From Octopus sinensis (lineage: Eukaryota), in assembly GCF_006345805.1 (NCBI RefSeq), contig NC_043011.1, forward strand, positions 2,170,001 to 2,234,000: a stretch of 64,000 bases of DNA. The letters run 5' to 3'. Within the stretch, counting starts at the first letter, position 1. The number at the start of each line of letters is the position of its first letter. This document shows, one piece after another, positions 1 to 64,000 of this stretch. A program made the translations under genes and the position numbers. The notes under the pieces were generated by a model. It saw only the letters and a list, made by a program, of their open reading frames with translations. It was not told where the DNA came from and made no database searches.

Positions 1-149
1 ATGCATGTATATATACATGTAGATGTAGGTACGTACATATATGTATGTATATATGCATATGTTTTATTTATTAATTTGTACATACATACATACATGTTTA
101 TGAATTTGTGTTGTAAGATTCCTGATATAAAGTTGTGTGTTGAAACAGA

Positions 150-1040
150 TATTATTATGTTTTGGGATGGTTATTATTTTTTTTGTTGCCAAATAAACAC
201 ACGCCCCATGTTTCTTCTTCACTTGCTTATTACTATTCTTATTCTAACTCAAGTTCATTGTCAGGAAACCGTTCGTCACACACCTGTGACCTCCTCAGTG
301 ACACTTTCCATCTTCATGTATGCTCTTGCTCTGCTTTTTCCATTCTGTTCTTCTATGATGTGTATCCATATATAAGCATGTGCCTGTGTTGGTGTGTGTG
401 TGTGTGTACATGTGCACGTGTGTCATTGTTCTTAGTAGCATTATGACCCTCCCATTAGCCTTGTCCCCTACCCTGTTACCACTGCTGCTGACCTTGAACC
501 CGACTTTTTGTACCATTCTTGTAACTCACTGTGTTTGTGTGTTCACCTATACTGCCGCCATTGTGGTAGTTGTTGTTGTTGCCATCTGTGTTGTTGATAT
601 TATGGTTTTCTGTGAAGTTACCGTATGTGTGTTTGTGTGTACATGGGTTCGCTTCCTATGTTGTTTGTATTTTTGTCCTTTACGCATTTCTTTTTTTTAT
701 TTCTTTATTTTCTTTTACTATTTATCATAGGTACAGGCATATATGTCTGTTGTATGTATAGTATACTGTTTTGTATATGGCTTTTTTCTCCCCTCAGTCT
801 TCAGTCATCATGTTGTGTGGTGTGGTGGTGGGATTTATTGCTCCATTTGTGTTTTCTATTGAGGCTCAGTCTGCCTAATGCTATGTGTGTAGTCTCTGTG
901 ATCCATCTAAGTATCGTGTCAGTTCTATGCGTTGATAATACTTTGACTTCTATGCTATTGACGGAGCCTTTATATTTTGCTTGAGCATGTTGGCAGATCA
1001 CTGATGAGCCTTTCTCTTCTTTGAGCTCTCACCTGTATTC
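150..1040 (-). mobile_element. Penelope-like element (PLE family A), 5'-truncated: end of GIY-YIG endonuclease plus 3' terminal region
   Basis: Minus strand encodes GSSVICQHAQAKYKGSVNSIEVKVLSTHRTDTILRWITETTHIALGRLSLNRK. This aligns with the GIY-YIG C-terminus at 53298-53501 ([52 protein letters not shown]). The 3' ends of the two copies are also homologous. Boundaries approximate. Confidence 0.85.
259..303 (-). ncRNA. Degenerate type I hammerhead-ribozyme-like motif in PLE 3' terminus
   Basis: Minus strand TGTCA-CTGAGGA-G-GTCACA-GGTG-TGTGAC-GAAC-GGTTTCC-TGACA: CUGANGA core, 6-bp stem II, 5-bp stem I. GAAA is reduced to GAAC and the cleavage triplet is unclear. Confidence 0.5.
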
Positions 1041-1229
1041 ACCTATATGCTCTCCTAATCTGCATGCTGTATAGACATATATGCACATACTTATGATAAA
1101 TATTTAACAAAAAAAAAATTAGAGACAAAATAAAAAACTGCTTAAAGGACATGGATACAAACAACATAGGAAGTGAGCCCATATACTCACACAATAGTCC
1201 GCCACATCATAGTCCTCCAGGTGATAACA

Positions 1230-1960
1230 AAAGAATTTAAGACAGGCTGCTCCTGAGAACTCTTCTATACAGATGACCTTGCTCTAATAGCTGAATCACT
1301 ACCAGAATCATCTAGACTAACTCTCTCCCAAAGGTATGCGAGCATAGTCTAGAATTGAAGGACCTTAGAGTTAACTAAGCAAAAAGCAAAGTCTTAGCAA
1401 GTAGGAAGGCAGACAAATCATAAATCCCTTCAGGTAGATGACTCTGCTTGATCTGTAGAAAAGGCGTAGGTAGAAAATTCATAAGATGCACCTGGTGTAA
1501 GCTATGGACACATAAAAGGTGCAACTATATCAGAGGAAGGTTAACAGGGAAAAGAGCTTTTGTACTTGGAAGATGCACAGGTACAATAAACACCAAAAGT
1601 ATACAGAAAATTAACTCCATCAACTGCCAGGGGTATAAGCTAGAGGTCGTAAATAGCTTCCATTATCTAGGTGACCAAGTTAATAGTGGAGTGGATTCTT
1701 TGAGAACATAGCTGTAAGAATAAGGTTAGTCTGGGCAAAGTTCATAGAGCTCCTACCTCAGCTGGCAACAAAGAGCCTCTCCCTCAAAGAGAAAGGCAGA
1801 TGATGCCTGTGTGTGAACAGCTATGTTACACAGTAGTGAAATATGGGCTGTGACAGCTGAGGACATGCATAGGTTTGAAAGAAATGAAACCGGTATGCTT
1901 TGCTGAATGTGCAATGTCAGTGTGCATGTTTGACAGGGTATAAGCATCTTGAGAGAAAAG
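1230..1960 (+). mobile_element. Decayed RTE-clade LINE, RT C-terminal part with a Cys-rich (PHD-like) insert
   Basis: ELFYTDDLALIAES (YADD-type motif), then ICRKGVGRKFIRCTWCKLWTHKRC and LEVVNSFHYLGDQV. Homologous to the RTE at 14026-14628; contains stops and frameshifts. Confidence 0.85.
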
Positions 1961-3674
1961 TGAGTGTCTGTATATGTATCTGTGCATATTTGTATGTATG
2001 CATGTGCATTTGTGTTTGTCCACACCAACACTTGACAGCTGGGGTTCATTTATTTATATCCCAATGGCAATAATTTAGCAAAAGAAAGCAATAGAATAAG
2101 TACCAGGTTTTAAAGAAATAAGCCCTGTGGGTCAATTGTTTGACTAAACCCATCAAAGCAGTGCTCCAGCATGGCTGCACTCCAGTGACTGAAACAACTT
2201 AAAGAGATAAAAGACAGAAAATAATTGTTTGTGTAAAACATATAAATTCACGTTTATCATTATTATTATTGAAAGGTGCCAAATTGGCAGAAACCTTTGA
2301 TCAGTGGAAAAATGCCTTGTTCTTCCAACTCACTAGATTCTCAAGGTCACCTTTGCCTTCCATCTCTTCAGGGAGCAATATAATAAAATACCAGTTAAGT
2401 ACTGGGGGATCAATTTAATTGACTAACAACCTCCCCGTAAATGTGCTGGCCTTGTGCCTAAACCAGAATAATTAGTAATTACTGTCATTGACTTTCGTGT
2501 TTATTTTTATCATTAACACTGCTGTTGTTCAGGTTTGATAAAAATGTCTTTGTTTTAGCTGTGATGATTGCTGCTCTTGTTATTGTTGTAGCATTTTTGA
2601 AGGAAATGCAATAATTACTAACAGCTAAAATCATGACAGCAAACTCTAAAAAGAGCATCCTAAACAAAAATAGACAACTATATGTGTGTGTGTGTGTGTA
2701 AATAAGCAATATCTATATATACATAGATACACATATGCTTGAACTAAAAAAAGAAATCAATTATGAAGAGCATATATATTCAAGTGCTATTTCAGACATT
2801 TAATGTAGATTCCTAAACCTGACTAAATCTAAAAGCAAAACTTTGAAATTAAAATAGTAAACAAAACTGCAAAAGAAGAGGGAAATAAACTATAGATAGA
2901 ATAATGGCAAAGGAAGTGGGGAAAATAAGCCAAAATATCAAAGAAAACAACCTGGAGCATGGTAATATCGAAGACCTTTCTTGCATGCTGCCAAATTCAA
3001 TTAGGAATTTGTTACTTTAAGACAAATTGCCAGCAATATTTTACAACGAAACTAGTATTCTGTATCAATTTTCATCATTAATTGACTGTTATGGAATTGT
3101 GTACAGTGAAGTGTGTAAGCTCACACAAACAGTCACATGCACATAATATATAACACACACATGCATATATATATTCGTACATGCATACACATAAACATAA
3201 GTGTCTATAAATCTGTGAGAGAGAGAAAAGAAAGGGAAAAGTCAAAATGTTCAGCTTTGACCTATCGCTTCTCCAGTTTTCTTTGCTTTACCTCTACCTA
3301 TTATTGTTACATCCCCATGCTAACTCTTAACATTTTCTCATGCAGCAGGAATTCTCCATTTACATTATATACTACTAAGAGCATTTTTCCTTCTCTATAC
3401 ATTATGCTATACCTTTGATATTGAATTACTTTCTCAGCCTACTTGAGCTCGAGTTTTCTCATAAAATAATATTACACAGTTAGAATATCATATACGATTT
3501 ATTCTCTTCAAATACTGAAAATCTCTTGCATCCACTGATCATGCTTCATCTCTGCTAAGTATCATAACTTCCTTCTTCAAATACATAACATAAAACAAAA
3601 GCTCTTTTAACACTGTGTGATATAGTTTCTGTTGACAGACACACACATATATATAGAAGCTCGTTATATGTATA

Positions 3675-4035
3675 CTAGCAGTATCGCCCGGCGTTGCTTG
3701 GGTTTGTAAGGGAAATAACTATAAAGCATTTTTAGAGTTATAACCAAAAAATAGCAAAAAAATGCATTAAAAATGGAAAAAAAATTATGGTAAATTTTTT
3801 AAAAATCGTTGACTCATCGTAGACATTTTTAGAGAGTTACTTCCCTTATATAATAGCGAAAAAATGCATTAAAATGGAAAAAAATGATGGTAAATTATTT
3901 TTAAAATCGTAGACTCATCGTAGATGCGCACTAATACCCAAAAGGGCTCGATATGAATCACGACTATAATGTGGGAGTAGTTAGGAATCTAAATCGTAGG
4001 AGATAGACACACAACCTTACTTTTATATATAAAGA
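3675..4035 (-). mobile_element. Non-autonomous Helitron, copy 1
   Basis: On the minus strand it starts A|TCTTTATATATAAAA and ends with a hairpin (CCCAAGCAACGCCGGG) then GATACTGCTAG|T: Helitron TC...CTAG termini, A|T target, no TSD. Homologous copies at 18878 and 38845. Confidence 0.85.
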
Positions 4036-4276
4036 TATCTATGCTAAGGCTAAAAATTATTACACTTATCAGCATTATTAAGCATTATCAAACACAGCAT
4101 GGTTGCAAACTTTGGTTGGACTTAGTACAGCTTTAACAGTGTTGACTCTAATGCAAGTATTTTATTCAGATTTTGGTTTGTAGACTACACAATCTCTCAA
4201 AGTATTTTGTACATCTACTAATTATTGACTGGTGTAAAGGTATCCTTCTCATATTGTAGATACATGGCTAATAGGA

Positions 4277-4510
4277 AGGCGGCGAGCTGGCAGAAACGTT
4301 AGCACGCTGGGCGAAATGTGTAGCCGTATTTCGTCTGCCGCTACGTTCTGAGTTCAAATTCCGCTGAGGTCGACTTTGCCTTTCATCATTTCGGGGTTGA
4401 TTAAATAAGTACCAGTTACACACTGGGGTCGATATAATCGACTTAATCCGTTTGTCTGTCCTTGTTTGTCCTCTCTGTGTTTAGCCCCTTGTGGGTAGTA
4501 GAGAAATAGG
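4277..4510 (+). mobile_element. tRNA-derived SINE family B (about 235 bp)
   Basis: A-box-like TGGCAGAAACG, B-box GTTCAAATTCC, central GACTTTGCCTTTCATC(C)TTTCGGGGTCGA block resembling the Meta-type SINE domain. About 10 copies in the window. Confidence 0.9.
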
Positions 4511-5252
4511 TATGGCTATTTGATTAAGAAATTTGATTCCAATCCACTTGGTCCAAAATTTGGTTCCACTGTGTGGGTGCTGTCAATTGTTCTTACTATA
4601 GGTGTGAATTGACCAGTAGTTTGTGAATAGATGGAAACTGGAAGATGAGTATGTGTATTTCCCATCCTACCTGCATATCACAACCTTCCATTCTATACAC
4701 CTGTTTTATTCTGTGTTCATTAATTGATTGTAGGTTGGGTGGCAGCTACTGTTGAATTTGTTTTTTGGAGCCTGCTTTGTATTTTTAATTATTACTAAGT
4801 TTATAGGAGAATTGCATTAAATTGTCTTTTCATCTAATCTGTTATATGTATTGAAATTGTTTATTTGCTTGAGAAAGCTGTGTATGTGTGAAATTCTGGC
4901 CAATGAATTTATCTGTTACCTCTATCAAGTAGTTTATTTGGTCGTGGAGGATGCATGTGTGTGTGTGTGTGTGTGTGTATGTGTGGCTTTGATAATATGC
5001 ATCTGTGTGAGTGTGTTTGTATGTGTGTTTGAATTTTCCTTTAATTGAGGTCAAAAGATATATACGTAATATGTTATTTAATGGGATTTAATATATCGAT
5101 TATTTATGCTTTGAGTGATCTTTTTTTTTTATATATTGCTGTGCAAGTGTTTGTATCTATGTATATTTACATTTTGTCAAGGCCTCTTTTTATGTGTGTT
5201 TGTGTTTTGAGTGTCGTGCTTTGTGTCGGATGTGATGGCTAAATTCATGTGG

Positions 5253-5354
5253 ATAGAAAGATGTTTTATAAACACATTCTACCAGTATACGAAGTTTAAA
5301 ATTTTTTAGTTACCTAGAAATTGTTAAAAACTCCTGTTCAAACCGAAAAGATCC
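5253..5354 (+). mobile_element. Isolated right end of the MITE found complete at 58639-59059
   Basis: Matches the last about 100 bp of the MITE, including the TIR (…GTTCAAACCGAAAAGATCC). Confidence 0.7.
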
Positions 5355-7384
5355 AAAATTTTAATAAAATAAAGTCAAAGGTAGACCTTACAGTATGTCC
5401 GAGGTCAAATTAGTCATACATCAGGAGTATGGAAGTAATTGGTGAAGCTGTTTTCGCATTAAAAGTGAATACGCACACATCTCTATTTCATATATCAGAT
5501 GATGTAGCTTTTAAGAAAGCAGTGTAATAAATTCATCTAAATTTTCTCTTGTTTAATAATTCTGTTTATGTATTTATGTTACTTCTTGAAAGTTTTTCTT
5601 TTCAGATACTATTCATTATAAAAATTTCTAAATATAGGCATTGAAACTTATTTCTTTATCAACAGCTGCTTTTTTAAAAAGAGAATTAATTATTTAATGA
5701 GTGGTGAATATGAAGTGAAAGTTGGTTCCCATGAAAGGGAAGCAGGAGACTAGTTGAGAAGTCAGGTTTATGTTCTATCAGTGGCACTGCATTGACTTAA
5801 CCCACAAATACTGTTCTCCAACATCTTCTCAGTTCACACTTGGCCACCTTAAATAAAGTGAGTTTGGATATAGAAAAAGGTGGGATGGTCATGGCATCAT
5901 AATCATTATCATAAACCAAGAAACTCAAATGGTTGAGTTTCAATTCCTTTTGCAAACATTTTACTTTATGTATTTCTATGTTCAACTATGTTTCATTAGA
6001 GATTATAAGAATGGTAGAAATGCAATGATATACAGTGGATTTTTTCTTTGGAGATAATGAAAACTATCAATCTGATCAAAGATCCTGTTTTATTCTGATG
6101 TTGTATCAAAGTGACCTATCTTTTGATTAATATGTTTCTTCTGTGTATCTAATATATTAAGATTGTCGGGAGGTTAATTAATGTGAGTCATCAGGTGCAG
6201 CTTAATCAATCATTTGGTTCAGCACCACCACAAAATTCAGGTCAGGCCTCTAGTCGGAAGATAATTTCTTCCTTTCCCTTGTACCATTTTAATACAAATC
6301 CTGAGTAATACCACTTCTCTTTACTTTGACTAAAAGAGATGAAATAAAAATATTGAACATGTCATTCATACCTGGATGGATTCTGATTTTTGAGCACTTC
6401 ATTTCTTGTCGCTTTTCATCACTTGTTTGACAATATGGTTTGTATTACAGACAAATGCCTTGTTTTGGAAAATAAGGAATTTTAACAAGCAGTCACATGC
6501 ACTCAGTCATATCCTCCTCTGCCTCCTCCTCCTTGTCATCGTCATCGTCATTTTACATCGTTTTCCATGCTGGCATTTTTTCAACGGATTACTATCATTA
6601 GAGACAGCATGTATTCAGTGGTTCTATTCACTTAGATGGGTTGGAAAATTTCATCTCACCTGTGTTTCATTTTTGGCTTCATTCCCTTTACAGAGTGTAC
6701 AGGATGCTATTTTTCAAGACACCTGCACTAGAAAGGTATCATGTCCTTGACAAGTCTAAAAGCCCGACACACATACACATACTCACATATATGACTTCAG
6801 AATGATGCACTACAAAATACAATGTGTTGGATTTTAAACAAGAATATTAAAGAATACAACAGAGTGTCGTATCTACCCTCACATATCTTTTTGAAAGCTA
6901 GCAAGCATTACTGCGAATTTACTGTGAACAAAATATTGTTCCATTGAAATACTTTCAACTAATGATTAAAATCATTTGTTTGATTTTCATAACAATCCTT
7001 GAATATTAATATGTCTCCTCCTCAATGTTTAAAAATTCATGATTATCTCTAGGTGTTCAAGAAATTTTGATTAAGGAGATGATAATTACAAAATTTCAGT
7101 TAAATTAATGTTCCCTGCTATTCAGAATTAACTGCTATAGAGGAATCAACACTTACATTCTGTCTGTATGGCTTCTTCTTTCTATTAACCTTTACATTGT
7201 AATTAATGAATTCATTGCTGTTGGTTTTTGCAAGTTTCCTAGTTGTAGTTCATTATAACAGTTCCTTTTCTAATTATCGTTTTTCATTAAAATAATATTT
7301 CTTTTATTCACAATTAACTTTTAGAAAATGAATTTTTTTTCAATTAAATCATTGTTATAATAATTACATTCTTAATATAATGAC

Positions 7385-7540
<156 letters not shown>

Positions 7541-8221
7541 TTTTCTTTTCTGTGTACATGTATATATGTATTATAAGTATATATATATATATGCAGAGAG
7601 AGAGAGAAACTACATGTACGTATATAGTATTCAGGAGTAATGGGAGTAATGTACATATATATGTATAAATGTATGCATGCATGTATATGCGTGTATATAT
7701 ATACACACAAACATGCACACACACATATATATAAATTGTATATATGTGTGTATAAGTTGTATGTGTGTGTGTGTGTAGAAAGAGGAGAGGTATATTTTAT
7801 TTTAAACTTTTATTTTTAATTTAAAAGATTCTTCAAAACTTCATGTTTTATCATTAACGCAATTTATGTATGACTCAAATTGTTATTTATGTATCTTAGT
7901 TTGAATAATATCATACAATATACATGTGAGATAACAGAATAAACAATTAAAACAATATTTGGATAAACCATTTTGTTGCTGCTTAAAATTCTGTTTTAAT
8001 TCTATCCAAACAATTAAGAAAAATCTTTCAACTGAAAAGAAATTTGCAGTTTTAAATGTGAAATAGAACCATTGTTAAAAGTGTGACATCATTCTGCATG
8101 ATGTTTTCTTATGCATTTTCTCATTCAATTCCATCAATGTAAATAAGGCATTTGAAAAGTAAAATGTCTCATATATAAAATTAGTTTGCTGTACACATGC
8201 AACAGATTACACACACAGTAT

Positions 8222-8223
8222 AC

Positions 8224-8316
<93 letters not shown>

Positions 8317-8317
8317 A

Positions 8318-8386
<69 letters not shown>

Positions 8387-8455
8387 GTATATATATATAT
8401 TATATATATGTATATATTATATATATATATGTATATATATGTATATAATATTATA

Positions 8456-8507
<52 letters not shown>

Positions 8508-8509
8508 AC

Positions 8510-8561
<52 letters not shown>

Positions 8562-8607
8562 CATATATAATATATATATATATATACATATATATATTAA
8601 ATATATA
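8222..8607. repeat. Long interrupted (TA)n array, left flank of the LINE
   Basis: Directly visible. Confidence 0.95.
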
Positions 8608-8915
8608 GGATTATATCCATTATATGGATTAACTGTTGGAGTGGACGGACGTCTATTTGTTTCTCTCCCAAGTCAGTAGCAAGCTACACAGCTTCAAAAC
8701 TAACTGACCTTAAATATATATATATTTGTAACCACGTGTTTGCCTACAAACCCGTAAGTACCTGTTTTTCTTTTAATATCCTCAAACAACCAAATAATCA
8801 AAAACTCACACCCTTAAGAGAGAACATTTATATATATATACACTTCTTTAACTCCCAAGAAAGAATATATATATTTTCAAAAATCAAAAGGAAAACAAAC
8901 AAAAGAAAAACAAAC

Positions 8916-9629
8916 ATGACTAACTTGCAGGCCTGCAACAGACGAAATTGGTCTGATAACGAAATTGATGTTTTAATAAACACATGGCTCTCTCTTTCCC
9001 AAACAGAAAATCTAAATGTCTTGTGTTTGAATGAGATTGCCGAAAAAACATCACAAGTGGTCAACACACGATCCGTCAAACAGATTCGTAGCAAGTTGAA
9101 ACATATCGAAGTATCTTTCAAACTGATAAGAGGCCATTATGAAAAGCTTCTACATATTTTCACAGTTCAAGAACAACAACAGCTAGAAAATCAGCAGCCA
9201 CAACAACAACAACAACAGAATGAGCCACTCCTGGTTCCCAGCACAATGGCTGACCCTGACATCGGTCAGGCACAACAACAACAACAACAGCCACAGCAAC
9301 AAGAACAACAGCCACTCCTCAACTCTAGCTTACTAGACGATTCACTAAATGCCAGTATCTTTTCACCGCTCTCACAGCAACCACCACAATTATCATCATC
9401 ATCATCACCACCGCTGCCACCATCGTCTTCTATCACCAAAAATACCAACAGAAAACCAAATAAGAAACCACTGCCCTCTTCCCCCACATCACCACCTCAA
9501 TACTACTGCAGTAACAAAAACTTAAAGAAACATAGGAAGCAGAATGCGCCCCCCACGGCTCACTCATCTTCCAGGGACCCGACGCACAAACAGAAACGGG
9601 GCCTCAAGCCAACACACAAACCTGAATAA
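8916..9629 (+). CDS. LINE ORF1, N-terminal part: Myb/SANT-like domain followed by Gln-rich and Pro/Ser-rich low-complexity segments
   Basis: First ATG in AAAC-ATG-A context (8736 in the track is a non-ATG start). RRNWSDNEIDVLINTW…NEIAEKTSQVVNTRSVKQIRSKLKHIEVSFK fits the trihelix/Myb_DNA-bind_4 pattern by eye. Confidence 0.75.
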   Translation: MTNLQACNRRNWSDNEIDVLINTWLSLSQTENLNVLCLNEIAEKTSQVVNTRSVKQIRSKLKHIEVSFKLIRGHYEKLLHIFTVQEQQQLENQQPQQQQQQNEPLLVPSTMADPDIGQAQQQQQQPQQQEQQPLLNSSLLDDSLNASIFSPLSQQPPQLSSSSSPPLPPSSSITKNTNRKPNKKPLPSSPTSPPQYYCSNKNLKKHRKQNAPPTAHSSSRDPTHKQKRGLKPTHKPE

Positions 9630-9897
9630 CAATAAAAATAGAAACACACCATGCTGCAGTAATGTTGGTCCAGTCTTTTCAGGAAGACACAAAAACAACA
9701 ACAACAAAAGTGGAAACTACAACCCTATCCAACAGTGCAACCACACCTCCAGCCAAAAACTGCTCCCTAAGCAGGAAAATTCTTTTTTAGCCATGTTGAA
9801 CATGGCAAAAGAGATACACAAAAACATTCTAGCCATCACTCAACACCATCCTATGCTATTACCCCAGTGCACCAATTCCCCACATTGCTGCCACTAA
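9526..9897 (+). CDS. Probable C-terminal part of ORF1, shifted +1 relative to 8916-9629
   Basis: This frame is open from 9526 to 9897 and overlaps both ORF1a and ORF2. Removing one base, for example from the C6 run at 9549-9554, would give one ORF1 of about 326 aa (inference). Confidence 0.5.
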   Translation, partial: RNIGSRMRPPRLTHLPGTRRTNRNGASSQHTNLNNNKNRNTPCCSNVGPVFSGRHKNNNNKSGNYNPIQQCNHTSSQKLLPKQENSFLAMLNMAKEIHKNILAITQHHPMLLPQCTNSPHCCH

Positions 9898-12800
9898 CAC
9901 ACACAAAAAATCCAAGCCCCCTGCAACAGTCAAAACCAGCCACTACACTAACCTCCACATTCCTACTCAATGCACAAGGTGTCAGCCCTTCCATCAATGC
10001 ACAAAAATGGAAGGTCCAATTCATTGAAGACTGGGTTGGTAACCATTCACACCACATCCCTTTCTTCATTCTCACTGAGACCCACCTTGACAACTCCCAC
10101 TTGGAAGCCGAAGTGAGAGTGAAGAATTTCACAACCATCCGCGCGGATCGTATCGGCAGGAGGAAGGGTGGAACTGCCATTTTCCTGCATGATTCATTTA
10201 CGGCAGATGGAAATAGTATATTCTCCAACGGCTACTGTGAATCAGTCACCGTGCACAACAAAGCCAATGACCTGACAGTAATTGGGCTCTATAGGCCGCC
10301 CCAAACACCCATACTGTGCTTTAAAGAATGCCTCAACAGCATTAAGTGCTTTATTCAACAGTGCCATTCTAGCAACATACTCATGATGGGAGACTTCAAT
10401 CTACCCTGTGTTGACTGGACTACAAACTGTTTGAAACCAAGCACTCCCACCTCAACCGCTGACAAAGAAGCAGCAGAGTCACTTTTCGACTTTACGAATG
10501 AGTTTTTCTTGTCCCAACTTGTCCTTGCACCAACAGGACATCAGAACATTTTGGACCTAGTGTTTAGTAACTACACTAACACTATACATAACGTTACAGT
10601 GGAAAAAACCCTTCTTTCAGACCATGACATGGTTCTCTGTAACATGAAATTCCACCAGCCGAAAGCTAATCCTAGTGACCTTCCTCCAGCCCACCCATTT
10701 GACAACATGGATCTCCATAAAGCCAACTGGGATGCAATCAGGAACGAGCTATCAAATGTTGACTGGTCCTTTACACATACACACATCTCCACCAACCATA
10801 AAACATCTTGGCAGATCTTTGTAGACACCGTCACAGACATATGTGCAAAACACTCCCCACCAAGACCTGTGAACAAAAAGTGCAGAATCCCCCAAAACAG
10901 AAAAACCATTATCAGAAAAATAAAAAGAACAAACAAAAAAATTAACAAACTAAAGTACTGCCAACAGCAACACACACATTCGACGGCTATCGCACTGCTT
11001 GAATCCAAAAAATATAACCTCCAACAATGCATGAAGACCCTCATCAATAACCAAAGATCAGCTGAGGAGAAGTGGGCCATTGAAAAAATCAAACTCAACC
11101 CCAAAGTGTTCTTTTCATTTGCGAGGAAACGCAGGGTCACTGTCTCCACTGTAGGCCCTCTAATTGACAAAACTGGCACTCTCCAAGATAATGCCAAATC
11201 CATGGCCGAGATACTGCAGAAACAATACTGCTCTGTTTTCAGCAATCCTGATATGGCCGATCTGGGCTGTATCAGTGATGTCAACCCCCAACACACTATA
11301 TCGGACATAACGTTTAGTGCCCCTGATGTCTTAGCGGTGATAAACGAAATAAAACACAATTCAGCAGTAGGCCCCGATAGGTTCCCTGCTTGTGTCCTGA
11401 AGGTGTGTCGACACCAACTTGCATCTCCCCTTGCTAATCTGTGGAGAAACTCACTGGATGCTGGCTATATTCCAAAAAACCTTCTGTCCCAGTCTGTTGT
11501 CCCAGTTTTCAAAAAGGGAAACAAGTCCCTTGCAGTGAATTACCGTCCGATCTCACTCACCTCTCATATCATCAAGGTATTTGAGAGGGTGGTGAGATCT
11601 CGAATAACCCAATTTCTGGAAAGCAACAGACGGCTGATCTCCAACCAACATGGGTTCCGTAATGGAAGGGACTGCCTAACGCAGCTCCTGCATCACTTTG
11701 AGGACATTTTGAGAGCTTTGGGAGAGGGCTCCAACACCGATGTCATCTACCTTGATTTCAGTAAGGCCTTCGACAGGGTCGATCACAAGATCCTATTGAA
11801 AAAACTATCCAACATTGGTGTCTCTGGAAAGTTACTGAAATGGATTAAGTGTTTCCTGACAGACAGATCTCAACATGTTGTAGTTGAAGGGGTAAAATCA
11901 AGCCCAGCCAAAGTCAGTAGTGGCGTTCTGCAAGGCACTGTGCTGGGCCCACTTCTTTTCATCATTTACGTTAATGACATTAATGACATCATCAAGCACA
12001 GCAACATAAAAATCTTTGCAGATGACTCCAAGCTACAGAAGGTCATAAATGAGGCGAGTGACCGGACATGCCTTCAGTCAGATCTACTGGCTGTTATCCA
12101 ATGGGCAGAAAAAAACAATATGCTGCTGAACGAGGATAAATTTGAGCTAATCCACTTTGGAAAAGAGGATGCCCTGAAACTCCCATACTCCCTTCCTTCA
12201 GGTGAAACTCTCGCGGCGTCCAACAACATCAGAGACTTGGGAGTAATTGTGGACAACAACGTAAGCTGGGCCACTCATATAAACACCAAAGTTGACATGG
12301 CCCGCAGAATGTGTTCCTGGATTCTCAGAACTTTCCAGTCGAGAGATATCCACACCATTATCCTTCTCTTCTCCACTTTTGCCCGACCCCACCTTGAATA
12401 CTGTTGTCCACTGTGGTCTCCCCACACAATACAAGGTATCATAAAAGTTGAAGCACCTCAAAGGGCAATCACAAAAAAGATAGATGGCATGACAGGCCTC
12501 GACTATTGGGGTCGACTAGAAAAGCTAAAACTCTATTCTCTCCAACGTCGTCGTGAGCGCTACATCATCTGCATGATGTGGAAAATATTCCATCAGCATT
12601 GCCCAAATGATGTTGGCATCACCTTTAAGGTACATCCAAGGCTTGGGCCCCGTGCCATCCGCCCAAAACAAAAATCGCACTCTCATCTCATAACAACAAT
12701 ACGGCACAATTATTTCACCTCAATTGGCCCCGCTCTCTTTAACATTACACCAAAACACATTAAAACAGAAACTGACCCTATAGGGTTCAAGAAGTCTTTG

Positions 12801-12902
12801 GACAGATTCCTTCAAGAAATCCCGGATAAACCCCCTACACCCGGATATGTCTCTGTAAACAATAACTCTCTACTTGAGTGGGCCATAGTGCCCAAATTCT
12901 GA
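9771..12902 (+). CDS. LINE ORF2: AP endonuclease plus reverse transcriptase
   Basis: Frame open from 9771 (after TAA at 9768) to the TGA ending at 12902. EN motifs: LLNAQG, LTETH, DRIGRRKGG, LYRPP, MGDFN, ILDLVF, SDHDMV. RT motifs: GPDRFP, YRPISLTS, QHGFR, YLDFSKAFDRVDH, GVLQGTVLGPLLF, IFADD. CR1-like C-terminus DYWGRLEKLKLYSLQRRRERY. Confidence 0.95.
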   Translation, partial: AGKFFFSHVEHGKRDTQKHSSHHSTPSYAITPVHQFPTLLPLTHTKNPSPLQQSKPATTLTSTFLLNAQGVSPSINAQKWKVQFIEDWVGNHSHHIPFFILTETHLDNSHLEAEVRVKNFTTIRADRIGRRKGGTAIFLHDSFTADGNSIFSNGYCESVTVHNKANDLTVIGLYRPPQTPILCFKECLNSIKCFIQQCHSSNILMMGDFNLPCVDWTTNCLKPSTPTSTADKEAAESLFDFTNEFFLSQLVLAPTGHQNILDLVFSNYTNTIHNVTVEKTLLSDHDMVLCNMKFHQPKANPSDLPPAHPFDNMDLHKANWDAIRNELSNVDWSFTHTHISTNHKTSWQIFVDTVTDICAKHSPPRPVNKKCRIPQNRKTIIRKIKRTNKKINKLKYCQQQHTHSTAIALLESKKYNLQQCMKTLINNQRSAEEKWAIEKIKLNPKVFFSFARKRRVTVSTVGPLIDKTGTLQDNAKSMAEILQKQYCSVFSNPDMADLGCISDVNPQHTISDITFSAPDVLAVINEIKHNSAVGPDRFPACVLKVCRHQLASPLANLWRNSLDAGYIPKNLLSQSVVPVFKKGNKSLAVNYRPISLTSHIIKVFERVVRSRITQFLESNRRLISNQHGFRNGRDCLTQLLHHFEDILRALGEGSNTDVIYLDFSKAFDRVDHKILLKKLSNIGVSGKLLKWIKCFLTDRSQHVVVEGVKSSPAKVSSGVLQGTVLGPLLFIIYVNDINDIIKHSNIKIFADDSKLQKVINEASDRTCLQSDLLAVIQWAEKNNMLLNEDKFELIHFGKEDALKLPYSLPSGETLAASNNIRDLGVIVDNNVSWATHINTKVDMARRMCSWILRTFQSRDIHTIILLFSTFARPHLEYCCPLWSPHTIQGIIKVEAPQRAITKKIDGMTGLDYWGRLEKLKLYSLQRRRERYIICMMWKIFHQHCPNDVGITFKVHPRLGPRAIRPKQKSHSHLITTIRHNYFTSIGPALFNITPKHIKTETDPIGFKKSLDRFLQEIPDKPPTPGYVSVNNNSLLEWAIVPKF
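9783..9806 (+). promoter_or_regulatory. Candidate -1 ribosomal frameshift signal (U_UUU_UUA plus 7-bp hairpin)
   Basis: T TTT TTA at 9783-9789 is in X_XXY_YYZ phase with the ORF1b frame; a -1 shift enters the ORF2 frame, which is open from 9771. GCCATGT-TGA-ACATGGC hairpin at 9790-9806. Confidence 0.5.
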
Positions 12903-12992
12903 CTTGAAAGACTTCACCAGGTGGTGCTATTAAGTTAGACATGGCCTGGGCCAATAATGGCCGAAACCTATCAAAGTATCAAAGTATCAAAG

Positions 12993-13363
12993 TATGTATA
13001 TATATATATATACATATATATATATTATATATATGTATATATATATATTATATATATATTATATATATGTATATATATATATATACATATGTATATATAT
13101 ATATATACATATATATAATATATATATATGTATATATATATATATTATATATATGTATATATATATATATATATAATTATATATATATGTATATATATAT
13201 ATATATATTATATATATATGTATATATATATATTATATATATGTATATATATATATATTATATATATGTATATATATATATATATTATATATATGTGTAT
13301 ATATATATATATATATTATATATATGTATATTATATATATATATTATATATATGTATATATAT

Positions 13364-13394
<31 letters not shown>

Positions 13395-13432
13395 TATATA
13401 TATGTATATATATATATATTATATATATATAT
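12993..13432. repeat. Long interrupted (TA)n array, right flank of the LINE
   Basis: Directly visible. Confidence 0.95.
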
Positions 13433-14615
13433 ATCATCATCATCGTTTAACATCCGCTTTCCATGCTAGCATGGGTTGGACGATTTTGACTGAGGGCTAG
13501 CGAACCAGATGGCTGCACCAGGCTCCAATCTTGATTTGGCAGAGTTTCTACAGCTGGATGTCCTTCCTAACGTCAACCACTCTGAGAGTGTAGTGGGTGC
13601 TTTTTACATGCCACCGGCACGGGGGCTAGTCAGGCGGTACTGGCAATGACCTCGCTCAAATCTTTCTACACATGCCACCGGCACAGGTGCCAGTAAGGCG
13701 ACGTTGGTAGCAATCATGCTCGAATGATGCCCTTTTATGTGCCACTGGCATGGAAGCCAGTTGGCTACTCTGGCAACGATCATGCTCGGATGGTGCTCTT
13801 GGCACCCTACTAGCATGGGTACATGTGCCAGTAAGGCAACGCTGGTAATGATCACACTCGTATAGTGCTCTTTGCACCCCACTAGCACGGATGCCAGTCA
13901 TCGAATTTGATTTTGATTTCATTTGCCTCAAGAGGACTTTGCAAGCAGAGTTCAGTGACCAAAGAAGGAAAATTTATGCATAAGTGGGCTGGTTACGCTC
14001 CTGGCATAGGCCACAGGTTATGGTCTCATTTGGCTTGCCGGATCTTCTCAAGCACAGCATATTTCCAAAAACCTCGGTCACTAGTCATTTCCTTGGTGAG
14101 GCCTAATGTTTGAAGGTCGTGCTTCACCACTTCATCCCAGGTCTTCGTGGGTCTACCTCTTCCACAGGATCCCTCAACCGCTAGGGTGTGGCACTTTTTC
14201 ACACAGCTATCCTCATCCATTCTCGCCACATGACCATACCAGCGCAGTCGTCTCTCTTGCACACCACAACTAATGCTTCTTAGGTCCAACTTTTCTCTCA
14301 AGGTACTTACACTCTGTAGAGTATGCACACTGACATTACACATCCATCGGATCATACTGGCTTCATTCCTTGCGAGCTTACGCATGTCCTCAGCAGTCAC
14401 AGCCCATGTTTCACTGCCATGTAGCATGGCTGTTCGTACACAAGCGTCATACAGTCTACCTTTTACTCTGAGCGAGAGGCACTTTGTTGCCAGCAGAGGT
14501 AAGAGCTCTCTGAAATTTGCCCAAGCTATTCTTATTCTAGCAGCTACACTTTCAGCACACCCTCCTCTGCTACTGACTTGGTCACCTAGGTAACGGAAGC
14601 TATCAACTACATATA
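13433..14615 (-). mobile_element. 5'-truncated RTE-clade LINE with intact ORF C-terminus, 3' UTR and (GAT)n tail
   Basis: VVDSFRYLGDQVSS…ACVRTAMLHGSETW…RRLRWYGHVARM…GRGRPTKTW. The 3' UTR has internal tandem repeats and ends AAAGCGGATGTTAAACGATGATGAT. Confidence 0.92.
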
Positions 14616-15135
14616 GACTTACCTTCAATATTTTGGGCTTATGACCCCATTTTCAATTTCTTGCATTTACTTCACATTGTCTTGGACTCACCCACGATCC
14701 TTTATACAATATATTCTGCACAACGCTTTGTAATAATTGTTCCATTAAAATATATATATATATTTGTGTGTGTGTGTGCGTGTATGTCTTTATCCCCCTA
14801 CCATCAGTTGACAACCAATGTTGGTGTGTTTACATCCTGTAACCTAGTGGTTCAGCAAAAAAGATAAAATAAATACTAGGCTTACAAAGAATAAGTTCTG
14901 GGATCAGTTTGTTCAACTAAAGGCAGTGCTCCAGCATGGCTGCAGTCAAATGCCTGAAACAAGTTAAAAATAAAGGAATATATACGATGGGTTTCTTTCA
15001 GTTTCTGTCTATCAAATCCATTCACACAAGGCTATAGTAGAAAACACTTGTCCAAGGTGCCACGCAGTGGAACTGAACCCAGAACAATGTGCTTGGGAAG
15101 CAGGCTTTTTACCACACAGCCAAACCAGCACCTGT

Positions 15136-15440
15136 GGAGGCACATGGCCTAGTGATTAGAGTAGCAGACTCGCGGTCGAGGGATCGCGGGTTCGAATCTC
15201 AGACTGGGCGATGTGTGTGTTTATGAGCGAAACACCTAAGCTCCACGTGGCTCCGGCAGAAGGTAATGGCGAACTTCATGCTGACTCTTTCGCCACAACG
15301 TTCTCTCACTCATTCCTCCTGCATCTTGCAGCTCACCTGTGATGGACCAGCGTCCCATCCAGGTGGGGAACCTATACGCCAAGAAACTGGGAAACCGGCC
15401 CTTATGAGCCAGGCATGGCTCGAAAAAGAACAAACAAACA
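15136..15440 (+). mobile_element. tRNA-derived SINE family C
   Basis: A-box TGGCCTAGTGA and B-box GGTTCGAATCT. The internal CTGTGATGGACCAGCGTCCCATCCAGG resembles the V-SINE domain. Single copy in the window. Confidence 0.75.
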
Positions 15441-15844
15441 AAAACACCAGCACCTATACAGGTACATGGTATTTTGTTATGCAACCATAATATGCTATAA
15501 AGTATATTAAACGTTTTGATAAGTCAGTACCATGTTCTACAGCATCAGCAGGGTACTTTCTAAAATCAGTGCTGGCTATAATTTCTATAGAATATCTACA
15601 GAAATAACCTTAATAAATAATGTAGAAAGTGCATTGCTAACACAGTAGAACATAATATTGACTTATTAAATCGTTTAATATACTTTATAGTATATTATAG
15701 TATATTATGTATCTAAAAGTCATGAACTTTTACCTACCAGTTTCAGGAATACGTTTAATATGTAAATTGGTATATCCAATAACCACTCACTACTAGATAC
15801 ATTGGATATTTAAGCAATGTGTTTGAGGACACTTAATGGGTTAG

Positions 15845-15900
15845 ATGGGTGCTGATGAAGGGGCAACCCTCCCCCACCGAAATATGGCATATACTCCCAT
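15845..15900 (+). ncRNA. Degenerate hammerhead-like motif
   Basis: ATGGGTG-CTGATGA-AGGG-GCAA-CCCT-CCCCCACC-GAAA-TATG-GCA-TATACTCCCAT: both core halves present, GNRA-capped stem II, and partial stem I (ATGGG/CCCAT). Confidence 0.45.
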
Positions 15901-16020
15901 TACTTGTTTTTCATCTTCGACTTCATTGCGTATTTACATATGACATCTTGTATACAAAATGTTGTAGCAAAAATCAGTGGTGGGAGTAATTTTTATAGAA
16001 TATCTATAGAGATAACCTTC

Positions 16021-16168
16021 AATGTGGTAAGTAGCTTGCTCACCAACCATATGGTTTTGGGTTCAGTTTCACTGTGAGGCACCTTGGGCAAGTGTCTTCT
16101 ACTATAGCCTCGGGCTGACCAAAGCCTTGTGTGCAGATTTGGTGGACAGAAACTGAAAGAAGCCCATC

Positions 16169-16237
<69 letters not shown>

Positions 16238-16452
16238 CTGTGTTTGTCACCCCACCATTGCTTGACAACCGATGCTGGTGTGTTTATGTTCCTGTAAATT
16301 AGCAGTTCGGTAAAAGAAACTGATAGAATAAGCAATAGGCTTACAAAAAATAAGTCCTAGGGTCGATTTGGTAGGGGTTCATTTGCTAGAATAAAGGCGG
16401 TGCTCCAGCATGGCCACAGTCAAATGACTGAAACAAATAAAAGAATAAAAGA
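16021..16452 (+). mobile_element. SINE family A (about 400 bp, tRNA-derived head, internal TA/TG microsatellite), slightly 5'-truncated
   Basis: Aligns with the complete copies at 18226, 24712 and 60256. Confidence 0.85.
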
Positions 16453-17032
16453 ATATGTAAATATATATCTTTAATTTTTTACAGGTTTCAGTCAATGGAC
16501 TGTGGTCATACTGGGGCACTGCCTTGAATCAATCCTAGTACTCTTTCTTTTAAAGCTTGTTACTTATTCTGTCATCGCCTTTGCTGAACCAGTAAGTTAC
16601 ATGGATGATAACAAACCAACACTAGCTGTCTTGTGGTGGTGTGTGACAAACACAACTATGAAGATGCACACACACACACACACATGTACACACATATCAT
16701 GCATGCACACACATATCATACAATGGGCTTCTTTCAGTTTCTGTTTACCAGATCCACTTACAAGGCTCTGGTTGACTTGAGGCTCAAAATGCCACATAAT
16801 GGGATTGAACCTGGGTGAGAAAGAATCTTTTCTTATCGCACAGGTGTATGTGTGTTCGTTTGCATGTGCATATGTGTGAGAGTGTTTGTATATGTATATT
16901 TTCATTAAATGAAGAATTAAAAAAAATATTTTAATAAATGTACACTTCATCTTTGTTATTCAAATACATGCCAAGTACCAATGTGAGTTATTCACCTTAA
17001 ATTATTTTCACTTCAATTATGCAAATTACCAA

Positions 17033-17225
17033 TGCGGCAAACTGGCAGAAATGTTAGCATGCTGGGCAAAATGCTTTGCAGTATTTCATCTGTTTTTACA
17101 TTCTGAGTTCAAATTCAGCCGAGGTCGACTTTGCCTTTCATCCTTTTGGGGTCAATAAATTAAGTACCAAATCGACTGGCCCCACCTCCCCAAAAATTTC
17201 AGGCCTTGTGCCTAGAGTAGAAAAG
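17033..17225 (+). mobile_element. SINE family B variant
   Basis: Same head and central block as 4277-4510, with a different 3' part. Confidence 0.8.
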
Positions 17226-17317
17226 AATTATGTAAATTACTTCAGTCTTAAATGTGTTCTACACTTTTTACTGTAATGTCTAAATGTCTTGTCTACTGAA
17301 GATAAGTAGGACTATTA

Positions 17318-17360
17318 CTGTGCTGATGATGTCTATTAGGACAGGAACAAATACCCACAG
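17318..17360 (+). ncRNA. Degenerate hammerhead-like motif
   Basis: CTGTG-CTGATGA-TGTC-TATTAG-GACA-GGAAC-AAAT-ACC-CACAG: perfect 5-bp stem I and 4-bp stem II. GAAAC and the GTC triplet are each altered by transitions. Confidence 0.4.
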
Positions 17361-18225
17361 CTCTCTTCTTATTTCCAGAAAATCACAGACTGTTTTTCTA
17401 TCTTAACAGCATGACAATTTTAGAGGGTTATTCATTCTTGAGGTTAATTCTCTGTTTTTTTGGAATTGGTATTAATTGCTACTAAATGGTTATACTACCC
17501 TCCCTAGAAGTAGAGATGGTTTCATTAACCCTTTATCATTCAGTTTACTCCATCAAATGCAATGTTTATTTATTCACATTGTTTTGAACTGATCATGCAT
17601 TTATCTTGTAACCTTGAAATTTTGATAATGTGATTCATTATTTTAGAGTGGCATTGTGGAATGACAGGTGTGAGAAACTAGATTTTGCCAGTTTGAACAT
17701 AAAACAGGTAGAATATTTTGTTCAGATATGGTTGGTTTAAATGCTAAAGGATTAAATTGAAAATTTATCTTGTATATTATTTAATACACCCTTACATATC
17801 TATGTTGTTCATATATGTGCCTCTGGCAATTCATATATAGATATATAAATATGTGTGTATGTAAATATTTTTGTGCACACACACATACACAGACATGCAT
17901 ATATATAAAGATAGAGAAATAGATAGATAGCTAGATACTTACTTAAATACATACATACTCACATACATATGTAACACACAGCCTAACTAACAATCTTGAG
18001 AAATTAGGCATCTTAAAACCAGAAAGGAAAAAGCTAATTCGAAGATTACAGATCCAATCCGTCACTGGACCTGTAAAACTCTGTAAAACTTTCCAGAAGT
18101 TTATCATTTAAATATATATGAGCATGTCTAGATATGCGATTATATGCAAGAGAATACATATATAAAAGAACACACACAAATCTGCATATATATATATACA
18201 TACATATATATATATATATATACAT

Positions 18226-18628
18226 AGGCGCAGGAGTGGCTGTGTGGTAAGTAGCTTGCTAACCAATCACATGGTTCCGGGTTCAGTCCCACTGTCTGGC
18301 ATCTTGGGCAAGTGTCTTCTGCTATAGCCCCGGTCTGACCAATGCCTTGTGAGTGGATTTGGTAGACGGAAACTGAAAGAAGCCTGTCGTATATATGTAT
18401 ATATATATATGTGTGTGTTTGTGTGTCTGTGTTTGTCCCCCTAGCAGTGCTTGACAACCGATGCTGGTGTGTTTACGTCCCCGTCACTTAGCGGTTCGGC
18501 AAAAAGAGACTGATAGAATAAGTACTAGGCTTACAAAGAATAAGTCCCGGGGGCAATTTGCTCGACTAAAGGCGGTGCTCCAGCATGGCCGCAGTCAAAT
18601 GACTGAAACAAGTAAAAGAGTAAAAGAG
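18226..18628 (+). mobile_element. SINE family A, complete
   Basis: AGGCGCAGGAGTGGCTGTGTGGTAAG head, GGTTCAGTCCC B-box, CORE-like CTTGGGCAAGTGTCTT, and (GTAAAAGA)n tail. Confidence 0.9.
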
Positions 18629-18877
18629 TATACAAGTAAAAATATCCTGTTGTTGATGCTGGAATTCTAATGACTCTTTATTGATAAGAGATCTTAAAAT
18701 ATAACTGAACAATGACATACACACATATATTCATGAGATATCTTTTCTAGAAACTTCATGTACACCCAGTCAACTCTACTTGATCTGATGTGTGGTTGAG
18801 GTTTCAAATCAAATAAAGACTCCAGGCTATGGCCATTTTATGTAGACATGAATTTGGAAACTTAAAACATGAGGAAA

Positions 18878-19275
18878 TCTTTATATATAAAAGTGAAGTT
18901 GTGTGTCTGTCTCCTACGATTTAGATTCCTAACTACTCCCACATTTTGCGGTGCAGTTTAACCAAAACCGGGTATCTTATAGTCGTGATTCATATCGAGC
19001 CCTTCTGGGTATTAGCGCACGTCTACAATGAGTCTACGATTTAAAAAAAAATTTACCATCATTTTTTTCCATTTTAATGCATTTTTTCGCTATTATATAA
19101 GGGAAGTAACTCTCTAAAAATGTCTACGATGAGTCAACGATTTAAAAAAAAATTTACCATCATTTTTTTTCCATTTTTAATGCATTTGTTTGCTATTTTT
19201 TGGCTATAACTCTCTAAAAATGCTTATATAGTTATTTCCCTTACAAACCCGAGTGACGCCGGGTGATACTGCTAG
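18878..19275 (+). mobile_element. Non-autonomous Helitron, copy 2 (longest)
   Basis: A|TCTTTATATATAAAAG start; ACCCG-AGTGACGC-CGGGT hairpin; CTAG end; internal tandem duplication of about 90 bp. Confidence 0.85.
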
Positions 19276-20383
19276 AATTTTATAATTTTAAAGACAGTTA
19301 GGAGTTATTTGAAGACGTGTTGGTTTTTATATTGAACTAACTTAGCACTAGGACAAAAGCTTTGTTGCTGACTTTAGAGGTTATTTTCTAGATAGCAAAC
19401 AATATCAACTTTTAATAAAAGATATATCTCATAGATACCTATTTTTTTTAAATGCTGTCAAGTTTCTTTTGTGATGGAAAGAAGTGACAAAATAGAGCCA
19501 TATGTTTTGGAGATTCTTCTAAATAGCTTTTATTCATTGCAAAATATTTTTTTAAATGTGTAAAAAAAAAAAAGAAACAGAACAACATATTTATCTAAGC
19601 AGATATTTACGTATCATAAAAGTTTCTTCATATAGAAGACTTACAAAATATAAACTTAAAATCTTTTATAAATAGTTTGGATGGTGCAACATAGATTTAT
19701 AAGCATTTGATAAGACTTCAGTTTATTTCCTTGTCATTTTAATTTGCTGACTAGAAAGTTTGATATTGAAAATGTATTGAAAGCAATGTATTTTCTTGGA
19801 ATGTGCTGACCTATGGTATAATTACACTGTGGTATCTTTTGGAGATGCAAGGAATTGCATCAAAAATCAATGCTTATCTCTTATATGCCATAAATGGTAT
19901 GAATTCTTCTAGCTAAGAAATACTTTTTAGACTGTTATTTCAGATGGGTGGTGAATACATGATCAGCATAAATTTCAAATAGCAATACATACATTTTTGC
20001 TAAAAATTAAAGTATTTGAACAATATGTGAATACAAATAATCAAGTCAGAAGGGTAACATTTAACAGTCTCTAAATTCAGCTGTTTAAATTCAGTCACAA
20101 ACTATCAGTCAATTCTTAGTGGCTGAATTCACCTTCATCTAAATAAGAAATGTGGGAAGGGTTATAATTTCTTTAAAGCAGTAACCACATTTGGGAATCA
20201 ATGAATAATTCATTGGCTTGCTATGCTGAGTGAATTTATTTCCTCTTGTAGGAAAAGCTACATTCAAAAGATCCTTGCCTTTTACAAGAGGGATTTGACT
20301 CTCATCCATGAATTCTATAGAAACCAGAGTCAAGCCCTGGATTTAAGAATTTGAATAGATTTTCTGCTTGCTCTTTGCTCTTT

Positions 20384-20692
20384 TGCTTGTTTCAGTCATT
20401 TGACTGCGGCCATGCTGGAGCACCACTTTTAGTCGAGCAAATCGACCCCAGGACTTATTCTTTGTAAGCTAATTCTATCGGTCTCTTTTGCCGAACTGCT
20501 TAGTGACGGGGACGTTAACACACCAGCATCGGTTATCAAGCAATGCTGGGGGGACAAACACAGACACACAAACACACACATATATATATACATATATACG
20601 ACAGGCTTCTTTCAGATTCCGTCTACCAAATCTACTCACAAGGCATTGGTCGGCCCGGGGCTATAGCAGAAGACACTTGCCCAAGATGCCAT
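20384..20692 (-). mobile_element. SINE family A, 5'-truncated
   Basis: Reverse complement of the family A body. Confidence 0.85.
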
Positions 20693-22066
20693 TTGTTCAG
20701 AATGTCTACAATAATTGTTTCGAACGTAGGCAGAATGTTACATACTTAGTGTGTAGGGTGTAGTTGATTATGTAGGCTGCAGTTAATTGTTGTTAGTTAT
20801 TTGATCAACAATAGAAGGGTACTAAACTCAGAAAACATAACTTGGTGCAATTAAATAACATGAGACCTTTTATCTTGCACTTTACTGATTTGACCAATCC
20901 AATATTGTGGAAATTGTTAGAAGAGAAATCAAAATAAAGTAATGAAAACATGTAACTCTCTAGTTGAAAGGGCAGCCAACATATTCTATGATGGTGATAT
21001 AGTGTTTCTATCTTTTAACAAAGACTACATTTCAGATGTACCTCTAATTGTCCCATGCTGCAAGACTGGTTTCATCAGTATCAACCACAAATTACAAAAA
21101 ATCTACTTGGTTGAGAAGACTACATGGTCGAGCAGCTAGCAGTTACATCTTCTACGTATCTAATGGGAAAAGAACCCGGTCTCTTCTCTGTTAAGAGCAG
21201 CCTGTAAAGAAACAATAAGATAACCAAGGAAAGCAAGGCATGAAAGGGTTTAGCAGATGCTTTGGCAACGAATGTGATACCAATGTATTCGAAAACCTGG
21301 TCAGTGTAAATTTGACTTTACTGATAATAATAGCTGCAAATAAAATACCAAATCGTTGCACTGATACCTGTTTTTTTTAGTTATGTCTGTGAGGTGAGAA
21401 TGTGAAGAGCTGTTGAGGAAATGCTTAATATCCCAAATGCATCCCTTTCTTAACTGCCAAGCAATGATCTAGACCAGCTAATTCAAATGCACACACTTTC
21501 TTAAAAAGTAGGCGCATCGCATAATAGGAAACTATATTTTTTGTATATAACTTCTAAAAATTTATGTTAATTAAGTAAAGCAGATAAGTAAAAGAGTTTC
21601 TCTAAAATTATAACAGTAACTAGGTCACAGAGGTAATAGATGGTGTTATTAAGAAAAAAGGATGAGTGAATATAAAAGTTTTTACATAAACTTAGACAGC
21701 TAAAATGACTCTCTTTCCCACTGCAAAATGTAAAAATAGCATTCTTTATGCATCCTGGTTCATAAATTAGGTTTACTTTGTATGCCATAAAAATCAGTTA
21801 AAAGGTTGGCATCAGAAAGAACATCCATAGGTGAAACACGCCTTCAAATTGTTAAATTCAATCCATGTCAAGTGAGGCAAAATAGACAAATGATGATGAA
21901 GTGGAGGTAGATGATGGATAAAAGAAACCATTTGAAAATCTTGAATAAGAAAATATTTATGAAAGAAACTATTTAACATTTAAATACAATGTGTAGTGGG
22001 ACCAGGGACCAGGTATACCAATGTGTTTCTGAAAGCCATTCTAGTTGGAATATGTGGGTATATATG

Positions 22067-22098
<32 letters not shown>

Positions 22099-22597
22099 CA
22101 TATGGCAATATATTTTGTCAAGTCTCTGTTTACTATTATCAACTTTTCATTGAACATAGTTAATTAATTATAGCATTCGTATATCTTAATCAAGGTTGAA
22201 TCACACACACAGACACACACAGACACACACACACACACACACACACACTTCTATATATAATGGAAAGACAAGGGGGAGAAGAAGTAGGGTAACATAACAA
22301 AATATGTAACATTACTGCAACTTTAGATATTTCATTCTTTATCTTTTGAAGAGAATATTAGTAAACGAAATTGCAATGTTATTTTCAGTCTGAACAGGAA
22401 TGCAGTGAGTAGCTTGTTCCCCAGTTCAAATGTGCATCAAGCATATTCACACTTATCACTGCTTAGTGCCCCCCCCCCCCTTCTGTAATTTACTTACGGT
22501 GAGCCACCATATAGGGCTGTCAGTCATCGTACAGTGACTGGAAAAGCATAAGAGAGGTAATTTCTTAATTCAACTCACAGTGCTGTCCACTTAATGT

Positions 22598-22644
22598 CTT
22601 GACCGATGAGGAAAAAACTACTCCAAAATGTTAACGTCTTACAG
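22598..22644 (+). ncRNA. Degenerate hammerhead-like motif
   Basis: CCGATGA-GGA-AAAAACTAC-TCC-AAAA-T-GTTAAC-GTC-TTACAG. Single transitions would restore CTGATGA, GAAA and a palindromic ACGTTAACGT stem III before a GTC triplet. Confidence 0.45.
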
Positions 22645-23009
22645 TCTAGGTAAATGGTACTGTGAGCTGATCTAAGTGTATACACACTATTTGTCAACAA
22701 GTGGGATATAGTCTCTGTGACAAAACACAGTGAGTAGCTTGTTCCTCAGTTCGAATGAGCATCAAGCACATTCTGATTGATGATAACATTGTAATTTCCT
22801 TTATCACTGCTTAGTGCATCCCCTCTGAAACTAGTAAATGAAATCATTGCATGATCAATTAGAAATCCCTGTGCTTTAGTATCCAAAGATACTACTTCCA
22901 ATGGAATTACTTCATGTAACCAATTAATACTTTTAAAATGTGAGTGTTTAAAAATGATCTAATAGCATCATAGATTTTAAAGTAAATAACAATTTCATAT
23001 GTCAAAGTC

Positions 23010-23177
23010 TCAGGAGTGGCTGTGTGGTAAGTAGCTTGCTTACCAACCACATGGTTCAGGGTTCAGTCCCACTGCATGGCACCTTGGGCAAGTGTCTTCT
23101 ACTATAGCCTCGGGCCGACCAAAGTGTTGTGAGTGGATTTGATAGATGGAAACTGAAAGAAGCCTGTCGTATATATG

Positions 23178-23217
<40 letters not shown>

Positions 23218-23420
23218 TGTGTCTGTGTTTGTCCCCCCAACATCGCTTGACAACTGATGCTGGTGTGTTTGCGTCCCTGTAACTTAGCGGTTCGGCAAAA
23301 GAGACCAATAGAATAAGTACTAGGCTTACAAAGAATAAGTCCTGGGGTTGATTTGCTCGACTAAAGGCGGTGCTCCAGCATGGCTGCAGTCAAATGACTG
23401 AAACAAGTAAAAGAAAAGAA
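23010..23420 (+). mobile_element. SINE family A
   Basis: Aligns with the other family A copies. Confidence 0.9.
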
Positions 23421-24269
23421 AAAAGAAAAAGGGAATTAGCTTATGTAACCGACATTTTTTGAGTTTTCAGCATTTAAAACACACGTATTTTTAAAACAAT
23501 CTAATAGCAAAGTGCACTTCACAAAACGCATTTCCATAAACCATCATTTTTCATGGTGAAGATACACTCATGTGTATGAGCTATATTTGGGTGTACATAA
23601 AAGTTGTACATTAGGCCCTCTGTGCCTTGCAATCTTGCCATTTAGTGTTCATGTTTTCTGTGTATGGTGATTTTTGTATGAGCTGTCTTATTTTACCAGT
23701 CACTATAACCTTGTTTCCATTGTATAATATATGCCCTCTTTGATAATGCGTAGTGACAGGGAAACTCTCACTAAAAACAGCTGGTATGTGCAGTGATCAG
23801 TCGTTCAAGAAAGAATGACAGCAAAAGCCTCAAATTTAAAGATTGCTTTCAGTATTATGGAAATAAGCCAGTTATTGTAATTCTTCAGGGTTTATTTTTA
23901 TTTTTTGAGAAACTCAAATAAATCCATGCTAATAAAACACAAGACTTTTATAAAATAAATGTAAACAATGAAGTGATATGGCTAAATCTAGTGTTGATAT
24001 TTCTTAATTTATGGTAGAAAAACTGAGAGTAGCAACCATAAAAAAATTGCTTCTGACTAGCTATTTTGTTGAACATAGCAAATGTTTTTTGCGAATGTTC
24101 ATAATCTTCTGATAGAATGTAAGAAAGAAATTTTGAATATTAAGGTTACTGAAATATTAAAATTGGAAAGAATAAAATTTTTGTATGTTATTCAGAATGG
24201 AATAGACTTTTCTAAAAAAAAAAGAAGAAAAAAAAAAGAAAATAAGTGGTAACAGAGAGCTGCAAGGCA

Positions 24270-24929
24270 TAAATGTTTTCTGTCATTATAGACAGAAGTA
24301 CAGACGATTCAGTTACTCAGATTTGGACTGTAGTTGTGAGATACATTGATTTGAAAAGATTGTTAATGCATTGTTAGATACTTTAGACATTGAAAATGAA
24401 ATTGCTTTAGGGCTTCACAATTCTGTCAATTCTACCTTGCAGGAAAGATGTATTCCTCTAAAAAAAAATATTAATAGTCTTTCAATCTATAATTTTTCTG
24501 CCATGATGGCCACCAAAGACGTATTGAAGAAAATGTCGAATGTTGCTATACCTTTTGTTTTTATTATGGGATGTGTTTGACATATTTTCGATCGTTTTAC
24601 TAATCATACTGTTAGCATATTAACTTTCTATTAGGGATTCTCGTTAAAGACTTAACATATCACTTTTCTAGCAGCAACAGGGGACTACAGAGTTTCATAT
24701 TTATTACTCTCTCTCTCTTTTACTCTTTTACTTGTTTCAGTCATTTGACTGCGGCCATGCTGGAGCACCGCCTTTAGTCGAGCAAATCGACCCTGGGACT
24801 TATTCTTTGTAAGCCCAGTACTTATTCTATCGGTCTCTTTTGCCGAACCGCTAAGTGACGGGGACATAAACACACCAGCATCGGTTGTCAAGCAATGCTA
24901 GGGGGATAAACACAGACACACAAACACAT

Positions 24930-24976
<47 letters not shown>

Positions 24977-25950
24977 TACGACAGGCTTCTTTCAGTTTCC
25001 GTCTACCAAATCCACTCACAAGGCATTGGTCGGCCCGGGGCTATAGCAGAAGACACTTGCCCAAGATGCCATGCAGTGGGACTGAACCCGGAACCATGTG
25101 GTTGGTTAGCAAGCTACTTACCACACAGCCACTCCTGCGCCTATTGTAAAGTTTTTTGCAACAACTGGTCCCCAAATACCTAAACTTGAACAAACAAGAT
25201 TGTTTCATTGTTATTACTGTGATATTAAATCAATTTGATACTTTAACTTTTAGTTTCTGATCAAAATTTGACAAAGCTGATGGTACAAAGGGAATTTATA
25301 AGCAAGCACAAAATTAATCAAGTGCATACTACTTTTACTTTATCATGTAATACCAAAAGAAGAATTCACTAAATGTTGAATTCCAGTCTGAGAATTTCAG
25401 GGTACATTGTCAGTTTTAATGATATTACTTGAACAAAAAAAATACGTTGTGTTTCTTTATTAAAGATGAATTACTGAAACACATTCAATTATCAGAAATT
25501 GATCCAAGCAATGAAAGTAATTACAAAAAAATAATATTTACCTTGGAGAAATGGCACCAGAACATTTAATTTGTGAATCTTTTGATGAAGAAATCAGTGT
25601 TACATGGTTTAAAACCGATTGAATAAAATTCCTTGTGGAATTTTGTATTCAAATAGAAAAAGAAGATACAAAAAGAATCGTCACAAAATTTAAAATATTT
25701 GATGAAAAGGTAGCTTAAATTCCTAGCATGTCTATCATTCAATTAGCAGTTCGTTTCCCAATCATTGTATCAGAAACTAGTCTAAATATACTCGTTGATC
25801 AATTGGCAAATTATTGTTTAACAGCAAACAACTTACCTATCTCTAGAGAAAAAGATTCCTGAACAGTTTTGTTATCCAATTCCATAACTAATGTAACTCT
25901 TTTGCCACAGATGTCTGCATGTATTGAAAGAATATTCTCTTGAAATAATT
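24270..25950 (+). mobile_element. Highly decayed hAT-like transposase remnant, interrupted by a SINE
   Basis: FSVIIDRSTDDSVTQIWTVVVRYID and LQERCIPLKKNINSLSIYNFSAMM…FIMGCV resemble the hAT DE(S/T)TD…VRY and N..M.G…C motifs. Downstream boundary uncertain. Confidence 0.6.
24712..25143 (-). mobile_element. SINE family A, complete
   Basis: Reverse complement of the family A consensus. Confidence 0.9.
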
Positions 25951-26187
25951 GTGTCAAAACAAGGAATGCTAGAGACTATGTATGATAGATAACTTGTAAA
26001 GCAATCTTTCACTAGAAATGCTATGGAATACACTATGTGGTAGAAGGTGTTGGAAGCAAAAGATATTTAGTAAGAATGAAAAAAGATGTAATTGCTTACT
26101 CTTACAATAGGATTTAGGGAAGACGAGAAGTAATCATTATGTTTTACATATGAAAGTAAGTAAAATACCATTAATTTTGATTTAAAA

Positions 26188-26739
26188 TTGATATTTTTAT
26201 CATCTGATTTGCTTTTTACTATTTGAGTGTGGGTTTGTTGCTGTGTCTTAAGAATTCCTAAAATTCTCACAGACAGATCTTCCCTTATGTGCATCAAGAG
26301 AAATGTTAAGAAGTGGAGAGCAACTGTGGCAAACCCTTGTGGTATACTACAATGGATGTTTGGGAAAGGTGAAAATACTCTCAATGTGGAAGGAGTCAAA
26401 TACTACCTTACTTTATAAAAAGGCTGATAGGGAAGATCTGTCTGTGAGAATTTTAGGAATTCTTAAGACATGGCAACAAACCCACATTCAAATAGTAAAA
26501 AGCAAATCAGATGATAAAAATATCAAGAAAATATAAGAAGACTGATGTCTTCTTATAAAGAATTCCTAAAATTCTCACAGACAAATCTTTCCTATCAGTC
26601 TTCTTATAAAGTAAGGTAGTATTTGACTCCTTCCATATTGAGAGTATTTTCCCTTTTCCCAAACATCCATTGTAGTATAAGACAAGGGTTTTCCACAGTT
26701 GCTCTCAAATTCTTAACATTTCTCTTGATGCACATAAGG
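26188..26739. repeat. Nested inverted duplication built around an RTE-like RT fragment
   Basis: 26188-26285 and 26429-26526 are inverted copies (3 mismatches in 98 bp). 26558-26739 is an inverted copy of about 26283-26464. The core encodes GEQLWQTLVVYYNGCLGKVKILSMWKESNTTLLYKKADREDL. Confidence 0.9.
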
Positions 26740-26890
26740 TTTTATGTTTCTTGGTTACCTTGAAAGCATTTCTCTATTTCACTCACCAGAATGAGTAATA
26801 CTTCTTCTAACGCTTGTGACTGAAGGATTGAACGTCACTAATGATTTAAAAAGACCAGTGTAAAAGCTAACATCCCCTCATTGGCAAATA

Positions 26891-26921
<31 letters not shown>

Positions 26922-27389
26922 TTATATATTTATATATGTGTGTGTGTGTTTTATGTGTTAAGACATTTACCATTGGATTATTTTTGTTTCTTTTTTGAGT
27001 AATATTTGATATAATTAGGGGTAGTAAACTGCAGGATCAGTAGAGAATCTTGTAAAAATTCTGCATTATTCATAACATCTAAATACAACTTTATATGAAT
27101 TATACTAACCCTTATTAGGAGAAACACTTATTGAATGGTTGAATAATAAATTAATGACTTTAACAAAATAATTGTTTCATGTCTATGGTATAATTATATA
27201 GTAATTAACTTAATAGCCCTAATATACTTTATGAATTATTTCTAGCTGAAACTTTTCAGCATATAAAAGTATTTGTGTCCATAAATATGCAAACATATGC
27301 ATGCACACATGCACATGCATGCATGTACTGAGTGAGAGAGAGGCTGAGAGACATTGAAAGTTAAATAATGCTGTATTGATTATTATTAT

Positions 27390-28420
27390 CATTGCCTTTG
27401 CACAGCTTCTAATGCTGGAAATGTATTACAGTATCAGCTGTTCACTACCAGTGAACTATGGTAACACCTCTTATTTTTTGAGCACCTTCCAGCGTATTCG
27501 AGCGGTTCCAAGCAGTGCTGTTTTCTGCAAGTGCTCCACCCTTATTGCAGCCCCTATTTATTCCACGTACTTCTCGAGATTTTTGCTCACTGTTCCCAGG
27601 GCTCCGACAATTATTGGTACTACTGCTACCTTTTTCATCGACCATAACTGCTTAACTTCCCAAGCTAACCTGTCATATCTCTCAACTTTTCTTTCTTCCT
27701 TATCGCATACCTTGTTGTCAGCTGGGCATGCTATGTCTATGATCCAGCATAGTTTGTTTTCTTTCTCAATTAACACTATGGCTGGCTTCCTATTCTCTAT
27801 CTCATGGTCGCATTGAATCATATAATCCCATAGGATCTTTGCATTTCTATTTTTGACGATGCTTTCAGGTTTATAGTCATACCAAGATGTTGCTCTGTCA
27901 AGTTCATACTTGTTGCAAAGTGTCTAATGAACAAGCCTGGCTATATTGTCATGGTATCTCTTATATTCCTTCTGGGCTAGTGACGTACATTAGCTGGTGA
28001 TATACCATACGGTTTCACGGTTTTGCCCATAGATTCTGCACTTACTACTTTCTGATGTGTTGTCTATTCTGTATTTTATGTAGTTCATGTTTGCTCTTGG
28101 GCAGCACAGATTAGAGTCTCCATTTCCTGTTTTAAATCACTTTTAGTCTTCCACAACCATCTTATTTCTCTGTCTGTCTTATCTTCAACATTCCTATGAA
28201 ATTGACCATGCATTCTTTTCATTACCCACCTATTTTCAGTTTCATTCGTCTTCAATTTCTTGTATAGTGCTTTATCTTTGCTGTGTTCACATCCAATAAG
28301 TTCTCTTCCCCCTCTTTTTCTTGGTACATACAGTCTGTCTGTGCCACTTTTTGGGTAGAGTGACCCATATCTAGTTAGCAACTTCCTTGTCTTTCTGTCT
28401 AAGCTGTTTAGTTCGTCTAC
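27390..28420 (-). mobile_element. Decayed R4/Dong-like non-LTR element, 3' part with restriction-like endonuclease
   Basis: LICAAQEQ, then IQCDHEIENRKPAIVLIEKENKLCWIIDIACPADNKVCDKEERKVERYDRL…VVPIIVGALG (PD-(D/E)xK-type RLE). (TAA)n-like 3' end. Confidence 0.85.
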
Positions 28421-29759
28421 TACTACCACCACCACCACCACCACCACCACCACCACCACCACCACCACCACCATAAGATAGAATAAATGCCAGACTTAAA
28501 AATTAAACTCAGGAGTTGATCTGCTCAGCTAAAACTCCTTACGAGTTGCATAAGCATGGCTACAGGGCAATGACTGGACCAAGTAACAAAAAAATATAAG
28601 ATAGAAGATCCAGTAAATTTCTATAAGTGTAAGGTTTGTAATTTTGCATATTGATAGAAAATGCAATGGAAAAGGGTCAAGAAAAACTGCTAAGCTATTA
28701 GAGAAAAATGTCTTGCGACATTAATACATCTCTTTTTATACAGTGAGTTTAAATCCCAGAGATTGACAGAGAAAGCAATAATAAAACCTTCTCCTGTTCA
28801 GCTCTCTTGGGAGTCTCTTACCACTATTAATTTCTGTGATGAATATTGAAGATATACTGAATAACACATGCCATCAGAAAACTTCTTAACATCATTAGGA
28901 AATTAGTTAAATTCATTTGACATCACACATAATGACAAAGTCTTGAACACTTTGTGACAACTAAGAAATTGAAATGAAGAAGCTGAAGATGATACTCAAT
29001 GGTCTTACCAGCGAGCTACTGAAAGAGCAGCCCAGTAACTTGATACAATGTTTATGGGACAGGTGGAGTAAAGGTCTGTGATTGCTGATATCTAAAGTAT
29101 GGGACATAAAGGCACTGAAGAATACACCAAGATGTATTTAAAATCAGATTAAATTGCCTCTGCTATAGATTTCCAGCCTTGTGCTACAGTAAGGAAGTAT
29201 TATGATGAAATGATATTTTATGTAAAGAAATATATTTGTATTCAAAAAGAAATACACATAAAAATAGGTGTTGTTGTTGTTGTTGAAGTAAAACTTCAGT
29301 ATTTCAGTCATCACTAACTTATAAAAAGATTACCAAACTAGTTGGTAACTTTTCTGAGACAACTATAGTTATACTGTCCTTCTTCAGACTTCCCAATTAT
29401 TCATAGCTGTATTGTATAAAAGAAAGACAGAAAGAAAAATAAAGAAGATGCTCCACAATAACAACAAATTTATGGCAAGAACAGATTTACAAGGAAATGA
29501 TCGGAATATCAAATGAATTTCAAATACCACTTTAATATTCAACACCTTCTGTTTATACACAAACATACTCATACAAATATACACATTCATCATCAATCTA
29601 TCTGTCTGTGTGTATGTCTGTCTAGTTTTCTATCGATATATTTATCTGTTTATCTATCTGTCTGTCTGTCTCTCCCTCTCTGTTCATATAAAAAACATTG
29701 ATATGTATGTACACTATGTGTGTGTCTATGTAAAGTTTACTGATACAACAATAAAGCCT

Positions 29760-29985
29760 ATTTCTTTACTACCCACAAGGGGCTAAACACAGAGGAGACA
29801 AACAAGGACAGACAAACGGATTAAGTCGATTATATTGACCCCAGTGCGTAACTGGTACTTAATCTATCGACCCCGAAAGGATGAAAGGCAAAGTCGACCT
29901 CGGTGGAATTTTAACTCAGAACGTAATGACAGACAAAATACAACTACGCATTTCGCCCGGCGAGCTAACGTCTCTGCCAGCAGCC
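29760..29985 (-). mobile_element. SINE family B
   Basis: Reverse complement of family B. Confidence 0.88.
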
Positions 29986-30269
29986 TATCCCAACATCTCA
30001 CCAAAAGTCATCTCTCTTTCTTTCACCTCCTCTCTTTCAGTGGTGGAGGCTCTTTTGTTCTTTGAATTATATGATTTCCACTCAGTGGTTGGGTTGGCAA
30101 GTAAAACAAAAAAAAAAAAAAAAATTAAAAGAGTTTGAAAGGACACTTTAGACTTACTGAGAGCAAAACAAATGCAAGTGAAAAACGAGTTACTTATTGA
30201 ACAGTCGCCTGAGGAGATGCATCTGCTCCTACAATGCATGACAAGAAATAATTAGAAAGAAACTATGTA

Positions 30270-31070
30270 GCAAGTACGAACATACACCTAGAAATACAAT
30301 AACCAATATAAATGATAAGGGATTTGACATAGTCACTAGACTAGGAATAGGAGATAGAACAGAACCATATGCTCAAAGAAAACAGGATAAATTGAAAAGA
30401 TCATAAAAATAATCTTGATTGTGACCCCAAAGTTAGACTGACATGCTCCTCTAAATCGGATATAGATAGGATTAGCAAAAGTATAATCGATAGGGTAATA
30501 CCAATTCTTAAATCTTAATTTAGACTACCACTGTGGTCTGACACTCAGATGGGTGGTTTAAAGAGCGAGAGAAACTAGTAGTAAATTTATGCAACTAGAC
30601 ATAACTTGCTATTACTCCACAATTAATCCTATTCTTCTAAATAAGGCTTTCATTTTTGTTATACAGAATATGGATTTGTCTAGATCAGAAGTAGAAATGA
30701 TATTAACCATGCAAGGAACTATGATAGATTTTGATTGCAAACTTTGGATTAAATAGGATAGATTCTTTCGATATAGCAATGGGATATAGTGACTCAGCAC
30801 AAGTCATGTATTTAGTCGAAGAATATATCCTACCTCAAATCGAATCCTAGTTTCCTAAGATGGGGGATGATCGATATAGGGATGATGCTCACTTCATACT
30901 AGACTGATACAGTGAGGTAGAAATGGAGAGACATTGGAAACAACTTTTCAAATCCTTCAAATATTTTGGGTTATCTATTACTATTGAAAATAATTACCAT
31001 AAGGTACATATTGTAGATGCAACTCTCAGTTTGCATACAGCCATATTTGAGCCTTTCCACAAGCCAAAGG
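30270..31070 (+). mobile_element. Decayed Penelope-like reverse transcriptase fragment (second PLE lineage)
   Basis: Fragments read MQLDITCYYSTI, SFDIAMGYSDSAQVMYLVEEYIL, DRYRDDA (YRDD at 30875), FKYFGLSITIENN and EPFHKP, with stops and frameshifts. Confidence 0.8.
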
Positions 31071-31139
31071 TGTGTAGCATGTGATTGTTGCATTGACAAT
31101 GACCAAGTTGTTATGGCGACACCTGCTCAGAGGCCAGGG

Positions 31140-31340
31140 CCAAATTTACCAAATTTTCAGAAATTGTATGGAGAGGAGGGCAGGGCATGAGCACCACAAA
31201 AGTGCGCGAGTGGTTCAGACGTTCCCAGATAGCCAAAAAAATGTGGATATTGATGAACGTCCTGGGAGACCCAGAACCAATAGAACAGAGAAAAACATTG
31301 TAGATGTGGGTGCAGTTGTGGGGGTTTACCGTTGGTTAGG
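31140..31340 (+). mobile_element. Mariner-like transposase N-terminal (HTH) remnant
   Basis: FQKLYGEEG… and FPDSQKNVDIDERPGRPRTNRTEKNI resemble the mariner HTH region ending in RSGRP. Confidence 0.55.
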
Positions 31341-31344
31341 TATT

Positions 31345-31490
31345 TCTCCTGCAGTTGCCTTACCAGAAATATAGCCTCAGTGGTACTTCTCAATGGCACA
31401 AACCTAAGCTGCATCTCATCTAAACTAACTCTCTCCCTTTTTAGTTGGGCTATGACCCTCTCTGAGACTTTCATCACCTGATCCAGCAAT
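31345..31490 (-). mobile_element. RTE-clade RT fragment
   Basis: MKVSERVIAQLKRERVSLDEMQLRFVPLRSTTEAIFLVRQLQEKY. Confidence 0.75.
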
Positions 31491-31504
31491 TTGATATATA
31501 TATA

Positions 31505-31629
31505 TATAACTAAAAATAAGGGTGTCTGAGAGACACCACCATGAACATTTAAGGTGGTTTTTAGAGTCAGGGATTTGACTGCTATTTCGGCATGGTGGTG
31601 TCTCTCAGAAACCCTTATTTTTAGTTATA
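31505..31629. repeat. 39-bp inverted repeat (1 mismatch) with a 47-nt spacer, next to (TA)n
   Basis: Arms at 31505-31543 and 31591-31629. Confidence 0.95.
31571..31614 (-). ncRNA. Minimal type I hammerhead-like motif
   Basis: Minus strand GGGTTT-CTGA(-)GA-GAC-ACCACCAT-GCC-GAAA-T-AGCA-GTC-AAATCC: 6-bp stem I and a GTC triplet. N7 is missing and stem II has one mismatch. Confidence 0.55.
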
Positions 31630-31713
31630 AAAAATTATTACCTTTGTATGGTATTTATTCCCATGCTGGCCACTTGGTAATATCGGTATTTAAATATCGA
31701 TATTATCCTTATT

Positions 31714-31752
<39 letters not shown>

Positions 31753-33250
31753 CGAGCGTTCTTTCAGTTTCCGGCTACCAAATCCACTCACAAGGCTTTA
31801 GTTGGCACGAGGCTATAGTAGAAGACACTTGCTCAAGGTGCCACACAGTGGGACTGAAACTGGAACCATCTGATCCAATTCTGATAGAAGTAATTATTTT
31901 GCTGTCAATTCATTGGATTAATCTCAACAAAATACTACAAGTTTAGTCACTGGCTCAGCACCTATGTTGGTGTTCTTCACTCCAAAATAATAAAAATTTA
32001 ACATACTTCCAAAATGGGCCTTAATCCATATATATCCGCATGCGTATATGTACATGTGTTAGGGGTGTGGGTGAGGGGGGGAGGTGCAAGGAAAACATTT
32101 TCGGAAATGTACTCATAAAATTTCTATTAAAATAAGTTATCTTTATATGCCACGTTTGCAATTCTCCATATAAATGATAGCTAAGTATGTATCAAAGGAA
32201 ATTAAAATCCTGGTTCAATGACAGATCGATCAAGTTAGTAAAGTTTTAACGTTGTTGGTAACAACATATTCTCTCTTTTAATTGAACATTGAAAAAGAGA
32301 GAAAATGCAAGAGAAATTAATTTTGGCGGCAATGACTAAACCCCTTGATTTATTATCACAATTTTAAAAAATTCGGTGATGTAACATTGCGCTAGTTCAT
32401 TTCCGTAAATGTACTCACAACCACAAAAATTCTCTGGACTTTTAGCTGTTATTTTTAGCATATTGAGTTTCGTGGTGAGGGCTTCACATGCCGCGGTACT
32501 TTTGCTCTTTCACTATAAATCTACGCATGCGGAAATGGACAAATCATTTTCACTTTTAGACAGTAGGATGGTGTGTGGATCAAAAGTTAAAATTTGAAAA
32601 CGTGTTTTTTTTTTGCATATTCGGAATCTCCGTCATAAAAAGTATAGGATTCCGGTGAAAAAAAAAAAATCGGAAAGATCAGTTTGAGGAGTGGGGAGTA
32701 ATTGCCCTCCAGTTCCACCAAATGGGTTATTATGATTTTGCCGATTAAACTCCCAACCCAAGTGCTCCCGTCGCGACACTGATTCTGCAGAACTGGGTTG
32801 GGTGTGGAAACCATCTTTAAAGTACAAATATAGATGTTTTTGAATCAGCAATATTGTGTTCGGTTTAAGTCCTATTTGGGGTGAAAAATCGATAAACTGA
32901 TTCCTTATGGGGTTTTCCATTTAATCAGGATAAAAATGATCGATAGACCGATTCCTTATAGGATTTCTCAGTAAAATCGGTTACACCTCATTTTCAACCA
33001 TAACTTTTACCAATTTTGATGTATTTTGTTCAAACTTGATGCCAGCATTACTTAGGACTCATGGGATCTTTGAATGCTTTTAAGTTTTCCAAAAACGGGA
33101 AAAAAATCGATGAGTGGAAAAAATCGATAAACCAGTTCCTTATGGGATTACCCAATTAAGTTGTCTGTAACTCATTTTCAGCCAAATGTTTACCAATTTC
33201 GATGTTACTTAGTTTGGTTTGAAACAAAGAACTTTATTAGTTTAATAATA

Positions 33251-33650
33251 AAGGATGAAAGGCAAAGTCGACCTCGGCAGAATTTGAACTCCGAGGTCGA
33301 CTTTGCCTTTCATCCTTTCGGGGTCGATAAATTAAGTACCAGTTACGCACTGGGGTCGATGTAATCGACTTAATCCGTTTGTCTGTCCTTGTTTGTCCTC
33401 TTTGTGTTTAGCCCCTTGTGGATAGTAAAGAAATAGGTATTTCATCTGTTGCTACATTCCGCCGAGGTCGACTTTGCCTTCCATCCTTTCAGGGTTGCAT
33501 ACTGGGGTCGATCTAATCGACTGCCCACCCCTCCCCAAAAATTTCGGGCTTTGTGCCTAGAGTAGAAAAGAATATATACACATATCCAACAGATGAAATA
33601 CCGCTATGCATTTTGCCCGGTGTGCTAATGTTTCTGCCAGCTCGCCACCT
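33251..33650. mobile_element. Cluster of SINE family B pieces in both orientations
   Basis: Head-to-head junction with a perfect 27-bp inverted repeat, a partial tandem copy, and a minus-strand copy at about 33500-33650. Confidence 0.85.
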
Positions 33651-33970
33651 TATATGCACCTCTATATTACCTTTCATGTTGGTTTGGGTAAGTCTTGATG
33701 CATATTTGGACACATATGATTGACAAGTGTTTAGTGCTAGCTGTAAATTACGCACAGCTGAAAGTTTTCACATCCCATTCAACATAACCTACTGATACAG
33801 AACTCTCAAGAACAACTCAATCACAAACAAACTCATAAACCAGAAGGATAAAATAAACTTGTCTCAACTTGTCTCACTTGTACAAATAGCTTGCATACTC
33901 AATTTACCTCAAAAGCAACATGTGCATACACATGTACTGTATTTACATGCACAACAGCACAACTAAATGC

Positions 33971-34028
33971 AGACACACACACACAGGCACACACACACTC
34001 ACACACACACACACTCACACACACACAC

Positions 34029-34062
<34 letters not shown>

Positions 34063-34128
34063 ACACACACTCACACACACACACACACACACACACACGC
34101 TCGCGCGCACACACACACACACACACAC
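33971..34128. repeat. Compound (CA)n microsatellite
   Basis: Directly visible. Confidence 0.95.
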
Positions 34129-35544
34129 TATAGTGAGCGAGATGATTATGTTTTTAGGATATTGTTATAGCAGTATGTGTGGCTGTGTGAATTTTCATGT
34201 ACTGATGGGGCTCCAGACTAAATGGGTTAAACTATGCCCTAGTAACAGCCTGTCGTCCTTGCATGTCCAACTGATCTTTCCTTCTTAGTACTTTTTAGCA
34301 TTTTTGTTTTACTGCGTAGGTGATCTGCAGGTGTGGTGTATGTAAAAATCGTGAGAGTGAGTTGTGTGCTGCTTTGTTATTTATATAGTGTATTTTGTAA
34401 TTTGTTGCAGAGTGATCAGGAACACAAGTTATGTTGCTATCATCCATCTATGATAGCCATGATGTATTGTCTGTAGACTATGATTGTTGACTTCTTTTCA
34501 TGGCCAAATATGATACATGTGTGTTTGTGTGTTTGCTCAAAGTATGTTTTTGCTATTTTATATCCTTTTGTCACAAGTAACCACTGCATATCCATAGGTG
34601 GAAAAGGCAGTATGGAATGGTGCTTCAAATTAGGGAAGATAATTACTTATGCTTTTATTACTATTTTATTTAAACCTATTTTTCCAGAACATAAAGAATC
34701 ATAAAAAACAAAAATTACATTTTCTTCCTAATTTTGGAAGGTATGTATGTCAAGTTACATTTATTTCCTGGTGCTCTTCTTCTTATCCGAAGAAATGTCA
34801 AGAATATTGTGGTTTAGAGCTACAACTAGGGTTGAAATAATTTTTTTTCCCTTTTGACATTGTATTAGTTGGAATGAACTAAGTCAGGTATTTCTTGCTT
34901 TCCCATGAGTAACTACGAAATAAGCAATTATCTCGGGGAAATTTCAATGCTTGTTTCTCACATTATGTCCTGTATTTCAATATCACATTATTTAAATATT
35001 TGTTGTATTATTATTGTATAGACTGTTATAAAATGATTGAAGATTTTAGGCAAAGGAATTGGTATAGCCAAATGATATCTCTCACCTGTAATGGCTTTTT
35101 TAAGTGGAGAAGGTAAATGTGAATTTGATCTGTACCAGATAAAGCCTGACTGAATTTAAATTAAAAGAATATTTCCAACATTATTCACAAGCCAATTCAA
35201 TCACCCAATCTCAGATGAACTGACAATACACCTTAAAATAATTGACCACTCTCCCATACTGTGATACAAAAGTAATGATTAGCTATGAATCTGCTTCTTT
35301 TTCAATATCTCATATTTTCACTCTTGTGTTAATTTGACAAATGAATGAGAACACAAAAGTATAGTCAGAGGTATGTCTAACAATTTCAGCTTGTGTTTTG
35401 TTTGCATGACCAATATGTGAAAAACTGAACAGAATGAAAATAAGAAAACATATTTGCCTTAATACTATTTTATATTTTTAAGATTAAGAATTATGTGCAT
35501 TATTTACAATAGACAGATAGGTGGTTTCGCTTTACTTGTTGCTA

Positions 35545-35590
35545 CAACAACATTTCAGCTGATGTACTCTTCAGCCTTCATCAGGTTTCT
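35545..35590 (-). ncRNA. Hammerhead-like motif in the inverted PLE terminal repeat
   Basis: Minus strand AGAAAC-CTGATGA-A-GGCTG-AAGAGTACAT-CAGCT-GAAA-TGTT-GTTG. Confidence 0.65.
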
Positions 35591-35953
35591 GGTAGAAAAA
35601 AAAATTATAGACAGAGAACAGTACTGGAAATTACGAAAATTAATCGAGGCAACACATATACTAGGACACAATAACTTCCTAAGCAGACCTAGTGCAGATG
35701 TGAATGTAATATGGCAACTAATATTAAGAAAAGATAAAATATTAGATTTATGAGCCCCAAAATTCACTCTATGGGCATATAGCATAGTGGATAAGAGTGT
35801 GTGTTACTAACCCTCGGATTCCAAGTTCAGTCCCAGGCAGGGACATGGGAAATAATATCACCAAAAAATAACATCAGCAAAAAAAGAATACCTTAGAAAT
35901 GAGAACAGAGTACCCCATTAGTCAAATAAAGAGATGGGTTTGAAATTCCACCA

Positions 35954-36010
35954 GAACACCTGATGAAGGATGGGAAGTACATCAGTTGAAATGTTATGGT
36001 AGCAACAAAC
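35954..36010 (+). ncRNA. Hammerhead-like motif in the direct PLE terminal repeat (more decayed)
   Basis: GAACAC-CTGATGA-A-GGATG-GGAAGTACAT-CAGTT-GAAA-TGTT. Confidence 0.55.
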
Positions 36011-36235
36011 AAGGTGAGGGCACCTATCCATCTATTGTAAATAATGTATATTTGCATTACTAGTTGAGAAACACAGTCTAACATTAGGTAACACTATTTT
36101 GAGCTTAGTTTTTTACAACTGTACATACCTAAAACATGTAGATCTGCACTCTGTAATGCAGAAAATCATACAATAAAAATTGGATAACTGAATAATAATG
36201 ATGAATAATAACAATGATAATAATAATAATAATAA

Positions 36236-36745
36236 ATGTAGTAAGCTGGCCCAAAAACGCTACAAAATGAGGCAGGATAACGAGGCTAAGTTTGTCCACT
36301 GAAGGCTACATGAAATGTACAACCTGAACAGAGCACAGAAATGGTATGAACATGAACCAGAAGGAATCATCAAGAACAAGGAACATAAGATACTGTGGGA
36401 TTTTACAATCTAATGTGACTCCCTAGTAGAGTCTCAGAGACAATATATTATGGTAGATAAAGGAAACCAAAATCATAGATATTGCAATACCTGGAGATGC
36501 ATGCATAAGTGACAAAGAACTAAAAGAGGTCGAAAAGTACAGACTACTAAAAGACGAAATTGCAAGAATGTGGACTATGAAGAGAGTGACTGTCATTCCA
36601 GTAGTTATATGGGAACTTGGAGCACTAGCAAGCAAGTTCGAGAAATGTGTCAAAGAAATTGGTATTGACAAGAGAGTAGAGCAAGCCCCCAAAACTGCTC
36701 TGCTGGGAACAGCAAGGATTTTGAGATTGGTTCTTGGATGTTGAA
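36236..36745 (+). mobile_element. R4/Dong-like element 3' fragment starting at an (AAT)n run
   Basis: CSKLAQKRYKMRQDN…KILWDFTI…KIIDIAIPGD…KEVEKYRLLKDEIARMW…VIPVVI…ALLGTARILRLVL. Confidence 0.85.
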
Positions 36746-36860
36746 TGTCTCCTATGGTAATTAACAACCAAGTATTTTATTGACCTCAAAAGAATGAAGA
36801 GCAAAAGGGCAAAAATTGAGCAGATAGAATTTGAACTCACAATGTAAAGATGGACAAGCT

Positions 36861-36980
36861 GATACTACTACTACTACTACTACTACTACTACAACAACAA
36901 CAACTACTACTACTACTGCTGCTGCTGCTACTACTACTACTACTACTACTACTGATGGTGATGATGATGATGATGATGAT
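36861..36980. repeat. Compound (TAC/AAC/TGC/GAT)n trinucleotide array
   Basis: Directly visible. Confidence 0.95.
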
Positions 36981-37696
36981 TTCTTACAGCTCCAAAGGAG
37001 TAATATGGTCACAAATGGATTCACAATAACACATAACTGGTACTTTTTGGCATCATGCAAAATGAAAGGAAATGTCAACCTTGACTGAATTGTTTTGAGA
37101 ACATGTATTTACAACGTGAAAAGTAAAAGTTAATTTATTTTTATTGCATCAAATTTACTTTCTATGAAGTCATCATTGAAATATTAAACAAGTTAAAAAT
37201 TGTATTAATTAAAATAGAAACTAACTTCAAGATAGAAACCAGTATTATAAATGCTATAATCATTTCAGGTCCTTTTTAAAATTATGAATGCAGAACACAT
37301 ATATTATCTCTCTAGACCCAGCAGTCAATCAACAAATTTCATTTGAGATTTTCTGAAATTAATTCTAAATCTATAAAGTTATTGATTATAGATATATTTA
37401 TCATAGCTAAATCATTAGAATTAGTGGCATTTCAGAGTGAAACAGTTGGGAGAATAGAAATTTAATAGTTTTAATGAGATCATTTGAAGAATAGTATTGA
37501 AATCTCTTTCAAGAATGCAATGAATTTGTCTTTAGAATCTGATTCATATAAAGAAATTATCAGAGCTACAAAAAAATAAGTTTTAACAAATTCACTTTCT
37601 TATTCTAAATATATTCTTTCCTTTTTAATCAAGAAGATAATGATCAAGAATATTTCTGCATGACTTTGAATCCTATCTTTTAATTAATTAGCAATA

Positions 37697-37697
<1 letters not shown>

Positions 37698-37750
<53 letters not shown>

Positions 37751-37777
37751 TATTATTATGATTATTATTATTATTAT
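37698..37777. repeat. (ATT)n microsatellite
   Basis: Directly visible. Confidence 0.95.
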
Positions 37778-38354
37778 GCATTATTTACAAAATATTTTTA
37801 CTTTCTTTCATTGTTTGGGGATGGAAATTTGATATTTAAAATATTCAGTGTATAATTAAAATATTTTCCTCATATGAATAAATAAATACTGGCATTTTGT
37901 AGATTCTGATCTTAAATTATAATGATAATTTTTATTTTAAAGTTACTTTATTTGTGAAGATAAAGCTCTGTAAGCAGAGTAACATAATTTTTATTTCATT
38001 TTTATCATTTTGAGTTCTTATCAGCAGAATATTTTTAATACTTAATGATAATTCTTTTTACAAATGAAATGATGAAATATTTAGAATGTAAGTAAAAGAA
38101 AAAAACTGACAAATAACTGAATTTCTGAAATAAAAGAAGCTGGCACCAGAGATGGAAAACAGGAATTGAAAACCAATTTCTCTAAAGAAACAGAAGTGAT
38201 CAGAGAATCAGTGAAGTCACATTAGAATATTTGTCAATATTTTGTTTTGTGTAAATTTTCCAATAATCACCAATGAATAACTTTTTATTGTAATTTCAAA
38301 ACTAAATTCCATGTCTGTTCACTTATTTCTTTTCTTCAATGAAATATCCAACAG

Positions 38355-38399
38355 TAAAATTACAAATCTTCTATGACTGTGTCCCTGCTTTTGAAATAA
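38355..38399 (+). CDS. Candidate 45-nt host micro-exon (xKLQIFYDCVPAFEIx)
   Basis: Pyrimidine-rich tract and CAG acceptor, GTAACT donor, one open frame; phase 1-1. No protein recognised. Confidence 0.3.
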
Positions 38400-38844
38400 G
38401 TAACTACATTACTCCTCATATACACATGTGCTTTTTGGATCTTAACAAGCAGTTTAAAGTACAAGCAATAAAACTTAAACTTAATTGACAGAAATGATAA
38501 TTTTTTAATACTTCAGAATTAAAGTATCAAAGATATTTTTAATGCACAATATATCTCTGTACAAGTATCAGCACAGTTTAGTAGTCCAACACAATATTTA
38601 TAAGTTTTACTGTGTTACTGCTGCTTGTAGTGATGAGCTAGCTGGGTGGATTAGCTAGTTGTAACACTGTTGACAGTATATAAAATGCTACCCTCCATCC
38701 TCTTTAGTTGTCCTACACACTATTGATTTGGCCAAGTGTGGTTCATTGTGGAAAGACAACTGCATTCATATACAGCATTATTTTTGTAATCACCTTATCA
38801 AAAGTACTAAGGCTTCATATTTCTTCATTAGTTTTTATGGATAA

Positions 38845-39151
38845 CTAGCAGTATCGCCCCGCGTTGCTCGGGTTTGTAAGGGAAATAACTATATAAGCAT
38901 TTTTAGAGAGTTACATCCCTTATATAACCCGAGCAAAAATCATAAAAAATGCGGAAAAATGATGGTAAATTTTTTTTTAAATCGTAGACTCATTGTAGAC
39001 GCGCGCTAATACCCAGAAGGGCTCGATATGAACGACGACTATAAGATACCCGCTTTTGGTTAAACTGCACCGCAAAATGTGGGAGTAGTTAGGAATCTAA
39101 ATCGGAGGAGACAGAGTCTCACACACACAACTTGAATTTTATATATAAAGA
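38845..39151 (-). mobile_element. Non-autonomous Helitron, copy 3 (single internal unit)
   Basis: Same TC start, 3' hairpin and CTAG|T end as the other two copies. Confidence 0.85.
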
Positions 39152-41039
39152 TATTTCTCTGATGACAATGCCAGATGCATTTAGAACTTTGAAATTAGTT
39201 TTCTTTTTCAAACTTGCCTTATAGTATTCAAGGTAATATATAAAAAAATGTGCAGTACTTTCCTCATACAGCCCACATGCGTTGCTTTTTTGTTCCAAAC
39301 CATCTGTTTTGTAAATGGAAAGAATTTAACTTGGAAATTCTTGAAAGAATAACTTATGCAAACAATACAAAAGATAACATTGAGCTTAAGCAAGAATTTT
39401 ATACTATTCTTTTCAATTTTATAAGAAATCGTTCTTACAACTTTATTTTGTATATTTTGTGTGTATGTGTGTGGGTTTTATATTTGTATCATTTCAGTGA
39501 CACGTGCAGCTGCTAATTATTTTCTTTCTACTGACCCTACCTAGCACTTTACTTTGATCACTGCAACAGTGTGTCAAAACTTTTTTATTGTGCTGTTTCT
39601 TCACCCCTACCCACTGTACTTCTCTTGATCAAAGGATTTGAAATTCTGCTACAACAAGAAACTAAAGGCTAAAAACTGTAGGAATCCATTTTATTTCCAT
39701 ATTGAAAGATTAATGACGAAAAGCTGAAAGTGTGATCTGTTGAAAATTCAGTAAGATGTAAGGAATTCCAACAATGGTATTGCAGCAAGTACAGTGACAG
39801 CAGCAGCAGTAGTAGTAGTAGTAGTAGTAGTAGTAAAGCTGAAAAAGAAGAAAACGACAAAGCTGATAAAAAAAAAGAAAAATTGAAATACAAAGTATCA
39901 TAGGAAAGAATTCTAATTTAAAAGTAGTTGGCCAAAAGGTAAATTATCATGGAAGATGATGTTATTAGGAGAATCAATGTGAGGTACTTGAGTATTGATT
40001 TCAAATATCCCACAGTTGCTTCCTGTTTCAGTAACTTCTTTTTTTTTTGTAAATAAAAGTAAAACAAACGATAGAACAATAGTATTATCACTATAGTAGC
40101 AATATAGCAGCAAGAACAGCAGGGGAAAATAAAGGTTAAATTGGATAAAAAGTGGGAAGAATGGAAATTGTGTAAAAAGACATTTGAAACAAAACTTCTT
40201 GTTTCTGTTGAGGAAATGGTTTACTTTACTTGTAGAAATAACTAAGACGATTGCAGCATGATTACAGAAAAAAAAGAAATGACAAAACAAATTTCAATAT
40301 TGGTAAAGATTTCAATACATGAAACAAGTAAATATCTGATGGTTTTACTTCAATTGTTCTTGAAATTAGTTATTTTTACATGCATATATGTATACATTGT
40401 GGTGTATGTTTTACACACACACACACACACACACAAAATACATACACATAATTTTCATCCCAGTTTCTATGCTGATACAGGTTGGACAAATTGGTCTCAA
40501 TAAGTATTTAGGAGTATTGTTCACCTGAGCAGGTCATGGAACCACATCTTTCTCATGTTTCATATTTGACTTGATTTCTTTAGCTGCATACTCTTCCTAA
40601 CACCACCCACTTTACAAAGTGTATTGAGTGCTTCTTTTTTTTTTTTGTTACCAACACTACAAAAGTGTCATATCCTTGAAAAGACTCAAGGCTCCCCACA
40701 ACCTCACCACTTAACAGAATGCACAGCTTGTTTTCCATGTCACTCGGACTAGAGAAGTGAACGGTGTCCTTGGTACGACTAAAGGGTTCTGACAACTTGT
40801 CTCTGCTCACTCTCCAGCCTCTTAAAAGATTAAGAAGCATGAGCATTAGAGGCATGAACGATAGTGAAGGGGAAGCAGTTTGATATTGAGAGTAATAGCA
40901 GTACTCACTATTCTGAGATGATGATAGAGAGATGATAGAAATCTTTGTGAATCAGAAGATGCTGACAGAAGGGAAAAGGATCAAGAGTATAATGGAAGAC
41001 AGAGTGACACGAGACAAGTTTGTATTGCTTTTTGCTGCC

Positions 41040-41420
41040 TACCTATAGCCTGTCTTTCCAAGTCTGTCTTTTAGCCTTCATGGCTTTCTCTACAGAACTA
41101 TTTTATCTCTACGTCAGCCTATTTTTGGTCAGAACCTTGACCCATCCATAGATTAGATCTGCCACACTCAGTAGGTTATCCTGTAGAAAATCCCAGTTGT
41201 CCTCTATGCTATTACTTTCATTCTCCTCTATCTGGTCATCCATATCATTTGATATTCTCTAAATTGCTTCTGGTTGTTTTCTCTTTCAGCTTCCATATTC
41301 TCCTTCACCAGATTGTCTTCTTTACTTCTCTCTATCTAGTGCTTACATTTATCTTATGCTTGGTGGTGCTCTTTCACCAGGAGTAGTCTTAGCATTCACA
41401 GCCATCAGTCTTTATCTTTA
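41040..41420 (-). mobile_element. RTE-clade fragment, EN-RT linker region
   Basis: Minus strand IEDNWDFLQDNLLSVADLIYGWVKV…VEKAMKAKRQTWKD resembles the decayed TWWWN region of RTE ORFs. Confidence 0.55.
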
Positions 41421-41469
41421 CCTAGAAAGAGTGCAGTCTCTCTGGTTACTATCTTCACTTGATTTATAG

Positions 41470-41514
41470 ATTATGGGACAGTTTGATGGATTCTTAAAGT
41501 ACGTGCTGGAGATG
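41470..41514 (+). CDS. Candidate 45-nt host micro-exon (IMGQFDGFLKYVLEM)
   Basis: CTTCACTTGATTTATAG acceptor and ATG|GTAAGG donor. Only frame 0 is open; phase 0-0. No protein recognised. Confidence 0.35.
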
Positions 41515-41525
41515 GTAAGGTAATT

Positions 41526-41945
41526 AAGGCGGCGAGCTGGCAGAAGCGTTAGCACGTCGGGCAAAATGCTTCGCGGTATTTCGTCTGCCAATACGTTCTG
41601 AGTTCAAATTTCACTGAGGTCGACTTTGCCTTTCATCCTTTCGGGGTCGAATAAATAAGTACCAGTTACGCACTGGGGTCGATATAATCGACTTAATCCA
41701 TTTGTCTGTCTTTGTTTGTCTTCTGTGTGTTTAGCCCCTTGTGGGTAGTAAAGAAATAGGTATTTCATCTGTCACTATGTTCTGAGTTCAAATTCCATTG
41801 AGGTCGACTTTGCCTTTCATCCTTTCGGGTCGATTAAATAAGTACCAGTTACACACTGGGGTCGATATAATCGACTTAATCCGTTTGTCTGTCTTTGTTT
41901 GTCCTCTGTGTGTTTAGCCCCTTGTGGGTAGTAAAGAAATAGGTA
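41526..41945 (+). mobile_element. SINE family B, tandem partial dimer
   Basis: A full copy followed directly by a copy starting near the B-box. Confidence 0.9.
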
Positions 41946-41953
41946 AGGTAATA

Positions 41954-42485
41954 CAGGGTGTTCAGGCTAAACTTGACAGCTTGTATAAAGTAAAAAAAAC
42001 ACAATATCCCATCCATAAATAAATTATAAATAGATTATAACTGGGAGATAATGTTTTACTCAAAATAGCTGTAATTAGCTTCCACCATGGCCAGAAGCCA
42101 GCTTTGGAACCTGGTGCATGTGTTCCTTACTGTGTCCCTGGGGAGATCTTTAAATACCTCCTTGATCTTGATCACCAGCTTGGCCTGGGTGCTATAGACA
42201 GAGCAGTTGGTATCTTTCTCAACTGCACCCTACACATAATATTCTATGGGATTACAATTGGGGGAATTACGAAGCCAGAAATTGGGGCTGGTAAAGTTGT
42301 AGAAATTCTCTGACAACTGCTTCTGACTCTGTCTGCAGGTATGGCAAGGAGCTGAATCCTGCTGCCACACATATCTCCTTCCAGCAGCAACCCTCAGCAG
42401 GGACTCATGACAGCATCCAGCAGCTTCATATAGCCATTGAAACTGAGCCTAAGACCCTGTTCAAAGATGTGAGTGATTTCTTGGG

Positions 42486-42490
<5 letters not shown>
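41954..42490 (-). mobile_element. Tc1/mariner DD37D (maT-like) element, 3' end with one TIR
   Basis: TA|CAGGGTG terminus at 41952-41960. Minus strand RRYVWQQDSAPCHT…NFWLRNSPNCNPIEYYV*GAVEK. Confidence 0.8.
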
Positions 42491-42534
<44 letters not shown>

Positions 42535-42540
42535 TACATA

Positions 42541-42945
42541 TATCATCATCATAATGGCTCGGCTTTGCGAACGAAGATCAGGAAGGCTGTCCACGTTGCG
42601 TGCATGCACGCTCATGACTGACAGGTCCGATATGGGAAAGGCAGGTCCATGAGCAGTGTCCACAGACGAAGGTAACATCCGGTGTGGTGTCAGAGGTAGC
42701 TCGTGCATTCCTCCTGCGTCTCTTGTCTTTAAGTGCGTCTCTTCTTTGTTCCTCAAACTTGCTGACTGCGTTGACGATCGTGTGGCACCAGACATCAGGG
42801 TCCACAGCCAGATCTGACCAGCATTGGTGGTTAATATGACATGCTGTTAGAGACTTCTTGGAGGCATTCTTTGCAGCGCTTCCTCAGAGCTCCTCTCACT
42901 CGGTGGCCGGTGGAGAGTTCGCAAAACAGGGCAATCTTTGGAAAA
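42541..42945 (-). mobile_element. BovB-like RTE 3' fragment inside a (TA)n array
   Basis: [22 protein letters not shown]… and FVCGHCSWTCLSHIGPVSHERAC (C-terminal zinc knuckle), with a (GAT)n tail. Confidence 0.85.
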
Positions 42946-42961
42946 TATATACATATGTATA

Positions 42962-42995
<34 letters not shown>

Positions 42996-43023
42996 CATAT
43001 ACATACATATATATATATATACA

Positions 43024-43055
<32 letters not shown>

Positions 43056-45849
43056 CATCATCATCATTTTGATGTCAATTTTTCTTGCATGTAGAGGTGG
43101 GGTTCACTGAGCCTGATTTTTCTATGGTCAGTTTCTCTTCTTCTTGCCAGCTCTCACTTGTTTTCGAGTAAGGATGTATTTCCCCATTGGAAGATATATT
43201 TTCACAGAAGAAACAAACACATGTATGACGGTGATGATTATTTTCACAACTATTAGGCAACGTCAAGGCAAAGAAAACAGTACCCACATGCACTTTTGTA
43301 TTCATACACACACTCACATATGATAGGCTTCTTACAGTTTCTTGGTTGGTTCATGATTGTAGTAGAATACACTTGTCTAAGGTTCCACACAGCAGGCCTG
43401 AATCTGAATTCATGTGTTTGAGAAGTAAATTCTTAAGCAGACAGCTACAGGTGTGTGTGTGTGTTTTGTGTTTGTGAAATACTTAGCCACTTAAATGCAA
43501 ATTCAATCAGTAGATAGTTCCATTGTTCAAACAAATGCTACACACATCGTTGAAGTTGGCAGAAATCAGTTTTCTTTATATCCCACAAACGCAATTGCTG
43601 GGCTCACAAACTTTCTCCTTTGAGAGTTATTTTTTTTCTCTTTCACAAATATATTCAAATTATCGACCATTTCTTCATCTTATTCAGCACCAAACTAATA
43701 CAACTTTTCTCTCCTGTCCTTCCTTTGTGTATGTTTGAGTGTGTGTGTTGAGTATACTTGAGTATTTATCTAATCCACTCTGACTAGTAGAGATCAACTT
43801 GCATTTGTACAGAACTGCCTCCTAGGATACCACTTCAGACTCTCCTAGATTACCACTTCAGACAGTCCTAGATTATCATTTCATATAATTTCAGATCTTT
43901 TTTTTTTATATACTTATTACATACATAATGCATGTGAGTGTATATGTATGTATATTTATAGCTTTTTGGCTTCAAAATCCACCATTATAAAATAATTATT
44001 ATTTCATATTCACTTGAAGTATATAAAAATTCTTGACATCAACAATATACATATAGTGCATGGGTAGCTGTGGGGTAAGAGATTGGCTTCCCAACCATGA
44101 GGTTTTGGGTTCAGTTCCACTGTAGGACACATTTGGTGTTTTCTTTTTTAGCCCCAGGCCAACCAAAGCTCAGTGAGTGGATTTGGTAGATGGAAGCTGA
44201 AAGAAGCCAATTGTATATGTATGTGTGTATAATTGTGTTTGTCTCCCACCATAACATGGCAGTTGGAGTTGATTTCTTTACATCCCCTTAACCCAGTGGA
44301 TTTTCAGTTGTTAAGCCGCACTGATGAGATGACAAGGGACCCTGACACCTGGCTGTGCTTGAGAAGATATGCCAAGCATAGAAGATGGACATTGAATGAT
44401 GATGATGATGATCCATATATATAATATATATGAGTGTGTATGTGTATAAACACACACATAAAAAACAAGTTATTGATAATGGTCATTACATATTTTACTT
44501 TTATTAGAACAAATGTGACTTACAGCTGTTTCCAGCAGTCATTATAGGTATGTTACGGACAGGTTTACTCAGTTGGTCTATTGATCAGTTGAGAAAAATT
44601 GAACAACTTGAAAATATTAACGCTACTTTTGTCAGAACACTGCAGGAATGGTGAGTGCATGGGGAGGGGGAGGAAAAGATGGAAAGATGCAAGTAGAATA
44701 GAGAAAAAGAGGAAGACAGGTTACAGAAGGGTGAAGAGAAGTAAGGAAAGAATAGAGGACGGGGTCACTTAATAGAAGCAGGGGCTTGGGAAAAAAATGA
44801 CAGTCATAAAACGTTAGTGTTTGTCATCAGGTCAACATACATGAACCTATTAGAAATCATTTTTAGGTAAGATATTCTCCAAATGTTGTGTTGGGTATGG
44901 GTCATTTATACACATGTTCAACCAGAGTTTTTAATATTTGGTCATTGGCTTCCTGAGTCAGCCCCTTCCACATGCTCCCTCCACAATTAGAAATTGGGAC
45001 CTCTTGATGCAACTGTCTACATTCATATGCATTACATGTCCATAAACACCCCACACACACATATACTGCATACATAAATATATAAAAATACATACACTCA
45101 CATATATAAACAATATATATATATGTGGTGGGTGGTTGGTATCTGAGAAATTGTATTTCTAGAAAGTTTACTTTGTGGAGCTACTTAAAGTAGCTAAGCA
45201 TATACTTGTGAACTGAAAGATGATTGAAAGTAAGATGCTTATATCAGGGGTTTTTTCTGCACTGCAAGCACTTTTTGCAAATTTTCACATAAATTACATG
45301 AAATCATTTTTCAGACATTACAGGATGCTTACTTGGGCAATCCCTTCAAAGATTTCATGCAAATTTTCTAGTGCAAAGGCAGCATGCTGTAGTCCAATAT
45401 GTGTTATCCTTCAAGAAACCTTTCTTTACTTGAGGAAAAAAATTGTTTTCGGATGAAAATGCATTTAAAGGAAATAATTTCTTTGGTTTGAAGGAAGAGA
45501 GAAAATAGCCTAAGCATGAGAAAAATAGCTGTTGATTTGAAGATTTCCAAGTTTACAGTGGAATATATGTTACAATAAGCCTATAACAGCAGAAGAAGAA
45601 AGAGGAAGGAAAAAGTTGCTTGGGAAGAGATCTGAAAGGTGAATGAAGATTACTGTGTCCTGTGTACTGGCAGCCAGAGAAAAGGTAACAGTATGGAGGG
45701 TGAAGAAGAAATCTGAAATAGATGTAAATATTTGAACAATTTGAAGAATGTTGAAAGAAATTGAGTACACGTATAAAAAGGCAAAGAGGAAAATTCATTT
45801 AAGCAAAAAAATATAAGGAAAGGTTAAATCAAACAAAACTATGATTAAC

Positions 45850-46420
45850 TACTGTTGATTTTACCAAAGTAATTTTTACTGACAAGAATTGATTTAAGTT
45901 TGATGGACCCAACAGCAGATGCGCTTGGTGATACTGAACAAAAGACAGATGGGTGAAGATGGAGTGATGGTATGGGACATAGTCTTTCCAAGTTGATATT
46001 TTTGGTTAGGGTGATTGATAAGAAGGCAGAACAGCATGAGTTACAACCAGCTGTTGCAAACGAGAGCCTTGCTCTGTATTAAAGAAAAAGTAGGAAATAA
46101 TTTTATTCTCCAACAGGATATTTGCAGCATTCATGTGTCAAAAGCAATCAAGGAATGGATGCAAGACATGAAAATAAGTCTACTGGAATGGCTGGTGAGA
46201 TGTCCAAACTTGAACTTAATTGAAGATATATGGGAAATGTTGGCACAGTTTGAGTATGATGGACCAAAAATGACAAGTGTGGTAGAGTTATGGAAGTGGA
46301 TTTTAGGAGCCAAAAGAAGACTGGTAGAAACAAAAAGGGATGTTGCAATGAACATGTTTGTCCAAAACAATGAACAAACAGTGCAAGGGATCAAAAAGAA
46401 AGCCAACTGTTTGGACTACT
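45850..46420 (+). mobile_element. Decayed Tc1-like (DD34E) transposase fragment
   Basis: FTDK…FDGP, then FILQQDICSIHVSK…LLEWLVRCPNLNLIEDIW (QQDN…WPxxSPDLNPIENLW pattern). Confidence 0.75.
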
Positions 46421-46959
46421 GAAGCTGAGTAGTACTGTTCAAAAATTATTGTTACTTGATTTTGATAAAATTCTCATAAAATACTTCTTAAATTGTTACA
46501 TAAGCACTCAGGGAGTGCAATCACAACAGGAATATTATGAACATGTGTACATCATATTATTCTAAAAGTTTGTTAATCACTAAGTTTCTATAAGCACTAC
46601 ATCTCAGGTGTCTGAAAAATATGTGTCATCCCCTTGTATGTGTGTACAGTCATAGCCCATGTTTTGCTGCCATGTACCATAATTGTCTGCATGCAGGCAT
46701 CATACAATCTGCCTTACACTCTGAGGGGGAGGCTCTTGTTACTTATACATACATACACATGCACACACACACACATATATTTATATATATGCATTTTTTT
46801 AATATATAAGTGTGTGTGTATATATATATGTGTGTGTACATATATGTATATATTTGAAGAAGTGTTAGTAATGTGTAAATTCTTTACAAACACATATTAA
46901 GAAGTAATTTTTATGGCGGATATTGTTCATAGTAGAAACTGTTTGAAGATTTTCATTAT

Positions 46960-47458
46960 TTCCAGTTTAGTCCCATATAAAGAATCCTTATTTGCTTTTC
47001 CCGGTTTGATCATTTACTTCCATTATGTTTTGTTGCTTTGAAAACTAGAATAATCTGAATTTTCAATTTGCACAATTGTCTAGATGGTCCTCTATATGGA
47101 ACTTCACGGATTTGTTACTTATGTACCCTAATACAATGCATTCCTTTTGGTCCCCTTTGTCAGATTTGATTCTCATTGCATTGTGGGCAAGTGATGCAGT
47201 AAATGATATATTTTTTTTCGTTTTGTCCCATTTATATACTGTTGTGTCTGGGGAGTCATTTTCTTTTTGTGCCTTATTATTTAACCCAATCACCGGTAAA
47301 ATTTCCACTTTTTTTCTTATTTTTATTGTTCTAAAATAAAAATAAAAGTAAAAATAAAAATAAGAAAAAAAGTGGGAAAAAAGTGGAAATTTTACCGGTG
47401 AGTGTGTTAAATAATACGACACAAAAAGAAAATGACTCTCCCCAGACACAACAGAATA
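46960..47458 (-). mobile_element. PLE GIY-YIG fragment (third lineage) capped by a large inverted repeat
   Basis: Minus strand YIIYCITCPQCNENQI*Q … HLDNCA. Inverted arms of about 82 bp span 47234-47458. Confidence 0.75.
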
Positions 47459-47689
47459 TGCTTCAACACACGAACTCATATAAAGAATCTTGCAAACCAA
47501 ACCCATTTATATAGTTTAAATGCTTACTAAAAATTTTGTTAAAAGGTTTGTGTCATTTTGATTTTTAAAGTTTTCCTTTATATAATTAATAAGTTATGAT
47601 TTAAGGAAACCTTTCTTTGAACTGTATCAAGAATTCTCCCAAAATTGTTGTTAAATATAAGACCTTTATTTGCCGCTATCTAGTTATCT

Positions 47690-48312
47690 AGTTAAAGCTG
47701 TATATGACTATGGTACGTTCACACTTAGGGTTTGCATCACCAATCTGGAACCACTATCTTGCTCAGAATATCACTCTCCTGGAATCTGTTTAGAAGCATG
47801 CTACCAGATGAGCACTTGCTGTCAGGCATCTACCATACTCTGAATGTCTTGCTTCCCTGGGCATGGACACAATAAAGTCCAATGTCTGGGAACTGACTTG
47901 GCAGACATTCACAAGATTATCCAACGTCTTTCCAAAAACAACTTTGGGAACCTTTTTGAATTCCATATGTCTAATACTCATGGACATGCATACAAAATCA
48001 AAAAGACTCCAGTTCCCATGACATTTGGAAACATTTTTTCACATTCAGAATTGCAGAAGCTTGGAATAAACTACCCGCATCAGTTCTTAGCTGTCGAGAC
48101 ACTCCAGCCTTTAAAACTTCCATGCTTCCTGAAATTCACCAACTCCTGTTGCTTCCCTGCTCCCATTTCTTCCCTTTTTCTCTTTCATTAATACTTTTTG
48201 ACTGTTCAATTTCTGTGCATATTTTATGTACTTTTCATGCAGTGTTGATTACTTTTTTTCATGAGTTGTAGTGCACCGGAGCACTGTATACAATAAGTTC
48301 ATTATTATTATG
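47690..48312 (+). mobile_element. CR1-clade LINE 3' end, decayed
   Basis: LASLGMDT…DIHKII…SNTHGHAYKI…AWNKLPASV, with an (ATT)n tail. Confidence 0.8.
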
Positions 48313-48379
48313 TTATAAATATATAAATATGTATGTATATGTATGTATGTGTGTGCGAGTGTGTGTGTGTGCATGTATA

Positions 48380-48675
48380 TGTATATGTGATCGTGATCGT
48401 TACTAAAGTCGCCTTACTGGCACCTGTGCTGGTGGCATGTATAAAAGGATTCAAGTGAGATTGTTGCCAGTACTGCCTGACTGGCCCCCGTGTCGGTGGC
48501 ACGTAAAAAGCACCCACTACACTCTCGGAGTGGTTGGCGTTAGGAAGGGCATCCAGCTGTAGAAACTCTGCTAGGTCAAGTTTGGAGCCTGGTGCAGCCT
48601 TCTGGTTTGCCAGCCCTCAGTCAAAATCGTCCAACCCATGCTAGCATGGAAAGCGGACGTTAAACGATGATGATG
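48380..48675 (+). mobile_element. RTE 3'-UTR-only fragment
   Basis: Matches the 3' UTR and tail of the RTE at 13433-14025. Confidence 0.88.
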
Positions 48676-49215
48676 ATGATATATATATACCCACACACAC
48701 ACATGAACAAGCAGTAGCATGCATATTCATTTATATGTTCTGGTTCTGGCAGATTTGAACGTGATTGTATGTTCATAACACACTTGATTCAATAATATAA
48801 AGGGAGTTTAAGACACTCACCGCTTCGGCATCAGTATGTCGCCTCAGCCAGAACTATATTGAACTAATAACTCTAACAAGAGTTTGTGGCTCTAGTTTAA
48901 AAATTCTGCATACAAATTATTTGATGATGCATTCTGACATCTACCTAATGATAATAAATCATCATGGTGAACAGCAAGAATCAGATCGTGATATACATAT
49001 TCATTCTTAATTAACGCTCAAATCTGCTGGAACATATTAAGAATGAACAATGAATATGTATGCCATCTTTCTAATTCTCATTGTTCGTCATGCATATGAC
49101 AATTTACATACATACATACATACGTGCATACATATTTATATATATACACACATACATATACATACATATATATATATATATATATATTATATATACACAC
49201 ATACATATACATACA

Positions 49216-49259
<44 letters not shown>

Positions 49260-49264
<5 letters not shown>

Positions 49265-49415
49265 GGGAGAGTTTACAAAAAAAACAAAAGACGAAGGCAG
49301 GTGGTGTACAAAACAAACAGATGTATTAGTATAACGCTCAAGAATAGAAAAAGTCTTTTACTTTTCGAGCCTACGCTCTTCTACAGAAAGGGACACAGAA
49401 AAAACAAGGAGAGAA
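49260..49415 (-). mobile_element. Short TA-flanked element with a variant hammerhead (family H, copy 1)
   Basis: Homologous to about 52400-52560. Minus strand 49355-49390: CTTT-CTGTAGA-A-GAGC-GTAG-GCTC-GAAA-A-GTA-AAAG. Confidence 0.7.
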
Positions 49416-49865
49416 AATATATATATATATATATCCTTAAATCCTTAAAAAGGTTTCAACCCAAAAGCTGCAGCCATGCTGGGGCACCACCATTGAATGA
49501 GCTACGCTAGTATGTGAAACCACCTCTGATACGTGGCACTTGGTCAACAAGGGAGTTTGATGCCGTTGCCCGCATCTGTGTTTCCTGCCGAGAGGTAGGT
49601 TCATCTGGAACCCCTGACAAGAAGAGATCCAGTTTAGTTTTAAAGAAACCCACATCCACACCATGCAGGTCTCTCAGGCATTTAGGAAGGTTATGCCTAT
49701 ATATATATATATAAAGGGTAAAGAGGATAATAACTTCCTTCAGTCATGAATGACCATGAGATTGCACCTGGAAAGTTCCTCTCCAAGGCACAAGACCAGG
49801 AGTCACCCATGCATACCAGTCTCCTCACTCCACACTACCAATGTTGCCCAAGGGACACCTATATA

Positions 49866-50096
49866 CCTATTTCTTTACTACCCACAAGGGGCTAAACACA
49901 GAGGGAATAAACAAGGATAGACAAATGGATTAAGTCGATTATATCGACCCCAGTGTGTAACTGGTACTTATTTAAACGACCCCGAAAGGATGAAAGGCAA
50001 AGTGAAACTTGGCGGAATTTCAACTCAGAACGTAGCGGCAGACGAAATACTGCTAAGCATTTCTCCCAGCATGCTAACGATTCTGCTAGCTCACCA
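49866..50096 (-). mobile_element. SINE family B
   Basis: Reverse complement of family B. Confidence 0.88.
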
Positions 50097-50654
50097 TAAT
50101 CATGCTAGTATCTTCTGAGGCATGTTCTTTTATGTAGACATGGCTAATTTATAGTCACAGTAAAATAGGCATAGGGAAGAGCATTTGACATTAATTAATT
50201 CATCACCAACAGCAAGAACTTAACTGTCAATTCCCAGTGGTTTTAATTCTAAGTGGGGTGTAGAATACTCACTGCACTGGATCTTTTGATTGTAATATGG
50301 ATAAAGATGAATACAGCTGTATCACCATTACTCTTTCATGACCCCCATTGTTGTTTTCTTCTGTTACTCTAAATTATAGCAGGCTTTAAAGTATTTTCTC
50401 CCTAAATTCATTCTGTTACAATAGTAGCAATAAACAATGCAATTTTACTGAATGTAATTTACTGAAAAATTATAATGGAGTATCCTGTTTGTTGAAAACC
50501 TAAATGGTCTTATGCTTCTGAGGAGAGCAGTTTATTTCAAATTCATATAATACTTGCATTGATCAATTAAATGGAGCTACTTGAAATGGGTGTAATGTAC
50601 TAATACCTGGGCATGCTTGTTACTTATTTGCTATATATATATATATATATATAT

Positions 50655-51019
50655 ATCAAAATAAGCAACAGGATATCAAGTAGTGATGCAGTACAACCGT
50701 TTCAAGTGCCTCCATTTAAATAAACAATGCAATCCTTACATCAGTTGAAATGTAATGCCATCTTCAGCTGCACAAATAAATAAATAGAATTTTAACAAGT
50801 AGGACACATTAATATAATTTTTCTCAAATATTTAACAGAGAACTATTTGAGAAAACTTATATTAATGCGTCCTACTTGTTAAAATTCTGTTTATTTATTT
50901 GTGCAGCTGAAGATGTCACTGCATTTAAATTGATGTAATGATTGCATTGTTCAATTAAATGGAGCCGCTTGAAACAGTCGTACAACATCACTACTTGATA
51001 TCCTGTTGCTTATTTTGAT
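50655..51019. repeat. Long imperfect palindrome (arms about 176 bp, 13-nt spacer) between (TA)n runs
   Basis: Arms at 50655-50830 and 50844-51019. Each arm holds CTGAAGA…GAAAC-NNNN-GTA reading outward. Confidence 0.95.
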
Positions 51020-52100
51020 TTTAATCACTGATTATATATATATATAATATATATATATATATAAGGCGGTGCTTCAGCATGGCCGCAGTCAAATGACTGA
51101 AACAAGTATAAAAATATATATATATATGTATATATGTATGTATATATATGTATATATATACTCACACACATATATATAGGTAAATTGAAAATTAAATATA
51201 AGCAAAAACAAGAAAAGTCAAAATGACATACACATGTTATACATATATATATATATGCGCACACACATATACATGCTAACACACACATACACATGTGCAT
51301 TTGTGTGTGTGTGTGTGTGCACATGCGTGTGTATGTGTGTGCACATGCGTGTGTGTGTGCATTTGTGTCTGCACAGTGTATCATATGATCAGGAAGATAA
51401 TAGTAGTCAAAAAGCAAGAAATAAATTTTAAAATAATTTCATTTGAAAGAAAGCACCTTTTAATATAATTTATAAAGTAATATAATTTTTGATGACAGAG
51501 TTACTTTAGTTCAGAATTAAATGATGAATACACGCTTCTATTTTAAAAGAAAATAAAACGTACTAATGCAAGGAAGTGTGTGCATATTAGGAGGTATAAA
51601 TAACATGTTTGGCTAAAATAATAAATCAGCTTAGCTCTGCATATTTTCCTACTTGTACAATATTGATGCTACACTACTTGTTGTGGAAACCTTACAAATA
51701 TGCAATATTCTTTTACAATAGTCAGAAATGATTTGACTAACAGGTATCAGCCAATTGTTATGGCTGCTCTGTCTAAATTCTGTTTTCTACACTTAATATT
51801 GATTTATTTCTGAGCCACAAAACAATTGTATTTTAAAGTGTTTACAATCCATGAAATCAACTAACATATACTTTTATCAATTCCAGTAGGGAATCTGATA
51901 CCATTTAAACTACACAGGAATCGAACGTTTTCACAGTAGGCATTAAACAAAAGCTGCCAGTTATTTGCCCTAACCGTCTGCTATTTACGCTATGTTTTTG
52001 AAGAAATGCATGCTCCTGAAGTAGTGGTTCACCTTTGTATCACTGTCATAACAAAATATCATTTGTGGTATTTTTTTCTAACATGAGCCACAATGAATAA

Positions 52101-52139
<39 letters not shown>

Positions 52140-52319
52140 AAGCATAAATTTCTTTGAGATTTTTAACGTTTTTTCTTTTCCAGAATTCAAGCCAGTCACT
52201 AACAAAATGTCAAAGCTCTTTTTTGTTTTAAATCAAGATAGCTCCTGGAGTTTGTGGTTGAGTGAACTGGTTGATGTACACACAAATATAAATGTTTGAC
52301 TGTGCATGTGTGTGTGCAT

Positions 52320-52357
<38 letters not shown>

Positions 52358-52399
52358 ACTTTATTACTTTATTTCTCAATAAAGTGTGCACTTTATTAC

Positions 52400-52560
52400 T
52401 GTTTATGTGTTTTCAGGTGTACGTGTGTGTGTATGCCGTGTTCCTTTCTGTTGAAGAGCATAGGCTCAAAACTTAGAATACTTCCCAAGCGTCAAACTAT
52501 TACACCTGCTTGCTGTTTACACAACCGTCTTCGTCTTTTGTTTTTCTGTAAATTTCAACT
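52400..52560 (+). mobile_element. Short element with a variant hammerhead (family H, copy 2)
   Basis: 52444-52478: CTTT-CTGTTGA-A-GAGC-ATAG-GCTC-AAAA-C-TT-AGAA. The 3' part aligns with the copy at 49260-49415. Confidence 0.65.
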
Positions 52561-52596
52561 ATATATGTATATATATATATATAAATATATATATAA

Positions 52597-52643
<47 letters not shown>

Positions 52644-52760
52644 TATATATATATATATATATAAATATATGAATGAAATACTGTATGTGTCTCTTTAATT
52701 CTGTAGGCTCGCACATGCGTGACACATTTCTCATTATTCTGACGAGGTCTGCCATCAAAA

Positions 52761-53501
52761 TTAAAGAGACACATACAGTATTTCATTCACCGCATGCAGT
52801 TCTCAGGTTACAGCCATAAAGAAAGGATCAGAGTATACAAAGGAGCCATGAAGAAATTTGATAATATATTATGTAATGATAGGAATGGGATTTGCCCACT
52901 CTATAGGAACAAGTCATGGAACACTATAGAAAGGACAAAAAAGAAAATAGGGAAGGCCAACTCTTGGTATGATAGCCATAAATACCAGAGTGTCATGTTC
53001 GTTGACACCACCCCTGGAGGTGAACTGGCGTACTGCTTTAGAAGGACCCTAGATAAACTTAAACTAAGAATTAAGGTTGTTGAAAAGCCAGGCAACCCTA
53101 TCAAATCTATAATTGGTAGAACCTATCCTTTTAGTAGAACCCTCTGTATGGTTAACTATTGCACTGTATGTAGATTTAGCCCACAAACAAACTGTAAAGC
53201 CAGAAATGTAGTCTATTGTATAAGATGTATAGAGGGATGATGCAGTAACAAGACAGTAACATACGTAGGGGAAACGGCAAGAAGCATAGGAGAGCGGGTG
53301 AATGAACATTGGAGACAACTCAAGGAAGGTAAAAGCTCATCGATTCTGTACCAACACGCCGAACAGGAACACGGGGGATCAATCAATAACATAGAGATTA
53401 AGATAGTGTCCACACATAGAACAGATGCAACAATTAGACAAATTACAGAAGCTACACATATAATAGAAAATAAACCTAGCCTGAATAGAAAACTAGAATA
53501 G
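52761..53501 (+). pseudogene. PLE ORF remnant: RT thumb plus GIY-YIG endonuclease, one in-frame TGA
   Basis: [17 protein letters not shown]…YQSVMFVDTTPGGEL…[34 protein letters not shown]…QH…ITEATHI…LNRK. The two track ORFs (52794 and 53298) share one frame. Confidence 0.9.
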
Positions 53502-53627
53502 AGCAATAGCACACACCACAACATATGACGATAGAGGATCCCGAAAACATAATAAATACACAGATAAATAAACAAATAGAAATGAATAACTATATATATG
53601 TATATATATCTATGTATGTATATGTAT

Positions 53628-53659
<32 letters not shown>

Positions 53660-53674
53660 GTGTATATATGTGTG

Positions 53675-53721
<47 letters not shown>

Positions 53722-54085
53722 GTGTATATATGTGTGTATATGTATATATATATATAATTATTATTATTTTTTTTCGATTAGATTTATTATTATTATTACT
53801 AATATTGTTATTATACATACATACAAGCATATGTAATGATAATAATGGGTGGATGTAAACACATGAACAAAATTAGAACAAAAGCAACAACAACAAAAAC
53901 AAAATACAAATTACATGAATGTATATAAACAGAAGATACAAATATTACAGGCATCCCCCCCCACACACTAAATAAACATAGACGCACATAGAGATATAAG
54001 CATGCGCAAATGAAGACATACAATAGAAATACAAAATGGCTGACGGTTAGTAAGGAGAGACACAAATAAGTGAGAAGAAAACAAA

Positions 54086-54130
54086 GGACCACTGATGCGG
54101 TCACAGGAGTGTGACGAAAGAACTCTGGCC
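54086..54130 (+). ncRNA. Minimal type I hammerhead-like motif in PLE 3' terminus
   Basis: GGACCA-CTGATGC-G-GTCACA-GGAG-TGTGAC-GAAA-G-AA-CTC-TGGCC: A9 is changed to C; CUC cleavage triplet. Confidence 0.6.
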
Positions 54131-54270
54131 GAAATAAGATTAAGATTAATGTAAAAAATAAATAACACTGAAGCAAAGTAACACCAAATATATAGTGCAT
54201 GTGTTTTTATTGGCTAAACTGGCAAAATTACCATTCCGAAATATAACAATATATATATATATATATATGT

Positions 54271-54320
<50 letters not shown>

Positions 54321-54525
54321 ATTATAAGGGATCACAAGGCACCTACCTACTAGAAAGAGGAGTTAAAACCCTCATTTAAACTATTGATAACACCGAAAAA
54401 TATGACAGAAAATCAGCAGTAACTGGGCAAACAGACAAAAAAAAATTATTTTTTACATACCTATGTAGTCCAATGCTGTTTATTTTTATTTTATTTTATT
54501 TTTTTTTTTTTTGGTATTTAGATAT

Positions 54526-54577
54526 ACTTGGATCATGATTTCTGGTCTGGAAAATAGTCTCACCTTCATCAGCAACT
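54526..54577 (-). ncRNA. Type I hammerhead-like motif with palindromic stem III
   Basis: Minus strand AGTTG-CTGATGA-A-GGT-(15 nt)-ACC-A-GAAA-T-CATG-ATC-CAAGT: ATCATGAT palindrome and AUC triplet. Confidence 0.55.
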
Positions 54578-54863
54578 ATTACCAGTTGAAACAAACCTTT
54601 TCAACCCATCATGCTGAAGTCTGCTGACGCTCTGACTTTTGCTTCCTGTATCATACAATATCAGGCCTGTCGTGCTTACACCAGCTTGCTGTTTTTATTG
54701 GCTTGTTCTACAAATATTTTTTTAAAGGTGTGGGTACTTTCCATTTATAGAGTGTCTTTGGTTTGGTTATCTTGACAACGCTTCCTGTGTATAGCATTGT
54801 AAACAATGTCAAGTATCATGCTCTGATTGTAGATAGATTTTGATACATTTGGAGCTTAAAGTA

Positions 54864-56127
54864 CGAGGGGCGTTCAATAAGTAAGGCCCCTGACCCACTT
54901 CCCATAGCAGTAGAGCAACGAAACTTGGCACAGTTATTAGTCTTTTTCTACATAGGAACCACCCAGAGTTACGCATTTCTCCCATCGTTTGATGCAGCTC
55001 TGGAGACCGTTTTTGTAGAAGACCCCAGCTTGGTCCTCCAACCACGACGTGACTTTAGAAATCAAGGCTGCATCATCTGTGAAATGCTTTCCTTTCAAAA
55101 ACAACTTCATGATTGGGAATAGGTGAAAATCAGAGGGTGCAAGGTCAGGAAAGTAGGGGGGATGGGGAGGAGTTCATACCCATACGCCTGTGCTTTTGAT
55201 CTGGCGACAAGCGAGTTGTGGACCGGAGCGTTGTCCTGCAGGAGGAGGATGCCTTTGCTGATCTTGCCCCGCCTCTTGATTTTGATAACTTCTCTTAATT
55301 TCCTCAAAAGTGAAGCATAATAGGCTCCTGTAATTGTGGTACCCTTTGCCAGGAAATATGTCATCACTACTCCGTCCTGGTCCCAGAAGACTGTGCACCC
55401 TTGCCTTCTTTGGAGGGGGTGAGTCACGGTGCTTCCACTGCATTGACTGGGATTTGGTCTCTGGATCATCATGATGGACCCAGGTTTCATCCTGTGTAAT
55501 CAGTCTTTTGAAAAATTTTGACTCATCTTCTTGGCACATCTCCAAATTCACCCTCGAGCACTCGACGCGTTCTTGTTTCTGGAAAGGCGTGAGCAACCTG
55601 GGAATCCATCTGGCAGACACCTTTTGCATATGCAAATGGTCATGAATGATAGTTTCCACAGACCCGGTACTAATCTTGACCTCATGGGCTATTTGGCGAA
55701 TAATTATGCGTCGATCTTCCAAAATGGCAGCCTCAACTTGACGGACAGATGCCTCATCAATGGCAGAAGGGGTGACCAGATCTGGGAGCTGTTTCCACAG
55801 AGTTCTGACCATGTTTGAATTCACGATGCCAGTGTTTTACAAGGTCATATGATGGGGCATCATCACCATAAGTTACTTTCATTTCATCAAAAGTCTCCCG
55901 TGGTGTGCGTCCTTTCAAATACAAAAACCGGATCACTGCTCGACACTCAACAGGCTCCATTTCACACTTGACTCGGTTCAAACACCTGTAAATCAGAAAC
56001 CACAATGAATTCAGAGCTGTAATTTGCCACTTACTCTATAGAGATATAAATGATTGCACATGCAAAATTCCAGCTAGATCAAACAACTGCAAGTGGGTCA
56101 GAGGCATTACTTATTGAACGTCCCTCG
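54864..56127 (-). mobile_element. Full-length mariner (DD34D, irritans-like), transposase disrupted
   Basis: 33-bp TIRs (3 mismatches) at 54864-54896 and 56095-56127, with TA duplication at both ends. Encodes MEPVECRAVIRFLYLKG…, ITQDETWVH, LLQDNAPVH and a frameshifted HPPYFPDLAPSDF. Short internal deletion near 55395. Confidence 0.95.
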
Positions 56128-56324
56128 TATCGCTTGGTATGTTTTGCTGTATTATGTTCCACTTCTTCATGCTCTGACAGCAATACCTATGATGACATTG
56201 GGTGCCAAACATTTTGGGATTTGCCTTTCTTTTAAATTTCATCAGTAGAATAGAGTTGGTAGTCTTGGATGCATGAGGAGCTACTAAACTCATATGCACG
56301 TGTGTGTGCATACACACACACACA

Positions 56325-56401
<77 letters not shown>

Positions 56402-56650
56402 CATGGAGATCTGTTATAATATTGTCCACCCTGCCATTTCATTGGTTTTCAGACGACTTATCACTCCTCTCTTTCGAGAATATATGGCTCCAGCTCCTAT
56501 TCTGCATGTCTTCATTCATCCTATTCCTATTCCAAAGAATGGTAGGATCTCTCTGAAGGGAATAGCTGCATATTCCTGACTTATATTCTGGTACAATTTA
56601 GTGTACCGTTCTTATGTTATTTCTCCCAAATTTCTTTTGCATTTCTTAAT

Positions 56651-57070
56651 AGGTGCAGGTGTGACTGTATGATAAGAAGCTTGCTTCCTAACCACATGGT
56701 TCCGGGTTCACTCCCACTACATGTCATGTCACCTTGGCCAAGTGTCTTTTACTATAGCCTCAGATTGACCAAAGCCTTGTAAGTGGATTTGGTAGATGGA
56801 AGCTGAAAGAAGCCTGTTGTGTATGTGTGTGTGTATATAAGTGTGTGTAATTGTGTGTTTGTCTTTGTTTCTGTGTTTGGCTCTCACCACTGCTTCACAA
56901 CTGGTGTTGGTGTATTTATGTCCCTCGTAACTTAGCAATTTTGCAAAAGAGACCAATAGAATAAGTTGCAGGTTTAAAAAAAAAAGGAAAGGGTTGATTC
57001 ATTCAACTATACATTCTTCAAGACAGTGCCCCAACATGACTGCTGTCTAATGACTGAAACAAATAATAAT
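56651..57070 (+). mobile_element. SINE family A, older diverged copy
   Basis: Aligns with family A. Confidence 0.8.
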
Positions 57071-58237
57071 AAACAAAAAAAAAAATTTTAATTCTCCTAA
57101 GTCACTTTTATTTGTCTTGGGATCTCAATGTTTACTGCCTTGTAATTTGTTTTATTTTTGTTTTTGCCCTTCTTGAATTTTAGTACACTTCTTTTGCCCA
57201 GGATAGTATTTTCTTCCTTACATTTCCAAGATCAAGCACAGGCAGTCAAAGGCAGTATATGCTAAACAGTGAGTTGGAAAACTTGATTAACTGAGATTAC
57301 TCATAAAATTAGTGAACAAAAATTATTTTTAAACTATGGTATCTTTAAAAATCTATCAATAAAGGAAGATAACTTCATTAATATGAACTGAACCAAAGTT
57401 CTGGAAAATAAAGATATCCATTTACTATACCTTTGAAAGGAAATAGAATTCAAGGAAATGAGTGATGGTCTGCATTGGCAAACATTAAATAGAAAATGCT
57501 TGCAAAATAGGAGAAAAAGAAGTTTAATATTGAAGAGTTCTGCCAAAAATGTGAAACTTTGCATCTTCCTTATGGCTAAAATAATGCAGTCTTCAAGGTT
57601 ATGAAAACGATTATGAAAGCAGTTTATATCTTTGAAAGCAATGTCTTGCTTAATGACTATTCAATGACAGTAATCAGGAAAGAACACTGGGGCTATTGTA
57701 TGCATTAGTTCATTTGCAAGAAGAACACCACTAAGTACTTCATGTTATCTTGATTTTTTGAAGCAAGAATGGCTTGAGAAATCTACCTTTGTCTTTTGCA
57801 AAAAAGATTTCAATATAAATACTCATACAATATGTCCTTTCATCTTTTCGTAATAGCTATGAGCCAATAAGAAATTTATTTGTAGTTGTTTGACCTGTTA
57901 GAAATAGTTGCAAAATATTCCTAAATCACATCTTAGCTTCTAGAGAAAAGAATGGTATATCAAATAACGTATTCCTAGATACGTTGTGTCAGAAAATAAT
58001 ATAGGATGGTCATGGCTGGAATGTTTTTTGACTGTAAGTTTACTTCATCAAGTCTTATCTGCAGCTAAAAACAACAACAGCAACACCTTATATCAATATC
58101 TTAATATTAAATAGCATTTAGTTGTTAGATTGTGTATCATTGCCAACAATGCATACTACAATAATTTTCATTTCAGAGTTCACTCAACTGTATATAGTAG
58201 CAAATAGTAGCTTCTTTGATCAGCATATAGCAGTTTG

Positions 58238-58458
58238 AACTGGCTGACATGTTAGCGCACCAGGCGAAGTGCCTAGTGGTATTTCGTCTGTCATTAAGTT
58301 CTGAGTTCAAATTCTGCCGAGGTCAACTTTGTCTTTCATCCTTTCGGGGTCGATAGATAAATTACCAGTTTTGCACTGGGGTCGATGTAATCGACTTCAT
58401 CCCTTTCTCTGTCCTTGTTTGTCCCCTCTGTGTTTGACCCCTTGTGGGCAATAAAGAA
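58238..58458 (+). mobile_element. SINE family B
   Basis: Family B head and central block. Confidence 0.88.
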
Positions 58459-58638
58459 ATATATGTTCTAGTATCTGTTTACAGTGAGGAGGGCTGAGTA
58501 GAACTATAAAATCTATTTTCTGAAATTCTGTATTTACAACATGGTGGACTATATAGTGTTGAACTGTATTTGCTTGTGAAACTCTGTGGCACCAAATACA
58601 GCTGGATGTATTGCCTTCCTACGATATATATTAACTGC

Positions 58639-59059
58639 GGATCTTTTCGGTTTGAACGGCAGATTTTTCTAGCGGTGTCATATGAAATTGTCACCCATAA
58701 TTATGACCCTAGTATCGATCTATTGCATTTCAATCTATTTTAGGGTTATGGTTGGTTAGGGGTGGGGGGAAGGGTATCTTTTTTTCTTCACAAATGTAAA
58801 TAAACCCAATCTGTTTCTTAAATGAGGGACATATTCATACGGCACGAAATGTTTTTTACCTCAACAGACGTAATTGATTGGTGGAAATTGCAGAAATTGA
58901 AGCAAAAAAACAACAAATATCTTACAAACTATAGAATTTTCTCAATAAAGCCAAGAGAAAAAGACGTTTTATAAACACATTCTATGAGTATACGAAGTTT
59001 AAAATTTTTTAGTTACCTAGAAATTATGTTAAAAACTGCCGTTCAAACCGAAAAGATCC
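58639..59059. mobile_element. MITE, 421 bp, perfect 24-bp TIRs, 8-bp TSD
   Basis: GGATCTTTTCGGTTTGAACGGCAG … CTGCCGTTCAAACCGAAAAGATCC, flanked by TTAACTGC on both sides. GG-start TIR with an 8-bp TSD is compatible with Merlin, hAT or P superfamilies. Confidence 0.95.
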
Positions 59060-60255
59060 TTAACTGCTACATGAACTGGGTATAGACATAAACTGTTCCT
59101 CATAATATCTATTTATTGTTAAAGGCCCTGAACCACTGAGAATTAAGAGTATTTGTATAAAACACAAGAAAGCATTGTTAATAAGACATGCACCCTTATA
59201 TTAATTCTTTTATTATATGCTTGATATAATATCAGTTGAGCCAACTCTGTAACTTTCTGAATAAAACTTACTGCACCGGAATTTAATGCAAACCTAACTT
59301 CATTGAATACAAACTAAAGAAGAAAAATATATACTATAAGCAAGATGTTTGATGAAAAGTATGGCATAATTTAGTTATTCTTCCCTACTACACTGATAGA
59401 GTAGAAATCTTTCTTTGAGAAAAACCTTTTGACATTATCAGAATTTATTTCTATAAGATATTTACGTCTTCATCAATATGAATTGTGCACTGCAAATATT
59501 ACATTTGTGATGGCAAAGGACTATTTCATTGAACAAAATCTAATTTGCAGTCGATGCTTTTAGTACATAACCAGTGGGTTGTCCATTGCCAGTTATCAAC
59601 TCACAATAGGAAACCTTCAATGAATACTAACTTTGCTTTAGTGATATATTACCAGAGGAGGTGTTAGCCATGCTATGACATGGTCAACAAGGTCATTTGT
59701 GTTGCTTTATCATGTAAGAAAGAATCAATACAAAATGACCTTTTGGGTGAATGACATGAAAGTAAAAAGTAAATAAAAAAGATGAAAAAAAAAACAAAAC
59801 AAAAATGAGATAAATCTCCACCCCCCCACCCCCTATCATCACCACTCAAGAAAAAGGAAAAGAAAGACATTAAAATGGATGAATAGCAAATGCATAATTT
59901 TATCTTCTGTTTCATACATATGTTGATGTTATGATTGTTGCCAACACAATGAAGAGAATTCTTGGGGGTAGATATTCTCAGTGGGTGAATATTTCATAGA
60001 TATACTATATTTTACTGTATTTCTGATTCTTTTCTGTCATAATTGATCTATACACATGTGAATATACTACATTACATCCTACATACACATGTAGGAAGTA
60101 AATGTAGTAGTGTTTAAATGCATACCATTGTGTATTATCTGTGTAAATTTGTGTATGTGTGTGTACAAGTATGCAGATGTGAATAAAAATTTTATATCAT
60201 ACACATGCAAAGACACATATACACACTCACATTTTCAAAAACCAAACATACACAC

Positions 60256-60691
60256 AGGCGCAGGAGTAGCTGTGTGGTAAGTAGCTTGCCTACCAACCAC
60301 ATGGTTCTGGGTTCAGTCCCACTGCGTGGCATCTTGGGCAAGTGTCTTCTGCTATAGCCCCGGGCCGACCAATGCCTTGTGAGTGGATTTGGTAGACGGA
60401 AACTGAAAGAAGCCTGTCGTATATATGTATATATATGTATGTATGTGTGTGTATATGTTTGTGTGTGTATATGTTTGTGTGTCTGTGTTTGTCCCCCTAG
60501 CATTGCTTGACAACCGATGCTGGTGTGTTTACATCCCGTCACTTAGCGGTTCGGCCAAAGAGACCGATAGAATAAGTACTGGGCTTACAAAAAGAATAAG
60601 TCCCGGGGTCGATTTGCTCGACTTAAGGCGGTGATGCAGCATGGCCGCAGTCAAATGACTGAAACAAGTAAAAGGGTAAAAGAGTAAAGAG
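60256..60691 (+). mobile_element. SINE family A, complete
   Basis: Aligns with family A. Confidence 0.9.
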
Positions 60692-60739
60692 TATACAAGT
60701 ATGCATAAACAGATATGGTGTAATATAACTAATCAGACA

Positions 60740-61097
60740 ATGTAGCAGTTAATGTAGCAGTTAATATATATCGTAGGAAGGCAATACATCCAGCTGTATT
60801 TGGTGCCACAGAGTTTCACAAGCAAATACAGTTCAACACTATATAGTCCACCATGTTGTAAATACAGAATTTCAGAAAATAGATTTTATAGTTCTACTCA
60901 GCCCTCCTCACTGTAAACAGATACTAGAACATATATTTCTTTATTGCTCACAAGGGGCCAAACACAGAGGGGACAAACAAGGACAGACAAAGGATTAAGT
61001 CGATTACATCGACCCCAGTGTGAAACTGGTACTTTATCTATCGACCCCGAAAGGATGAAAGGCAAAGTCGACCTCGGCAGAATTTGAACTCAGAACT
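60740..61097 (-). repeat. Inverted copy of 58297-58638 (SINE B 3' part plus unique flank), lacking the MITE
   Basis: About 185 bp of flank is identical by eye; the SINE part differs at 10 positions. Confidence 0.92.
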
Positions 61098-61338
61098 TTA
61101 TTGGTTGAGAGTTTCTCTACGGAAATGTAATTACAGAAATACAAAGGCTTGTTCACCATTTAATATCCAAGTTCTATGCTGGCATGGGTTGGATGGTTTA
61201 GCAGGGTCCATGCTTCAGTATCTGCATTGACATGGCCGAAGCAGGAATCAATCGTCAGACCCATAATTCTAAGATTTAAATATTTGTATGTGTGAGTATG
61301 TATATGTACTTGCGATTGCAGGTGCATTCATACACTAC

Positions 61339-61391
<53 letters not shown>

Positions 61392-62889
61392 ACACACACA
61401 TTCTCTTATGAGAATAGCAGTAATGAACTTTTAGCAAGAACCTGGTTGAGATTCTACCATAGTTCTCAGATCTTCTCAATCTAGACTCACGACCATAAAA
61501 GGAAAAAAAATCACCATAAAAGACATTAACACCAATGTGAATTTGTTTTGACGAATCAGTACTGGCTGACTATTTATGGCTAGGGTGGCAATTTCAAGAA
61601 AGCATACAAATTTTCCTGCCAAACAAATTCTGGAACCTTCATTTATTTAAAGGTGACAAAATTCAACTTAGAGCAGAGTTATTCTAGTTTTATATGGTTT
61701 TCCCAATATGATAATTTAAATCCTCTCAGGCATCTTCTAATCAGAGTTACTTCAGGAATTGTATGGGCCAGTCATTTTTCAATTCATTTATCGTTCTTTC
61801 CTATTTACAGGCCTCAACTTGTAGCACCATATGCAATGATTCATATGTCCTGTACCACTTACACGATATTAATTTTAGCAGCTATATGTATCGTTCAAAG
61901 ATCTCAATGTCAGTGATATCTTCACTGCTTGTAAAAAATAATGGTGTCCATTTAGATTGCAATAAAGGAACTGTTCTTTATATTTGATGAACAACAATTG
62001 TAAATTTTGCTCCACTGTGTGTTAGAAGTTGATGAACTAATGAGAACCAATGAAAATTATTCTATAATCGACATTTAATTGATTGCTACATGTCATCTTG
62101 GTGCAGACACTGCTGTGTGATAAAGAGGTTTACTTCATGATTACCTTGGCTCAGTATATTTCTAAAGAGAACTATACTACATATCACAGCAAGAAAGATA
62201 TTCATTGGATTCCATATCTTGCTTTCAAGGGAGTTACAGCTTTGCCCAAGGGATTTATCAAATACACATTTTCTCTTCAATTCTGTTCTGTGTCTATTGT
62301 CTGCATTAGGAAGGATGCCTGCCAAAATTATGCTACCTTAAGTGTATTCACACAACATATGCATGAACATGTTGATTATATAGATATATTGCAGCTTAGT
62401 TTCATAATGTGGAGGATATTGAAGAATGATACATCATTGTGATGAACCAAATTACAATAATATCCAAGACATCCAAACACACAGACAGTGAGTGTATGTG
62501 TGTGAAAGTGAGAGACTAACTGTGTGGTTAAGAAGTTTGTTTCCCAGTCATGTGGTTTGGGATTCAATTCCACTGCAAGGCACTTTGGGCAAGTATCTTC
62601 TACTACAAAAAAAAATGAAAAAGTTCTGGGGTCTATTGATTTGACAAAAAAATCCTTCTAATGACTGAAACAAGTGAAAGAAAAAAAACAACTAAGAAAG
62701 AGCAATGATAAAAAGATATAGCTTCAAGCTCACCAAATTCCATAAAATCCTTAGCTGTAAGTTCTGTGTTGTGCCTTGGAATACCAACAGGTGAGTGAAA
62801 ATCATCCTACAGATAAATGCTTTGAAAGGAAAGGCAAGAGATGTTTATTTTAGCAACTGCAAGTGACTACTTGGGTTGAAAGTTGTGTA

Positions 62890-63228
62890 GGTCTTGTATG
62901 TGATATTTGGTGCCGGTGGCACGTAAAAAGCACCATCCGATCGTGGCTATTGCCAGCCTTGCCTGACCTCCGTGCCAGTGGCACATAAAAAGGACCATCC
63001 GATCGGAGCCATTTGCCAGCTTCGTCTGGCACCTGTGCCGGTGGCACGTAAAAAGCATCCACTACACTCACAGAGTGGTTGGCGTTAGGAAGGGCATCCA
63101 GCCGTAGAAACACTGCCAGATCAGACTGGGCCTGGTGCAGCCTTCTGGCTTCCCAGACCCCAGTTGAACCGTTCAACCCATGCTAGCATGGAAAGCGGAC
63201 GTTAAACGATGATGATGATGATGATGAA
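62890..63228 (+). mobile_element. RTE 3'-UTR-only fragment with three GTGCCRGTGGCAC units
   Basis: Same tail as 13433 and 48380; ends AAAGCGGACGTTAAACGATGATGAT. Confidence 0.88.
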
Positions 63229-63621
63229 TCTTAACATCATGTGCATGAAAAAGTTATATTACGGTACATTTGAAATTGCCTAATGAGTGATAGGCAGTCC
63301 CTAGCCATATTTGTAGAAATGTCTAGTTTGAAAGGCAGATTAAACAAGGTTATTCTTTTGTATTCTAACTTTAGTTTCAGTTGCAGTGATCTTCCGTATA
63401 TACTAATTTCTCGTTGAAGTCACTTCTTATTTAACTCCTCATTGTAATGGAGTGTGACTCTATCAGGGGTATTTTACCTAGGGACAGATTAGTGATTCTT
63501 CTATTGATGCCAGCCACTAAATTCATGATTATTACAAGTTGATAGAATTCCAAGGGATATGTTAGGAATAGAGTATTCTCACTAGCAGCTTATAGGATGT
63601 AATTTTCAAGAGGTTAATACC

Positions 63622-63845
63622 TATTTCTTTACTACCCACAAGGGGCTAAACACAGAGGACAAACAAGGACAGACAAACGGATTAAGTTGATTACATCGAC
63701 CCCAGTGAATAACTGGTGCTTATTTAATTGACCCTGAAAGGATGAAAGGCAAAGTCGACCTTGGCGGAATTTGAACTCAGAACATAGCGGCAGATGAAAT
63801 ACCGCTAAGCACTCTGCCCGACGTGCTAACGTTTCTACCAGCTCG
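63622..63845 (-). mobile_element. SINE family B
   Basis: Reverse complement of family B. Confidence 0.88.
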
Positions 63846-64000
63846 GTTAATACATAAATGTCATCATCATAATCAGCAGCATTATCTTCATTTTATGTTT
63901 TGTTTTACATGATGGCATGGATTAGATGGGCAATAAGCTCTGAGGGATCAAAGAACCATATCTGGCATGATTTCAATTGCTGGGTACTCTTCTTGGCACC

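What the first reader, a model, noticed from the sequence alone, without database searches (positions are those of the whole stretch)
8916..9897. CR1-group LINE whose ORF1 begins with a Myb/SANT-like DNA-binding domain
Seen: the first ATG-led ORF of a full-length EN+RT LINE starts RRNWSDNEIDVLINTW…EIAEKT…RSVKQIRSKLKHIEVSFK, followed by Gln-rich and Pro/Ser-rich stretches, with no CCHC knuckle, PHD or esterase motif. Established: this pattern is the trihelix/Myb_DNA-bind_4 type typical of the second protein of PIF/Harbinger transposons. ORF1s of Jockey-superfamily LINEs are usually RRM+CCHC, PHD, esterase or L1-like. Inference: this could be an uncommon or undescribed ORF1 architecture, perhaps captured from a Harbinger element, and it could help steer insertion into (TA)n.
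Basis: partly seen in the sequence, partly recalled or inferred. Interest (0 to 1): 0.8.

Follow-up and report, generated by a model that had tools for sequence, protein, structure and literature searches.

The report
LINE whose ORF1 starts with Myb domain
A jumping gene of the LINE type, sitting inside a long (TA)n repeat, has a Myb/SANT-like domain at the start of its first protein where its nearest relatives carry zinc fingers, a layout that I did not find described for this group of elements.

Summary
At 8916 an ATG opens an ORF whose first ~75 residues match Pfam Myb_DNA-bind_4. The window scores E 1.4e-5, 25.8 bits, just under the 27-bit cut-off. A homologue scores 31.7 bits, and hhalign against true PF13837 repeats gives 96%.

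The ORF belongs to a 4.4-kb LINE (about 8608-12995). It has EN+RT ORF2, a hairpin and a (TATCAAAG)3 tail, and it splits an ~830-bp (TA)n array.

The Myb ORF is not a chance neighbour:
- The same Myb N-terminus plus the same C-terminal ORF1 module recurs in divergent Logan contigs: Myb only in L007, with the C module in L006 and L008, and with an EN/RT ORF2 in L006.
- The C module is homologous to the ORF1 C-end of the window's closest ORF2 relatives (41-46% identity).
- Those relatives carry a PHD-type finger and C3H fingers where the window has Myb, so an N-terminal module was swapped.

ORF1 and ORF2 similarities disagree between the window and L006, which suggests ORF1 exchange between lineages.

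This copy is damaged: ORF1 is frameshifted and ORF2 lacks the relatives' ATG.

Harbinger origin is unsupported. Steering into (TA)n is only circumstantial.

New variant of a known kind; interest 0.55.

The parts
8219..8607 (.). 5' flanking imperfect (TA)n array, about 200 units. Presumed to be one half of the target microsatellite.
   Evidence: TRF: period 2, 201 copies, 88% matches; sequence read.
8608..8915 (+). Presumed 5' UTR of the LINE. The exact 5' end is uncertain. It contains short TA runs and a 15-bp duplication just before the ATG.
   Evidence: Sequence; TRF 8885-8916. No DNA similarity to the L006 5' region.
8916..9629 (+). ORF1 part a (frame 0, 237 aa): Myb/SANT-like domain, then a Gln-rich stretch, a Ser/Pro-rich stretch and a basic stretch.
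   Evidence: Segment pI: Myb core 9.5, basic tail 10.4.
8940..9134 (+). Myb/SANT-like domain core (ORF1 residues 9-73). A predicted fourth helix extends to residue 93 (nt 9194).
   Evidence: PF13837 E 1.4e-5, 25.8 bits. Homologue L006 31.7 bits. hhalign 96.1% against PF13837 repeats. AF2 helices 14-27, 35-48, 54-73, 75-93, pLDDT 80.
9526..9897 (+). ORF1 part b (frame +1; an ATG lies at 9544). This is the conserved C-terminal ORF1 module ending in CCH-stop. It is separated from part a by at least one indel in this copy.
   Evidence: 50% identity over 56 aa with L006 1121-1441. hmmsearch with the relatives' ORF1 C-end gives E 9e-4. hhalign 88%.
9562..9588 (+). THLPGTRRT: remnant of the end of the last C3H-type finger. 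The cysteines are lost in this copy.
   Evidence: tblastn against the finger peptides of L006, L005 and L008; pattern scan.
9778..9837 (+). C-terminal helix motif NSFLAMLNMAKEIHKNILAI. It corresponds to (D/H)FLxxLxxM(K/R)AD in the PHD-type relatives.
9867..12902 (+). ORF2 (1011 aa, uninterrupted). APE-type endonuclease at about 10020-10634 and reverse transcriptase at about 11517-12245. It overlaps ORF1b by 31 nt in the -1 frame. No ATG where relatives have one.
   Evidence: Pfam. 41-46% identity to P0001-P0018 / L001-L005. Frame relation.
12903..12968 (+). 3' UTR with a GGCC...GGCC hairpin followed by GAAAC. It resembles the 3' UTRs of L001 and L002 by eye; no alignment statistic was computed.
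   Evidence: Sequences side by side and RNAfold, -26.1 kcal/mol for 12900-12996, no shuffle control.
12969..12995 (+). 3' tail, (TATCAAAG) x 3.4. No poly(A).
   Evidence: TRF. Relatives end in comparable short tandem units ending in GGTA.
12993..13434 (.). 3' flanking imperfect (TA)n array, about 228 units. Presumed to be the other half of the target microsatellite.
   Evidence: TRF; sequence.

Best explanation
Region 8608-12995 is one insertion of a non-LTR retrotransposon (APE endonuclease + RT, CR1/L2-style hairpin and short tandem-repeat tail) into a (TA)n microsatellite.

Its ORF1 protein is a mosaic. The C-terminal part (basic region, remnant of a C3H finger, terminal helix, CCH end) descends from the ORF1 of its own lineage. 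The N-terminal part of that ancestral ORF1 (helical region, PHD-type C4HC3 finger, further C3H fingers) has been replaced by a Myb/SANT-like three-helix domain of the PF13837 type and a Gln/Ser/Pro-rich linker.

This architecture is an evolved, inherited ORF1 type. It is shared by at least three other divergent elements and was apparently exchanged between two ORF2 lineages.

Inferred mechanism. The Myb/SANT-like domain takes over the DNA- or chromatin-contacting role of the lost PHD/C3H module. It would bring the ORF1p-RNA-ORF2p particle to DNA, and ORF2p would then nick and prime reverse transcription from the (TATCAAAG)n tail. A preference for TA-rich or alternating purine-pyrimidine microsatellites is possible but not shown.

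The copy in the window is probably no longer autonomous: ORF1 is frameshifted, the finger cysteines are lost, and ORF2 lacks the usual ATG.
For: Shown:
- Myb call: Pfam on the window and on L006; phmmer hits to proteins with 6-7 PF13837 repeats; hhalign 96.1%, E 3.6e-9; four-helix model with pLDDT 80.
- One insertion unit: (TA)~200 on both sides, with the hairpin and tail at the 3' end.
- Recurrence. L006 has a Myb ORF (41% identity), then the C module (50% identity), then an EN/RT ORF2. L008 has a Myb ORF, C3H fingers and the C helix. L007 has a Myb ORF, and its protein P0117 lies on 2 contigs.
- C module homologous to the ORF1 C-end of the PHD-type relatives.
- Relatives at 41-46% ORF2 identity carry C4HC3 and C3H patterns; the window carries none.
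- At that ORF2 distance the PHD-type pairs still give ORF1 E-values of 1e-18 to 1e-38, whereas the window gives none.
- ORF1/ORF2 discordance with L006: ORF1 E 2e-25 against only 25% ORF2 identity.

Inferred: DNA or chromatin binding, and target tethering.
Against: - The window's own Pfam score is below the gathering cut-off.
- Foldseek against the PDB gave nothing significant: best E 1.4 (a homeodomain), Myb-like ZZZ3 at E 7.7.
- PDB sequence and profile searches gave no Myb hit. They showed weak GCN4-like heptad similarity in helices 3-4.
- Only one copy is in the window, and the host genome could not be reached. The family consensus, copy number and selection on ORF1 are therefore unknown.
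- The Myb part and the C part are in different frames in both the window and L006.
- L006 could be a one-off chimera or a nested insertion.
- No DNA-binding data exist.
Confidence: 0.72

Rival explanations
1. The Myb domain is a real ORF1 module but plays no part in choosing the target. It would act in oligomerisation (helices 3-4 as a coiled coil), RNA binding or chaperoning, nuclear import, or contact with a host protein. The (TA)n location would then come from the ORF2 endonuclease, or from microhomology between the ...AAAGTA tail and TA repeats.
For: - Weak GCN4-like heptad matches to helices 3-4.
- Gln-rich helix 4.
- The tail unit begins and ends in TA, next to TGTATATA.
- L006 has a CA-rich rather than TA 5' flank.
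Against: - The PF13837 signature includes the basic third helix, R-S-x-K-Q-I-x-x-K-x-K, and the core pI is 9.5.
- The PHD-type sister elements, whose ORF2 is 41-46% identical to the window's, show no TA flanks: four 5' and three 3' flanks were read.
Confidence: 0.3
2. Chance juxtaposition. A Myb-coding fragment (host exon, Harbinger partner gene or 5' transduction) lies next to a LINE truncated just upstream of ORF2 and is not part of the element.
For: - There is a single copy in the window.
- A frameshift separates the Myb part from the rest.
- No close protein relative was found by word index.
Against: - The same Myb + C-module order occurs in L006 and L008 at about 40% identity.
- The C module is contiguous with Myb, overlaps ORF2, and is homologous to LINE ORF1 C-ends.
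- Both ends of the 4.4-kb unit abut the same (TA)n array.
- The A>T, C>G strand bias continues from ORF1 into ORF2.
Confidence: 0.04
3. The Pfam match is spurious. The N-terminus would be a helical region that resembles Myb_DNA-bind_4 by composition alone.
For: - The score is below the cut-off.
- There is no significant structural or PDB match.
Against: - L006 scores above the cut-off.
- phmmer reaches three genuine multi-PF13837 proteins at E 1e-6 to 4e-4 in a library of 1.8e9 proteins, each over 5 repeats.
- hhalign gives 96%, with the W-S-D-x-E, L-I-x-x-W and R-S-x-x-Q signature columns aligned.
Confidence: 0.06

Closest known systems
PHD-containing ORF1 of CR1/L2-lineage LINEs (Type III and its variants; Khazina & Weichenrieder classes as extended by Metcalfe & Casane 2014, PMC4120745)
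   Same: - ORF1 lies upstream of an APE+RT ORF2.
- The window's ORF1 C-end is homologous to that of such elements (L001-L005).
- ORF2 is 41-46% identical.
- All have a hairpin plus a short tandem-repeat 3' tail.
- ORF1 modules are known to be shuffled and transferred between lineages.
   Different: The N-terminal helical region, the C4HC3 finger and the C3H fingers are replaced by a Myb/SANT-like domain and a low-complexity linker. That survey of 448 elements lists CCHC, RRM, PHD, esterase and transposase_22 domains, but no Myb.
R2 / R4 / Dong site-specific LINEs with an N-terminal Myb domain (PMC7998251 for R4/Dong; Dong targets (TAA)n)
   Same: A Myb/SANT-like domain inside a LINE-encoded protein, associated with insertion into a defined repeat or microsatellite.
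   Different: - Those elements have a single ORF. The Myb sits on the RT protein itself, together with a restriction-like endonuclease.
- Their Myb type is PF00249/PF16282-like rather than PF13837.
- Here the domain is on a separate ORF1 protein of an APE-type element.
TRAS/SART (R1 clade) Myb-like region in ORF2 (from my own knowledge, not tested here)
   Same: An APE-type LINE that carries a Myb-like segment and has a tandem-repeat (telomeric) target.
   Different: That segment lies in ORF2 between EN and RT. The ORF1 of those elements is of the RRM/CCHC gag-like type.
Myb/SANT/trihelix-like second protein of PIF/Harbinger DNA transposons (from my own knowledge)
   Same: A separate, non-catalytic protein with a Myb/SANT-like domain that accompanies the catalytic protein of a mobile element. 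It offers a functional analogy for tethering to DNA.
   Different: It belongs to a DNA transposon with a DDE transposase and TIRs. No specific sequence relationship was found: the searches returned fish TINF2_N multi-Myb proteins, not Harbinger partners.
Fish proteins with TINF2_N and/or 6-7 Myb_DNA-bind_4 repeats (P0118, P0120, P0121; P0120 has no TINF2_N hit)
   Same: They are the nearest non-LINE sequence relatives of the domain: 29-30% identity, E 1e-6 to 4e-4.
   Different: They are long multi-repeat proteins of about 830-1240 aa, presumably host proteins, with no LINE parts.

Membership tests
Myb_DNA-bind_4 (Pfam PF13837) Myb/SANT-like domain | Score at or above the Pfam gathering cut-off (27 bits) | tested here: inconclusive
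   Window ORF1 scores 25.8 bits, E 1.4e-5, which is below the cut-off. Its homologue L006 ORF1 scores 31.7 bits, E 2e-7, which is above it. P0117 scores 15.5 bits and P0119 gives no hit.
Myb_DNA-bind_4 (Pfam PF13837) Myb/SANT-like domain | Profile-profile similarity to genuine members, with the signature columns aligned (W-S-x-x-E, second W/aromatic of helix 1, basic helix 3) | tested here: met
   hhalign of A1 against 19 repeats from P0118/P0120/P0121 gives 96.1% and E 3.6e-9 over 64 columns. Those proteins score 308-396 bits on PF13837. The repeats were delimited with the A1 profile, which adds a mild circularity.
Myb_DNA-bind_4 (Pfam PF13837) Myb/SANT-like domain | Three-helix Myb/SANT fold | tested here: inconclusive
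   The AF2 model from a 4-sequence alignment has pLDDT 80 and helices 14-27, 35-48 and 54-73, plus 75-93. Foldseek against the PDB found nothing at E <= 0.001: best was a homeodomain at E 1.4, with the ZZZ3 Myb-like domain at E 7.7.
Myb_DNA-bind_4 (Pfam PF13837) Myb/SANT-like domain | Binds DNA (or histone tails, as SANT domains do) | not testable with these tools
   Needs EMSA, SELEX or a pull-down.
CR1-group / Jockey-superfamily LINE | ORF2 with an N-terminal APE-type endonuclease and an RT, and no RNase H | tested here: met
   Exo_endo_phos_2 E 2.9e-13 and RVT_1 E 9e-29, with no RNase H hit.
CR1-group / Jockey-superfamily LINE | 3' end made of a stem-loop and a short tandem-repeat tail instead of poly(A) | tested here: met
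   (TATCAAAG) x 3.4. The hairpin and GAAAC resemble those of L001/L002, whose tails are also short tandem units. That this anatomy is typical of CR1/L2 is from my own knowledge.
CR1-group / Jockey-superfamily LINE | RT groups with CR1 (rather than L2, Crack, Daphne, Rex1 or Jockey) reference sequences in a phylogeny | not tested
   No Repbase or Dfam reference set was available. The relatives found are unnamed metagenome or Logan ORFs, so the sub-clade is undetermined.
CR1-group / Jockey-superfamily LINE | A separate ORF1 upstream of ORF2 | tested here: met
   ORF1 spans 8916-9897 in two frames and overlaps ORF2 by 31 nt. The relatives have the same layout.
PIF/Harbinger Myb-like partner gene (proposed source of the domain) | Specific sequence affinity to Harbinger partner proteins, or a neighbouring DDE (Harbinger) transposase and TIRs | tested here: not met
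   An all-against-library HMMER search returned only 3 LINE-ORF1-like proteins and 3 fish multi-Myb proteins. ORFs of 130 aa or more in the window show no Harbinger-type transposase, but a six-frame Pfam scan for DDE_Tnp_4 was not run.
Site-specific (microsatellite-targeting) LINE | Most or all copies inserted at the same position of the same repeat | tested here: inconclusive
   - Window: (TA)n on both sides, although TA arrays of 60 bp or more cover only 1.9% of the window.
- L008: (TA)11 directly 5'.
- L007: TG/TA repeat 5'.
- L006: CA-rich 5'.
- Only four loci were available, and three of them are contig ends. No second 3' junction was seen.

The most novel reading that the evidence does not exclude
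The ORF1-borne Myb/SANT-like domain would be a sequence-reading module that directs an APE-type, CR1-like LINE into (TA)n or alternating purine-pyrimidine microsatellites. Target choice would then be set by ORF1p rather than by ORF2p. The module would have been acquired by swapping out a PHD/C3H chromatin-reading module and then passed between LINE lineages.
Probability: 0.2. Interest if true: 0.8.

Novelty: new variant of a known kind. Interest (0 to 1): 0.55.

Why it matters
LINE ORF1 proteins are usually regarded as RNA-binding chaperones, and target choice is attributed to ORF2p. An ORF1 that begins with a DNA/chromatin-type Myb/SANT domain, in the position where sister elements carry a PHD finger, adds a domain type to the known ORF1 repertoire. 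It is a clean example of module swapping and of ORF1 transfer between ORF2 lineages.

It also provides a natural pair (Myb-type and PHD-type ORF1 on similar ORF2s) for testing whether ORF1p can steer insertion-site choice. If it can, this would be a small, portable targeting module for retrotransposon-based insertion tools.

Tried and rejected
- Word-index protein search with the first 100 residues: no candidate.
- Exact-product look-ups of the window's ORF1a and ORF1b: not on record, so the host genome and other copies could not be reached.
- Self-search of the window: one copy only.
- JGI metagenome scan with the Myb alignment: 284 pattern matches, none confirmed.
- Single-sequence AF2 model: poor, pLDDT 65.6, with merged helices. 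It was replaced by the alignment-based model.
- Foldseek against the PDB: nothing significant.
- phmmer and hmmsearch against PDB sequences: no Myb hit.
- ORF2 against the PDB: only L1 ORF2p and R2, so no help with the clade.
- Rfam on the whole window: no family.
- DNA comparison of the 5' UTR with L006, L007 and L008: only the ORF1b region is conserved, 72% over 116 nt.
- I tried to read the lost finger cysteines in the window through frames 0 and 2. Only THLPGTRRT aligns, so I treat the cysteine part as lost rather than frameshifted.
- Programmed frameshifting between ORF1a and ORF1b: rejected, because the shift is +1 in the window and different in L006.
- Chance juxtaposition: rejected; see the rival explanations.

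Full report
**1. What is in the sequence**

Window 8916-9629 (+, frame 0) is an ATG-led ORF of 237 aa. It begins MTNLQACNRRNWSDNEIDVLINTW...EIAEKT...RSVKQIRSKLKHIEVSFKLIRGHYEKLL. It continues with Gln-rich, then Ser/Pro-rich, then basic stretches.

A second frame (+1) is open from 9526, with an ATG at 9544, to a stop at 9897. ORF2 (frame 0 again) is open from 9867 to 12902 (1011 aa). It carries an APE-type endonuclease (Exo_endo_phos_2, E 2.9e-13) and an RT (RVT_1, E 9e-29).

The 3' UTR is about 66 nt with a GGCC...GGCC hairpin. It is followed by (TATCAAAG) x 3.4 and no poly(A).

The 4.4-kb unit is bracketed by two imperfect (TA)n arrays of about 200 units each, at 8219-8607 and 12993-13434. 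TA arrays of 60 bp or more make up only 1.9% of the window, and these two account for most of that. The simplest reading is one insertion into one (TA)n array of about 830 bp. There is no second copy in the window.

**2. Is the N-terminus a Myb/SANT-like domain?**

- Pfam gives PF13837 (Myb_DNA-bind_4) on residues 9-73 at E 1.4e-5 and 25.8 bits. This is just under the 27-bit cut-off.
- An exhaustive phmmer search of 1.84 billion representatives found only six proteins at E <= 0.001.
  - Three are short ORFs that are plainly the same protein type: P0116 at 43% identity, plus P0117 and P0119.
  - Three are fish proteins with 6-7 PF13837 repeats each, scoring 308-396 bits.
- P0116 (the ORF1 of L006) itself passes the Pfam cut-off at 31.7 bits.
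- hhalign of the four LINE sequences (A1) against the fish repeats gives 96.1% probability and E 3.6e-9. The W-S-D-x-E, L-I-x-x-W and R-S-x-x-Q-x-x-x-K-x-K columns are aligned.
- AlphaFold2 with the 4-sequence alignment gives pLDDT 80 and helices 14-27, 35-48, 54-73 and 75-93. This is three short helices plus a long fourth helix.
- Foldseek against the PDB found nothing significant. The top hit was a homeodomain at E 1.4, and a Myb-like domain came at E 7.7.
- PDB sequence searches were also empty apart from weak GCN4-like heptad matches to helices 3-4.

I conclude that the Myb/SANT-like assignment is well supported by sequence profiles. The structural search neither adds to it nor contradicts it.

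**3. Does the Myb ORF belong to the LINE?**

Yes, on three lines of evidence.

(a) *Recurrence.* Logan contig L006 (SRR29346471, 4569 bp) has, in order:
- a Myb ORF (41% identical);
- a frame carrying CRYSLRERICLQQDCTFTHLPGTRRT...NSFLDMLNLVKEIQRSILSI...CCH-stop;
- an overlapping EN/RT ORF2.

The window's frame-+1 segment is 50% identical to that C-terminal stretch over 56 aa and ends in the same CCH-stop. L008 (SRR11869394) has the Myb ORF, C3H fingers and the same terminal helix before the contig ends. L007 (SRR11869391) has the Myb ORF, and its protein lies on two contigs.

(b) *The C module is LINE ORF1.* A profile of the ORF1 C-ends of the window's closest ORF2 relatives (L001-L005) was searched against 1696 six-frame peptides. 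Its only significant hits were L006 920-1441 (E 4e-5) and window 9526-9894 (E 9e-4). hhalign gives 88%.

(c) *The unit is bounded by one microsatellite.* The A>T, C>G strand bias also runs through both ORFs.

**4. What was replaced**

The nearest ORF2 relatives (41-46% identity; ENA metagenome contigs including Tara) all carry an ORF1 of 447-514 aa. It consists of an N-terminal helical region, a C4HC3 (PHD-type) cysteine pattern in four of the five contigs and in P0007 (L005 lacks it), up to three C3H-type fingers by eye (the pattern scan found one or two per element), a basic stretch and a terminal helix.

These patterns do not reach Pfam thresholds in L001 and L004. L005 has a weak zf-CCCH_2 hit, and more distant ORF2 relatives carry PF00628.

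The window has no such pattern in any frame. Of the last finger only THLPGTRRT survives. L006 keeps one intact C3H finger and L008 keeps two. The Myb-type ORF1s therefore form a series in which the ancestral N-terminal module was replaced and the fingers were progressively lost.

Among PHD-type pairs with ORF2 identity of 39-45%, ORF1 still gives BLASTP E-values of 1e-18 to 1e-38. The window, at the same ORF2 distance, gives none.

**5. ORF1/ORF2 discordance**

The window and L006 share ORF1 (29% identity over 393 columns, E 2e-25), but their ORF2s are only 25% identical. That is further apart than the window's ORF2 is from the PHD-type elements.

The best available relative of the L006 ORF2 (P0092 / L009, 31% identity) has yet another ORF1, with a Baculo_FP_2nd domain.

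This fits the reticulate, modular ORF1 evolution described for CR1 and L2 lineages (PMC4120745). L006 could still be a single chimeric or nested copy.

**6. State of this copy**

- ORF1 is split by at least one indel between about 9530 and 9629.
- The frame change differs from that in L006, so I read it as decay or assembly noise in low-complexity DNA, not as programmed frameshifting.
- ORF2 is uninterrupted but has GVSP where relatives have GMNP, so it has no nearby ATG.
- The copy is young enough to keep a 3-kb open ORF2, but it is probably not autonomous.

**7. Target**

| Locus | Flank seen |
|---|---|
| Window | (TA)n on both sides |
| L008 | (TA)11 within 5 nt of the start codon |
| L007 | TG/TA repeat 5' |
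| L006 | CA-rich 5' |
| PHD-type relatives | no TA repeat at the four 5' and three 3' flanks read (L002 has a CT-rich tract 5') |

This is suggestive of a preference for alternating purine-pyrimidine microsatellites. It rests on four loci, three of which are contig ends where assemblies tend to break at repeats. Different genomes are also being compared. Endonuclease preference, or microhomology of the ...AAAGTA tail with TA repeats, would explain it equally well.

**8. Comparison with what is known**

- The 448-element survey of Jockey-superfamily ORF1s lists CCHC, RRM, PHD, esterase and transposase_22 modules. It never mentions Myb or SANT.
- Full-text searches for Myb with ORF1 and non-LTR elements returned only R2-type and L1 ORF2 contexts.
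- The closest functional precedent is the N-terminal Myb of R2/R4/Dong. Dong inserts into (TAA)n (PMC7998251). There the domain sits on the single RT/REL-endonuclease protein.
- A Harbinger origin is not supported by any result here.
- Repbase could not be consulted, so prior description in a Repbase entry cannot be excluded.

**9. Verdict**

The Myb/SANT-like ORF1 is a genuine, inherited but rare architecture, produced by an N-terminal module swap in a CR1/L2-style LINE.

The targeting role is an open and testable hypothesis. I rate it a new variant of a known kind.

Noticed in passing
window 9867-9897; L001-L006, L009: In all 7 elements examined, ORF2 lies in the -1 frame relative to the end of ORF1. 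This includes L009, which has an unrelated ORF1 type. In the window, L005 and L006 the two ORFs overlap. Shared descent, or a translational coupling or frameshift mechanism, could explain it.
   Followed up: partly
window 9948-9975: ORF2 has no ATG near its start. It reads LLNAQGVSPS where relatives read NI(Q/R)GMNP, and the first in-frame ATG is about 170 codons in. Either this copy cannot start ORF2 translation conventionally, or start is AUG-independent.
   Followed up: no
L007 ~560-1270: Downstream of the Myb ORF the contig reads, by eye, like a piggyBac-type transposase fragment (...LDKHLLAFRWRCSFRIYIAKN...) instead of the LINE C module. It is probably an insertion into that copy. Not checked against Pfam.
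   Followed up: no
window 13436-13620: Directly after the 3' (TA)n array comes a non-repetitive segment (CATCATCATCGTTTAACATCCGCTTTCCATGCTAGCATGGGTTGGACG...GTAGTGGGTGCTTTTTACATGCCACC). I recall it, without having tested this, as an abundant interspersed repeat of cephalopod genomes. It may hint at the host.
   Followed up: no
window 14026-14628 (-): A 200-aa ORF (…DSFRYLGDQVSS…RLRWYGHVARMDEDS…) looks to me like the C-terminal part of another LINE's ORF2 (RTE-like by eye). It has no Pfam hit.
   Followed up: partly
window 46015-46422 (+) and 55174-55824 (-): Transposase-like ORF fragments. The first gives a weak DDE_3 hit (E 1.2e-4, below the cut-off). The second looks mariner-like by eye and has no Pfam hit.
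   Followed up: partly
window 7395-7541: A (TCTA)37 microsatellite lies about 700 bp upstream of the (TA)n array, and further TA/TG/CA-rich simple repeats occur across the window. The genome is microsatellite-rich.
   Followed up: no
window ORF1 residues 44-94 (nt ~9045-9197): Helices 3-4 of the Myb-like domain give weak profile matches to GCN4-type trimeric coiled-coil constructs (E 0.14-1). The pattern is the heptad-like KQIxNKLKxI. The long fourth helix and the Gln-rich stretch might mediate ORF1p oligomerisation.
   Followed up: no
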